From the NCBI GenBank assembly GCA_977017645.1, contig OZ360231.1, forward strand, positions 78,120,001-78,184,000: DNA of 64,000 bases. Reading direction: 5' to 3'. This DNA comes from Torpedo marmorata (taxonomy: Eukaryota). The position numbers and the translations under genes are program-made. Within the stretch, counting starts at the first letter, position 1. The number at the start of each line of letters is the position of its first letter. This document shows, one piece after another, positions 1-64,000 of the stretch. The notes beneath the pieces were generated by a model that searched no databases, was not told where the DNA came from, and saw only the letters and a program-made list of their open reading frames with translations.

Positions 1-524
1 TTTATAGCAATGACATGATGTCACAGCTTCAACCAATCACGTTGAAGAGAGGGGCTAATTGCATACCACAGATATCAGCGCAGTTTGGATTAGTGCAAAT
101 TGATTAATAACTAAACTGTGCACGCACGAAGCAGATTGTGCTTTGGGTTTGTAATATTTCTTTGACATAGGTGGCTGATAACTTAATCATGTTTGATGAT
201 TTTAAAGTAAACTAAGTTAATCAGTTGATCTGGTTGTTTCATTTTTACAAACCAAGGACAAGGTGGGGGTAACAGGCACCCATTTGTATGTTGTAAGACG
301 CAACAGTTGTTATAGTAACAAGTCCGGAGTCACATCATCTCTTGCAGAGATTCTCCTGAGTCCTGCAAGGTACTTACTCCATCAGCAGCCTAACCAGACC
401 ATTGGAACCTGTCATCTCCAAAACTGGTCAACAGGCCAGTCACCCAAGTGCTCTATTCTACACTTGAATGAGCCCTAAGCAGGTACACCCACACATGTGA
501 GTATGAACACAGAACAGAGCCCAC

Positions 525-760
525 CTGTCAGAATGCTGCACTTTTTTGTTCAGAGGGTGGTCCATACCTGGAATGAGCTGCCAGAGGAAGCTGGAGAAGC
601 ACGTGCACTTACAAAGTTCAAAAAGCATTGGACAGACTTATGGATAGGAAGGGCTGAGATGGATATGGACCAAATGCAGGCAAATAGGACAAGCCCAGAT
701 TGCCAACTTGGTCTGCATGGACAAGTTGGGCCAAAAGGCTGTGCTGCATGACTCTATAAG
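525..760 (+). mobile_element. CR1 LINE 3' fragment
   Basis: Degenerate CR1 ORF2 C-terminus (FFVQRVVHTWNELPEE) followed by a CR1-type tail (gggccaaaaggctgtgctgcatgactctat). Confidence 0.75.
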
Positions 761-1589
761 TCATTCCATAAGGAATATTGGAAGTAAGGTAAAATATAAT
801 CAGAAATTTCAAAAGCACTGCAGAGTTAACATGGACTTCCAAGCATGAAAACAAAACTATTGCGTTTACAGACTTCCTGATGACTCAGTGTGTAGTCTTC
901 TATCACTCTGGATGACACAGTTGTGTAGACCTCTGGATATTGCTCTGTGTGGCACCAAGTATTGCATCAGCTGAAATCTTGGAAATTGTGCCTGTACTCT
1001 CAATCCAAGTCAGTAATGAACATTAAGAAAAACAGTAACCCTATTATTAATCCATCAGGAATTCTGATCTGCACTTCCCTCCAGTCCAACAACCTACTTG
1101 CAAGTCTCTGTCCACCAGGCTACAGCTCTTTTACTTCCAAGCCCTTCAACCTAATGTGCCACATTTTCAATGGTGTTTGGAATTGTAAGTATCCCACATC
1201 AACTGCATTTCCTTCATTGATCACATAACTTCATCAAAAAACTATTGAAAGATGAGAATTGCTTCCAAGCCCATGCTGGTTTTCTCTAATGAATGCTAAT
1301 TTTGTTCCTGATTGAGAACTTTCTTCAATGTCAAGGTTAAACAGACTGACTTGTAGTTGCATATCTAACTTACACCGTTTCTGAACAAGGTGGGAACATT
1401 TGCCAATTATTCAGGCGCCAGGCCTGAACAAGTGAGTGCTTGGGAGACTGTGTTTTCTTCCCTTGCTCCATTCAGCATGCCATCCTATCAATCTTTTTGC
1501 TCATCCAGTATCTTAATTACATCTTCCTTTGCTGAGATCCCGACATCATTTACTTCATTGGTGAAGGCTAATGTAAAGGTTGACAGAGC

Positions 1590-1988
1590 TTTTCTCTTTG
1601 GAGCGACGGTGGATGAGAGGTGACCTAATAGAGGTCTGTAAGATTTTGAGGGGTTTAAATAGAGTGGACAGCTAGCCAGTTTTTTTTTCTGGGGCAACAA
1701 TAGCAAGTACCAGAGGACATCAGTTTAAGTTGAGTGGAGGAAAGTTTAGGGGAGATGCCAGAGACAAGTTTTTTTCTCACAGAGTGGTGGGTGCCTGGAA
1801 TGCATTGCCAGGGGTGGTAGTGGAGGCTGTACAATAGGGGCATTCAACAGACTCCGTTGAATGTCCCCATGGATGTAAGATTTATGGATGTGAGGTAGGG
1901 AAAAGTTAAATTGTTGTGCAGTATGTTTCCATAGGTCGGCACAACATCGTGGGCTGACGGGCCTGTACTGTGCTGTGATGTTCTATTT
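1590..1988 (+). mobile_element. CR1 LINE 3' fragment
   Basis: gaggtgacctaatagagg and cagagtggtgggtgcctggaatgcattgcca (RGDLIE...RVVGAWNALP motifs), with tail gggcctgtactgtgctgt. Confidence 0.75.
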
Positions 1989-2149
1989 ACATCTGTCAAT
2001 GTAGCGATGCACGCTGTGTCAGTGAGTGCTTCATTAGTACCTTCTCCAATGGATTCAGTGCACACAATGTTGTCTCTGTATTGGGCATACCAATTGTAGA
2101 TTAGGTACTGGCTTTAGGTTGTGGAGACCAGCTCATTTATTGGGGCTAT

Positions 2150-3060
2150 TTAAGAACAAAAAAATAAGATATAGGAGCATCTGGCCTGTCGATCCTGCTC
2201 CATCATTGAATAAGATCATGGCTGATCTGGCTGTGGACTCAACTCCACCTACCTGCCTTTTCTCCATAACTCTTAATTTCCCCACTATGCAAAAATCTAA
2301 CTAACTTTTGTCTTAAATGTATTTAATGAGGCAACCTCTGCTGCTTCCTTGAGCAGTGAATTCCACAGATTCACCACCCTTTGGGAAAAGCAGTTTCTAC
2401 CCCCTCATCTCTGGAATTAACCTGGTGAATCTCCTCTGCACAGCCTCCAAAGCCAGTATATCTTTTTCTCAAAGTAAGGAGATCAGAACTGCACACAGCA
2501 CTCCATGAGCAGCCTCACCAGTACCCTGTACAGTTGCAGCAAAGCCTCTCGGCTCTTAAATTCAATCCTTTTAGCAACGTCGTCTTGATTATCCGTTGCA
2601 CCTTTACCTTTTGCGATTTGTACACAAGCACTTCCGAGTTGCTCTGCACCTCAGCATACTGCAATCTTTCATTGTTTATATAATAATCTGATATTTTATT
2701 TTCCTTCTAAAGTGGATGACTTTGCATTTACCAACACTATGATCTACTGAATATGCCAGAAATGTCCCTACTCTCATAACACATCTATATCTCTCTGCAG
2801 ACTCTCCTCATCTTCTGCAGAATTTGCTTTTCCACTCAATTTGGTGCCATCAGTAAACTTAGATATACTACACTCAGTCCTCCCTTCTAAATCATCAATT
2901 TTTATTGTGAACAGTTGCGGGTCCAGCACTGACCCCTGCAGCACTACACTCACCACTGATTGCCAAGCAGAGAAACATCCGTTTAACCTAACATTCTGCC
3001 TTGTGTTGGTTAACGAAGCCTCTATGCCTGCTAATTCTTTACCCCCGATTCCTTGCATCT
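2150..3060 (-). mobile_element. CR1 LINE, degenerate RT and 3' end
   Basis: ORF 2774..3058 has CR1 RT motifs (QNVRLNGCFSAW, LQGSVLDPQLFTIKIDDL, ISKFTDGTKL). The CR1 tail lies near 2150-2230. Confidence 0.8.
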
Positions 3061-3212
3061 TTATCTTTTGTGCAGTACGTTGCTTGGTGCTAATTGAAAT
3101 TCCTTTTTATTGTAATCCTATACTCTGTAAATTATGCACATTACACAGCAGTATGTTTGAACTAACCTATTAATCTGCCCGCAGAAGAACCCTTCACTGT
3201 ACTAGGTATTTT

Positions 3213-3474
3213 GTGGCACGGTTGGCGTAGCGGTTAGCGCAACGCCTTTACAGCGCCAGCGATCGGGACCGGACCTGGGTTCGAATCCCGTGCTTTCTGT
3301 AAGGAGTTTGTACGTTCTCCCCGTGTCTGTGTGGGTTCTCTCCGGGGGCTCCGGTTTCCTCCCACACTTCAAAAAAACGTACCGGCGTGTAGGTTAATGG
3401 GGTGTAAATTGGGCGGCACGGACTTGTTGGGCTGAATTGGCATGTTACAGTGCTGTATGTCTAATTTTTAAAAA
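3213..3474 (+). mobile_element. tRNA-derived V-SINE
   Basis: A-box-like ggcgtagcggttag, B-box ggttcgaatccc, V-domain gtttgtacgttctccccgtgtctg...ggtttcctccca and a CR1-like tail. Seven similar copies occur in the window. Confidence 0.85.
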
Positions 3475-3609
3475 GTTTAAGGAGAGCCTAAATGAGCTGC
3501 AAACAGTATGGCGCACAGCTGTGAAATAACATGGCAAAAGCTCAAATACTTGCTTTTGAATTTTTATTGTCAAGTGTACTAGAAACAGTGAAAAGCTTTG
3601 TTTTAGAAG

Positions 3610-4277
3610 TGTTATGGACCATGACTGACCATTTGGACTGCGGACGGTCAGCAGGAAGGACCAGGTACTGAAAGAGTTAACTTGCCCAGGATTGGGTGTG
3701 CTCCCAGATAGAGAGAGACACGGAGAGAGAGACAGGCTGTGGAAAGATACTTTGTTGCACTTTTGCAAAAGCAGGTGCAAAACTCTGCAAAAAGCATTCA
3801 GTTTTTGGAGTTGCAAGAGGCTGGAACAACACAGCCAAATCCAGGCTTGTGCATCCCAGGGGAAAAGGCTGGGAGAATAGCACATGGCCTCCTGTATCAG
3901 CAAAATCCTGAGTTAAAACAACTTTCGTGGAGAACAGGCGTGAGATCAACGAGACCGGCTGTGAGATCCAAGTATACGCCTCAATCTAAAGTGATTTGGA
4001 ATCGCAATCCTCGTGTACCTACCAAAAGGGAAAGTCACCAGAGAAGAAAAGCAGGCCAAGCATTCGTAAGCTTAAACAGTCATTGTCTCTCTCTCCAACG
4101 TACATTAAGAAGTCCTTCGTGCCAGCACACAGAGCTGAATTTGGACCCTGAACATAGAGAGTGATTTTTGTGGTTTGTATTTTTGGGACTGACTTATTTT
4201 TATGACTGACCTGGGGGATTTGGGGAAGGTTTTCCATTTTTACATGAGGGTTGGGCACAGACTGTAATGGTCTGGGC

Positions 4278-4343
<66 letters not shown>

Positions 4344-4487
4344 TTAGATAAGAATAGTGTTTATAAACATTTATAGTGGGGTTAATTGTTGTGAAATTAT
4401 ATATTTAATTGTCTTTAATAAATATAAATTTCAATTTTACCCCTTTTGCATTGCGTCTTCTGTCGTTGCTGGTTTGAAATTGTAACA
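3610..4487 (+). mobile_element. 5' LTR of Gmr1-like Gypsy element
   Basis: TGTTAT...TGTAACA termini. The sequence recurs at 8200-8367, 13217-13446 and inverted at 45303-46211. Followed by a PBS. Confidence 0.9.
4281..4340. repeat. (CA)n microsatellite within LTR
   Basis: About 30 CA units. The same tract occurs as (TG)n at about 45450-45489 in the solo LTR. Confidence 0.95.
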
Positions 4488-4490
4488 AAT

Positions 4491-4508
4491 TGGGGGCTTG
4501 TCCTAGAT
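4491..4508 (+). promoter_or_regulatory. Primer binding site, tRNA-Pro type
   Basis: tgggggcttgtcctagat starts 3 nt after the LTR and matches the tRNA-Pro PBS TGGGGGCTCGTCCGGGAT at 15 of 18 positions. Confidence 0.8.
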
Positions 4509-4616
4509 TAAATCAAGCTCAAGCTTGGTAATTGAAGGAATCCCAGTCTGGTTTAAGACATTCCTTTTGTAAAACTAATTAAAAGCTGTGTGTGTGTAAC
4601 AAAAAAATCAGCAACA

Positions 4617-7600
4617 ATGGATGTGGACATTTTTTTGGAATCACCTGAACCTGATACTTTAAAAAAGGCTAAAAAGGAACAGTTAGTGGCTATAGCAACA
4701 GAGTTGGGCATTGCTTCTGTAAAACCATCTATGAAAAAGGCAGATATTGGGAGAAAAATTGCCAAATACTATATAAAAGGGAAAAGGTTTGAGGAGAGCG
4801 TGTTAGAGCAGTTTCCCAAGGGTAAACCTTCTGAAAACATGCAGTTGGAACAAAAGAGATTAGACAGGTAATTGGAACTAAAGAAATTGGAATTGGAACC
4901 AAAGAGATTAGATTTGAAGGCAGCCAGGGAACAAAAGAGATTAGATTTGGAGGCAGACAGAGAACAAAAGAGATTAGATTTAGAGAGAGAGGAGAACATT
5001 AGGCAATATGAGCTGGAAAAGATTAAGTTGGAAAATGAGAGGAGACAAGAAGAGTACCAAGATCAAATTCATGGTCCTGTTGAGAGGTTTTTGGCCAGTA
5101 GAGAAGTTAGGTTGGTTCCTCCATTTGAGGAGGTGGAAATAGATAAGTACTTCCAACATTTTGAAAAGGTGGCTGTGAAATTAAAATGGCCACAAGACCA
5201 ATGGTCTCTTATGTTACAAAGTGTAATAAAAGGAAAAGCTCAGCAAGCTTATTGTACTCTTACCACAGAGCAAGCTGCTGATTATGAAACGGTGAAAAAG
5301 GCTATACTCCAGGCTTATGAGTTAGCTCCAGAGGCTTATAGACAGAAGTTTAGACATTTAAAAAGATCAGCAACTCAATCTTACACAGAGTTTGCCTATG
5401 AAAAGGTTGTGTGTTTTGACCGGTGGTGCACATCTAAGGTGGTAAACAATAATTACAATCAATTGAGAGAATTGATACTAATTGAGGAGATAAAAAGGTG
5501 TGTTCCTGAGGATATTAAGGCATACTTAGATGAAAAGGTGGTAAAAAATTCTTGCGAGATACTGGAGCTGCTCAGTCACTTGTGTTAGTGTCTTGGAATT
5601 TTGTGAAGCCACTGACACCGATGAAATGAATTTAATTAAAGGAATTGGGGGTGATGTTGAGTCCATTCCTTTGCACAAAATAGTGTTGAACTCAGCCTTG
5701 GTGGAAGGACCTGTTATAATAGGAGTGAGATCAGAGTTGCCAGTAGAAGGAGTCTCACTGTTGCTAGGCAATGACTTGGCTGAGGGTAAAGTAGTTCCTG
5801 CAGTGCGAATGACCACTAAGCCAGTCATTAATAAGTCAGAGAAGGACTCTGATATTTATCCGGCATGTGGCATAACCAGGGCCGTGACTAAGAAAAATGT
5901 CACTGTAGAGAAGGCAGTGGAAAATAAATTGGTGAAAGAAAAAGTCGGTAATAATCAAAAACACCTGGAAAAAGTTGAGCAATCTCCTGTGTTAGACACA
6001 TACACTGATAAGACACCTAAAGGCACTGATTTGTCACTATCCCGACAGGAGCTAATAGCAAGGCAAAAGGAGGATTCTGATCTTGCTGAGGTGATGGATA
6101 AGGTTCTCTCTGAAGAGGAGATTAAGAAGGTGCCAGTAGGTTGTTATGGGAAAAATGGGGTGTTAATGAGAAAGTGGAGACCATGTGATGTTCCTGCCAG
6201 TGAAGAATGGGCAGTAGTGCAGCAGGTTGTGATCCCTAAAGTATATAGGGATGAAATAATAACTTTGGCTCATAGCACACCCTTAGGTGGTCACCTTGGG
6301 GTGAAGAGAACTATACGGAAGATAATGAAACAATTTTATTGGCCCAGTTTAAGAAGGGAGGTTGTAAGCTTTTGCTGGGCCTGTCACACTTGTCAGGTGG
6401 TGGGTAAACCTAATCAGGGTCCCCCGGTGGCACCCCTGCAACCTATCCCTGCTTTCAGTGAGCCTTTCTCGAGACTGTGTTGGCCCATTAGCCAAAACCA
6501 AAGCGGGGAATGAGTATTTGTTAACAATTATGTGTGCAGCCACCAGATTTCTGGAGGCCATTCCTCTGAGAAACATTAAAGCAAAGGCAATTGTAAAGGC
6601 TATGGTAAAATTTTTCACCTTGGTATGTTTGCCAAGGGAAATTCAATCAGATCAGGGTAGTAATTTCATGTCAGGCGTATTCTAACAGGTGGTTGATAGA
6701 CTGGGAGTTAAACAGATTGTATCCTCTGCGTACCATCCAGAAAGTCAAGGAGCCTTGGAGAGGTTCCATTCGACTTTGAAAAACATGATTAGAACCTATT
6801 GTTGTGAGAAATAAATGGATTGGGATGAGGGGGTTCATTTGTTGTTATTTGCAGCGAGGGAGTCTGTCCAAGAATCACTTGGTTTCAGTCCATTCGAGTT
6901 AGTTTTCGGACATGAGGTGAGAGGTCCTTTAAGGTTATTAAAAGAACAGTGGATTAATAGTGATGTGCATTTAAATCTGTTAGATTATGTTTCCAAATTT
7001 AAGGATCAGTTGCATAAAGTTTGTGAGATGGCAAAGGAGACTTTAAAGGCCACTCAACAGAGAATGAAGGGTCGGTATGATCGAAAGGCCAAGATGAGAA
7101 CTTTTAAACCTGGTGAGAACGTGTTGGTTCTGTTTCCCACACATTCAAGTCCTCTGAGGGCTAGATTTTCAGGACCCTATGGTGTTGGGTCAAAAATTGA
7201 TGAGGTCACCTATGTCGTAGAAACGCCTAGTCACAGACGAGACACACAGGTCTGTCATGTGAATATAATTAAGCCATATTTAGTACAGGTGCCGCACAAA
7301 GAGACTGAACATTTACCAGAGGTGCTGGTTATCGACTGGGGTAAGGAGGAGACAGATAAAACCAGTTTCAGAGACGGTCATGGGACTGTTATTTATCTGG
7401 GTTATGTAGTAGGACAGGGGCAGTTGGCGCCAGTAGAGGCAAAAGTTGTGACTATTTCCGAGTTCCCTGTTCCAACTGGTAAGAAAACTCTGAGGAGGTT
7501 CCTGGGAATTATTGGCTACTACCGCAAGTTCTGTAAAAACTTTGCAGCTCTTGCGCTCCCTCTCACAAATTTGCTTAGAAAGGGAGAAAAATTTGTATGG

Positions 7601-8067
7601 TCGATAGGTTGTCAGGAAGCATTTGTCAAATTGAAAGCCATTTTATGCCATCAAACTGTGCTTAAGTCATCTGATTTAGAACAGCCGTTTTCTTTAGCCG
7701 TGGATGCCAGCGATGAAGCTGTGGGTGCGGTGCTGTTACAGAGGAAGAACGAAGAGGACATTGACATTGACATTGACCATCCTACTTCTCGAAGAAGTTC
7801 AATGATCATCAAAGGAATTATTCAACCATAGAAAAAGAATTGTTAGCTCTTGTGTTGGCTCTACAACACTTTGATGTGTATATCTGTACAGCTCAAGAAC
7901 CACTCATAGTGTATTCTGACCATAATCCATTGGTTTTTCTTTGTAAAATGGAAAATAAGAATCGACAGTTGTTGAATTGGAGTCTAATTTTGCAAGAATA
8001 TGATTTAATATTAACACATATAAAAGGGAAAGATAATGTAATCGCAGATTGTCTTTCTAGATGCTAA
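4617..8067 (+). pseudogene. Degenerate gag-pol of Gmr1-like Gypsy (order gag-[PR]-IN-[RT remnant]-RNase H)
   Basis: Gag LVPPFEEVEIDKYFQHFEKVA and AYELAPEAYRQKFR; IN HHCC (HSTPLGGHLG...CHTC), DCVGPL, SDQGSNF and GPY; then YLGYVVGQG and RNase H (AVDASDEAVGAVLLQ, YSDHNPL, HIKGKDNVIADCLSR). Contains stops, frameshifts and a deletion of most of RT. Confidence 0.88.
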
Positions 8068-8199
8068 ACTTTATAAATGAAAATAGTTCATATTTTGTGT
8101 TTGTGGATGAACATTGTGGGTTTTGTTTATATTGTGACACCTCAATTAATTTCCAAAATTTTGTTCTTGCAGACCAAAATTTTCTTTGTGGGTGGGAGG

Positions 8200-8367
8200 T
8201 GTTATGGACCATGACTGACCATTTGGACTGAAGATGGTCAGCAGGAAGGATGAAGTCTTTTGGAGTATACACTGGGACCAGGTATTGAAAGAGTTAACTT
8301 GCCCAGGACTGTGTGTGCTCCCAGATAGAGAGAGACACGTAGAGAGAGACAGGCTGTGGAAAGATAC
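8200..8367 (+). mobile_element. 3' LTR of Gmr1-like Gypsy, 5' part (interrupted)
   Basis: Preceded by purine-rich ggtgggagg (PPT). Matches 3610-3750, and the match stops at ggaaagatac where the BEL LTR begins. Confidence 0.88.
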
Positions 8368-9022
8368 TGTAAGAGCCGTAGGCTCGTTTACTTACCGTTG
8401 TTGCGGCGCTCCGATGTCTTGTCGGGCCTTGGAGCGCCGCGTAGTTGTTGAGGATGTTGCTGGGCCGTCCTCGGCCCGTTTGGAGCGCCGCGTAGTTCTT
8501 GCTGGGCCGTCTTCGGCCCGTTCGGAGCGCTTGCATTGTCTGCGGGCCGCTATCGGCCCGTTCTGTGCTCTGCGCATGCGCTGGAGTGCCGATGGGCGCA
8601 TGCGCAGTATAGAGTGACGTCATTGTGCGCGTGGGAGGCTGGGAATTGTAGTATGCGCGTTGGAGCATGCGCAGAGCCATTAGAGAGAGAGAACAAAGAA
8701 AGGATAGAGATGTATGGGGGGTGAGTCTGGTCTCCACATCTTTATTGACCGTTTTATACCGTTTTATAACTTTTAACATCATCTACAGTGTTTTCATATC
8801 GTTTTGGAATTGTTTAAGGAATAATTTAAAGGAACTCATTATACATCGTTTACAAGAACTGTTTATATTGAGGTCATTGAAGATTACTGCAAGTCATGTG
8901 TGAAAATAAAGGTTTTTGAACATATTGGACTTTGTCAGTAAATTAAATAAAATGCGTCAAAAGCAAGGACCACACTTAGCCTCCAGGTGACTATTGGTGG
9001 AGCGAAGTCACCGTTACTTATA
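8368..9022 (+). mobile_element. 5' LTR of BEL/Pao element (putative)
   Basis: Starts TGTAAG exactly where the Gypsy LTR breaks. Ends CTTATA (one change from the inverted terminus CTTACA). CpG-rich, contains AATAAA and precedes BEL gag. The right boundary is inferred. Confidence 0.65.
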
Positions 9023-9468
9023 GTCAATAAAGGGCTGGCTGTTTGGAACAGAAGTTTGAAGGAAAGAAGATAGAAAAAACTCTCTGTGCTTTGGACTGAT
9101 ATAAATTGGTGGCCATTTTGGAGATGCCTCGAGTTGGGGGCAGTTTGTAATCCACATCCATCTGCCATGAATAACAGCCAGAGAGGGATTTAAAGCTTCA
9201 AATCTTATAATAAAGTGTCCTATAAATACGTTGGAGAAACTATTTTTGGAAAATCAGTGATATTAGTGACGGATGTTGTGGTTGAAACTCGTTTGTGGAT
9301 TGCAGCACATTACAGTCATTTGAAGTGGTGGGCATAAGTCTGTGGACTCCTTCTGTGTATCTTTAGCAAGTAAGAACACAGATTGGAATTGCTGCCGCTG
9401 GTCCATTGGGGACTGTTGTTTGACTAGTGTTGTGTATGCTTGAAGGAAAGAGGAACAAGACGAGTAAA

Positions 9469-12111
9469 ATGGCCGCAGCAGCCACTGATACAGCAGCTAC
9501 TGATTTATCAGCAGCTGACGCAGCAACCGCTGATGTTGCTGTTGAGGACCAACGTATTGAAGACATGAAGGTTGCGGATATTAAAGAAGAATTGAAGCGA
9601 CTGAATAAGGACATAAGTGGAAATAAAAAGGTTCTTATTGAAAGATTGAAGCTGGCAAAGGATGAAGAGGCAGCTTCATTAGTTGAACAAGAAGATAACT
9701 TGGAAATGGCTGAAATTGTGTCAACAAATGATGAACAATTTGAATTGGATAAAGAGGTAAGTATGAAGACAACATATGAACTGCAGGACGAAATACAAGC
9801 AAGTGACAGTGTCTCAAATGCTGAAAGCAGGAGAAGCAAAAGAAGTTCTGGTTCGAGCTCCAGAGTTTCTCGTACTTCAAGTTCTGCATCGTCACGTACA
9901 AGGATTGATGTTAAATTGGCCGCTCTTATTGCACAACAAAAAACGCTTAAGGATAAATATATTTTGGAAGAAGAGGAGGAGCAGCTAAGACAAAAGGAGG
10001 AGCAGCTAAAGGAGCAGCTAAGACAAAAGGAGGAGCAGCTAAAGGAGCAGCTAAGACAAAAGGAGGAGCAGCTAAAGGAGCAGCTAAGACAAAAGGAGGA
10101 GCAGCTAAAGGAGCAGCTAAGACAAGAGGAGGAGCAGCTAAGACAAAATGAGAAACAGCTAAAGGAGCAGCTAAGACAAGAGGAGGAGCAGCTAAGACAA
10201 AATGAGAAACAGCTAAAGGAGCAGCTAAGACAAGAGGAGGAGCAGCTAAGACAAAATGAGAAACAGCTAAAGGAGCAGCTAAGACAAGAGGAGGAGCAGC
10301 TAAGACAAAATGAGAAACAGCTAAAGGAGCAGCTAAGACAAGAGAAGGAGCAGCTAAGGAAGAGAAAAGAACAGCAGGAGCTGGAAGCAAACATTGCTAT
10401 TGCCAAGGCAGAAAAGAAAGCAATAGAAGGCTCAATGGTATCTGGTGCTAGCAGTAAATCATCTAAATTGTCTGATAATAAAAGGTCATATTTAAAAAAG
10501 GAGTCACAGGAAAAGAAACCAACCAAAAGGATAGATATTTTAGAACCAAGGATACAAAACTTACATATACAAGGACAAACCTTTCACGAGCATATTGGTA
10601 TCGAGTCACATGTACCATTAGTAACATCTGAAAGCAAAGCTGCGGCTTGGGTCCGGTCGAACGAAGTAAATTCTTTGTTATATGAGCCAAGCATCAGAAA
10701 TATGGAAGAAACTACACCAGTAAGGTTTCCAGATACATTGCATACAACACGAGACAGTGAACAGAGTAATGTATTGAAATCCAAGGAAAGACAAAATGAA
10801 ATTGCTGCGTCATTGTTTCAGTTACAGTCTCTCTCTTCTTTACCCAAGAAAGAGATACAAACTTTTGATGGTGATCCACTTCAATATCAATCGTTTATGA
10901 GATCTTTCAAACGCAATATTGAAGATAAATGCCAAGATCGTGATGAATGTCTTTATTATTTGGAAATGTTTACAAAGGGACATCCAAAAGAACTGGTTAA
11001 AAGTTGTAACCAAATGTCTTCAGGAAGAGGATTAGACAAAGCTAAGGCTTTATTGGAACAATATTTTGGCAACAAACATCGAATTGCTTTAGCTTATATG
11101 GATAAAGCTCTTAAATGGACATCAATAAAACAAAATGATGTAAAGGCTTTGCAAGAATATACTTTGTTTTTAAGAGGATGTTGTAATGCTATGGAAGAAA
11201 TCGATGGTATTCGTGAGCTTGATGTGCATAGTAATATGCGAATCATTTTAGAAAAATTACCTTACAAGGTATGGGATAGATGGAGAAATTTGGCTTGTGA
11301 TTTACAAGTAAATTATGGTCGAAGAATTACTTTAAAGGATTTGGTAAATTTTCTTGAACGACAAGTGTATGTTGAAACAGATCCACTATATGGAAATACC
11401 AGAGATAATTCAATGAGCAAAGATGTAAGAAAGTCTAATACACAGTTTAGTCCGAAAGTGAAAAGGAGTACTTTTGCTACTAATGTGCAAGTTATAAGTA
11501 AAGAAAAGGACAAAATAAATAAGGAAAAGGAAAGTTTGCCTAATGAAAAGAGTTGTTTGTTCTGTAAAGGTGGACATGCTTTGGAAATGTGTTTACAATT
11601 GGAAAAGAAGGAACATAAGGAAAAGATCGCTTTCTTAAAGGAAAATGGAATATGTTTTAGCTGTCTGTGTAAAGGGCACATCAGTAAAAACTGCGAGAAG
11701 CGAATGAATTGTAATATATGCAATTTGAAACATTCTAGAATTTTGCATGTCCATAACAGAAACAAGGAATTGGAAAAGGAGCAAACAGAAACAAAGGAAA
11801 CAACAGAAAATAATGTTATAACCTCGGTTCAGACAAGTGGTCTTACTGGGGCCGGGGTGAATAACTGCAAACTTTCAATAGTGCCTGTACAAGTTAAGGC
11901 CAAGAAAGGGGATGCAATAGTAAAAACATATGCATTTCTAGACCCAGGTAGCACTGCATCTTTTTGCACGGAAGGACTAATGAATAAACTTAATATTCAA
12001 GGAAGAAAATCAAGAATTATGTTAAAAACCATGGGACAAGAAAAGGTTGTTGAAACTAACATTGTTTCAGGCTTAGAGGTTGCTGGATTGGATGACAAAA
12101 AAATTTTGTGA
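9469..12111 (+). CDS. BEL/Pao gag-protease polyprotein with N-terminal SAP-like motif and coiled-coil repeats
   Basis: Open frame from an ATG in good context (aaaATGg). Contains LPKKEIQTFDGDPLQY (Pao gag), three Cys/His knuckles (CLFCKGGH..C, CFSCLCKGH..C, CNICNLKH..H) and protease YAFLDPGSTASF. Confidence 0.88.
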   Translation: MAAAATDTAATDLSAADAATADVAVEDQRIEDMKVADIKEELKRLNKDISGNKKVLIERLKLAKDEEAASLVEQEDNLEMAEIVSTNDEQFELDKEVSMKTTYELQDEIQASDSVSNAESRRSKRSSGSSSRVSRTSSSASSRTRIDVKLAALIAQQKTLKDKYILEEEEEQLRQKEEQLKEQLRQKEEQLKEQLRQKEEQLKEQLRQKEEQLKEQLRQEEEQLRQNEKQLKEQLRQEEEQLRQNEKQLKEQLRQEEEQLRQNEKQLKEQLRQEEEQLRQNEKQLKEQLRQEKEQLRKRKEQQELEANIAIAKAEKKAIEGSMVSGASSKSSKLSDNKRSYLKKESQEKKPTKRIDILEPRIQNLHIQGQTFHEHIGIESHVPLVTSESKAAAWVRSNEVNSLLYEPSIRNMEETTPVRFPDTLHTTRDSEQSNVLKSKERQNEIAASLFQLQSLSSLPKKEIQTFDGDPLQYQSFMRSFKRNIEDKCQDRDECLYYLEMFTKGHPKELVKSCNQMSSGRGLDKAKALLEQYFGNKHRIALAYMDKALKWTSIKQNDVKALQEYTLFLRGCCNAMEEIDGIRELDVHSNMRIILEKLPYKVWDRWRNLACDLQVNYGRRITLKDLVNFLERQVYVETDPLYGNTRDNSMSKDVRKSNTQFSPKVKRSTFATNVQVISKEKDKINKEKESLPNEKSCLFCKGGHALEMCLQLEKKEHKEKIAFLKENGICFSCLCKGHISKNCEKRMNCNICNLKHSRILHVHNRNKELEKEQTETKETTENNVITSVQTSGLTGAGVNNCKLSIVPVQVKAKKGDAIVKTYAFLDPGSTASFCTEGLMNKLNIQGRKSRIMLKTMGQEKVVETNIVSGLEVAGLDDKKIL
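9975..10360 (+). repeat. Coding tandem repeats, 4 x 33 bp then 4 x 54 bp
   Basis: Encode (KEEQLKEQLRQ)x4 then (EEEQLRQNEKQLKEQLRQ)x4. Confidence 0.9.
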
Positions 12112-13375
12112 TCTTCCAAGTGTATATACTCAGAAGACTATGCCTGTGAACGAAGGAAATATTCCTCATCAAAGTGATATCCATCATTTAGCTTATCTGT
12201 GGAAGGTTTATTTACCTGAAATTAATTCTGAAATAGAAATGCTGATTGGTTCAGATGTGCCAAAGGTTTTGGTACCAAAAGAAGTAATAGAAAGTAAAAG
12301 GAATGGACCTTACGCTATCAGAACCATACTTGGTTGGGCAATCAATGGACCAATGGAAAGAAATAATGATATTGCTCAGGAACAGGTAGCGATAAATGTT
12401 AATAAAATTTCAGTTGAGAAATTTGAAGAGTTAAGAGAAGAGCAAAAAACCGTGAATAAGAAAATCACTTATGAAGAAAAGAAAACAGATCAATGTGAAA
12501 ATAAATCAATGGTATTTAAAACAACATTGAAGGAATTAATTTCGTCAGAAATGGATGAAAGTGAAGTATTAGAAGATGTTGCAAATAATACTATTGATCA
12601 TTCATGTGTAATTGAATCAAATACAGGAATAAAACAAGTGACTGAAAACAAATCTGAATGTAGATTTTGTAGTTCAGAGATTACAACAGACAAAGTTAAT
12701 GAAGAATTATTGCAATGTGATGTAAAACTGGAGAACACAGAAAATTGTGCTGATGGAATAGAGAATAATGTTAATGATAATTTAATGCAATTGAATTCAG
12801 AGAACAAAATGTTGAAAGGAGAATTGGAAATATTAGATAATCAAGAAAACAGTAAACAAAAAGATTTAATTGTAAGTAAAACTCGCAAAGTCAGAAAGCG
12901 GAAGAAAAGAATAACTGCTGATGAAATGAATACAGTTATTGAGGAAAGAGATTCAGCATTATCAAAATGTAAAAGGTTGGAGGAAGAGATTAATGTTTTG
13001 AAAGAGATCAAGTTATTGGTTAATAACACAAAACAGTTAAATTTTAAAACCAATCAAGAATGTAAATTGAATGTTCAACAATTAACAATGCAGAAAGAAT
13101 GTGAAATTGCATTGCAGAAATGTATCAAGCAAGACGAAGAAATTAAAAAATTTCAAGTATGCCGCAACAGGATTGACAATGGAACTATCAATGTATCGCA
13201 TGATATTTTGACTTCAGATTTGGAATCACAATCCTCGTGTACCTACCAAAAGGGAAAGTCACCAGAGAAGAAAAGCAGGCTAAGCATTCGTAAGCTTAAA
13301 CAGTCATTGTCTCTCTCTCCAACGTTCATTATGAAGTCCTTCGTGCCAGCACACAGAGCTGAATTTGGACCCTGA
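12104..13375 (+). CDS. Frameshifted continuation of BEL polyprotein: post-protease region, MIPOL1-like coiled coil, Gypsy-LTR-derived tail
   Basis: IEMLIGSDVP...GPYAIRTILGWAINGP is typical BEL sequence. No RT follows. 12863-13159 resembles vertebrate MIPOL1 and 13217-13375 is Gypsy LTR sequence. Confidence 0.7.
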   Translation, partial: FCDLPSVYTQKTMPVNEGNIPHQSDIHHLAYLWKVYLPEINSEIEMLIGSDVPKVLVPKEVIESKRNGPYAIRTILGWAINGPMERNNDIAQEQVAINVNKISVEKFEELREEQKTVNKKITYEEKKTDQCENKSMVFKTTLKELISSEMDESEVLEDVANNTIDHSCVIESNTGIKQVTENKSECRFCSSEITTDKVNEELLQCDVKLENTENCADGIENNVNDNLMQLNSENKMLKGELEILDNQENSKQKDLIVSKTRKVRKRKKRITADEMNTVIEERDSALSKCKRLEEEINVLKEIKLLVNNTKQLNFKTNQECKLNVQQLTMQKECEIALQKCIKQDEEIKKFQVCRNRIDNGTINVSHDILTSDLESQSSCTYQKGKSPEKKSRLSIRKLKQSLSLSPTFIMKSFVPAHRAEFGP

Positions 13376-13446
13376 ACATAGAAAGTGATTTTTATGGACT
13401 GTATTTTTGGGACTGACGTATTTTTATGACTGACCTGGGGTTTTGG
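13217..13446 (+). mobile_element. Gmr1-like 3' LTR, resumed internal part
   Basis: Matches 3993-~4223 of the 5' LTR (gatttggaatc...ctgacctgggg). Confidence 0.88.
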
Positions 13447-13449
13447 TAT

Positions 13450-14712
13450 GGTATGGAAAAATGTCAGCAGGCGTCCGAACAAAAAGGTAAGGGCGGGAGG
13501 GGTGGGGAGAGGAGCATGGTCCCAAAGGCAGGAGGTAATAGGTGGAGAAGGGAGTGTGGGCACAGCAGCGAGCAGGGGGAGGAGGGATGGCTAGGTGAAA
13601 TGAGAGGGAAGGGGGTGGAGAGCTGAGGGAAAGAAGACAGGGGGAAGGGAAGAGAGTGAGAAAGGAGAGTAGGTTAGCAGAAACTGGAGGTTGATGTTAA
13701 TGCCATCCGGCTGGAGAGTGCCCAGACAGAAAATTTGGGACGGTACGGGTAGTGGTTAGCGCAACGCCTTTACAGCGTCAGTGATCGGGACCTGGGTTCG
13801 AATCCCACGCTGTCTGTAAGAAGTTTGTACATTCTCCCCGTGTCTGCATGGGTTTTCCCCGGGGGCTTCGGTTTCCTCCCACCATTTGAAACGTACCGGG
13901 GGTTGAAGGTTAATTGGGTGTAATTGGGCAGCACAGACTCGTGGGGCAAAATGGCATGTTACCGTGCTGTATGTCTAAATTTTTTTTAATGTATTTTTAA
14001 AAATCAGGTGTTGTTCCTCCAATTTACGGGTGGTCTTGGTGGGATAGTACATAAGGCCATGGACAGACATGTGAGTATGGGAGTGGGACGCAGAACTGAA
14101 ATGGTTGGCTACTGGGAGGTCCCTGTCACTGGTGTGGACAGAGCAAAGATGCTCAGCGAAGAAATCTCCCAGTCTCTCCGATGTAGAGAAGGCCACCAAG
14201 GGAGAACCGGATGCAGTAAATAAATCCTACGGATACACAAGTGAAGTGTTGCTTCACTTGAAAGGCCTGTTTGGGGCCCCGAAAGGTGGTGAGGGAGGAG
14301 GTGTGGGTGCAAGTGTGGCACCTCCTGTGGCCACAGGGGAAGGTGCCAAGGGGGCGATTGGTGGGGAGGGATGAATGCACGAGGGAGTCACGGAGGGTGC
14401 GTTCCCTACAGAAGGCAGAGAGAGGAGTAGAGGGGAAGATGTGTCTGCTAGTGGGATCCTGTTGTAAGTGCCGGAAATTCCGGCGGATAATGTGTTGGAT
14501 GCGGAGGCTGGTGGGGTGGTAGGTGAGGATAAGGGGGATTCTGTGTTTGTTGCATCTGGGGGCAGAGGGGGCCAGGTCAGATGAGTGGGAAATGGAGGAG
14601 ATGCGGGTGAGGGCTGAGTTGATGGTGGTGGAGGGGAAGCCACCTTTGTGGAAGAAGACAGATATTTCAGACGATCTGGACTGGAAGACCTCATCTTGGG
14701 AACAGATGCGGC
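13450..14712 (-). mobile_element. Penelope-like element 3' portion (GIY-YIG), interrupted by a V-SINE
   Basis: FIYCIRFSLGGLLYIGETGR, RLGDFFAEHL and TRKLEEQHLIF. Homologous to 28870-29840. Confidence 0.88.
13736..14000 (+). mobile_element. V-SINE inserted in Penelope
   Basis: Same head, V-domain and tail as 3213-3474. Confidence 0.85.
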
Positions 14713-14814
14713 TTTGTTTTGCATGCTATCCAGGCAAGTCAACCTATACTTAATAACATGAAAGTACAGGGTGTAGTGTGAAAGTGAGTCGAAAAGTGTA
14801 GGATATAGTGTTCC

Positions 14815-15500
14815 AGGGTAAAGGTTTAAGATTCCTTTATTGTCATGCAATAATACAGAAAATATATTACATGAAATTTCCTTCTGCCTGCCGTAAGGCA
14901 GACATGGAGTCACCATTAGTATTGCCCGGTATCCCTTACAGTAAGAGAGAAAGAGTAGCAAAAGAGAGTCCCTTCAGAGAAATTGTGTTCGTGGATTCGC
15001 CTCCAGCGCTCCTGCAGCCTCTGCAACCGCACAGACCCCTGATCGATCCATCGGCAACCCAAGCTCCAGTTCCAAACCTCCAAGACAATCAGGAAGCCAT
15101 CAGCACCAGAAGCCCTACGGGAGCCTTCAGCACCTTCACAAATCCCGGTTCCGTGAGTCCCTCGACTGCAAGTCACTGACCGCCTGCAGCCTGTGTGAGT
15201 CCTTCAGCCGCTGAACCGCTCGCTGGACTAATGCCGTGGTCACCGTCCTGTAGGGTCATCTCCTCTGCATATCCTTCTCAACGGAGGGTGTTCTCCCCGT
15301 TTCTGGTGCCCTGCGCCAGACCGCTGCTCCCCCGAAGTCTGCAACCCCTCGTGGCTGCTGCCAAGCATAGGCAATGCCATCTTGGGACAGACCCCGAGGT
15401 TGCAAGATTTTAATTAAAAAACACCGTCGGCTTCTTTAAGAGGCTGTTTGAAGTCTATACGGAACCACCGGCATTAGAACTGGACAGTTGGACGCTGCAG
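14815..15500 (-). mobile_element. Unclassified interspersed repeat with a LINE/SINE-like 3' tail
   Basis: Related sequence at 26140-26570 + 29945-30110 (+), about 56125-56195 + 56991-57030, and 60675-60810. Ends tgacaataaaggaa on its sense strand. Confidence 0.55.
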
Positions 15501-15539
15501 AGAAAAGTACAGTTAAAATAGCGCAAGGGCATCATCTTT

Positions 15540-15780
15540 TACCAATGAGAGGTCCATTTAAGAATTTTATAACAGGAGGAAAGAAACTGTCCTTGAATCT
15601 GAAGGTTTGTGCTTTCCAGCTCACGTGCCTTCTGCCTGACAGAAAGAGAGAAAAGAAAATGGGACCAGGGTGGGACCACAGGATTAATATATTGGCAGCT
15701 TTCCTGGGGATGTGGGAGGTATAGACAGAATCAATGAAGGGGAGATTGGTTTGCTTGATGGCCTGAGCTGCTTTTATGAT
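15540..15780 (-). mobile_element. Rex1/Babar LINE fragment
   Basis: IDSVYTSH..RKAANI..HPG..FSLFLSGRR...RFKDSFFPPVIKFLN. Confidence 0.7.
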
Positions 15781-15854
15781 TGTTAAGGATAAATATGGGC
15801 CAAATGACCACCAACTGTACCAAGTTTTTGATTCTAAAAAAGATGAAGAAAAGC

Positions 15855-16232
15855 CTACCAGCCGTCTCTGGACATACAATAAATTATGAGAGGAACAGAT
15901 CGGGTGGACGCAGTGAGTCTTTTGCCCAGAGTAGTGGAATCGGTAACCAGAGGACATATGTTTAAGGTGCAAGGAGAGAGATTTAACAGGAACCTGAGGG
16001 GTAACTTTTTTTTTCTCAGAGGGTGGTGGGTGTATGGAATGAGCTGCCAGGGGTGGTGGTCGAGGCAGGTACTATTGGAACGTTTAAGAAAGAATTGGAC
16101 AGATGCATGGATTGGATAGATTTAGCGGGATATGGGTTAAATACAGGCAGGTGGGACTAGCGTGGGTGGGGCATTTTAGTAGGCATGGGTAAGTTGGGCC
16201 GAAGGGCCTGTTTCCACACTCTATGACTCTAT
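15855..16232 (+). mobile_element. CR1 LINE 3' end
   Basis: MRGTDRVDAVSLLPRVVESVTRGHMFKVQGERFNRNLRGNFF, with tail gggccgaagggcctgtttccacactctatgactctat. Confidence 0.85.
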
Positions 16233-16644
16233 AGCTGCAATGACTTCCTGATGAAGGGTAGCTTGTGGCTCCAGTGAATGATCCCAGCAGCGTCCTCTCA
16301 GTTGACATTGGTTTGGATCAGGCATGTCACCTTCTTTCCAAGTAATCTTTTTGTTTCTTTAATTAGCTTAACTGGCAAACAATAAAGTACTTCCTATCAA
16401 CCGTGAGGCACAGTGTAGATTTTTAATTGTCATGAAAGGTATGTAGCTGAAATTGCTGTTGACTTTAAAAGATTAGAGCAACATGTGATTTTTCATTTAC
16501 CCGCTCATTAAACACCATTATACTAATCCTCCAGTGATAATCAATTGAAATGCTCTCCAACCCCTTTGTTTCTCTGACCCTGCAGAAGTCACCGTGAGGG
16601 TGCTGAATACGGGAATTTATGCACCAACTTTATTATTTTTATTT

Positions 16645-16906
16645 TTAGTTAATTTTTAATTTAGACATACAGCACAGTAACAGGCCATTTTGGCCCACGA
16701 GCCCATGCCGCCCAATTACACCCAATTGACCTACAACCCCCGGTACGTTTTGAACAGTGGGTGGAAACCGGAGCCCCCGGAGGAAACCCACGCTGACACA
16801 GGGAGAACGTACAAACTCCTTACAGACAGCGCAGGATTCAAACCCCGGTCCTAATCGCTGGCGCTGTAACAGCACTGCACTAAGTGCTACGCTAACCGTG
16901 CCGCCC
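16645..16906 (-). mobile_element. V-SINE
   Basis: Reverse complement of the 3213-3474 family. Confidence 0.85.
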
Positions 16907-17039
16907 GTGGGTGGGTCCAGAGTCTAATCACACTTCACTTGCGTTAGACCGAGCAATCTTCTCATTCTAGCTCCCAATATCAGATGAAGGACTGCATCAA
17001 ACTGTAAGATTAGATTACTGAGAGACAGGAAAATGTTTT

Positions 17040-17432
17040 CATCAGTCGTAGTCTGAACCACAAGGTTCAGAGGTCTTCTAAGATTGAGATGTATAAACCA
17101 GACTGACATTGCAGTGCAGTGTTGAGGGAGTTTGCGCAATCTGAGATCCCCCTCCTCGGCAATGCTGCGCAGTCGGGGGTACTTTTCTTTGTTGTTGTAG
17201 TGATGAGGGAGTCCTTTGCAGTCAGGAGCTGACGGAGCACCGTGCTAGGCTATCAGAATGCCTTATTCCCAGGCAGCATTGAGAGAGTGCAGCACTATCA
17301 GAGATACCATTCTCATGCAATGCTGATGGAGTGCAGCCCTGTCTCAAGTACCATTCCAGAGCAGACCTGAGGGAGTTCTGCACTGTCTGAGGTACCATCA
17401 GCAGTGGTGAGGGAGTGCCGCACTGAGGTACA
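17040..17432 (+). repeat. Degenerate Deu-SINE (SacSINE1/AmnSINE1-like) with a repeated core motif
   Basis: Several degenerate copies of a cagtgcagt..tgagggagtgc.gcactg.gagg motif. Confidence 0.5.
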
Positions 17433-18399
17433 GAACGTGTGGGAGTGAGAAAGTAAGTACAGAGTAAGTAAAGACAAGATGGAAACAGTAGAATCAGATG
17501 GGGGTAGGAGTTACATAAAATTAGAAAAATCAATGTCCATCAGGTTTAAGGGTGTCAGGAGAAATAGGATGTGTTTACATTTAGCCTCACCTGGACAATG
17601 GATGAAGCCAAGGGCGGACATGTTGTTGTAGGAATAGTTGGGGGAGTTAAAGTGGACACTTAAGTTTAGACCCATAAACAACCTTTAGGTAGTACAATAG
17701 GTAGTGCAAGAATAAAATGCAATAAAGCAAAAGTACAGGGTACATATACTGAATGAAAGAAGAGGATATGTGCTGGGTACAGCTTGCAAAAAAGTCACCA
17801 GTCTGCCCTTTTTTTGCAAGATTCTTGACAGCAAGTGCCTTGTTGATCTTGACAGCATCAAGGGGTAGAGGCAGGTAGTGGCAACTTGAGGCTCACAACC
17901 CCATCAGTCTGGTACAGAAAGTATCTCTCAGCAGAAATGTGCTCTGAGTTCAGGATACCTGCTGAAAAGTCCGGTTCAGTGAAATGGGAGTCCCACCAGC
18001 AAGGGAGCCAAATCCCATTGAAATGTTTCACTTCAATAACTCAGCCAAACCAATTAATTTAGTATAATACAAGTTAATTATATCAACAGCATTAATTGCA
18101 ATGTAGATTTCTTATAACATTGAACTGGTTCCCCCATCATCAGCTTCCACAAAGGATGCAGGAAAGGAGACATCAGGGATACACATGAAGTCTTGGAAGA
18201 TGGCAGGATGAATTGATAAGACAGTTAAGAAAATTCCGTAAAATATCCTGTAGAGATCTGTATAAAAGCCTGTACATTGTACTTATACATATATGAATAA
18301 ACTCTCACTAAATTATTAGAGGTATGGAAACTATATCAAGCCTCTACAAAACATTGATCAGGGAACGGCTGGGTCGATGGAACATGGCACTGCATTTTA

Positions 18400-19465
18400 G
18401 GTAAAAACACAATGCTGGAGTGTTATGGACCATGGACTGACCTTTTGGACTGGCATTATAAAAGATGGAATTCTGCTAAGAACTCTGTGCGACTTGTGCT
18501 GACTCGCCAAGGTCGAGCTGTGCAGACAGAGAGACAATGGAACAGCAGTTGGAGCGGTAGAATGGCAGTTGGAACGGCAGTTGGAGCAGAAGAACGGCAG
18601 TTGGAACGGCAGTTTGGAGCAAAAGTTGGAGCAGCAGAACGGCAGTTGGAGCGGTGAACGGCAGTTGGAGCAGAAGAACGGCAGTTGGAGCGGAAGAGGG
18701 CAGCTGGAGAGCTGTGTGAAATGCGTAAGCTTACTGCAATGCAACATCAGTCATTTCTCTCTCCAACGTTCAATACGACGTCCTTTGTTATCAGTTAAAG
18801 AACTGAACTTGGACATTGAACTTTGAGATTGAATTTTGTGGACTGTGTTTTTTGGACTGACTTACTTGACTGACTGACCTGGGGTTTTGGGGATTTTTTC
18901 CTTTTTGAATATTGGGCACAGACTGTAATGGTCTGGGTTTTTCACATGCACTCTGTTTATAAATATATGATATCTGTATATTTGCTATAGATACTTATAG
19001 TGGGGTTAATTGTGTTAAAACATTATATTGTTAATAGTCATTAATAAATATAGAGTTAAAATTTAACCCTTTTGAATTGCGTCTTCTGTTGTTGCTGGTT
19101 TGAGTTGTAACATGGAGAAACTCAGCAGGTCAAACAGTGTACTTTATATAGCAAAGATAAAGATACATAACCAACGTTTCAGGCTTGAGCCCTTCATCAA
19201 AGTATGGAAAAATGTCGACAGGCGCCAAAACAAAATGCTAACAGGGAGGGGTAGGAGGAGGAACACGGTTCCAAAGGCAGGAGGTAATAGGTGGATAAGG
19301 GAGGGTGTGCACACCAGCAAACAGGGGGAGGAGGGATGCCTCTGTGAATAGAGAGACTGGAGGAAAGAAGACAAAGGGAAAGGGAATGGAGGGAGAATGG
19401 AGAGTAGGCTAGCAGAAACCGGAGAAGTTGATATTAATGCCATCCGGTTGGAGAGTGCTCAGGTG
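18400..19465 (-). mobile_element. Penelope-like 3' terminus, split by a solo LTR
   Basis: gtaaaaacacaatgctggag|...|tggagaaactcagcaggtcaaacag matches the other Penelope ends. Confidence 0.8.
18421..19112 (+). mobile_element. Solo LTR of a related Gmr1-like family, inserted in a Penelope terminus
   Basis: TGTTATGGACC...TGTAACA termini, flanking TGGAG duplication, similarity to 3610-4487 at both ends, and internal gaacggcagttggagc repeats. Confidence 0.85.
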
Positions 19466-19669
19466 GCCATTTTAGGAAATAGGTAAAAGGTCGTAGCAAG
19501 TGGGGGTGGGGGGGGGTGTGTGAGGCACTAGAGAGAGGTTTATGTAGTAAGTCACAACCTACAGAGCTCCTGAAAATTGTATTAAAGTATTATTTAACAG
19601 CAATCTAGGCAGTATCCTACCTTTAGATTATATTTGGCAACAATTTGAAGTAACAGGGTGGATTTTGAA

Positions 19670-22365
19670 GTGTTGAAATGCCTTACAAGAAGGCTAAAAG
19701 TAGAGACAGCAAGCAGCAGCCCCAGAGGCCTACTCAGCAGACCAAAGCCTCAGCCTCGCGGCTCCTCGCCTGATCCTGTCTCACCAGGCAGCTCACTGTC
19801 AGACCAGGAAGAACAGGTAACGGACTTTGAGGGGCTAAAGCTAGCAGTCCTGACTGAACTTCGTAAAGACATTGTAGAGACCATTAAAATGGAGATAAGA
19901 ATACATATTGGAGAAGAACTGGCTGCCCTTAAGTCAGTGCTACAAACTGTAAAAACGCAATTCGTGGCCGAAAACGTATCCACAGACACTAAACTGAGAG
20001 AAATTAAAGATACTGTTGGGGAGATAGAACATTCAATATCGGGGTATACCGATGACATCTGCTCAATGCAAAAGAAAATTAAAACTCTCACCGCCAGTAT
20101 TATAAAGGTGGAAAACAGATGTGAGGATTTGGAAGCAAGGTCCCGGAGAAATAACATCAGGATAGTGGGGCTTCCCGAAGGAACTGACAGTTCTCCCATC
20201 TGAACTGGTTAAATAAAAATTGAGGAGAAACTGGGAAGAGGCTATTGAGAGAATTTGTTCTACCACCTCCTGCACTCGCTTGGGACTCATTCAGTTAAGG
20301 TGCTACACAGGGTTCACTTTTCAAAATCCAGACTGGCAGCCATTTATCCAGAAGTAGAGGACAAATGCAATAGGTGTAATGGCTCCCCTTGCCACCTAAG
20401 TCACATGTTTTATCAGTGCCCCAAAATACAAGGGTTCTGGAGCGGAGTCCTCAGCACACTATCCAAAGTATTTAGTCAATTTGCAACCCTGCCTGTTGAC
20501 TGCAATATTTGGAATCTCTGACAACTCAGAATCAGAATTTATTGTCATGAACAAGTCATGAAATTCGTTGTTTTTCGGCAGCATCATAGTGCAAACATTC
20601 ATATTATAACCATCTTACGACATTACTATAAAAAATATATAAATAAAAGTGCACAAAAAGTAAGGCAGTGTCTTTGGTTCATTGATTATTCAGGAATCTG
20701 ATGGCAGCGGGGAAGAAGCTGTCCTTGTGCAGTTGAGTGCTCGTCGTTAGGCTCCTGTACCTTTTTCCCGATGGTAGCAGAGTGAAGAGGGCATGGTGGA
20801 GGGTCTTTGAGGATAGAGGCTGCTTTTTTAAGACACCTCCTCATGTAGATGTCCTCGATGGAGTGAGGTCTGGTGCCTGTGATGTCACAGACCAAGTTAA
20901 CAACCCTCTGGAGTTTATTCTTGTCCTGAGAGTTAGCGCCTCCATACCAGGCAGTGATGCTACCAGCCAGAATACTCTCCACGGTACACCTGTAGAAGTT
21001 TACGAGAGTCTTCAGTGACATACCAAATCTTCTCAGACACCTCACAAAGTATAGCCACTGGCGAGCCTTCTTTGTGATTGCATCAACGTGGAGGTTCCAG
21101 GACAGATCCTCAGAGATGTTGACACCCAGGAATTTAAAGTTCTTTACCCTCTCCTCTACTGAGCCCTCGATGAGGACTGGGTGGTGTTCCCCTGACTTCC
21201 TCCTGAAGTCCACAATCATTTCCTTGGTTTTGCTGACGTTGAGCGCAAGGTTGTTGTCATTACACCATTCAACAAGCTGATCTATCTCCCTCCTGTACGC
21301 TTCCTCATTGCCGTTTGTGATTCTGCCGACAACTATGGCGTCATCTGCAAACTTGTAGATGGCATTGGAATTGTGCCTGGCCACACAGTCATGGGTGTAT
21401 AATGAGTAGAGCAGTGGGCTAAGCACGCATCCTTGGGGTGCGCCTTTGTTGATAATCAGTGAGGAGGAGATGTTTTTTCCAATTCGTACTGAGTGTCGTC
21501 TTCCGATGAGAGTCAAGGATCCACTTGCAGAGGGGGTTCAGAGGCCTAGAGTTTGTAGCTTCTTGACCAGCACTGAGGGAATAATGGTATTGAAGGCCGA
21601 GCTGTAGTCGATGAAGAGCAGTCATATGTATGAATTGTTGTTTTCGAAGTGATCCAGAGCTGAGTGGAGAGCCAGCGATATTGCATCTGCTGTGGAGCGA
21701 TTGTGACGATAGGCGAATTGCAGTGGGTCCAGATCTTTGCTTAGGTATGTGTTAATTCTGGCCATGACCAGCCTCTCAAAGCATTTCATCACAGTAGAAG
21801 TTAGTGCTACTGGGCGGTAGTCGTTGAGGCAGCTCACACTACTCTTCTTGGGTACCGGGATGATTGATGCCCTTTTGAAGCAACTCCCTAAATTCCCTGC
21901 AGAAAGACGCAATAGTATTTACGTCCCTATTAGCCAAGCATCTATCTTGTTACACTGGAAGTCTGACACGGGTCCTTCTATTACACAATGGATTAAGGAA
22001 ATCAGTTTCTTTATTAAACTGGAGAAAATCAAATACACATTAAGAGGGTCCACCAGGAAGTTTTTCCACAAATGGCAACCATTTATGCATTTTTTTCTCT
22101 GAATTACGAGTGCTTACAGATTAAAATACTGAGAAGCGGTTTTACCAGTACATTCGTTAAAATACCAATGATATTTTCTCAAAGGTGCCAAAGTGGTCAG
22201 GGGGTGGGGTGTTTGGGCATGTATCTGAGGGTGTATGTGAACATTTGTGTATATGTGTGTTGGTTTTTCTGTTTAAAAAAAAGAAAATAGGAGCACAATG
22301 TACATCTGTATGATGTGAACGAAGTTGTTTTTGATGCTCAATAAATATATTTGGAAAAAAAAGGT
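19670..22365 (+). mobile_element. L1 element, internally deleted (ORF1 N-half joined to ORF2 C-terminus), interrupted by Rex1
   Basis: ORF1 EDLEARSRRNNIRIVGLPEG; ORF2 KVLHRVH...KCNRC...HLSHMFYQCP; resumes at about 21885 (LLHWKS...IKLEKIKY...KWQPF); ends AATAAA plus polyA. Confidence 0.82.
20528..21880 (-). mobile_element. Rex1/Babar LINE, 5'-truncated RT
   Basis: [27 protein letters not shown] and YKFADD. Tail gacaataaattctgattct. Flanking caactc repeat. Confidence 0.9.
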
Positions 22366-22386
22366 CCGAGCAGGTGAAAAGCCATT

Positions 22387-22652
22387 GGGCGGAACGGTTG
22401 GCGTAGCGGTTAGCGCAATGCCTTTACAGCGCCAGCGATCGGGACCGGACCTGGGTTCGAATCCAGCGCTGCCTGTAAGGAGTTTGTACGTTCTCCCCAT
22501 GTCTGCGTGGGTTTTCTCCGGGGGTTCCGGTTTCCTACCACCGTTCAAAAACGTACCAGGGTGTAGGTTAATGGGGTGTAAATTGGCCGGCATGGACTCG
22601 TAGGGCCGAATTGGCCTGTTATAGTGCTGTATGTCTAAATTTTTTTTTTAAA
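22387..22652 (+). mobile_element. V-SINE
   Basis: Near-full-length copy of the family. Confidence 0.85.
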
Positions 22653-23489
22653 CATGAATCAGGGACCCTAATTAAGTTTAAAAAATAGAAAAACTGGAGC
22701 TGTTCACCATGGAAGCCAGGAGATTTGATTAAAGTGTTCAATTGTAAAGTCTTCAGATAGTGTAAACAAGGGGAATTGTTTCTGCCAACAGAAAGGTTAG
22801 TAATCAGAGGTCACAGATTTAAAGGTCACTGTCAGAAAAAGCCAGATGGAAGAAAAGCAAAAAGTTACTGCAGTGAATTAATATTAAATGGAATGAACAG
22901 AATTAAATAATGTTCAAGCCAATTCAATAACAATTTTTAGAAAGGACAATTGATTAATACTTGAAAGGAAAAAAAACTGGTGAATAATTGCCTTTATTTC
23001 AAACAACTAGACACGAGTACAAATTGCTGATCGATCTCCTTCTGTGCTACACATGTCCTGAAATCCATGAGAGCCACAAGAGGCAAGCTCAATCCAGACA
23101 CACAGCACAGATACCAAAGCAAAAATCATTTGATGCTGGATATCCGAAATTAAAAGGAAACATCCTAGGAATATTCCGCATGCACATTGGCTCCAATTCT
23201 GTTAATGTGTTCATTGCACTGTTCAGGATTTATCTACTCCTGTTCATTCATTCAGTTCATTATGCAGAAGAAATGTGACGAAAAATACATTGTCCAAGTG
23301 AAGCTCTGATTATAATTATAGCTTTACATCAAATTCTTTCAGATTGCAATGAACAACAAGAGAACAGATTTGATTGGACAGGATGATGCAGGATGCTCTT
23401 AATTTGCTGCACAAGTTACAACTCAGATGGATGAAAATTCAACTCACAAACCTATACTATGAACTGGAAAACACTCTAGATTTAAAATC

Positions 23490-23495
23490 TTTATT
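23490..23495 (-). promoter_or_regulatory. Candidate polyadenylation signal of the Vg1/GDF gene
   Basis: AATAAA on the minus strand about 140 nt after the stop codon. Confidence 0.5.
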
Positions 23496-23631
23496 TGGTT
23501 TTACACCATTCGCACAAAACAAAAAGCATTAAAGGTAGATATTTAGTGCAGGAGAAAGGTACCATTTAAACATTGCTAAAGGCAGCCAAAAACAATTAGA
23601 AGTTAAATGCATCTTCATCCGGGAAAATATC

Positions 23632-24431
23632 CTACCTGCAACCACACTCATCCACCACCATATCATCATAATGCCGCAAAACTACGTTCTCATTGTTATC
23701 ATAGTAGAGCATGGAAATAGGGGAGAGCTTAATGGGGACGCAGCAGGGTTGGGGAGTGTGCCCGGGGTCAGTGGAATGCACTAGTGTTTGTAGAATGGCA
23801 TGGTTGGTACCATTCAGGCTCTCGCTCAGTGGGTACGGACACTCTCCGTGGCAATAGTTAGCCATGTAGCCCTGAGGGGCAATGATCCAATGTTGCCAAC
23901 CCACATCCTTGAACTGGATGTGGAGCCTCCTACGTTTGCAGACGCGGCTGAACGCGAGGGGCAGCTGAAAGGAGCTCCTTTTCCTTCTGGACGCTTTGCA
24001 TTTCTCCCTATTCAGGGTCACTACCAACAAGGAGATGTGAAGATCCTGGGCCAACTTGCTGCAAGCTGTGCTTGGCTCCTGGTGACCTTCTATTGAGGTG
24101 CTGCCCACCTCTAGGAGTGCCCCCTGGTTGCTGGGCTGGTGTCTCCAGGCCCTGGAGATCTGAGTGAGGTTGAAGTAGAGGGAGCCGAGCACAGCTTGGA
24201 AGGACTGCGAAGCAACTAGTTCCTGCCTGGAGTTGGGGGGTACTCCCAACTTCCAGATGGACAAGGTGAAGAATGTTGCAGCACCAGGGACTGGGTAGGG
24301 GTTGCCATGGATGGAGAGTTCCAGCTGAGCCAGTGTCAGCTCTTCCATTTCTTCCAGCACTGATAGGTTGAAGTAGAGCTGCTTCTGCACACAAGGCCAA
24401 GGAGATGATCCCAGCCTAGACATTGGTTCAC
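23632..24431 (-). CDS. gdf3: Vg1/Dvr1 (GDF1/GDF3 family) TGF-beta ligand, exon 2
   Basis: Acceptor ctgtttttccag|GT in phase 1. Furin site RRKR. Mature domain [56 protein letters not shown]...PCCVP...VVDECGCR has 7 Cys and closely resembles fish Dvr1/Vg1. Confidence 0.93.
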
Positions 24432-24559
24432 CTGGAAAAACAGAGGGTCAGAGTACTACCATCAGATTATGCAGGTGGGACACATCACCACTGCCTGGGC
24501 TCCCACAGACCAAAACCCCCACCTCAGGGAGTCACTGCCCCAGATCCCTAATTCTGATC

Positions 24560-24835
24560 ATCGAACCCAGGACATCAGGGCCATACCCTATCCAGTCCCT
24601 GGTAGGTAGGGGTCCCAGTCCAATCTCATCCTCCCAGAAACAAGACCCCTGGCTGCCCACACACACAGACACCCCCCCCCCCGACCCAGAAGTGGGACCC
24701 CTGCCGAGCCACACACACATGGACCCCTGGAATCAGGACCCCTGATGACCCCACACACAACCCCCTGGAAATGGGACCCTGGCAACCCACGTACACAGAC
24801 CCCTGGAAATGGGGACCCTGGTGACCCCGATCACC
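24560..24835. repeat. Imperfect gacccctg-type repeats in the intron
   Basis: Recurrent gacccc(t)gg units, G-rich on the transcript strand. Confidence 0.6.
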
Positions 24836-24874
24836 CACAACTGTGCATCTGCACTGGACAACACTTGTACTCAC

Positions 24875-25181
24875 CCCATGTTGGTAATGGGTTCTTATCC
24901 AGATTGGGGAGATGGCGAAGGGTGTCACCTTCCACCCCCAGCTCGTCCATCCTGCACACATCCTCTCCAGGATCACCCTGGCTGAGAGATCTGGATCTCC
25001 TCTGGAACATCTTCCACAGTCGAGCTGGGACCGGCCTGGGATCAGAGGGCTGGGGCCTGCTCATTAGGCCCAAAGCTTTTAAAAAGGCCTTTTCCTGATC
25101 CTGGGCCTCCTGTCGCTCAGCCAGGCAGAGGAGCCAAAACAAAATCACAGCTAAGCAGGTTAGGAGGGAACCCAGAGCCAT
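24875..25181 (-). CDS. gdf3: Vg1/Dvr1 (GDF1/GDF3 family), exon 1 (signal peptide and prodomain)
   Basis: Hydrophobic signal MALGSLLTCLAVILFWLLCLA, then FLKALGL, PVPARLWKMF and CRMDELGVEGDTLRHLP. Donor G|gtgagt. 307+800 nt gives 368 codons plus stop in frame. Confidence 0.9.
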
Positions 25182-25696
25182 CCCTGAATCCAGCACAAAG
25201 CACACAATAGACAGTGTACTCCTAAACCCAGCTCCAGGTTGTCTGAGATCAGCTTCAACAACCCTCTCTCTCTAATTAACATTTCAATAGAGAATGCTGG
25301 GAGCAGCCCCACATTCTGGGGAGGGGTGATTGGCTTGGGAAGCAAGAAACTTCCTTCCCTGTGACAAATGGTTCTGAACATTGAAATATTCTTGTGATTG
25401 GAAGTCTCAAATCAGCTTCCATCAATCCCCACCTGCTGAGAGTATTTAATTGCACTTCAAGTGATGAGATTTGCAATTGAAAGGCCTTATCTTTCTTGAG
25501 ATGGGTTGTTGATGGTTCATGCATTTAGAACTTGAGTCCCTTAGCACCTCAGGAAGCTTTAAATCACTAAATACAGAACTACAGGAATCAGCTATTCAGT
25601 CCTGTCAGCTTGTTCTACCTTTGAACATCATGACTGCTCTGTATTTTAATTCAAACCCCCTGTTTTGATCTGTATTTCTTAATAACCTCACCTAAG

Positions 25697-25977
25697 TGGC
25701 GGTACGGTTGGCGTAGCGGTTAGCGCAACGCCTTTACAGCGCAACAGTTTTACAGCGCCAGCGATCGGGACCGGACCGGGGTTCGAATCCCGCACTGTCT
25801 GTAAGGAGTTTGTACGTGTCTCCCAGTGTCTGCGTGGGTTTTTCCTGGGGGCTCCGGTTTCCTCCCACTGTTCGAAACGTACCGGGGGTGTAGGTTAATT
25901 GGGTGTAAATTGGGCAGCACAGACTCGTGGGCCGAAATGGCCTGTTACCGTGCTGTATGTCTAAATTTTTTTTTAAA
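25697..25977 (+). mobile_element. V-SINE about 0.5 kb upstream of the Vg1 start codon
   Basis: Family copy with a small internal duplication (gcgcaac...tttacagc). Confidence 0.85.
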
Positions 25978-26579
25978 TCATATATCAGGGTTTTTTGGGA
26001 GAGTATTCCCAATTCTCATTATTCTTTGTGTGATACATACTATCCCTGAATGTCTTGCTTGAATTTAATTGGGACTTCCCCAGCATAAGAACTCATTTTA
26101 TTTCTAGCTAATTAAAGTTAATTAAACCTGTTAACGGAGCCAGTGTTTTTTTAAAATCCTGCAACCACGAGGTCTGTGCCCAAATGATAGCACCAGAGCT
26201 GGGCAGCGTACCACGAGGGGTTGCAGACTCCAGGGGTGCAGCGGACCAGCACAGGGCACCAGAAATGGGGAGAACACCCCCGATGAGAAGAAGCATAGGA
26301 GACGACCCTACAGGGAAGGTGACCACGGCAGCAGACCTGCAAGGGGCTCAGCGGTTGAAGGCTGCAAGCTGCTGAAGACTAGCTCATTGAAACTTGGTGT
26401 CGGAACCAGGATTCGAGAAGGTGCTGAGGGCAAGAGAGCTCCCAAAGGCTTCCTGATTATTTCGGAGGTTTGGATCTAGAGCTCAGGTTGCCGATGGTTT
26501 GCCGATGGTCTGTGTGGCTGCAGAGGCTGCAGGAGTACTGGAGGCAAATCCATGGGCACTCAGTGAATCTGATTAGCCA

Positions 26580-27010
26580 CCGACCCGACCCTGGAAAGCT
26601 CCCAACGCCGCAGCCGCTGACCCGACCCTGGACCCCGGCCGCCGACTTACCGGAGCTCCCAACGCCGCAGCCGCCGACCCTATCCCTGGTCCCAGCCGCC
26701 GACTTACCGGAGCTCCCAACACCGCAGCCGCCGACCCGAGCCTGGACCCTGGCCGCCGACTTACCGGAGCTTCCAACACCGTAGCCGCCGACCCGATCCC
26801 TGGTCCCAGCTGCCGACTTACCGGAGCTCCCAACGCCGCAGCCGCCGACCCGAGCCTGGACCCCGGCCGCCGACTTACCGGAGCTCCCAACGCGACGGCC
26901 GCAGACCCAACCCTGGACCCCGGCCGCCGACTCACCGGAGCTCCCAACGCCGCAGCCGCCCACTCCTACCCGTGCCCCGGGCGCCGACACGACGGTACTC
27001 CCAACGCTTC
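26580..27010. repeat. 57-bp GC-rich minisatellite, about 7 units, at the Penelope 5' end
   Basis: ccggagct recurs at 26650, 26707, 26764, 26821, 26878 and 26935. Confidence 0.9.
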
Positions 27011-29832
27011 GGCCGCCAACCCCAGCTCAGACCCCGAGCCTCTACTCACCAGAGTTCCCGATGCGTCCACTGCCGACTCCCGACACAGACTGTTACCTGC
27101 TGGAGCCTCCCACGCTGACTGCCACTGGAGTCCTCATCTCGCAACAAGATCCCACTTACCTATCCCCCTCACGACTCCTCCCTCTCCTCCTACACCTCTC
27201 CCTACTCCACCCCCATCTCCCCCTCTCTGCCCCACTATCCTCCACAACCCTCAAACCTCATCCCTTCCCTTCCCTCCATCCCCCCCACCTCTCTGGCTAC
27301 CCTCCCTACCCCCCTCTCCCACCCTCCTACTCCCCTACCCCCCACCTCCCCCCTCTGACCCCTCCGATCCCCCTCCCCCTCCCTCCAACCTCCCCCACCC
27401 TACACCTCCCCCCAACACCCTCCACAACACCCTCCACAACACCGATCCCCACTCTAACCCCTGCTTGGTTTTTACTATCCCCTCCGACCTTCCCCTCTCT
27501 GAGACGGAGCACTCGGTCCTCAGTAGAGGCCTCACCTTCGTCCCCCTCCGCCAACACCTCAACGAGTTCCACGCGCGCCATGATGCCGAACTCTTCTTCC
27601 GTCGCCTCCGCCTCCGTGCTCACTTCCATGACCGTGACTCTCCACCCCCCACCCAAGACCCTTTCTCCCGCTTCAAGCCTTCTTCCTCTTCCTGGACACC
27701 TCGCCCTGGCCAGCTGCCCGCTCTGGACCTTTTTATTTCCAACTGCCGCCGAGACATCAACCGTCTCAACTTCACCACCCCCCTCTCGTATTCCAACCTC
27801 ACCTCCTCAGAACACTCTGCCCTCCACTCTCTCTGCAACAATCCCAACCTCACCATCAAACCCACAGACAAGGGCGGTGCGGTTGTGGTCTGGCGCACTG
27901 ACCTCTACCTTGCCGAGGCCAGTTGACAACTCTCAGACACCTCCTCCTACCGACCCCTCCCACAGGACCCCACCACAGCACATCGAGCCACAGTCTCCAA
28001 CACCATCTCCGACCTCATCACCTACAGTCACCTCCCCTCCACGGCCACCAACCTCATTCTCCTCCACCCCCGCACTGCCCGTTTCTACCTTCTACCCAAG
28101 ATACACAAACCCAACCATCCGGGCAGACCCATTGTTTCTGCCTGCTCCTGCCCCACCGAACTAGTTTCATCTTACCTTGACTCCATCTTTTCTCCTCTGG
28201 TCCAATCCCTCCCCACCTACATCCGCGACACCTCACATGCCCTCCATCTCCTCAATGACTTCAGATTCCCTGAACCGGACCGCATCATCTTCACCATGGA
28301 TGTCCAATCCCTTTATACCTCTATCCCCCACACAGAAGGTCTGAAAGCACTTCACTTCTTCCTGGACCAAAGACCCGACCAGTCACCCTCTACCACCACC
28401 CTCCTCCGCCTGGCAGAACTTGTCCTCACTCTCAATAACTTCTCCTTCAACTCATCCCACTTCCTCCAAATCAAAGGAGTAGCCATGGGTACCCGCATGG
28501 GTCCCAGCTACGCCTGCCTGTTTGTGGGCTTTGTGGAGCAATCCATGCTGCAAGCCTACACAGGCAAGACCCCTCATCTCTTCCTCCGTTATATCGACGA
28601 CTACATCGGGGCTGCCTCATGCACCCGCGATGAGCTTGTCAACTTCATCCACTTCGCATCCAACTTCCACCACGATCTCAAACTCACCTGGTCCATCTCC
28701 GATAACACTCTCCCCTTCCTGGATCTCTCTGTCTCCATCTCGGGAGACAAGCTTTCCACCGACATTTACTACAAACCCTCCAACTCCCACAACTATCTGG
28801 ACTACACTTCCTCACACCCAGTCCCCTGCAAGGACTCCATCCCCTTCTCTCAATTTCTCCGCCTCCGCCGCATTTGTTCCCAAGATGAGGTGTTCCACTC
28901 CAGATCTTCTGAAATGTCTGCCTTTTTCCACAAACGTGGCTTCCCCTCCACCATCATCAACTCAGCCCTCACCCGCATCTCCTCCATTTCCCACTCATCT
29001 GCCCTGGCCCCCTCTGCCCCCAGATGCAACAAACATAGAATCCCCCTCATCCTTACCTACCACCCCACCAGCCTCCGCATCCAACACATTATCCGCCAGA
29101 ATTTCCGGCACTTACTACAGGATCCCACCACCAGACACATTTTTCCTTCTCCATCCCTCTCGGCCTTCCGTAGGGACTGCTCCCTCCGCGATTCACTCAT
29201 GCACTCATCCCTCCCCACCCATCGCACCCCCGGCACCTTCCCCTGTGCCCGCAGGAGGTGCAACACCTGCGCCCACACCTCCCCCCTCACCACGGTCCGG
29301 GGCCCCAAACAGGCCTTTCAAGTGAAACTACACTTCACTTGTACATCCAGAGAACTTATTTACTGCATCCGGTGCTCACTTTGTGGCTTTCTCTACATCG
29401 GAGAGACCGGTCGTAGATTGGGAGACCGCTTTGCTGAGCACCTCCTCTCCGTCCGCAACAACAGCGACCTCCCAGTAGCCAACCATTTCAATTCCGAGTC
29501 ACACTCCCACACTCACATGTCTGTCCATGGCCTTATGTACTATCCCACCCAGACTACCCGCAAATTGGAGGAACAACATCTCATTTTCCGTCTCGGCACT
29601 CTCCAGCCAGATGGCATTAACATTGACTTTTCTGCTTTCCACTAACCCTGCTCTCTTTTTCCTTCCCCTCCCCCCTCACCTGTCCTTACTGTTTTTCTCC
29701 ACCTACCCAGCCAACCCTCCTCGCCCTCTTTGCTGCTGTCCCCTCCCTCCTTTCTCCACCTATCATCTCCTGCCTTTGCCACCCCCCTTCCCCCCCCCCA
29801 CTCTTTTGTTCGGACGCCTGCCGGCATTTTCT

Positions 29833-29873
29833 CATACTTTGATGAAGGGCTCAAGCCCGAAACGTCGGTTATG
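29833..29873 (+). ncRNA. Minimal hammerhead-ribozyme-like motif in the Penelope terminus
   Basis: TTGATGA-A-GGGC-tcaa-GCCC-GAAA-CG-TC with partly complementary flanks (catact/ggttatg). PLEs are known to carry such motifs. Confidence 0.6.
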
Positions 29874-30339
29874 TATTTCTACCTTTGCTACATAAAAGAC
29901 ACTGTTTGACCTGCTGAGTTTCTCCAGCATTTGTGTTTTTTACTGAAGGGATTCTCCTTTGCTTCTCTTTCTCCTATTGTTAGGGTTGCCGGGCAATGCT
30001 CATGCTGATTCTTTGTTTGCCCACGGCCGACAAAAGTTGAAGTTTATCATGTATATTACATTTTAAATATATTATTACGTGACAATAAAAGGAACCTTTG
30101 AACATTTGAGCCTTTAATTGTCAATCTTACGCACTTCAATTAGATCAATTTTTGCTCAAGGGAATGGTCTATGCAACCTGCCACCATTGAGAACACCATC
30201 GAGAAACCCTGCCCACCATCAAGAACATCTACAGGGAACGCTGCCATCGGAGAGCAGCAGCAATTATCAAGGATCCACACCACCCAGCAACGCTCTGTTC
30301 TCACTACTACCATCAGGAAAGAGGTATAGGTGCCACAAG

Positions 30340-30888
30340 CAGTGGCGTCACTAGGGTTGGTGTCACCCAGTGCAGTAACTCATGGTGTCACCCCCCCACC
30401 CCCCATGGACCTCCTCCCGTACCAGACCATACAGAATCCTTAGTAATGTTTTTTGTACTAATGTTACTCGTAAATAGTAATTCCCGTATATCACTGAATG
30501 TAATGGCAATAGTAGTGAGATAAACAACTAGCAAAATTAAAATTACACCTTTAAATTACAATATCATACGCACAGCTAAATGTATTTACATTTACAGAAA
30601 CACCAGCAGCAACGTAAACACAGACGAAACCACGTGATTCGAAGCGTCATTGTAATTGGGTAATAATGACAACATTAGCGTAGAGTTTTAGCCTTGTAGG
30701 TATATTGATACATGTAAGTTGGGCTTATGAAAAATGTTTTTGTTGTTATAACTAACTACAGGAATAATAATAAATTTCTGCTGAAACACTGCACAAAGAT
30801 TTTATAGACAGTCATTTTGGTGTCACCCCCTCTGATGGTGTCACCCGGTGCGGTCCGCACCCCCCACACCCACTTAGTGACACCAGTG
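30340..30888. mobile_element. Non-autonomous hAT (MITE)
   Basis: Imperfect TIRs CAGTGGCGTCACTAG / TTAGTGACACCAGTG, a perfect 8-bp TSD GCCACAAG, and subterminal ggtgtcacc repeats. Confidence 0.88.
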
Positions 30889-30968
30889 GCCACAAGACTC
30901 GCACCACCAGGTTCAGGAACAGCTGCTACCCCTCCACCTTCAGACTTCTCCACAACAAACTCAACCAG

Positions 30969-31480
30969 TCGTCGTAGATTGGGAGATCGCTTCGCTCAGC
31001 ACCTCCGCTCGGTTCGCAACAACAGCGACCTCCCAGTGGCCAACCATTTTAATTCTGGGTCACACTCCCACACTCACATGTCTGTCCATAGCCTCATGTA
31101 CTATCCCACCCAGACTACCCGCAAATTGGAGGAACAACATCTCATATTCCGTCTCGGCACTCTCCAGCCAGATGGAATTAACATTGACTTTTCTGCTTTC
31201 CACTAAACCTGCTTGTTGTTCCCTTCCCCTCCCCCCTCACCTGTCCTTCCTGTGTTTCTCCAGCTACCCAGCCATCGCTCCTCCCCCTCTTTGCTACTGT
31301 CCCCTCCCTCCTTTCTCCACCCCCCTTCCCCCCTCACTCCTTTGTTCGGACGTCTGCCGGCATTTTCTCATACTTTGAAGAAGGGCTCAAGCCTGAAACG
31401 TCGGTTATGTATTTCTACCTTTGCTACATAAAAGACACTGTTTGACCTGCTGAGTTCTCCAGCTTTTGTGTTTTTTATTT
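30969..31480 (+). mobile_element. Penelope-like 3' fragment
   Basis: RLGDRFAQHL...LQPDGINIDF, with a 12-bp flanking duplication AAACTCAACCAG. Confidence 0.88.
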
Positions 31481-33445
31481 AAACTCAACCAGGGACTCAT
31501 TTAAGGACTTTTACGTTTGCACTTTTTTTCTCTGTATTGCACAGTTTGTTTACATTTCTTTATTTGTTTACATATACCTTTTGGTACAGTTTTTTTTGCA
31601 TTACCAATTAGTGGTAATTCTGCCTTGCCCTCAGGAAAAAGAATCTCAGGGTTGTATGTGATGTCATGTACGTATGTACTCTGACAATAAATCTGAAATC
31701 TGCTCTGAGAATTTAACTGTTACCTCTGGCTTAATTCAGAGCTCCTGTCTAAGGTGCAATGTCCAGAAGGAAATATAGGGCTTGATGCAGAGCTCTGTGC
31801 AGCTATAACATATAGAATCAGAATTTATTGTCATGAACATGTCACGAAATTTGTTGTTTAATATAGCCCATGATATTCCAAGTTCTTTGACATAAAGCAG
31901 AACAAATCTTTTTAATTTGCATACTTCTTTATAACATGGGAGGCCATTTGGCCCACAAGTCTGTGCCAGCCTGCAAAGCAATCGCATTCCTCACTAATTT
32001 TCCCTTTAACCTGTTCTCCTCCCATTTCCATCAATTCAACCCTCACTTACCTACAAGAGGTCATTTACATTAGCCAATTAACCCACATCTTTGGGATGTG
32101 GGAGGAGACCAGAGTACCCAGCAGGAGTACCCCCACATTGGAGTTGTAAGACAGTTGTGCCAACTATTTACTTTCTTTGGAGAAAACAACAGTCAGCTGG
32201 AGGAACACAACAGGTCGAGCAGCATCTAAGGGTGCTAATGCTGCATGACCCACTGAGTTCCTCAAGCCAGACGTCCCATATATACAGGACATGTCCTGTA
32301 TTTAATGATTTTGCCCTGTGTACTGTTTTGACTTTATCAGGACGCCTTAAATGTCCTGTATTAAGATTTGAAAAAATAAATTGCAAAATTCAGCAGTTTA
32401 GCTGTACAATTTGGAATTTTCAATAATTTTATTTGTACTAGTTGAATTTTACTTCATTAAAACTAAAACATTAAATAACTCCACTATTACGTTGAAGGAA
32501 GTCACCCAAAGACAGCAAGTATTTGCGACAAGTAATGAACTTGTTTCATTTAAACGTGTCACGTGTGCATTCGTTGACTCTGCAGCCACTGGCCGCCGCC
32601 GCCAGCCAGCCCGTTAGTTATGTGTTTGCAGTTGTTAGTGATGGATCAGTGAAATAACCAGGCTTGATATTTTTCAATTCTTGCGTTGGTAAGCTAGCAA
32701 AATATTTTTCATTTGTGTTTTGTAATTTAACCGCAACATGCCAAAACGAAAGTGTAAATTTCGTGATGAATTCTCTGAAGAATGGACATTTATTAAACAA
32801 GGGAAAAGTTGTTTTGAAGCTCTCTGTGGAGTATGTAATTGTTCATTCAATATCGAAAATGGCAGGAAGTCGGATATAAAGCAGCATATACAAGCAACGA
32901 AGCACAAGGGATGTATGCTTTCCTCGACTATAAAAGAAACTAATAAAATAACAAATTTCTTGATTAAGAGAAATACAGAAGAAGAAGATAAAATAATACC
33001 TGCAGAAGTTGTAATGGCCTTCCACACTGTTCATCATAATCAGTCATTCAGCTCAAATTCCAAAATTGCATCCAAATTTTCAAGTGCCAGGATGAAATCT
33101 ACTGCAATAGTAAAAAATGTAATAGCTCCATATACCATTGCAGAGATTGTCAAAGATATAAATGCCTCGTCTTTTTACAGCATATCCACGGACGCAAGTA
33201 ATAACAACGCAGAAAAAAATTCCCTTTAATAATTGTGTAATATTTTTCCCGAGAGAAAGGCTTGCTGATAAAGCTGTTGCGAGTAAAATCCGTTCCAGAT
33301 GAGACCTCAGAAACTATAGCAAGCTTTTGCAGAGAAACTCTTATTGAGTTAGGAGTTAACGAGAAAAATTGTACAGCTTTTGGTGGAGATAATACAAATA
33401 CTAATTTTGGTGGACGTTTGCGTAAAAGGTGTGAACCATGTCTAT

Positions 33446-34663
33446 TCAGAATCAGAATTTATTGTCATGAACAAGTCATGAAATTCGGTGTTTTGTGGCA
33501 GCATCATAGTGCAAACATTCATATTATAACCATCTTACGACATCACTATAAAAAATATATAAATAATAGTGCACGAAAAGTAAGGCAGTGTCTTTGGTTC
33601 ATTGATTATTCAGGAATCTGATGGCAGTGGGGAAGAAGCTGTCCTTGTGCCGTTGAGTGCTCAACTTTGGGCTCCTGTACCTTCTTCCTGATGGTAGCAG
33701 AGTGAAGAGGGCATGGCCTGGGAGGTGGGGGTCCTTGAGGACAGAGGCTGCTTTTTTTAAGACACCGTCTCGTGTAGATGTCCTCGATGGAGTAAAGTCT
33801 GGTGCCTGTGATGTCACAGACCGTTAACAACCCTCTGGAGTTTATTCTTGTCCTGAGAGTTGGCGCCTCCATACCAGGCAGTGATGCAACCAGCCAGAAT
33901 GCTCTCCACGGTACACCTGTAGAAGTTTACGAGAGTCTTCGGTGACATACCAAATCTTCTCAGACACCTCACAAAGTATAGCCGCTGGCGAGCCTTCTTT
34001 GTGATTGCATCAACGTGGAGGCTCCAGGACAGATCCTCGGAGATGTTGACACCCAGGAATTTGAAGTTCTTGACCCTCCCCACTACTGAGCCCTTGATGA
34101 GGATTGGGTCGTGTTCCCCTGACTTCCTCCTGAAGTCCACAATCATTTCCTTGGTTTTGCTGACGTTGAGCGCAAGGTTGTTGTCGTTACACCATTCAAC
34201 GAGCTGATCTATCTCCCTCCTGTACGCTTCCTCATTGCCGTTTGTGATTCTGCCGACAACTGTGGTGTCATCGGCAAACTTGTAGATGGCATTGGAACTG
34301 TGCCTGGCCACACAGTCATGGGTGTATAACGAGTAGAGCAGTGGGCTAAGCAAGCATCCTTGCAGTGAGGAGGAGACGTTATTTCCAATTTATACTGACT
34401 GTGGTCTTCCGATGAGAAAGTCAAGGATCCGGTTGCAGAGGGGGTTACAGAGGCTTAAAGTTTGTAGCTTCTTGACCAGCACTGAGGGAATAATGATATT
34501 GAAGGCCGAGCTGTAGTCGATGAAGAGCAGCCGTATGTATGAATTGCTGTTTTCGAAGTGACCCAGAGCTGAGTGGAGAGCCAGCGATATTGCATCTGCT
34601 GTGGAGCGATTGTGACGATAGGCGAATTGCAGTGGGTCCAGATCTTTGCTTAGGTACGTGTTG
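33446..34663 (-). mobile_element. Rex1/Babar LINE inserted in the hAT transposase
   Basis: LSPLLYSLYTHDC and [11 protein letters not shown]. Very similar to 20528-21880. Confidence 0.9.
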
Positions 34664-35189
34664 AAGCAAAGCATATGGAAGGTGTTGGCTGTCCTGCTCA
34701 TATTCTGCAGAATGCTGCTCAAACCACATCTGATGTCCTTTCTATTGATATTGATGTAATTGTCATTAAATTGTTTTCTTACTTCAACATTTATACTGTT
34801 CGAACTGTGCGATTAAAGGATTTTTGTGATTTTGTTGGCATTCAGTATCCTTCAGTTCTCTCGCATTCTAAAACCCATTGGGTGTCTTTAATAAATGCAG
34901 TTGAGAGAATCCTCAGTTTATTTGAAGCACTGAACTCATACTTTAATTCCGAAGAAAAGGTCCCGAAAATTCTTGTTGACTTTTTCAATAATCCATTGAG
35001 CGAAGCCTACTTATTTCTTGTTCAGTTTTCAATATCTCTTTAGCAGTAGGATTATGCAGATTGAAAAAAGAGCAAACAGCGTTATTGAAGTACTTCGTTG
35101 CTTAAAGAAACTCGTTGACTGAGTAAAAGAAAGAATTGATGAAAAGTTTATCCCTTTAGGTGTCAAGGCTTGCCTTAAAAGTGTCTTCT

Positions 35190-35388
35190 TGGTAGTGGGT
35201 TTAGATTTTATTTTTTTATAATAAAATAATAAAACATCAATACAATATAATCTGTTTGATTAAAATGTGGGGTACCTTGGATGAAATTATATGATTTAAG
35301 TGTAATGTATCTTTTTGACTTTTAACATACGTACTCTGTATTTTTGGATGTGAAATTTCAATGTTAATAAAAATATTGGAAAAGAAAA
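35190..35388 (+). mobile_element. Probable L1 3' tail fragment in the hAT
   Basis: AT-rich insert ending aataaaaatattggaaaaagaaaaag. Flanking aaaagtg repeat. Interrupts the transposase. Confidence 0.45.
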
Positions 35389-36126
35389 AGTGACAACGTT
35401 ACTTTTGAACAGAAAAAGAAATTCCAACTTGAAGTGGATAATTATTACGGCACTTGCCATGACTATCTTGTGAAATGGATTTCATCTCTTGAAGAATTCG
35501 ATACTTTTACATGGATGTTACTAAATACTCTTCCAGCATGGGAACAAGTGGAATCATCATGTGTAGTGTTAAAAAATAAGGGAATAAAAATTGACGACAA
35601 TGTTCTTTTTTGTCAGTGGACAACATTTTAAAAACTCGTTGATCAAGAGATGCAACGTAATCCCGAAGAATGGAAAAGCAAGTTATGCCATGAAAGATGG
35701 TATTCTGTGCTTCAACAAATTAAATTTGAAGAGCAATTCTCAGAGTTGTTAATTTTATGCCAGTACATGTTCAGCGTACCGGCTCATAATGCTAATGTTG
35801 AGCGTGTTTTCTTGTTAATGAATGTTCAATGGACAAAACAACGAAATAAGTTGGATGTGACCACAACAGAAGCTATGTTACAATGTAAATGGAACATAGA
35901 CTGTCAGTGCAAGGAATTTTATAAAGCAAGTTCTGCAAAACAAGAACCTGTTAAGCAGAGCCAAGTCATCAGTGAAATATAATTAAAGGTATGTAATTTA
36001 AATACTTATATTTTAATTGGATAAGAAATGAATATTTTGGTAACAGCGTCTCGCCTGCGTAAAGTTAACCTGATTAAAATTTTAATTTAATCCAGATGAC
36101 CATGTTACCAATATTTTTTAGAATAT

Positions 36127-39011
36127 TGTAGCGTGAGCTACACAGAATTCTGAAGAACAACACACAGTCGGTGGGTTGCAAGCAAGACTGTTTAATCGGG
36201 CCTCACAGCTCTGGCTTTTAAGCAGGGCTGCGAGCTTAATTGCTGTCGTTTACATGACCATTGCCGCTTAATCGCTGTCGTCTACATGACAATGGGAGCT
36301 GTACATTACAATGGGAACTTTCTGCGTGTGGGTCTCCTGTCCTTCTCCTGGTTGAAGAAGGACACGTGTACTTGCGCGGCCGCCATTGCGGGCACTGGTT
36401 CGCTTTCCCAGAGTGGGTACCGCTACACAACCCCCCCTCCCCCCCAGAACCGGTGTTAGAGTCTCTCAGTTGTTTTGGAGGCCGGCCCCTGCGTCTGGCG
36501 GGCCGACCAGGGGTCGGAGACTTTCGAGAACGCGAAAGTGAGCGGCTCGTGGTCAGTGAAGGCGGTGAATGTTCTACCTTCCAGAAAGTATCGAAAGTAC
36601 CGTATGGCCATGTACAGTGCTAGTAGCTCCCGGTCGAAGAAGCTGTATTTAAGTTCGGGTGGCCGTAAATGTCTACTGAAAAAGGCCAAGGGTTTCCAGC
36701 TGCCTTCACTAAACTGCTCCAGTACCCCGCCGACTGCCATGTTTGAAGTGTCCACCGTGAGGGAGGTTGGCACGTCGGTTCTGGGGTGAACCAGCATCGT
36801 GGCATCAGCTAGGGCCTCTTTGGCTTTGTTAAAAGCCGCAGTGGATTCCGCGTCCCAAACCAGCGCTTTGGCTTAGCCAGCCATGAGGGTGAAAAGCGGA
36901 TGCATGATGCGGGCTGCTACTGGCAGGAATCTGTGATAAAAATTGACCATCCCCACGAACTACTGGAGGCCCTTGACGGTTGACGGCCGGGGGAATTTGT
37001 GAACCGCGTCCACTTTGTCGGGTAGGGGAGTTGCGCCATGGCGTGTGATCCTATGGCCCAGTAAGTCAATTGTGGAGAGGCCGAACTGGCATTTGGCCAG
37101 ATTGACTGTAAGGCCGAATTGGTTTAGGCAGTTGAACAGCTGGCGGAGGTGTGCTATGTGCTCCTGGCGGGTTTTACTGGCGATAAGTATATCATCCAAG
37201 TAAATGAAAAGGAAGTCCAAATCCCGCCCTACCGCATCCATTAAGCGTTGGAAGGTTTGGGCCGCGTTCTTTAGCCCGAATGGCATGCAGAAGAATTCGA
37301 ACAGGCCAAAAGGGGTTTTGATGGCTTTTTTGGGCACATCCTCCGGTAGCACGGGGATTTGGTGATAACCTCGGATGAGGTCGACCTTTTAGAATATAGT
37401 CTCCCCGTGCAGGTTGGCGGCAAAGTCCTGAATGTGGGGTGCAGGGTAGCGGTCGGGAGTGGTGGCTTCATTAAGCCTGCGGTAGTCACCGCATGGCCTC
37501 CACCCGCCGGATGCTTTGGGTACCATGTGCAGTGGGCTTGCCCAGGGACTATCGGAGTGTCTGATAATCCATAAAGCCTCCATCCTGCTAAAATCCTCTT
37601 TGGCTAGTCGGAGTTTATCCGGGGGCAAGCGGCGGGCGTGGAGCGGTGGGCCCTGGGTGGTGATGTGGTGCCTGACGTCGTGCTTGGGCATCTCTGCCGT
37701 GAACTTGGGGGTCGGAAATCAACGGGAAATCAGTGAGCAAGCGAGTGAAATCGTCCTCTGGCTGCGCTACGGAGCTCAGCTGGGTGGAGTGGTGATTGGA
37801 TTTTTGCAGGGCAAAGGATTGGAAGGTCCGTGCGTGGACCAGCCGCTTATCCTGCAGGTCTACCAGTAAGCTGTGTGCCCTGAGGAAGTCGGCCCCTAGG
37901 ATGGGCAGCCAGACGCTTGCGAGAAATGGCTGTCGCCGAACCGGAGGTATGCCGTCCTCGGGCCAAATGTCGGATTGGAGCTGCCGTTGGCGGCCCGCAG
38001 CGCGTGTCCCTGTGACCGGGTCCTGGTTTCGTACGGTGTCAGGGGAATAATGCTGATTTCGGCTCCTGTGTCCACGAGGAACCGCCGTCCGGAATTCTTG
38101 TCCCTGACGTACAGTAGGCTGTCTCTGTGGCCAGCCGTCGTAGCCACTAGTGACAGCTGGCCTTGTCGTTTCCCGGAAACTTGCAGGGGGACCTGCACCG
38201 GTGAGCCTTCTGGCCCCAACGAAGGTGGTAGAAACACCAATCGAGGTTGGCGTCGTCGCTGCTGCTACCGTGGGCTGTTGGGGTGTTGGGTTTTTCGTTT
38301 GACCACTTGGTCGACCATTGTCTGACTCACCCTTCCTGCTTCCCAGAGAGTGTCCACTCGAGTTACCACTGTCCTGGGCATGGAGAAATCCGCCCCTGCG
38401 AGTGCCAGGTGCACGTTGAGTGGCATCATCTCTAAGAAAACCTGCTCGAAGGAAAGGCACGTGCGGCCTCCTGTGAGGGCCAGCATCTTGTCCATGAGCT
38501 GTGAGGGCGATCTGTCTCCCAGACCGTCCAGCCACAGCAAGCAGGCACCCCGCTCCTGTCGCGAAAGCCCGAAAGTGTTCATCAACAGGGCTTTGAAAGT
38601 GGGGTATTTACCCTCCTCCGGTGTTCGGTGCAGGAAACCTTCCACCCATGCGGCTGCGTCCTCTCCGAGTGAGCTGACCACATGGTAGTACTTGGTGGCA
38701 TCTCCGGTGATGCTGCGGAGTGCAAACTGTGCTTCTGCCTGATCGAACCACATGCTTTTAAGCAGGGCTGCGAGCTTAATTGTTGTCGTTTACATGACCA
38801 TTGCCGCTTAATCGCTGTCGTCTACATGACAATGGGAGCTGTACATTACAATGGGAACTTTCCGCGTGCGGGTCTCCTGTCCTTCTTCTGGTTGAAGAAG
38901 AAGGGGGGGGGGTCGGTGCCATCTTTGCGCCGGCCCCTGCTGTTGCCACGTTTTCTTGCACGGCCGCCATTGCGGGCACAGGTTCGCTTGCCCAGAGCGG
39001 GTACCGTTACA
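36127..39011 (-). mobile_element. CsRN1-clade Gypsy LTR retrotransposon (integrase deleted)
   Basis: LTRs at 36127-36427 and about 38753-39011 (inner end deleted), TSD ATAT, PPT. Gag WFDQAEAQF and CHCC motif, protease FLVDTGAEIS, RT YLDDILIAS and RNase H. Confidence 0.88.
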
Positions 39012-39376
39012 ATATAAGTTTTTCCCATGTAGTAATATTATTTTATCTCAATGTACGTATGTATATGCAAATTAGAAATCATTTGAATTTAAATTTGAAC
39101 AGGGAGTCCTGTATTTCTATTTGGCAAATCTGGTAACCCTACTCAAGCAGGTTCTTTTATGCTCCAGATTCCAGCATCTGCAGTCTCTTGTGTATCTGTT
39201 TATCTTTTGGTCCTATGAGCCTTTGGTGATTACTGAAATTGGATTCCTTAACCATTCTACTCCCCACTATTAAGAATGCAGTCTGATACAGCTTTCTTAC
39301 GCATGTAGTTTGAATTCTGTTTCTGGCTGCCATTCCAGTTTCTGATGATGGTTTCTCCAAAGTTACAGGAATACAC

Positions 39377-39586
39377 CGGGAAATACAATGACTGAAGATG
39401 CTGGGATCTTGAGCAAACAAAGAATTGCTGGAGGAATTCAGCAGGCCATGGGTAGAAATGGTCAGTCAACATTTCTGGTCAGGAACCTTTATTACGAAGG
39501 GTTCAGATCCTAAACGTTGACTAAACATTTCTACCCATTGATGCTGTCTGACCTGCTGAGTTCCTCCAGCAATTCTTTGTTTGTAT
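39377..39586. mobile_element. Short fold-back element made of two inverted Penelope-type termini
   Basis: Arms at about 39414-39490 and 39495-39583 are imperfect reverse complements. 10-bp flanking direct repeat AGGAATACAC. Confidence 0.7.
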
Positions 39587-39995
39587 AGGAATACACATTT
39601 CAGTCTGTGGGGACACAAAGCAATCAACGAGTTAAAATGGTATCAGTTCTAGCAGCAATTTTATCTGCGGAACACAGATGATTCCTTTCAGATGCAAACA
39701 CCATCAACCGTTGAAGTGCCACAAAGTACTCAGCAGGTGAAAACTGGTGGAAGGGAACTGCAGACATTCAATCCCAGGCCACCCAATGACCAGAATCCAT
39801 TTGGCTGAGGAAAGGAAGCTCCCTTCCCCCAGTGTGGGGATGCCTGTTGAAGTGCTAATTGCACTGAGAGAGAGAGAGAGTGCTGAAATCTCCAGTATCC
39901 CACAGAAGCTGAGCCTAGATTCACAGACTTTGTCATTATTCTCCTTCTGCTCAGGGGACTACCTTCAGGAGCTAACATTTCTTGGTTAGCGTAGC

Positions 39996-40243
39996 GGGGC
40001 AGCACGGTTAGCGCAACGCTGTTACAGCACCAACAACCGGGGTTCAAATCTGGCGCTATCTGTAAGGAGTTTGTACGTTCTCCCCATGACCTGCGTTTGC
40101 TCCAGGTGCTTCAATTTCCTCCCATCCTTCAAAAATGTACCGGGGTTGTAGGTCAATTGGGTGTAATTGGGCGGCATGGGCTCGTGGGGCGAAAGGGCCT
40201 GTTATCGTGCTGTATGTCTAAATTTAATTTAAAATTTAAATTT
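39996..40243 (+). mobile_element. V-SINE, followed by an older degenerate SINE to about 40500
   Basis: Family head, V-domain and tail. Confidence 0.8.
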
Positions 40244-40660
40244 TTGGGGTGGGACAGTAGTACAACCACTGCCTCACAGCTCAAGTAACCCAGGTTCTAT
40301 CCTAACCTCCAGTGTTGACAGGGACTGCACACTATCTCCATGTGGGTTTCCTCCAGGTACTCTGGTTTCCTCCGCCCCCAGTGTGTAGATAAGCGGTAGA
40401 ATTTGGAGGTGAGGGTAGAGGTTCATGGGAATGTGTGAATAGTAAAATGGGTTAGGGGAGAACTAGTGAAAAAATGGGTGGTCTCAATGGATTTAAGAAT
40501 TGAGTTGGAGATACACAAGACTTCAGATTCTGGAATATGGAGCAAAAAAATGTGCTGGAGGAACTTAGTGAGTCGAACAGCATCTGTGGTAGAAAATGAA
40601 TGGTCAATGTGTTGGGTCAGAACCCTTCATCAAGGCCGAGCCACTGAGTTCCGACAGCGA

Positions 40661-42800
40661 GTTCAAAGTTCAGATTTATTGTCAGAGTACATACATGACA
40701 TAATATACAACCCTGAGATTCCTTTTTCCTACCAGGCAGAATTTCTACTTTTTAAAAAATATATATATTTTTTTCATTTTCAGAAATTTTCACAAAACAT
40801 TAATAAACAATCACAAATATACACAAATTTCAAACGTATCAAGTACAGAATACATTACACCCCTTAACCCTCCCTCCCCCACCCAAAAAGAATAAAATTG
40901 AGACAAAAGAGAAAGAAAAAGAAAAGAAAACTAAACGTACTGTCAGTGCTTACAACTTTTGTTCAAGTATTTGGGGATGTCACACCCTTAAAATAATTAT
41001 ACCTTACAGTACACCATAGCTCAGAGGTTTCATTACAACTGAGCACCAATGTGCTCCAAGTATGGTTGCCACACTTTAACAAAGTTATCATACTTATTTC
41101 TAAGACTATATGTAATTTTTTCCATGGGGATACAGCTGTACATTTCCGTAGACCATCGAGTGATGAGAAGGGGGGAGTCGGACTTCCAAGTAACTGCAAT
41201 GCATTTTTTTGCTCCGGACAGAGCAACTTTTACAAATTGAATTTGGAATTTAGATAATCTGTTGCTTATGGGCAGAATTTCTACTTATCGATAGTGCAAA
41301 AAACTGTGTTAAAGAAAAGATATGTATACAAAAAAGAGAAATGTAAAGAAAGAAAGAAATATAAACTGACTACAATACAGAAAAAAATAAATTCAGTAAT
41401 AAATAATGTACAAAGTAAGAGTCTTTAAATGAGCCTCTTATTGAGTTTGTTGTTGAGGAGTCTGATGGAGGAGGGGTAGCAACTGTTCCTGAATCTGGTG
41501 GTATGAATCTTGTGGCACCTACCGTATATCTCTTTCCTGATGGCAGCAGCGAGAACAGAGCGTGTCCTGTGTGGTGATGATTGCTGCTGCTCTCTGACGG
41601 CAGCATTCCATGTAGATTTTCTCGATGGTGGGGAAAGTTTACCCTGTTGTATTGGGCTGTGTCCATTACCTTTGGCGGGGCTTTCCACTCAAAGGTATTG
41701 GTGCCCCCATACCAGGCCATGATGCAGCCCGTCAGCACACTTTCCAGTAAACATCTGTAGAAGTTTGCCAAGCTTTCCGAAATCATGCCAAACCTCCACA
41801 AACTCATGAGGAAGTAGAGGCGGTGACGTGCTTTCTTCACGATGACATTAGTGTGTAACGTCCAGGAAAGTTTCTCTGAGATAATTACTCACAGGAACTT
41901 AAATTTGCTCACCCTCTCCACTTCTGATCCCCCAATGATCTCTGGATCATACACCTCTGGTTTTCCCTTCATGAACTCAATAATCAGCTCCTTGGTTTTG
42001 GTGACATTGAGTGTGAGGTTGTTAGTACACCATTCAGCCAAGTTTTCAATCTCTCTCCTGTATGCTGACTCATCAGCCCTTTTTATACAACCCACTACTG
42101 TGGTATCGTCAGCAAATATGTAGATGGTGTTATTGTCGTACCGAGCTACACAATCGTAGGTGTAAGGTGAGTAGAGCAGGGGGCTAAGAACGCAGCCCTT
42201 TGTTGCTCCAGTACTGATGGAGATTGTGGAGGAGATGTTCTTACCAATCCTCACGAATTGGGGTCTGCAGGTGAGGAAATCCAAGATCCAATTACACAGG
42301 GCTTGGAGTTTGTTGATCAGTTTTGAGGGGATGATGGTGTTGAATACCGAACTGTAGTCGATGAAGAGCATCCTGATGTATGTGTCTTTGTTGTCCAGGT
42401 GTACCACGGTTTTGTGTAGAGCCAGTGAGATGGCATCTGCCGTAGACTATTACTGTGGTAGGCAAATTGGAATGGATCCATGTCATTGCACAGACAGGAG
42501 CTACATGCTTCAACACCAGCCTCTCAAAACACTACATCACTGTGGATGTGAATGCCACTGGCCAGTAGTCATTTAGGCAGGTTACCACACTTTTCTTGGA
42601 CACCAGTACAATTGAGGCCTGTTTGAAACAGGTGGGTACCACACCCTGCCGGAGTGAGATGTTGAAGATATCCATGAATACATTGGCAAGTTGGTCAGCG
42701 CAGGTTTTCAGTACTCAACCGGGTATTCCATTCGAACCAGATGTTTTCCTTGGATTCGTTCTCCTGAAGGCAGCCTGCACGTCATCCTCGAATACTGATA
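40661..42800 (-). mobile_element. Rex1/Babar LINE (second subfamily), interrupted by an L1 fragment
   Basis: [38 protein letters not shown] and KKARHRLYFL. Confidence 0.88.
40751..41270 (-). mobile_element. L1 3' fragment
   Basis: 16-bp TSD GGCAGAATTTCTACTT. Very similar to about 49500-50010. Confidence 0.9.
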
Positions 42801-43169
42801 GTGGAGGATCATCAGAGGACATGGGGATGCACAGGGGTTCTTGTTCTGGGGGTCAAATCAGGCTCAGAAGGCATTGAATTCAGCTGGGAGTGAAGATTTG
42901 CTGTCTCCTACTGCACCGGATTTGGTTTGATTGTTTTTTTGTTGAAGAATTGAATTGAATTGTTTATGATGTACCAAGCAGTTCTCAGCAGCAGTGACAT
43001 CTTATGATCTTGTGACACGCAACAGTATAAGACCACTGTGCCCTTGTCCAAAATAAAGACAGCCACACAGTTAATTTCCCACACAAGCCAGATCTCATCA
43101 GTCTTCTATTTTTCAGTCCCTTCAAACACCCTGACACTTAATTTCCCACTCCCATTAAACAATTGGTTA

Positions 43170-43440
43170 CTCAAAAAAAAGTTTTTTTTTAAATTTATAC
43201 ATACAGCACGGTAACAGGCCCTTTCGGCCCACAAGCCCCTGCCGCCCAATTACACCCAATTGACCTACAACCCCTGTACGTTTTTTGAACGATGGGAGGA
43301 AACCGGAGCCCCCAGGGAAAACCCACGCAGACACCGGGAGAACGTACAAACTCCTTACAGACAGCACGGGATTCGAACCCTGGTCCCGATTGCTGGCGCT
43401 GTAACAAAGTTGCGCTAACCGCTACGCCAACCGTGCCACC
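43170..43440 (-). mobile_element. V-SINE
   Basis: Reverse-complement copy of the family. Confidence 0.85.
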
Positions 43441-43589
43441 CTTATTTAGCTTCAGTGTAATATGTTTTTAAAAAGTGAAATAAAGGTATACGGATGTATT
43501 AAATAAAAATAATATCTACCAATCTAGAAAATCTGCTGGACAAGTATCACCAAAGCCCTGAGGGGGCCATTTAATCAGGTTTACAGTAT

Positions 43590-44335
43590 ATCATTTCCAA
43601 CAAGGACAGGATTCCTCTCGTCCTCACCTACCACCCCACCAGCCTCCGCATCCAACATAACCTCCTCCGCCATTTCCGCCACCTACTACGTGATCCCACC
43701 ACCAGACACATATTTCCCTCTCCTCCCCTCTCTGCCTTCCACAGGGACAGTCCAAACAGTCCTTCCAAGTGAAGCAACATTTCACTTGTGAATCTGCAGG
43801 GATCATCTACTGCATCCAGTGCTCCCGTTGTGGTCTCCTTTACATCAGAGAGACTGGACACAGACTGGGAGATCGTTTCGTTGAGCACCTCGGCTCTGTC
43901 CGTCGCAATAACGTGGATCTCCCAGTGGCCACCCATTTCAATTCCCCACCCTATTCCCTTGCTGACATGTCTGTCTGTGGTCTCATGCACTGCCAGACTG
44001 TGACCACCTGAAAATTGGAGGAATAACACCTCATCTTCCTTCTGGGCAACCGGATGGCATTAACATCGACTTTCTGTTAGAAACCCCCCTCCCCATCTTT
44101 TTCCCCATCTCCTTTCTTCTGGCTCTGTCTCTATCTCTTCCCTTTTCCCTCTGTCTCCTTTCACAGAGCCAACATCTATTCTCACCTTTCCTCTTATCAT
44201 ATCCAATTAACACCTTTTGTCTGTTGGTCTGTACTCCTCCCCCTCCTATTCTTCCCCCTTTCTTTCCCCATCTTTTAATTCAGACGCATGATTTTTTTCA
44301 CTCAATCACAGTGTCTGCAGACTTTCGTGTTTCAC
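43590..44335 (+). mobile_element. Penelope-like degenerate 3' fragment
   Basis: IIYCIQCSRCGLLYIRETGHRLGDRFVEHL. Confidence 0.85.
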
Positions 44336-44532
44336 ACCAAGTAAACCAAGAATACAACAAGCATTCAGAACCAGCATGCATGGTGTACTCTCCCTCTCAG
44401 GGTAAACTCAAAATGAATTTGCAGAAACTCCACCAAACCATGAGCTTATGAAGGAGCTCAGTGGGTCACGCAGCTCCCGTGAAATTATCAGTAAACGTTT
44501 TAGGTAGGAATCTTTAATGAGTCTTGATGAAA

Positions 44533-45447
44533 ACACTGAGGCTCGACACATCAGAAGGAGGCAGAAAGTTCTTCAAGACGCCCCAGGAAGCTGCGGACTT
44601 TGTTCGAGACCTCCCAGGGAGATCCTAAGGTTTGGAGAGAAGAACGAGGAGGAAAGAAGGACTTTGATTGAACTTAAAGTGGGACGCTGGTTAAGAGGGA
44701 TGGTTTTGTTGTCTGTAATAGTATCGTTATACTGAGTTGTGTTATATTGTGTAAATAATGGTTTTTAAGGTAAATAACATAAAGAAGCAAAGAGCCCGGG
44801 GGGAGTTGGGCGGTACAAAGTTAGCTGGTTAGCTAGTTAATTAAGTATGCCAAAGAAGGCATTAAGTGCACCCCGTCTTGAGGGGGTTGATGGCGCCAAA
44901 GGAGTGGGTGTTGTTGTTGGTGCTGGAGCAAGGGGAAGGGATATTTTTGGGGTTTTGTTTTTAGTGTCATCATCAGTGCTGAAGAGATATATATATATAT
45001 TATTGTAAAAAGGGACAGACACACCATAGAAAAAAAATATGCAAAGGGGCTATAAAAGTGGGATAGAACTGTGTATATATTCAAATGAGTAAGACTATAA
45101 GGTTTCTTAGTTTTAATGTTAATGGATTGAACGGACCCATAAAGAGGAAAAGAGTCTTGGCACACCTTAAAAAGCTACAGGCAGATATAGTTTTCTTACA
45201 GGAAATGCATCTTACAAAGCAGGAGCATAGCAAATTAAAAAGAGGTTGGGTGGGGCAGGTAGCTGCATCTTCTTTTAACTCCAAAGCTAGGGGGGTAGCT
45301 ATTGTTACAAAATCAAACCAGCAACGACAGAAGAGGCAATGCAAAAGGGGTAAAATTGAAATTTATATTTATTAAAGACAATTAAACATATAATGCCACA
45401 ACAATTAACCCCACTATAAACGTCTATAAACACTATTCTTATCTAAA

Positions 45448-45492
<45 letters not shown>

Positions 45493-48400
45493 GCCCAGAC
45501 CATTACAGTCTGTGCCCAACCCTCATGTAAAAATGGAAAAACTTTCCCCAAAAACCCCAGGTCAGTCATAAAAACAAGTCAGTCAGAAAAATAATACAGT
45601 CCACAAAAATTCACTCTCTGTGTTCAGGATCCAAATTCAGCTCTGTGTGCTGGCACGAAGGACTTCTTAATGAACGTTGGAGAGAGACAATGACTGTTTA
45701 TGCTTACGAATACTTGGCTTGCTTTTCTTCTCTGATGACTTTCCTTTTTGGTAGAGATTAACGAGGATTGCAACTCCAAATCAGTATACCACTGATTGAG
45801 GCGTGTACTTGGATCTCACAGCCGGTCTCGCTGATCTCACGCCTGTTCTCCACAAAAGTTGCTTTAACTCAAGGATTTTGCTGAGACAGGAGGCCATGTG
45901 CTATTCTCCCAGCCTTTTTCCCTGGGATGCACAAGCCTGGATTTTGCTGTGTTCTCTAGCCTTTGCAACTCCAAAACTGCCACTGAACCTCAATGCTTTT
46001 TGCAGAGGTTTGCACCTGCTTTTGCAAAAGTGCAACAAAGTATCTTTTCCACAGCCTGTCTCTCTCTCTCTGGTTTCTCTCTCTCTCTGGGTACACCAAG
46101 TCCTGGGCAAGTTAACTCTTTCAGTACATGGTCCCAGTGTGTACTCCAAAAGACTTCATCCTTCCTGCTGACCGTCCGCAGTCCAAATGGTCAGTCATGG
46201 TCCACATAACACTACCTTAATAAATAAAAATGTTCCGGTGGTGGTTGGGGACACAGTTGTTGACTCGGCAGGAAGATATGTGATGGTACATTGTCAGATT
46301 TACTCAGAACCCTGGACACTCTTGAATCTTTACGCACCAAATTTTGATGACGAGTCATTTATGCAGGATATTTTTTTGAGAGTGACAGGAGGACGACAAA
46401 ACGTTTTGATTGGTGGGGATTTTAACTTCTGTCTGGATCCCATTCTGGATAAATCGGCAAAGACAGTTAAGAAAGCAAGGGCGGCTAAAACAACCTTGGC
46501 TTTCATGAAAGATTTAAACCTAATAGATGTATGGAGTCAGTTGCTCCCTCAAGCGAGAGACTACTCCTTTTATTCAAAGCCCCATGATTCCTACACCAGA
46601 ATTGACTATTTCCTGATGTCTGCACAATTAGAAGGCAGAGTGACTGAATCGGAATATCAAGCCAGACTTTTATCGGACCACACGCCTTTGATTTTGTCTA
46701 TGGTAATGCCAGATAAACAAGCTAATGCGTACAGATGGCGCCTTAATTCTACGCTGTTGAAAAGACAAGATTTCTGTAGTTTAATAAGGGGTCAAATAAG
46801 TTTGTTTTGCAAATCAAACTGACCCTCTATTAATAATAGTTTTCTAATATGGGACACATTGAAGGCGTATTTAAGGGGGCAAATAATTTCATACAACAAA
46901 AGTGTCAAGAAAAAATATATGGCGGAAATAAACAATTTGGAAGGGGAGATTTTAAAATTGGAAAAGGAATACCAACAGTCGGGATCGAAAGAAAAATATC
47001 AAACTTTGGTAAATAAGAAACTTAAATATAATACTTTACAAACATACAAAACGGAGAAGGACATTTTAAGATCCAAGCAGAAATTCTACAAATTAGGGGG
47101 AAAAGCACATAACGTTTTGTCTTGGCAATTGAGGACAGAGGAGACTTCGAGGACAATTAATGCAGTTCAGTCGGAACCGGATAAGATATCGTACAATCCA
47201 AAAGAGATCAATGACACTTTTAAACAGTTTTATGCAAAATTGTATGAGTCAGAGTCACCAAGTGGCTCAACTAAAATAGATAAGTTCTTGTCCACGATTG
47301 AATTGCCAAAGTTGGACCAGGAGGATCAGATGGAATTAGATGCCCCATTCTCCGAAGAGATCGAAAAAGCCTTGGGTTCTCTACAGGCGAATAAATCGCC
47401 GGGAGAAGATGGTTTCCCTCCTGAGTTCTACAGAGAGTTTAAGGATCTTTTGATGCCTCTTATTATGAATGTAGTTAACCAGGCAGCGGAAACACGGACT
47501 CTCCCGGAATCCTTTTCAACAGCTATTATTACGGTTATACCAAAGAAAAATAGAGACTCATTAAAACCTTCTTTATACAGGCCCATTTCATTATTAAATG
47601 TGGACTACAAAATAATAGCCAAGGCATTGGCTAATAGATTGGGTCAATATTTACCAAATTTGATAAATTCAGACCAAGATGGTTTTATTAAGAAGAGACA
47701 CTCGGCCAACAATTTGGGCAGACTATTTGGCACAATCAAAGGCAGACCCAAGTATAGCCGTGTATTTGGATGCAGAAAAAGCTTTCGATAGGCTGGAATG
47801 GCCTTTCTTATTTAAAGTACTGGAGAAATTTGGATTGGGGGAATCATTTATTAATTGGGTAAGAATGCTCTATTACAAACCTCGGGCCAAGATCATTACG
47901 AATGGCCAGATATCGTCGACATTCCCCTTAAGTAGGTCCAGCAGACAGGGTTGTCCACTGTCTCCAGGTCTTTTTATCTTGGCAATTGAGCCACTGGCAG
48001 ACTCTATTAGACGGGACCCAGACATAAAAGGATTCAGGGTGGACCAGGTGGATCATAAAATTAATTTATTTGCAGATGATATGCTGTTGTTTTTGACAGA
48101 CCCTGCCGAGTCCTTGGCCAGGTTGCAGACCACACTGGAAGATTACGGCATGATTTTGGGTTACAAAATCAATTTAGAAAAAAGTGAGATCATGCCGTTG
48201 ACAAAATTTGATTACGGGGAATATCAACAAAGGAGTCGTTTTAAATGGGAACCAAATGGTATTAAATATTTAGGAATAATGATAGATAATAATTTGCAAA
48301 ATTTGTATAGACTTAACTACCTCCCTATGCTTGGAAAGATTGAAGACGATTTACTTAGGTGGAGGAACCTGCCCATTACTCTAGTGGACAGGGTGAACTG

Positions 48401-50016
48401 CATTAAAATGAAGGTGATGCCGAGACTGCAATACCTCTTTCAGTCCTTGCCAATCCCATTGCCGCGGGTCTTTTTTAAAACACTTAACGGATACGTAAGG
48501 CAATTTATCTGGAGTGGTAAGGTCTCCAGAGTTTCCATGGAGAAGCTGACATGGGATTACAATTTGGGGTGTTTGCGATTACCAGATTTTAAGAAATATT
48601 ATTTAGCAGCTCAATCGAGGTTTCTTTCATCCTTTTTCGAGGGGGACGATCCCCCCTCTTGGGTCCAACTTGGACTACACACCATAGGAGAGAAAATAGC
48701 GAAGGATTTTTATCTACAAATGGAACACCAAATTAATATCTGGGCGAACGGACAATCCCATTCTAAAACATATGATTAAGATTTGGCAGGAAATCATTGA
48801 ATGCACTGGAGGAAAGGTGGAAATATCACCAAAGGCACCTTTGATCCAAAATGAAACTATACCCATGGCTTTGGGTAACAAAATTTTAAACATCTGGCAC
48901 CAGAAGGGACTCCGATATATTGAAGACTGTTATGAGAAAGGGCAACTTATGTCTTTTGAGCAATTGAAGAGTAAATATGATTTGTCTAATGGAACCTTCT
49001 ACTGTTTTCTTCAACTAAGGCCCTTCTTGAGGGATAGATGGGGTCCTACAATAACCCCACCTAAGTGTAATGAAATGGAAAAGTTGCTTCGATTGGGAAA
49101 TGCACCTAAATTCATATCTAGAATGTATTTCGTACTCCAAAGCGAAAGCCCTAAGCCAGGCCTACAAAGTTCGAGAGAGAGGTGGGATTCGGACCTGGGA
49201 ACAACAATTCACGAACGATGCTGGTCAGATTGGTGTTTAGATAGCATTAATGCCAGATATAGGCTGGTTCAATATAATTTCCTACACCAATTGTATCTAA
49301 CACCACAAAAACTACACAAGTCAAAGCCAGAGATATCAGAAATGTGTTTTAGGTGTGGGATAGAAATTGGATCCTTTTTACACTCCACCTGGTCATGTGC
49401 AAAGGTAAGGCCCTTTTGTCATGATTTAGCTAACGCACTAACTAGCATTATGGGAGTAGTCTTCCCACTAGACCCGGAGTTGTATCTTTTAGGAAACCTC
49501 ATGGACATAAGCAACAGATTATCTAAATTCCAAATTCAATTTGTAAAAGTTGCTCTGTCCGGAGCAAAAAAATGCATCGCAGTTACTTGGAAGTCCGACT
49601 CCCCCCTTCTCATCACTCGATGGTCTACGGAAATGTACAGCTGTATCCCCATGGAAAAAATTACATATAGTCTTAGAAATAAGTACGATAACTTTGTTAA
49701 ATTGTGGCAACCATAATTGGAGCACATTGGTGCTCAGTTGTAATGAAACCTCTGAGCTATGGTGTACTGTAAGGTATAATTATTTTAAGGGTGTGTCATC
49801 CCCAAATACTTGGATAAAAGTTGTAAGCACTGACGGTACGTTTAGTTTTCTTTCTCTTCTGTTTTGGTTTTATTCTTTTTGGGTGGGGGAGGGAGGGTTA
49901 AGGGGCGTAATGTATTCTGTACATGATACATTTGAAATTTATGTATATTCATGATTGTTGATTAATGTTTTGTGAACATTTTTGAAAATGAAAAATAATA
50001 TTTTTTTAAAAATATT
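44533..50016 (+). mobile_element. L1 element (ORF1 tail and full-length degenerate ORF2), interrupted by a solo LTR
   Basis: EN SFNVNGL..FLQE, GDFN and SDH; RT YRPISLLNVDYK, QGCPLSP and LFADD; C-terminal CFRC..HSTWSC. 13-bp TSD AGTCTTGATGAAA. Confidence 0.92.
45303..46211 (-). mobile_element. Solo LTR of the Gmr1-like family in the L1 endonuclease
   Basis: Reverse-complement homologue of 3610-4487. Splits KARGVAI|LINKN. 4-bp duplication CTAT/CTAC. Confidence 0.92.
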
Positions 50017-50198
50017 AGTCTTGATGAAAGGTCCCCTCCTGAAACATGTGACTGACCATTTCTGCCCATGCATGCTGCCTGACCCTTTGAGTTCCACCAG
50101 CAACTCGTTGTTTACATCTGCAATTTTTAGTTTCTCAGCAGAAATTCATTTCATTGAGCAAGTGCATATTCTATGCAAAGTACTCCCTTTGGAATAAA

Positions 50199-51372
50199 GT
50201 AAAAACACAAATGCTGGAGAAGCTCAGGAGGTTAAACAGTGTCCTTTATGTAGCAAAGGTAGAAATACATAACCGACGTTTAAGGCCAGAGCCCTTCATC
50301 AAAGTATGAGAAAATGCCAGCAGGCGTCCGAACAAAAGAGTGGGGGGGGGGGTGGGGGATGGCAAAGGCAGGAGGTGATAGGTGGAGAAGGGAGGGACGG
50401 GACAGCAGAAATGAGGGGGAGGAGGGATGGCTGGGAGGGTGGAAGAACTGGAAGGACAGGTGAGGGGGGAGGGGAAGGAAAAAGCGAGCAGGGTTAGTGG
50501 AAAGCAGAAAAGTCAATGTTAATGCCATCTGGCTGGAGAGTGCCCAGACGGAAAATAAGGTGTTGTTCCTCCAATTTGCGGGTGGTCTGGGTGGGATAGT
50601 ACATAAGGCCATGGACAGACATGCGAGTGTGGGAATGTGACTTGGAATTGAAATGGTTGACTATTGGAAGGTCGCTGTTGTTGCGGACGGAGAGGAGGTG
50701 CTGAGCGAAGCGATCTCCCAATCTACGTCCGGTCTCTCCGATGTAGAGAATGCCACAAAGGGAGCACCGGATGCAGTAAATAAGTTCTCTGGATGTACAA
50801 GTGAAGTGTTGCTTCACTTGAAAGGCCTGTTTGGGGCCCCGGACTGTGGTGAGGGGGGAGGTGTAGGCGCAGGTGTTGCACCTCCTGCGGGCACAGGGGA
50901 AGGTGCCGGGGGTGCGATGGGTGGGGAGGGATGAGTGTACGAGGGAATCGCGGAGGGAGCAGTCCCTGCGGAAGGCCGAGAGGGGAGGAGAAGGAAAAAT
51001 GTGTCTGGTGGTGGGATCCTGTAGTAAGTGCCGGAAATTCCGGCGGATAATGCGTTGGATGCGGAGGCTGGTGGGGTGGGAGGTGAGGATGAGGGGGATT
51101 CTATGTTTGTTGCTTCTGGGGGCAGAGGGGGCCAGGGCAGATGAGCGGGAAATGGAGGAGATGCGGGTGAGGGCTGAGTTGATGGTGGTGGAGGGGAAGC
51201 CACTTTTGTGGAAGAAGGCAGACATTTCAGAAGATCTGGACTGGAAGACCTCATCTTGGGAACAGATGCGGCAGAGATGGAAAAATTGAGAGAAGGGGAT
51301 GGAACCTTTGCAGGGGACGTGGTGTGAGGAAGTGTAGTCCAGATAGTTGTGGGAGTTGGACGGATTGTAGTA
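50199..51372 (-). mobile_element. Penelope-like 3' portion
   Basis: ORF 50494..51513 contains the RT thumb and GIY-YIG and is highly similar to 28770-29944. Confidence 0.92.
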
Positions 51373-51429
51373 TATGTAATGTATATGTATAGTAGTATAT
51401 AGTATATGTAGTATATGCTCCCTTGGGAA

Positions 51430-51752
51430 ACAGTCTATTTGAACATTACAGCACATAAACAGTCCCTTCAGCCCTTCTAGTTTGTGAAAAACTATTATTC
51501 TGCAGAGTCCCACTGACCTGCTCCACGTCCATGTACCAGTCCAAATTTTTCTTAAATATCAAAATTGAACCCGCATTCACCAATTGAGCTGGCAGCTCAT
51601 TCCACACACCCACCACTCTGTGTGAAGAAGTTCCCCCTAATGTTCCCTTTAAACTTTTCTCCTTTCACCCTTAACACATGCCCTCTAGTTTTTATCTCAC
51701 CTAACCTTAGAGGAAAAAGTCTTCTTGCATTTACTCTATCTCTACCTATCAT
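51430..51752 (-). mobile_element. CR1 LINE 3' fragment
   Basis: Reverse complement encodes FFTQSGGCV and carries the tail gggctgaagggactgtttatgtgctgt. Confidence 0.7.
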
Positions 51753-52324
51753 AACCAATTCAAATGAAAATTAGATTCAGGTAACTTCTTGTTTTAAATG
51801 GAGGGAATACTTTTGAGTATTCAGAATGTGACATACAACTCCCAGGTGACTTTAGTTCCCAAAGTTTTACACTAGTGTTGCCCTTACCTCATCTGTTGTA
51901 GACTGGGCAATTGCCATAATTACTCAAAAACTCCATTACCGTTGTTTATGCGACCATCAGAATCATACAAGGAGAACTAGATGGACCTTGGTCTTTCCTC
52001 ATCTAGTAGTTCCTAGGCACCATCCTCATGGGCAAACACTTTCATCTTCCATCAAATACAAATGGATTACAACAGCAGCTTTTAATCGAACTAATCCTGT
52101 CTTCCATCTCAGAGTTCCAAATTTTGCCGTAAACTGTACCTTTCTGCAACCTTCACTTGCAGAATTGCAGGAAACTGATGCTATGGAACAATGCATGGAA
52201 TTTTCACACGAGAAATATCACTTGGAGATTTGGATTATCCGCAACTCTAAGTTTGAAGTAATTAATGGTCTTAAAATATTAAAAATAATAAGGGCTAGTA
52301 GAGTTCAATACAAGCCAAAGATAG

Positions 52325-52650
52325 AAATCTGAATGAGTAACGAGTTTATTGTCATATACAAGTCCAATGTACAGATGCACCCAAATTCTTACTTGCTGCA
52401 GCCAGACATGTACGCAAGACACACTACAATACAAACTACAATATTACCACAATATGCCATGACAATAGAGATAATAAATACAGAAGGATGGATAAATATT
52501 CACAGTTGCAGTTAGTGCAAGAAAAAAGTGACATCTCAATAGTGCAAATAGATCTTTTAGTGCCCCCAGACTAGTTTTTGATTAGGGGAGGATGGGAAGG
52601 TTCAAGAGCCTGATAACAGTTGGATACAAAACTCTTCTTGAACCTCGAGG
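52325..52650 (-). mobile_element. Rex1/Babar-type 3' tail
   Basis: tttattgtcat tail and ttcaagagcctgataacagttggatacaaactcttcttgaacc (reverse of a RFKKSF.PTVIRLLN motif). Confidence 0.6.
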
Positions 52651-54403
52651 TAAAACACGAAAGTCTGCAGACCCCGTGGTTGAAGTAAAAACATACCGCT
52701 GGAGAAACTCAGCAGGTCAAACAGTGTCCTTTATATAGCAAAGATAAAGATACATAACCAATGTTTTGGGCTTGAGCCCTTCATCAAGGTGTGAAAAAAT
52801 GTAGGCAGGCACCGAACACCCGAAATGATGGGGGGAGGGGCAGGTGGAGGAGCACAGTTCCAAAGGCAGGAGGTAATAGGTGGATAAGGGAGGGATGCAA
52901 ACCAGAAAACAGGGGGAGGAGGGATAGCTCTATGAGTGGAGAGGGGAAGGGGATGGAGAGCTGGAGGAAAGAAGAGAAAGGGAAAAGAGAGAGAACGGAG
53001 TGTAGGCTAGCAGAAACCGGAGAAGTCGATGTTAATGCCATCCAGTTGGAGAGTGCCCAGACGGAAACTTAAGTGTTGCTCCTCCAATTTACGGGTGGTT
53101 TTGGTGGGACAGTCATGAGACCATGGACAGACATGTCAGCTTGGGAGTGGAGCGCGGAATTGATGTGGTTGGCCACTGGGAGATCCCTGTCACTGATGCG
53201 GACAGGGCAAAGGTGTTCAGTGAAGTGATCTCCCAGTCTGCATCCAGTCTCTCTAATGTAGGGAAGGCCACAGTGGGAGCACCGGATGCAGTAGATAACT
53301 CCCGTGGATACTCAAGCGAAGTGCTGCTTCACTTGAAAGGACTGTTTGGGGCCCCGAATGGTGGTGAGGGAGAAGGTGTGGGCGCAGGTGTGACACTACC
53401 TACGGTCGCAGGGGAAGGTGCCAAGGGGGTGATTGTTGGGGAGGGATGAGTGAAAGAAGGAGTCACGGAGGGAGCGGTCCCTACGGAAGGCAGGGACAGG
53501 AGGAGATGGGAAGATGTGTCTGGTGTTTGGATCATGTTGTAGGTGGCAGAAATTACGGAGGCTAATATGTTGGATGCGGAGGCTAATAGGGTGGTAGTTG
53601 AGGACAAGTGGAATCCTGTGTTTGTAACGTCTGGGGCAGATGGGCCAGGGCAGATGAGTGGGAAATGGAGGAGATACAGGTAAGGGCTGAGTTGATGGTG
53701 GTGGAGGGGAAGCCACGTTTGTGGAAGAAGGAGGATATTTCAGATGATCTTGACTGGAAGACATCCTTCTGGGAACAGATAAGGCAGCGATGGAGAAATT
53801 GGAAGAAATTAATAGAATCCTTGCAGGGGACTGGGTGTGAAGTGTAGTCAAGTTAGTTGTGAGAGTTAGTGGGTTTGTAAAATATGTCAATGGAAACTTG
53901 TCTCCTGAGATAGAGACAGAGAGATCAAGAAAGGGGAGAGTGTTCCCCATAGATGGACCAGGTGAATTTGAGATCGGGGTGGAAGTTGGCAGCAAAGTGA
54001 ATGAAATTGACGAGCTCATCACGGGTGCATAAGGCAGCCTCAATGTAGTCATCAATATAGCGGAGGAAAAGTTGAGGGGCTTTGCTTGTGTAGCCTTGCA
54101 GCATGGATTGTTCCACAAAGCCGGCAAACAAGCAGGCATAGCTGGGACCCATGTGGGTACCCATGGCTACTCCTTTGATTTGAAGAAAGTGGGATGAGTC
54201 AAAGGAGAAGTTATTAAGTGTGAGAACAAGTTCTGCCAGGCAGAGGAGGGTGGTGGTGGAGGGTGACTGGTTAGGTCTCTTGTCAAGAAAGAAATGAAGA
54301 GCTTTGAGACCTTCTGTATGGGGGATGGAGGTGCATCCAATTCCCTGAACTTGACCGCCTCATTTTCTCTATGGACATCCAATCCCTTTACATCTCCATC
54401 CCC
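52651..54403 (-). mobile_element. Penelope-like element, degenerate, with a small inverted 5' piece
   Basis: MGTHMGPSYACLF and FLRYIDDYI. About 54338-54403 is Penelope sequence in the + orientation. Confidence 0.88.
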
Positions 54404-54479
54404 AAGATCAATGTGATAAAATAGTTTATCTATTTTTACTGATGTTGAATGCTGGGACTAAGAATTAACCAGAACACTA

Positions 54480-54695
54480 GGATGAGTATCAACTGCCCAG
54501 ATCTTTGGATTCTCTTACATCTTCATGAGACTAGGCAAGTCTTGTCTTAAAAACTCACTAGAAAGTTGTCACCTCCAGTAAACACTCCTTCATTACTGTT
54601 TTGAGAATCAAGCTAGATTTTTGTCATTGTGTATGCAATGGGCCTTGAATCTGAATCCTCTGCTCCAGAGGCAAGTAGGCCATTGGTGAGACCAC
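54480..54695 (-). mobile_element. Degenerate Deu-SINE (SacSINE1-like)
   Basis: The reverse complement gives a tRNA-like head (gcctctggagcagaggattcagattcaagg) and a cagtaatgaaggagtg..actggaggtg core. Confidence 0.45.
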
Positions 54696-54699
54696 AACA

Positions 54700-55165
54700 G
54701 GAGTACTACTGAGTGTAGTTTTGGTCTTCCTGTTTATTATGTTGTAAACAGTTCAGAGAAAGTTTACTAGTTGATATCTGGAATCAACATGTTATCTTAC
54801 AAGGTTGGACAACCTAGGCTGGTTAGAAGAATGGAAAGGTGACTTGGTTGAGGGGCCATGTCAGGGTGGATGTGTCCTCAAGGAGAATCTACAACTGGGC
54901 GGCAGTTTTCAAAAATGAGGGGTTTTCATACAGGGCAGATGAAGCTTTATTTTGAGGGCTGTATCTTTAAAATTCTCTTTCTCAAAAGGCTAGTGGAAGC
55001 AGAGTTTTTGAATAATGAAGCAGAGGTGAGATGAGCAAGGGGATAAAAGGTTACTGCGTGGATAGAACTGCAGAGCTGAGGTTACAACTGGATCAGCCTC
55101 GATCTTATTAAATGGCAAAAGTGACTTGAAGGGCTGAGTGGCTCATTTTTCCTCTCAATTTGTAT
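54700..55165 (+). mobile_element. Degenerate CR1 3' region
   Basis: gagtactactgagtgtagttttggtc, aggtgacttggttgag and the tail gaagggctgagtggctc. Confidence 0.6.
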
Positions 55166-56193
55166 ACTTGCATAGTAAGCTTCTGGTAATCTACACAGAA
55201 ATGATCAGCAAATCATTCTGACTTTGAACTTCATCACCTTTGCTAAATCCTGGGAAAATCTTGTGAAAGCCTTTTCACCAGAAGAACTATCACGGTTCAA
55301 AATGACAACACAAATCATCTTAAGAGCAATTGAGAAAGGCAACAAATGCTGATCTGGGTAAAAATGCTTGTTTTGCTCAGATCACATTTTTTAAAAAACC
55401 TATCCTTCATTCAGCACCCAGCTTTCCAATCTACTCAAAAGGGAGTCCTCTCTGACCTGGACACACTCAGGTGCCCATTGTATTCTTTTTTGTCAATACA
55501 AGAAATAACTGGAAATTGCTCCAAAATGCAGAAAGGTACAGGTAAATTGAAAATAAGCTATTAAACTTGTACTTGAGGAAAAGCATAACATTGCAGTCCT
55601 TGAAATGAACCCCATGGAGTTTCAGTGCCCAGTTATTGTGAGAGACCAAGATTTGTCAATTATCCAATTTCTAAAGTCCCTTTTCTCAGCCATTACCAAT
55701 GTACAGAAGTCAATTAGATCCCTCCCTGTGTAACTGCGGGAACAAATACAATGACATTACAAAGTCATAGACTGGATTTCTTTTTAAAAATGCAAGCCTA
55801 CTTTTAAAGCAACTCAATACAGTCAACTGTAAAAGGCAGCTTTTCAGATAGGAAAAAGAGAAAAGTTATCAAGATTTCAGATTTTGCAATTTCCTGAAAC
55901 TGCAACAACTCAGAATTTGTTCATATTTCCATTTACAATGATGAAAACTATTTGGTGAAAAACTACTGCAATGAAATAGCAAAGCACAGAAGAATTCTTC
56001 TTTAACTGTAGTATTTTAAGGAAACACCAACATATTTGCATACTATTTCAAAGGGCATCTATAGGGCTTTGTAAAATATTCAAGTTGTGAACTCCAAAGG
56101 GACTTTCTAGTGATAAAGGAAAAAAAAGGTAAAGGTTCCATTATTGTCACGTAATACTACATTTAGAATGTAACACATGAAATTCTTTAATTT

Positions 56194-56990
56194 ATTTTTT
56201 TTGAATATTTTATTTGTATTTTTTAAAGCCAAACATATTATCAATAACAAAAATAATACATCATCAAATATAATATTCGTCTGTTGACTATTATACTAAA
56301 AAACAACAACAAAATTACAAACAAAGGAAAACCCACCCACCCAATTCCCCCTCTAAAAGAAAGAAAAGAGAGGAATAGAATAAGAAAAGGTTGAAATAGA
56401 AAAGGAAAGAAGACGTTGGAGGTTCGTCGTCCACCCCGCAGGCTTAAATTACTTGGCATACTCGGATTTTTGAAGAGGAAATGGACATAGGTCCTGGAGG
56501 CAAGGGGGGGGGGCCTGGTTATAGATTTACAGCCATGTGTTGTAAATATGGAGTCCAAATCTTTAAAAATATATCATATCTATTTCTAAGATTATAGGTA
56601 ATCTTCTCAAGGGGAACACAACTGTACTTTCCTCATTCCATCTTGTCATACCTAGATGGGAATCAGACTTCCATGTGACCGCTATACATTTTCTGGCCAC
56701 CGCCAATCCGATCTTCACAAATTTTATTTGAAATTTTGACAGCCTCATCTTAGGTCTTATGCCGGAGATATTGCCCAATAGAAATAATTCTGGCCGTTGT
56801 GGGAACTGAATTTCTGTAATTTGTTCTAAGAGTTTCCCTAAGTCTGTCCAGAAAGGTTTTACTTTGGGGCATGACCAGGTTAAATGTAAAAACGTTCCTA
56901 TTTCTTTGCTGCATCTAAAACATTTATCTGATATTTCTGATTTAAATTTATTCAATTTTTGCAGCGTGAGATACAACTGGTGCAAAAAAT
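56194..56990 (-). mobile_element. L1 3' fragment
   Basis: FNFLHQLYLT...KCFRC...HLTWSCPKVKPFW. TSD TGAAATTCTTTAATTT. Confidence 0.88.
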
Positions 56991-57197
56991 TGAAATTCTT
57001 TAATTTTTGTCTACCGTAAGGCATAACCATAATTTCACTAAAGATAGCAAGCTTTTGCGATATCTGTGAAATTATTGAAATAATTGCATCCAAAACTACC
57101 CAATGGCCACAAAATAGACCTTTACTCATCTCTTCTGAATTGCCCAAGTTTCACAGAAAAATAATACAGCCAAAAAAAAGTCCACAAGAAATCAACC

Positions 57198-60100
57198 GAG
57201 ACTTCCGGTTGGCTGCATATGGGGTAACAGCAGCAATCTAACTTACTTTACAGTTCTTCTGTCTACTCAGTTCTTTATTCTACAACTAAAGTGCTCCATA
57301 TTATTTGCCTTTCTTTCTTCTATTTATACTTGCACTGAAATGGCTACAAGAAGCAAATTTGTGAAGAAAGAAGATGTGCCAACGAATCTGACTATGGAGA
57401 CTATCACTGAGGTACTGAATAAGCACAGACAGATGATAACCGACGATCTTAAAGAAGTCTTGGGTCAGATTAACACTAAACTTGACCAAGTCCAAAAACT
57501 AACTAAAGAACACGGTGAACGTTTGACAACTGTTGAACAGGAATTGAGCAACTTAACTGAACGTGTTGATGAAATGGAAAATACATGCTCCGGATTAAGT
57601 GACAGTAATGTGAAATTTACAGCGAAAGTCATTAATCTGGAAGGTTAGAGGGAATTGAACATAAAGTTTCCCTTTATGCAGATGATCTTCTGCTCTACTT
57701 ATCAAACCCTGACACTTCTTTACCGTCCACGCTGTTAATACTTTCCCAATTTAGTAAGTTTTCAGGATATAGATTAAATCTGCATAAAAGTGAACTTTTC
57801 CCTTTGAATACACCTGCATCAGTGTATACCAATTTCCCTTTTAAGATTGTGGATAACCAATTTAAATATCTTGGTATTACAGTTACAAAGAATCATAAGT
57901 ACCTTTTTAAAGAAAATGTTCTTACATTATTAAAGCATGTGGAACAGTCTTTAACACAATGGTTGCCCCTCTCTTTATCCCTGGTCAGTCGTATTAATTC
58001 TATTAAAATGAATATCTTACCTAAATTTTTATATCTTTTTCAGTCAATACCAATTTTCATTCCCAAATCTTTTGATTCACTTGATTCGATTATATCGTCT
58101 TATATATGGAAGGGTAAGCGCCCTCGTCTAAACAAAATTCATCTTCAAAAACCTAAAAGGAACGGAGGCATGGTGCTACCTAATTTCAGATTTTACTACT
58201 GGGCGGTCAATACACATAACCTTATGTTTTGGTTACATTTTCATAACCGAGTGGACAGTCCAGTATGGGTAGCAATGGAGTTGAATTCTGCTAAAAAACC
58301 TTTCCATTCCAGCACTTCTTGGATCCTCACTTCCTTTCTCTTTAAATAAATCAATTAATAATCCAGTTGTCAGGCACACTGAGAGTGTGGTTGCAGTTTA
58401 GAAAACACTTTGGACTTTATGGTTTTTCTCTTTCAAGTCCTATTTTAACCAATCATCTTTTTCAACCTTCTTTACACGATCCTGTTTTTAATGAATGGTT
58501 TAGATTAGGTATTGAACGCTTCAAAGATATTTTTATTGATAATAGCTTTGCGTCATTTGAACAGCTTTCTGGAAAGTTCAATTTACCAAATACTCATTTT
58601 TTCAGATATTTGCAAATCAGACATTTTCTTAAATCTCAGATACCTACAAAATATCGGAAATGTGTTTCAGATGTGGTGGAGAAATTGGAACTTTCCTGCA
58701 CTCCCCTTGGTCCTGTGCAAAGGTACGACCCTTTTGGTATGATATATCTAATACACTAACCAGAATTACGGGGTAGCCTTTCCACTGGACCTGGAGTTGT
58801 ATCTCCTAGGAAATATAATGGACATAAGCTAAAAATTATCTAAATTCCAAATTCAATTTGTGCTAGTTGCTTTGTCCGTAGCAGTCACTTGGAAGTCCGA
58901 TTCCCCCCTACTTATCACTCGATGGTCATCAGAAATGCACAGCTGTATTCCTATGGAGAAAATTACATATAATCTTAGGAATAGATACGGTATATTTGTA
59001 AAAGTGTGGCAACCATACCTGGAGTATGTGGGGGTCCAGTTGTAATTCAAACCCTGAAGTACAATACAATATAGCGTAGAAATATTTAACAGTGCGGCGC
59101 CTCCAAAAAGATTGAAAAATCAATGTAAGCACTGACGGTACGTTTAGTTTTTCATTTTCTTTCTTTTCTTTTGTATGTTTTATTTTCTTTTTTCAGTTGG
59201 GGGGAGGGAGAGTTTAATGATAATGTTGTATATAGTTGTAAATCATATATTTTCTGCTTATATTGTGGACTTTAAAAATAAAAAAATAAAATATTCCAAA
59301 AAAAATCTCAGATACCTGATTTTCCTCGGGCATCTGATGCGAACATTGTTGATGTGTTATTTAGGCTACAACATTTTCACACAGGTTTAATATCTATTAT
59401 TTATGATAAGCTGGTGGGTTTGAGACATGCCCCTCTAGTTAAAATTAAAAATGCCTGGGAACAGGATTTAAATCTCACATTAATGGACGAAGTCTGGGAT
59501 TTAATTCTTAAAATGGTTAATTCCACATCCCTATGTGCCCGTCATAGTTTGTTACAATTTAAAGTTGTACATAGGGCTCATATGTCTAAAGCTAAATTAT
59601 CTCGTATTTAGTTAGATGTAAATTCTTCTTGTGATAAATGCAAAAGAGAAGAGGCTTCTTTAATTCATATGTTTTGGACGTGACCTAGCCTTGAAAAATA
59701 CTGGAGGGAGGTTTTTCAAACTCTATCTTTAATTCTTAACGTAAATTTAGAGCCTAATCCTTTGGTCTCTCTTTTTGGTACAACTGGAGAGGATGATATT
59801 CTTTTAACTCCAATTAAATGTCGTACTCTGTCTTTTGCATCTCTCTTGGCTAGACATGTGATATTGTTCAGATGGCTGAGGGACATTATGTTCTGTTTAA
59901 ATTTAGAAAAGATACATTACTCAATTAATAATTCAAGTATAAGGTTTCAAATGCTGTGGGGACCATTCCTGAATTACTTTCATAACCTCTAGGCATAATA
60001 TTATTTTCCAATTTTAATATTTGCCATTTTATTTCATGAACGAAGTACATATTTTCTTTAGTCATACACCTTGGGTTAGGGGATAGGGGTTAGAATCATG

Positions 60101-60269
60101 CTATACGTGGAAAAAAAATTATTTTTGATGTAAGTTTGAATTATGGTTGCATTATATGTGTTGTATAATTTGGTGAGTTATGTAATTTGTCATTAATATT
60201 ATGCATTCCATAAATGTTTCGTATATATATGCTTATTTGTGAAAATCAATAAAAAATATTTAAAAAGGA
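57198..60269 (+). mobile_element. L1 with both termini but a large internal deletion
   Basis: 5' gagacttccgg and an ORF1 coiled coil (57340-57645) joined to RT HKVSLYADDLL. 12-bp TSD AAGAAATCAACC. Confidence 0.88.
58646..59302 (+). mobile_element. L1 3' fragment nested in L1
   Basis: AVTWKSDSPLLITRW. 15-bp TSD AAATCTCAGATACCT. Confidence 0.88.
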
Positions 60270-61824
60270 AAGAAATCAACCATTCTCAATCTTTCTTTTA
60301 CCAAATGATATTACAAACAAATCTAATTCTGCCACTTTTTTACGACATGACATAATCCTGGCTAAACATGGGGAAATCTGTAGTTGTTTTCAAATGACAG
60401 TAAACATTTAATTTGTAAACAGCTGACAAAGCAGGCCTGGTACATGTCTGTGTGATGAGAGTGTGCAATTGGCAGACTTCCGTTTGGTATCAAATTCTTT
60501 CCTTGTAATGCCATCACAATCAGCTCTCCTCACCTGCCCTGTCAGAACCAATCTTCAGACATGAAGCACAATTAGTCAGAGGGTACCAAGATCTAACCAT
60601 CAGTTCCTCAATTAACTATGAATAAGGAATCAAGTATACTAGAGGATGAAGTTTTTCCTTTTGTAACCATAGCTTCAAGGTTCAATGTTCCTTTCGTTGT
60701 CATGTAATAATACAAAAAATGTAACATGGACAATATACATCAACTTTTGCCTGCCATAAAGGCAAACAAAGAGTCGCCCTTAGCATTGCCCAGCACCCCC
60801 AATAATCAAAGAAAGAGAATGAAAGGCAACTTACTCAATTACAATCTCAATGGCTTATCACAAACAGTTGAAGCTTAACTAAAAACAGTCACACATAAGT
60901 CCTGAGCGATTTCTGCCCAGAACTACATCGCATTCTTTTTCTACCCAGAACTACATCGCATTCTTTTTCTGCATCTTTTATTTATTATCCCTGCCTCCTC
61001 CAGGTCAAGAGCCAACAATGCAAGAGAAAGTACCGATTTAGCTCGCTGCTCAATTGATGACAATACTTTTTTTTAAATGATTTATATATTTGACAATAAC
61101 CTGCATTGATAGATTTCCACCACATTATGCAGCCTCGCTGTTTGTGATGTGTTAGAATGGTCTGGGATCATGAAAAGTGCTCTGATAGGGTGCTGATGAA
61201 TTTTGTTTGATTTAACTGAAATCAGAAGATTTACTTCACTGTCATTTCTCTTCTTACAGTTCGGAATGCATCACCTAAATATGCTTGATAGAATGAGAAA
61301 GGTGTGGCTTTAGCAGTATTTCAGATATTAAGATTTACGTCACAGAGATTACAGTGGATGTATTTCATCCCCAAGCCTGCGACACCAAACCAGCATTTCC
61401 ACGAAGGCAAGGAACACATCCCATGTTTTTAAAAGCGTACTATTTAGGTACTGTACTTCAGCGCCACAATTAATTGGAAAAAGATACCGGTAATTAATAA
61501 CCCTTGGAAAACTTTTAAGTCATTGCAAGTATTGTCTCATGATGCTTTCAGTTTGACCTTGCAATATCCTATGTATCATAAACTTTGATCTTAGAAGAGT
61601 AACTGCTGGTCGACGATAGAGTTTCTGGAGGTCACGCCTGTAAATTAAGTGTCTTCTTATGTAGTTCCTCAGGGAAAACCAGTTCCGTTGATTTTGGGGT
61701 GACGAAAGAGGCCAATGTCGGGCTGCACCAGGGGTAGTTTAGGAGGCAATGTGTTCCTTCTACCAAATAGATCAATTACAAGCAGACAAATTGGAGACAG
61801 TGATGAACCAGAATTTTATGAAAC

Positions 61825-62211
61825 TGGAGGAGGAGGAGGAGGAATGGGGGAGGAGGAGGAAGAGGAATGGAGGAGAAGAGGAGGGGAGGAGGAATGGAGG
61901 AGGAGGAGGAAGAGGAGGAGGAATGGAGGAGGAAGTTGAAGAGGAGTGGAGGAGGAATAGAGGAGGAGGAATAGAGGAGGAGGAGGAATGGAGGAGGAGG
62001 AGGAATAGAGGAGGAGGAGGAATAGAGGAGGAGGAGGAATAGAGGAGGAGGAGGAAGAATGATGGAGGAGGAGGAATAGAGGATGAGGACCAATGGAGGA
62101 GGAGGAGGAGAAGAAGCAATGGAGAAGGAGGAGGAGGAGGAATGGAGGAGGAGGAGAAGGAGGAGGGAGGATGGAGGAGGAGAATGGAGGAGGAGGAGGA
62201 TGGAGGAGGAG
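61825..62211. repeat. (GGA)n-rich purine tract
   Basis: Seen directly; abuts the assembly gap. Confidence 0.95.
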
Positions 62212-62454
62212 NNNNNNNNNNNNNNNNNNNNNNNNNNNNNNNNNNNNNNNNNNNNNNNNNNNNNNNNNNNNNNNNNNNNNNNNNNNNNNNNNNNNNNNNN
62301 NNNNNNNNNNNNNNNNNNNNNNNNNNNNNNNNNNNNNNNNNNNNNNNNNNNNNNNNNNNNNNNNNNNNNNNNNNNNNNNNNNNNNNNNNNNNNNNNNNNN
62401 NNNNNNNNNNNNNNNNNNNNNNNNNNNNNNNNNNNNNNNNNNNNNNNNNNNNNN
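62212..62454. other. Assembly gap (243 N)
   Basis: Run of N. Confidence 1.
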
Positions 62455-62630
62455 TCTCCCCCCCTCCCCCTCTCTCCCCCCCTCCCTCCCCCCCGTTCGG
62501 ACGCATGCCGGCATTTTCTCATACTTTGATGAAGGGCTCAAGCCCGAAACGTTGGTTATGTATTTCTACCTTTGCTACATAAAGGGCACTGTTTGACCTG
62601 CTGAGTTCTCCAGCATTTGTGTTTTTTACT
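62455..62630 (+). mobile_element. Penelope-like 3' terminus with hammerhead-like motif (62520-62560)
   Basis: Matches 29790-29944. Confidence 0.88.
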
Positions 62631-62634
62631 AAGC

Positions 62635-62884
62635 ACCAGATGGCGGCGCTACTGCGCATGCGCACCAGGTCCCCGGCAGTTGCGACGGCCCTCCCGGCGT
62701 TCTTCACGAGCCGTCGCCGTTGAACGCGTTTTCTGCAAGTGAGCGACACTGATGAACGACGTTTGTCGCGTGAACGATTACAGTTCTCGCTGGGATTTAG
62801 AGATCAACACAGCTGAGCTTTCCCAGAGAGCCCGCGTCACAAGCTGGTGCACATGCGCACTGCACGAGGACGAGAAGGTGAGTT
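62635..62884 (+). promoter_or_regulatory. CpG-rich promoter or first exon of an unidentified gene
   Basis: YY1-like AGATGGCGGC, NRF1 TGCGCATGCGCA, a second ACATGCGCA, and donor AAG|GTGAGT at 62877/62878. Confidence 0.6.
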
Positions 62885-63109
62885 GATCGGTTTCAGTGTT
62901 TAAAGCGCAGGCAGAGAAATGTGCAATGGAATGGCAGTCACGTGGTTAAATGGGGCGATGCAGATGCTTCATTTGTGCAAGGTCCACCCGTCATCAACCA
63001 GCACCGTCTTGATTGTGTTGTGTGGAATCCCCTTCATAGAGTTTGTAGTGTATTCTAGGCTTAGATATACACAAGCACACGGAGACTTGGTGCCTCATTC
63101 ATACTTTAT

Positions 63110-63480
63110 TCATACAACGACATAGGGAGGAATAGAGAAGAAGTCCTTAAAAGTGAGTACAGGCAGTTAGGTAGGGAGTTAAAAAGAAGGACCACAAAGG
63201 GGGTAATCTCCGGATTACTCCCTGTGCCACGTGACAGTGAGAGTAGGAATAGAATGAGGTGGAGGATTAACACGTAGCTGAAGGGGTGGAGTAAGGGGCA
63301 GGGTTTCAAGTTTCTGGATCACTGGGACCTTTTTTGGGGGAGATGTGACCTGTACAGTAAGGACGGGTTACACTTGAATCCCAGGGGGACCAGGATCCTG
63401 GCAGGGGTATTTGCTAGGGCTACTCAGGAGCCTTTAAACTGGAATGGTTGGGGGGAGGGAGCAAAATAGTACAGAGCAGT
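63110..63480 (+). mobile_element. CR1 ORF1 esterase (SGNH-like) fragment
   Basis: Translates as VISGLLPVPR...GFKFLDHWDLFWGRCDLYSKDGLHLNPRGT. Confidence 0.8.
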
Positions 63481-63503
63481 AAGGAGAAGGTTAGAATGCA
63501 AAC

Positions 63504-64000
63504 ATTCTATCTGCCGAGGGAGTTCACCGCCATCATCCTGGTCGCAGTGTACATTCCGCCCCAGGCTAACGTCAGGCTGGCACTGGAGGGACTGAGCACT
63601 GTGATAAACAGCCATGAGACAGCACATCCTGATGCCTTCCCGATCATTGTGGGAGACTTCAATCAGGCCAACCTGAAGAAGTCACTGACAAACTACCACC
63701 AACACATCACTTGCGAGACCAGGGGAACCAACACACTCGACCACTGCTACACCACCGTGAAGAACGCATACCGAGCCATACCACGACCGCACTTCGGCAA
63801 GTCTGATCACCTGGCTGTACTTCTACTCCCGGCGTACAAGCAGAGACTAAAGTCCACAGCAACAGTGGAGAGGACAGCGAAAGTGTGGTCAAGGGAGGCG
63901 GAGGAGCGTCTGCAGGACTGCTTTGACTCGGTGGACTGGAACATATTCAAGCACTCAGCCATAGACATAAATGAATATGCAACAGGTGTCACCGACTTCA
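63504..64000 (+). mobile_element. Rex1/Babar endonuclease region (runs off the window)
   Basis: FYLPREFTAIILVAVYIPP...VGDFNQANL...TLDHCY...FGKSDHLAV. Confidence 0.88.

Follow-up and report, generated by a model that had tools for sequence, protein, structure and literature searches.

A Non-Autonomous BEL/Pao Retrotransposon Family of Torpedo marmorata with Captured Spliced BRCA1, MIPOL1 and Elongin A Sequence, the MIPOL1 Piece Most Likely Copied from a Circular RNA

Introduction

Host coding fragments inside a defective LTR element that needs a helper are familiar from retroviral oncogene transduction. LTR-mediated retrocopies were described as products of template switching, in which a partial spliced RNA replaces part of the internal ORF; among the cases reported, the Pao element BATUMI carries a chimera of two genes, and a further case is in BEL18_AG (Tan et al. 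2016, PMC5131818); maize Bs1, an LTR element with three host gene fragments, and HERV-K FAM8A1 are cited in the same article. Copies derived from a circular RNA were reported in the mouse, with 33 high-confidence and 9 low-confidence circRFWD2-derived pseudogenes, the LTR element MMERVK10C-int being named in a supplement legend (Dong et al. 2016, PMC4897178). Additionally, a VGP retrocopy catalogue (bioRxiv 10.64898/2026.06.26.734816) places MIPOL1 first of the top five retrocopied genes in cartilaginous fishes, gives 95.7% of retrocopies as species-specific and attributes such lists to formation bias and selective filtering, with retrocopy numbers tied to non-LTR elements; the words 'BRCA1', 'Elongin' and 'circular' are absent from its main text.

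The locus described here lies in a 64-kb window of the Torpedo marmorata genome (the whole stretch of DNA analysed, 64,000 nucleotides) and belongs, as a broken copy, to a non-autonomous BEL/Pao LTR family, in which the RT-RNase H-integrase part is replaced by pieces of the host genes BRCA1, MIPOL1 and Elongin A. With the mouse circRFWD2 copies the family shares a non-colinear exon junction, the absence of poly(A), an association with an LTR element and, if its source was indeed circular, many copies from one circle. The mouse case comprises 33–42 copies, its mechanism being called unresolved and no element anatomy being given in the accessible text, whereas the Torpedo family numbers about 20,000 and differs further in its BEL/Pao nature, two further host genes, in-frame Gag-protease fusion, identified helper and long open-frame lineage. 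The retrocopies of Tan et al. (PMC5131818) resemble it in keeping both LTRs, in forming multi-gene chimeras that are in sense orientation and often in frame, and in further retroposition; however, those examples are young and occupy few insertion sites, while the Torpedo chimera is a dominant repeat family that apparently changed its backbone and had one template that was likely circular (neither 'circular' nor 'Rfwd2' occurs in the main text of PMC5131818). Host coding fragments in a defective, helper-dependent LTR element are likewise shared with Bs1, HERV-K FAM8A1 and oncogene transduction, from which the family is set apart by a captured peptide without sign of conservation, the lack of an envelope, a vertebrate BEL/Pao backbone and permuted exons. 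LTR-mediated multi-gene capture, including Pao/BEL, is already known from these accounts, as are circRNA-derived copies beside a mouse ERV. What is new is a likely circRNA piece within a resolved three-gene, in-frame cassette, with helper and intermediates present in the genome and frame selection along a long lineage, at about 500 times the copy number of the mouse circRFWD2 copies, the closest published case found. No description of a BRCA1-MIPOL1-Elongin A BEL family was found in the literature searched, subscription journals and bioRxiv supplements lying outside its scope.

Anatomy of the Window Copy

The features of the window copy are collected in Table 1. The BEL copy is inserted, with its start at 8368, into the 3' LTR of a decayed Gypsy element, whose LTR matches itself at 3606–3751 to 8196–8368 and at 3993–4216 to 13217–13440. 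The Gag-protease frame holds a tandem coiled-coil repeat at 9923–10429 and is broken near 12095–12111; over this stretch the DNA of the sister copy L031 is 93–94% identical to full-length Pao helpers. A tRNA scan of the window found none, and neither frame of the window copy gave a Pfam match to RT, RNase H or integrase. A deletion has removed 241 bp of the Gypsy LTR together with the 3' end of the BEL element; its breakpoint, with 3 shared bases, lies at 13216. Past this point all 29 other fetched copies continue differently from the window, all with the same 1.3 kb, and in sister copies the start of exon B leads on to exon C and then to Elongin A pieces, after which come a stop, what is left of the integrase C-terminus and the 3' LTR. 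The window frame beyond 13216 is outside the BEL element, owing to the deletion into the Gypsy LTR, so the window alone cannot prove the claim of the initial annotation that host sequence was captured in place of the reverse transcriptase; the claim is borne out by the sister copies and the helpers.

Table 1. Features of the window copy and of the Gypsy element around it (positions in the 64-kb window)
Feature	Position	Strand	Remarks
Decayed Gypsy element (context)	3606..8367	+	5' LTR 3606-4487, SCAN-bearing gag, RNase H, first part of 3' LTR 8196-8367
BEL/Pao 5' LTR, TG...TA ends	8368..9022	+	87% to LTR of sister copy L031
Gag-protease frame	9424..12111	+	SAP domain, coiled-coil repeat, Cys/His region, aspartyl protease; frame break at end
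Protease end and BEL post-protease linker	12077..12440	+	Second frame in window copy
Captured BRCA1 piece	12441..12869	+	Spliced; window match 53% aa, E 9e-42
Captured MIPOL1 exons F(part)-G-H	12863..13167	+	Host exon junctions 12967/12968 and 13072/13073
Non-colinear MIPOL1 joint	13167..13168	+	Exon H end against exon B start; back-splice-type junction
MIPOL1 exon B start	13168..13216	+	Last 49 nt of the window's MIPOL1 piece
Surrounding Gypsy element, rest of 3' LTR	13217..13448	+	96% to 3993-4216

Identity of the MIPOL1 Segment

The peptide that the initial annotation had assigned to MIPOL1 is encoded at 12863–13159 of the + strand, within a stop-free frame at 12077–13375. The best 10 of 227 protein candidates were all annotated as MIPOL1, the top match being that of Narcine bancroftii (64% over 102 aa, E 4.8e-27), and the DNA of the segment is 78–80% identical to the same genome's own MIPOL1 exons; the stretch quoted in the initial annotation as human MIPOL1 is present in the library protein P0063. 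The assignment therefore stands, although the extent given at first was too short, since the MIPOL1 piece reaches 13216, the final 49 nt being derived from an exon that lies earlier in the gene. The region at 12441–12869, read at first as BEL, is a BRCA1 piece, and MIPOL1 is one of three captured genes. When mapped on the host exons, the captured MIPOL1 was found to span host exon junctions, and its frame is continuous with Gag-protease, as expected of the intronless, in-frame capture into a non-autonomous BEL element that had been proposed.

Three other origins were considered for the segment, which is coiled-coil-like and for which the Pfam set used has no MIPOL1 model: coiled-coil resemblance by chance, a domain that BEL elements normally carry, and a processed pseudogene of L1 type inserted into one element. 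In a control for coiled-coil composition, however, the alignment scored 321, whereas none of 500 shuffles that preserved the heptads exceeded 90, and in older copies the MIPOL1 stretch is 95–96% identical in DNA to the host exons. Full-length helpers carry RT at the place of the cassette, where the BEL sequence is discontinuous by about 3.2 kb, and neither poly(A) nor a long duplication was found at the joints of 13 stretches. The shuffles, the DNA identity to host exons and the helper comparison refute these origins, for which the remaining chance is negligible.

Element Family and Full-Length Helpers

In a family search by DNA, the best 40 of 531 candidates were all 98–100% identical over 777 nt. 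Twenty of 30 close loci were fetched whole and, having been selected for their closeness to the window, are young. Their LTR pairs are 97–100% identical in 19 of the 20, exact 5-bp target duplications were found in 17 and a single frame of 1,225–1,373 codons in 18. An integrase C-terminus remnant was detected after the common stop (PF18701, E 6.6e-7). LTR elements usually have TG...CA as canonical LTR ends; the LTRs of old copies end in CA, and those of young copies and helpers are TG...TA.

The best 150 of 6,618 candidates from a Pao helper search were scored for PF05380 and 14 were fetched, mostly for long frames, nine of which have a frame of 2,018–2,134 codons. Both helpers scanned contain the Pao peptidase PF05380, the DUF5641 domain PF18701, RVT_1 and rve, and one of the two contains PF03564 (the RVT_1, rve and PF03564 scores are below the curated cut-off). 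The young backbone is 93–94% identical to the helpers up to the cassette and mostly 95–96% after it, with about 3.2 kb of the helper (RT, RNase H and most of the integrase) swapped for a cassette of 1.1 kb, whereas the old backbone is about 72% identical to today's helpers. The LTRs shared by the two forms and the identical LTR pairs in both suggest that the family was likely mobilised in trans by full-length helpers of the same genome.

The Three-Gene Cassette

When the genome was searched with Narcine MIPOL1, matches were obtained to the large host exon and, at dozens of sites, to residues 437–553 followed directly by residues 295–385. Older copies have the full cassette in the order BRCA1, MIPOL1, Elongin A; their BRCA1 piece is 80% identical in amino acids to Narcine (E 2e-75), and their Elongin A piece matches PF06881 (E 7.7e-16) with an 89% amino-acid match. 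The BRCA1 piece crosses three host exon junctions in these copies (one, at 12554/12555, in the window's subfamily) and the Elongin A piece four, both being colinear with the host genes. All captured pieces are in sense orientation and in their native frames, continuous with the protease in unbroken copies. The host genes are found on contigs C40 (MIPOL1), C41 (Elongin A) and C61 (BRCA1), and queries from uncaptured parts of MIPOL1 and BRCA1 each gave one place in the genome. The best matches of all three captured genes were to Narcine; the host genes differ from those of N. bancroftii.

At the young left joint, the helper and BRCA1 share 6 nt at the switch point, the helper compared being that of the young backbone. 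The BRCA1-MIPOL1 joint has 2 nt of microhomology only, and the MIPOL1-Elongin A joint has about 20 nt without placement. No chimeric protein was found elsewhere among the best 10, 8 and 37 matches, in which those flagged 'longer' were checked, and among 75 representatives none had BRCA1 with MIPOL1, none was permuted and 42 were colinear; this protein-level negative is weak because repeats often go unannotated.

Among contigs assembled from four read sets, those of X2 and X4 span the place where exon H meets exon B, and those of X2, X5 and X7 span BRCA1-MIPOL1, with a depth of 3–10 in X4 and X5. The sets X2, X4, X5 and X7 carry four different organism codes, and no species range was drawn from them; X7 may be RNA, a guess that carries no weight on transcription.

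Circular or Linear RNA as the Source of the MIPOL1 Piece

The host MIPOL1 gene has nine exons with AG/GT borders across 320 kb, each found once. Exons B–H (136, 106, 130, 34, 171, 108 and 95 nt) sum to 780 nt, start and finish in the same phase and are stop-free when read as a circle, a symmetry by which a permuted piece could stay in frame. In the element, host exons F-G-H come first and are followed by B-C-D. Old copies align as one block to circle positions 454–1040, whereas a linear model gives two out-of-order blocks. Exon H runs straight into exon B, with no base between the two, in all 19 host-like loci. The joint counts from the upstream AG of a tandem acceptor of exon B, and Hypanus and Pristis MIPOL1 appear to carry the extra residue that this acceptor would give. 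None of 29 stretches (25 distinct loci) reaches more than 3 nt into exon A or I, and the C-terminal 101 aa of MIPOL1 match the host gene only. Genome-wide, 239 exact occurrences of the host-type junction 20-mer were counted, against 0 for a control. Because the passage from H to B falls exactly on splice sites in 19 of 19 loci and B–H form a 780-nt stop-free circle, the permuted piece was most likely copied from a back-spliced circular RNA of exons B–H; for the same permutation at splice sites, the ordinary host mRNA proposed in the initial annotation is probably not the source. The captured part of the circle is 587 nt and runs across the back-splice; being less than one full round, it offers no rolling-circle proof. 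Rolling-circle capture of more than one round, at which long protein matches had hinted, was ruled out at the DNA level. Inverted repeats in the introns flanking B and H were no more frequent than in five other intron pairs and are uninformative.

A linear RNA could have given the same order through a backward template jump via the 3-mer AG/C that both exon boundaries share, through a trans-spliced or exon-repeated transcript, whose joint is by sequence indistinguishable from a back-splice, or through a genomic B–H tandem duplication since lost. Several template switches are likely to have built the element in any case, and it holds less than one full circle, which would suit such a source. 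Nevertheless, only 3 of the 28,735 position pairs that share a 3-mer in the linear model are exon-boundary pairs, and sequence from exons outside B–H is absent from the elements. A lost duplication is opposed by the single presence of each host exon within the 320 kb examined and by the DNA-level duplications in copy L107, which break inside exons. An exonic circ-Mipol1 has, moreover, been reported in the mouse, its exons not being given in the accessible text. There is a small chance of a double jump on linear RNA, and a linear source of any of these kinds is improbable beside the circular RNA.

Copy Number

A cassette 19-mer from the MIPOL1 piece occurs 19,798 times in the genome, one occurrence being the host exon, and a protease 19-mer 18,687 times; a helper RT/RNase H 19-mer, present in all 14 helper candidates, occurs 2,929 times (control 0 for each of the three). 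From the first 100 listed cassette matches, 40 were sampled at fixed steps on contig C1, and all 40 are such elements, so that the spread as a family at which the initial annotation hinted is confirmed. BRCA1 was present in 40, the H-B joint was spanned in 37, Elongin A was present in 37 and gag exceeded 500 nt in 38; RT was found in none, and 11 had a frame of at least 1,000 codons. Over the same 15.9 Mb, 77 of 98 protease matches pair with a cassette match, and of 20 examined among the 21 unpaired ones, 18 have a mismatched cassette and two break off inside the protease. The cassette is thus carried at 95 of 97 protease-bearing sites, and a cassette-free non-autonomous form was seen at none of the 97. 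Because exact words miss old copies and the sampled 15.9 Mb is denser than the genome average, the family size of about 20,000 copies is a floor and the ratio of cassette-bearing to RT-bearing copies, about 7 to 1, is approximate. By an estimate of copies times 4–6 kb, the family likely makes up some 1–2% of the 6.2-Gb genome.

History of the Lineage

A tree of 61 rows, chosen from the loci at hand and midpoint-rooted for drawing, places the host exons among 14 old copies, with the remaining rows forming one ladder that ends in the window's subfamily. Identity to the host decreases as LTR pairs become more alike (Spearman −0.61, p 0.0013, 25 sampled copies; the other 15 of the 40 were left out for want of a usable LTR pair or a full piece). 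Along this one lineage the cassette drifted by about 20% from the host, its identity falling from 95% to 79%, and shrank from about 2.0 to 1.1 kb with the loss of most of Elongin A. That the old backbone matches today's helper at about 72% and the young backbone at 93–94% suggests that the cassette moved onto a newer helper backbone at least once. At 23 of 24 sites with a Narcine-derived change, old copies have the state of the Torpedo genome, and they share two of seven host-derived changes, one of these two resting on two of three copies; these small numbers point to a capture after the split from Narcine and early on this branch. The loss of one codon in exon G, a feature shared with Narcine, had suggested a link to that genus, which the same 23 of 24 sites rule out.

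Open Frame and Selection

Between the host and 10 unbroken young copies, dS is about 0.3 and dN/dS 0.60–0.72 over about 350 codons. Neutral simulation with the observed mutation spectrum, in which G to A, C to T and C to A are dominant, gave a mean of 12 stops, and none of 3,000 runs was stop-free; the copies show no stop. The neutral dN/dS range (0.54–1.09) nevertheless contains the observed values, and both the number of amino-acid changes and the BLOSUM score fit the neutral runs (p 0.24 and 0.40, respectively). Of the indels common to at least 3 of 53 copies (6 of 59 having been dropped for short or poor alignment), all three within the cassette have lengths divisible by three, compared with 4 of 24 after the stop (p 0.012, on three cassette events only); among single-copy indels the proportion is 21 of 73. 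A base-matched test of 0-fold against 4-fold sites over the whole cassette gave odds ratios of 0.51 (p 0.016), 0.71 and 0.77, the latter two not significant, and the same test on MIPOL1 only was not significant in any of three copies. For Gag-protease against the helper, dN/dS was 0.37–0.58, with a significant site test in one of three copies.

With 12 stops expected and none seen while amino acids change at near-neutral rates, selection appears to have acted on the open frame and not on the MIPOL1 protein; the cassette peptide is selected weakly or not at all. The suggestion that the lack of stops reflects selection appears to hold for the frame, which is open beyond neutral expectation, and finds little support for the amino acids, whose dN/dS is within the neutral range. 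The analogy to oncogene capture fails at the level of protein selection because, although the frame is kept open, the MIPOL1 piece has no significant amino-acid constraint.

Role of the Cassette

Between the common stop and the 3' LTR there are 422 nt, compared with 205 nt in a helper, and a stop directly after the protease would be expected to leave about 1.5 kb more untranslated. A long untranslated stretch after a stop is a known trigger of RNA decay. Since an early stop would lengthen the untranslated RNA, a role of the cassette as read-through filler is favoured: source elements would need translation to end near the 3' LTR, most likely for RNA stability or packaging, and the sequence of the MIPOL1-derived peptide itself would matter little or not at all. 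This account of the open frame is given somewhat better than an even chance.

An accessory protein, in which the MIPOL1 coiled coil would aid co-assembly with helper particles or the Elongin A piece would recruit host factors, could be reconciled with the sense orientation and native frame of all pieces, a dN/dS below 1 (0.60–0.72), the significant 0-fold deficit in one copy and the lack of cassette-free non-autonomous elements at the 97 sites. It is, however, rather unlikely, as the dN/dS is inside the simulated neutral range, the amino-acid change count and BLOSUM score match neutral runs, the MIPOL1-only tests were not significant in 3 of 3 copies and the young family deleted half of the cassette, including the Pfam Elongin_A region. 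Alternatively, the cassette could matter as RNA, its host homology sheltering the element from small-RNA silencing, which would strike BRCA1, MIPOL1 and Elongin A as well, or its presence setting a packageable RNA length; the 7 to 1 excess over RT-bearing copies, survival through the backbone exchange and the absence of a cassette-free form from the sample would agree with this. Such a role is less likely still: identity to the host dropped from 95% to 79% during growth, the host-like junction accounts for 239 of about 20,000 copies, and the missing stops are left unexplained. Non-autonomous elements, moreover, often exceed their helpers without host DNA (PMC5131818). Taken more broadly, that the cassette is a working part of the retrotransposon giving it an advantage, by RNA protection, silencing shelter or an accessory peptide, is doubtful, though less so than either of these two roles singly. 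If true, it would explain carriage through backbone exchanges, presence in every non-autonomous copy sampled and the 7 to 1 excess, and the host BRCA1, MIPOL1 and Elongin A genes could be cross-regulated by about 20,000 transcribable stretches of their own sequence.

Proposed Mechanism and Significance

Host RNAs, including the 780-nt circle of exons B–H, would have been co-packaged in BEL particles, where the reverse transcriptase could have switched from BEL to BRCA1, to the circle (587 nt, across the back-splice), to Elongin A and back to BEL. The resulting chimera would have kept both LTRs and Gag-protease and been mobilised in trans; later recombination with newer helpers would have renewed its LTRs, gag-protease and 3' end, while in-frame deletions probably brought about the shrinkage of the cassette, which may act as read-through filler up to the stop near the 3' LTR. 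To this explanation as a whole, that is, a spliced three-gene cassette with MIPOL1 likely taken from a circRNA by template switching and spread by helpers, a probability of roughly 0.85 is assigned.

The finding gives retrocopies of circRNAs a concrete route, in which RNAs co-packaged by an LTR element are joined through template switching, the mechanism having been left open in the 2016 report (PMC4897178). The family would also preserve, like a fossil, a single back-splice event together with the acceptor that served in it. A single capture can reach about 20,000 copies, so that counts of retrocopies per gene can reflect transposon amplification and not expression or selection. This effect bears on the MIPOL1 entry of the 2026 VGP catalogue (bioRxiv 10.64898/2026.06.26.734816), whose rank the Torpedo family may explain. 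Why defective retroelements keep their reading frames can be put to a natural test by the contrast between an open frame and near-neutral amino acids, and the thousands of copies derived from BRCA1 and Elongin A allow small-RNA cross-talk with the host genes to be tested directly.

Cassette Joints and Host Sources

A second type of left joint was found in two genomic loci, L155 (4627-4819, oriented) and L156 (4390-4582, oriented), in which the BEL linker is followed by an N-terminal Elongin A piece and then by BRCA1. This Elongin A piece corresponds to exons 3-4 and is fused in frame, which suggests either that Elongin A RNA entered the family twice or that an ancestor carrying only Elongin A existed. 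In the old copies, MIPOL1 and Elongin A were found to be joined by an unplaced linker of about 20 nt. The old LTR begins with the same 10 bases as this linker, whose final bases are similar to two sites within exon 4 of Elongin A. The Elongin A piece of the old cassette covers the region of the Elongin B/C-binding box, which was lost from the young family. Additionally, three codons at the beginning of the large BRCA1 exon, retained both in the elements and in Narcine, are missing from the host gene (G000:C61 25488548), suggesting that the elements preserve an older BRCA1 allele.

Arrangement of the Copies

The introns of host MIPOL1 (G000:C40 64.32-64.64 Mb) were found to contain four cassette-bearing elements, a raw count against about one expected at average density, and one of these, located between exons D and E, has both LTRs. 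Head-to-tail arrays of three and five elements were observed at L159 and G000:C1 1498296-1518170, respectively, where neighboring elements appear to share LTRs. In the old copy L107, the MIPOL1 piece is tandemly duplicated internally, with breakpoints within exons.

LTRs, Gag and the Surrounding Gypsy Element

The LTRs of the young elements and of the helpers, the full-length Pao elements of the same genome, end in TG...TA rather than TG...CA (window 9022; L031-L050 and L122-L130), and no TGG-type primer site was obvious by eye downstream of the 5' LTR in this same set. The Gag repeat is the source of most of the length variation among copies. In the decayed Gypsy element, integrase-like motifs, called by eye, precede RT/RNase H, an order that matches that of Gmr1-like elements.

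Features annotated in the window
Feature	Position	Location	Remarks
SAP domain (PF02037)	9556-9651	Gag N-terminus	Pfam; helpers carry PF02037 too
Variable repeat, 12/21/33-nt	9923-10429	Gag	
Decayed Gypsy, SCAN domain (PF02023)	3606-8367		
LTR pieces related to decayed Gypsy	45302-46213 and 18748-19112		

Other Candidate Cargo

In a VGP retrocopy catalogue (bioRxiv 10.64898/2026.06.26.734816), SUDS3, SDF2L1, SLU7 and ZNF276 are further top retrocopy parents in cartilaginous fishes, and those of amphibians include PIWIL2 and DND1. The retrocopies of these six genes could be similar transposon cargo.
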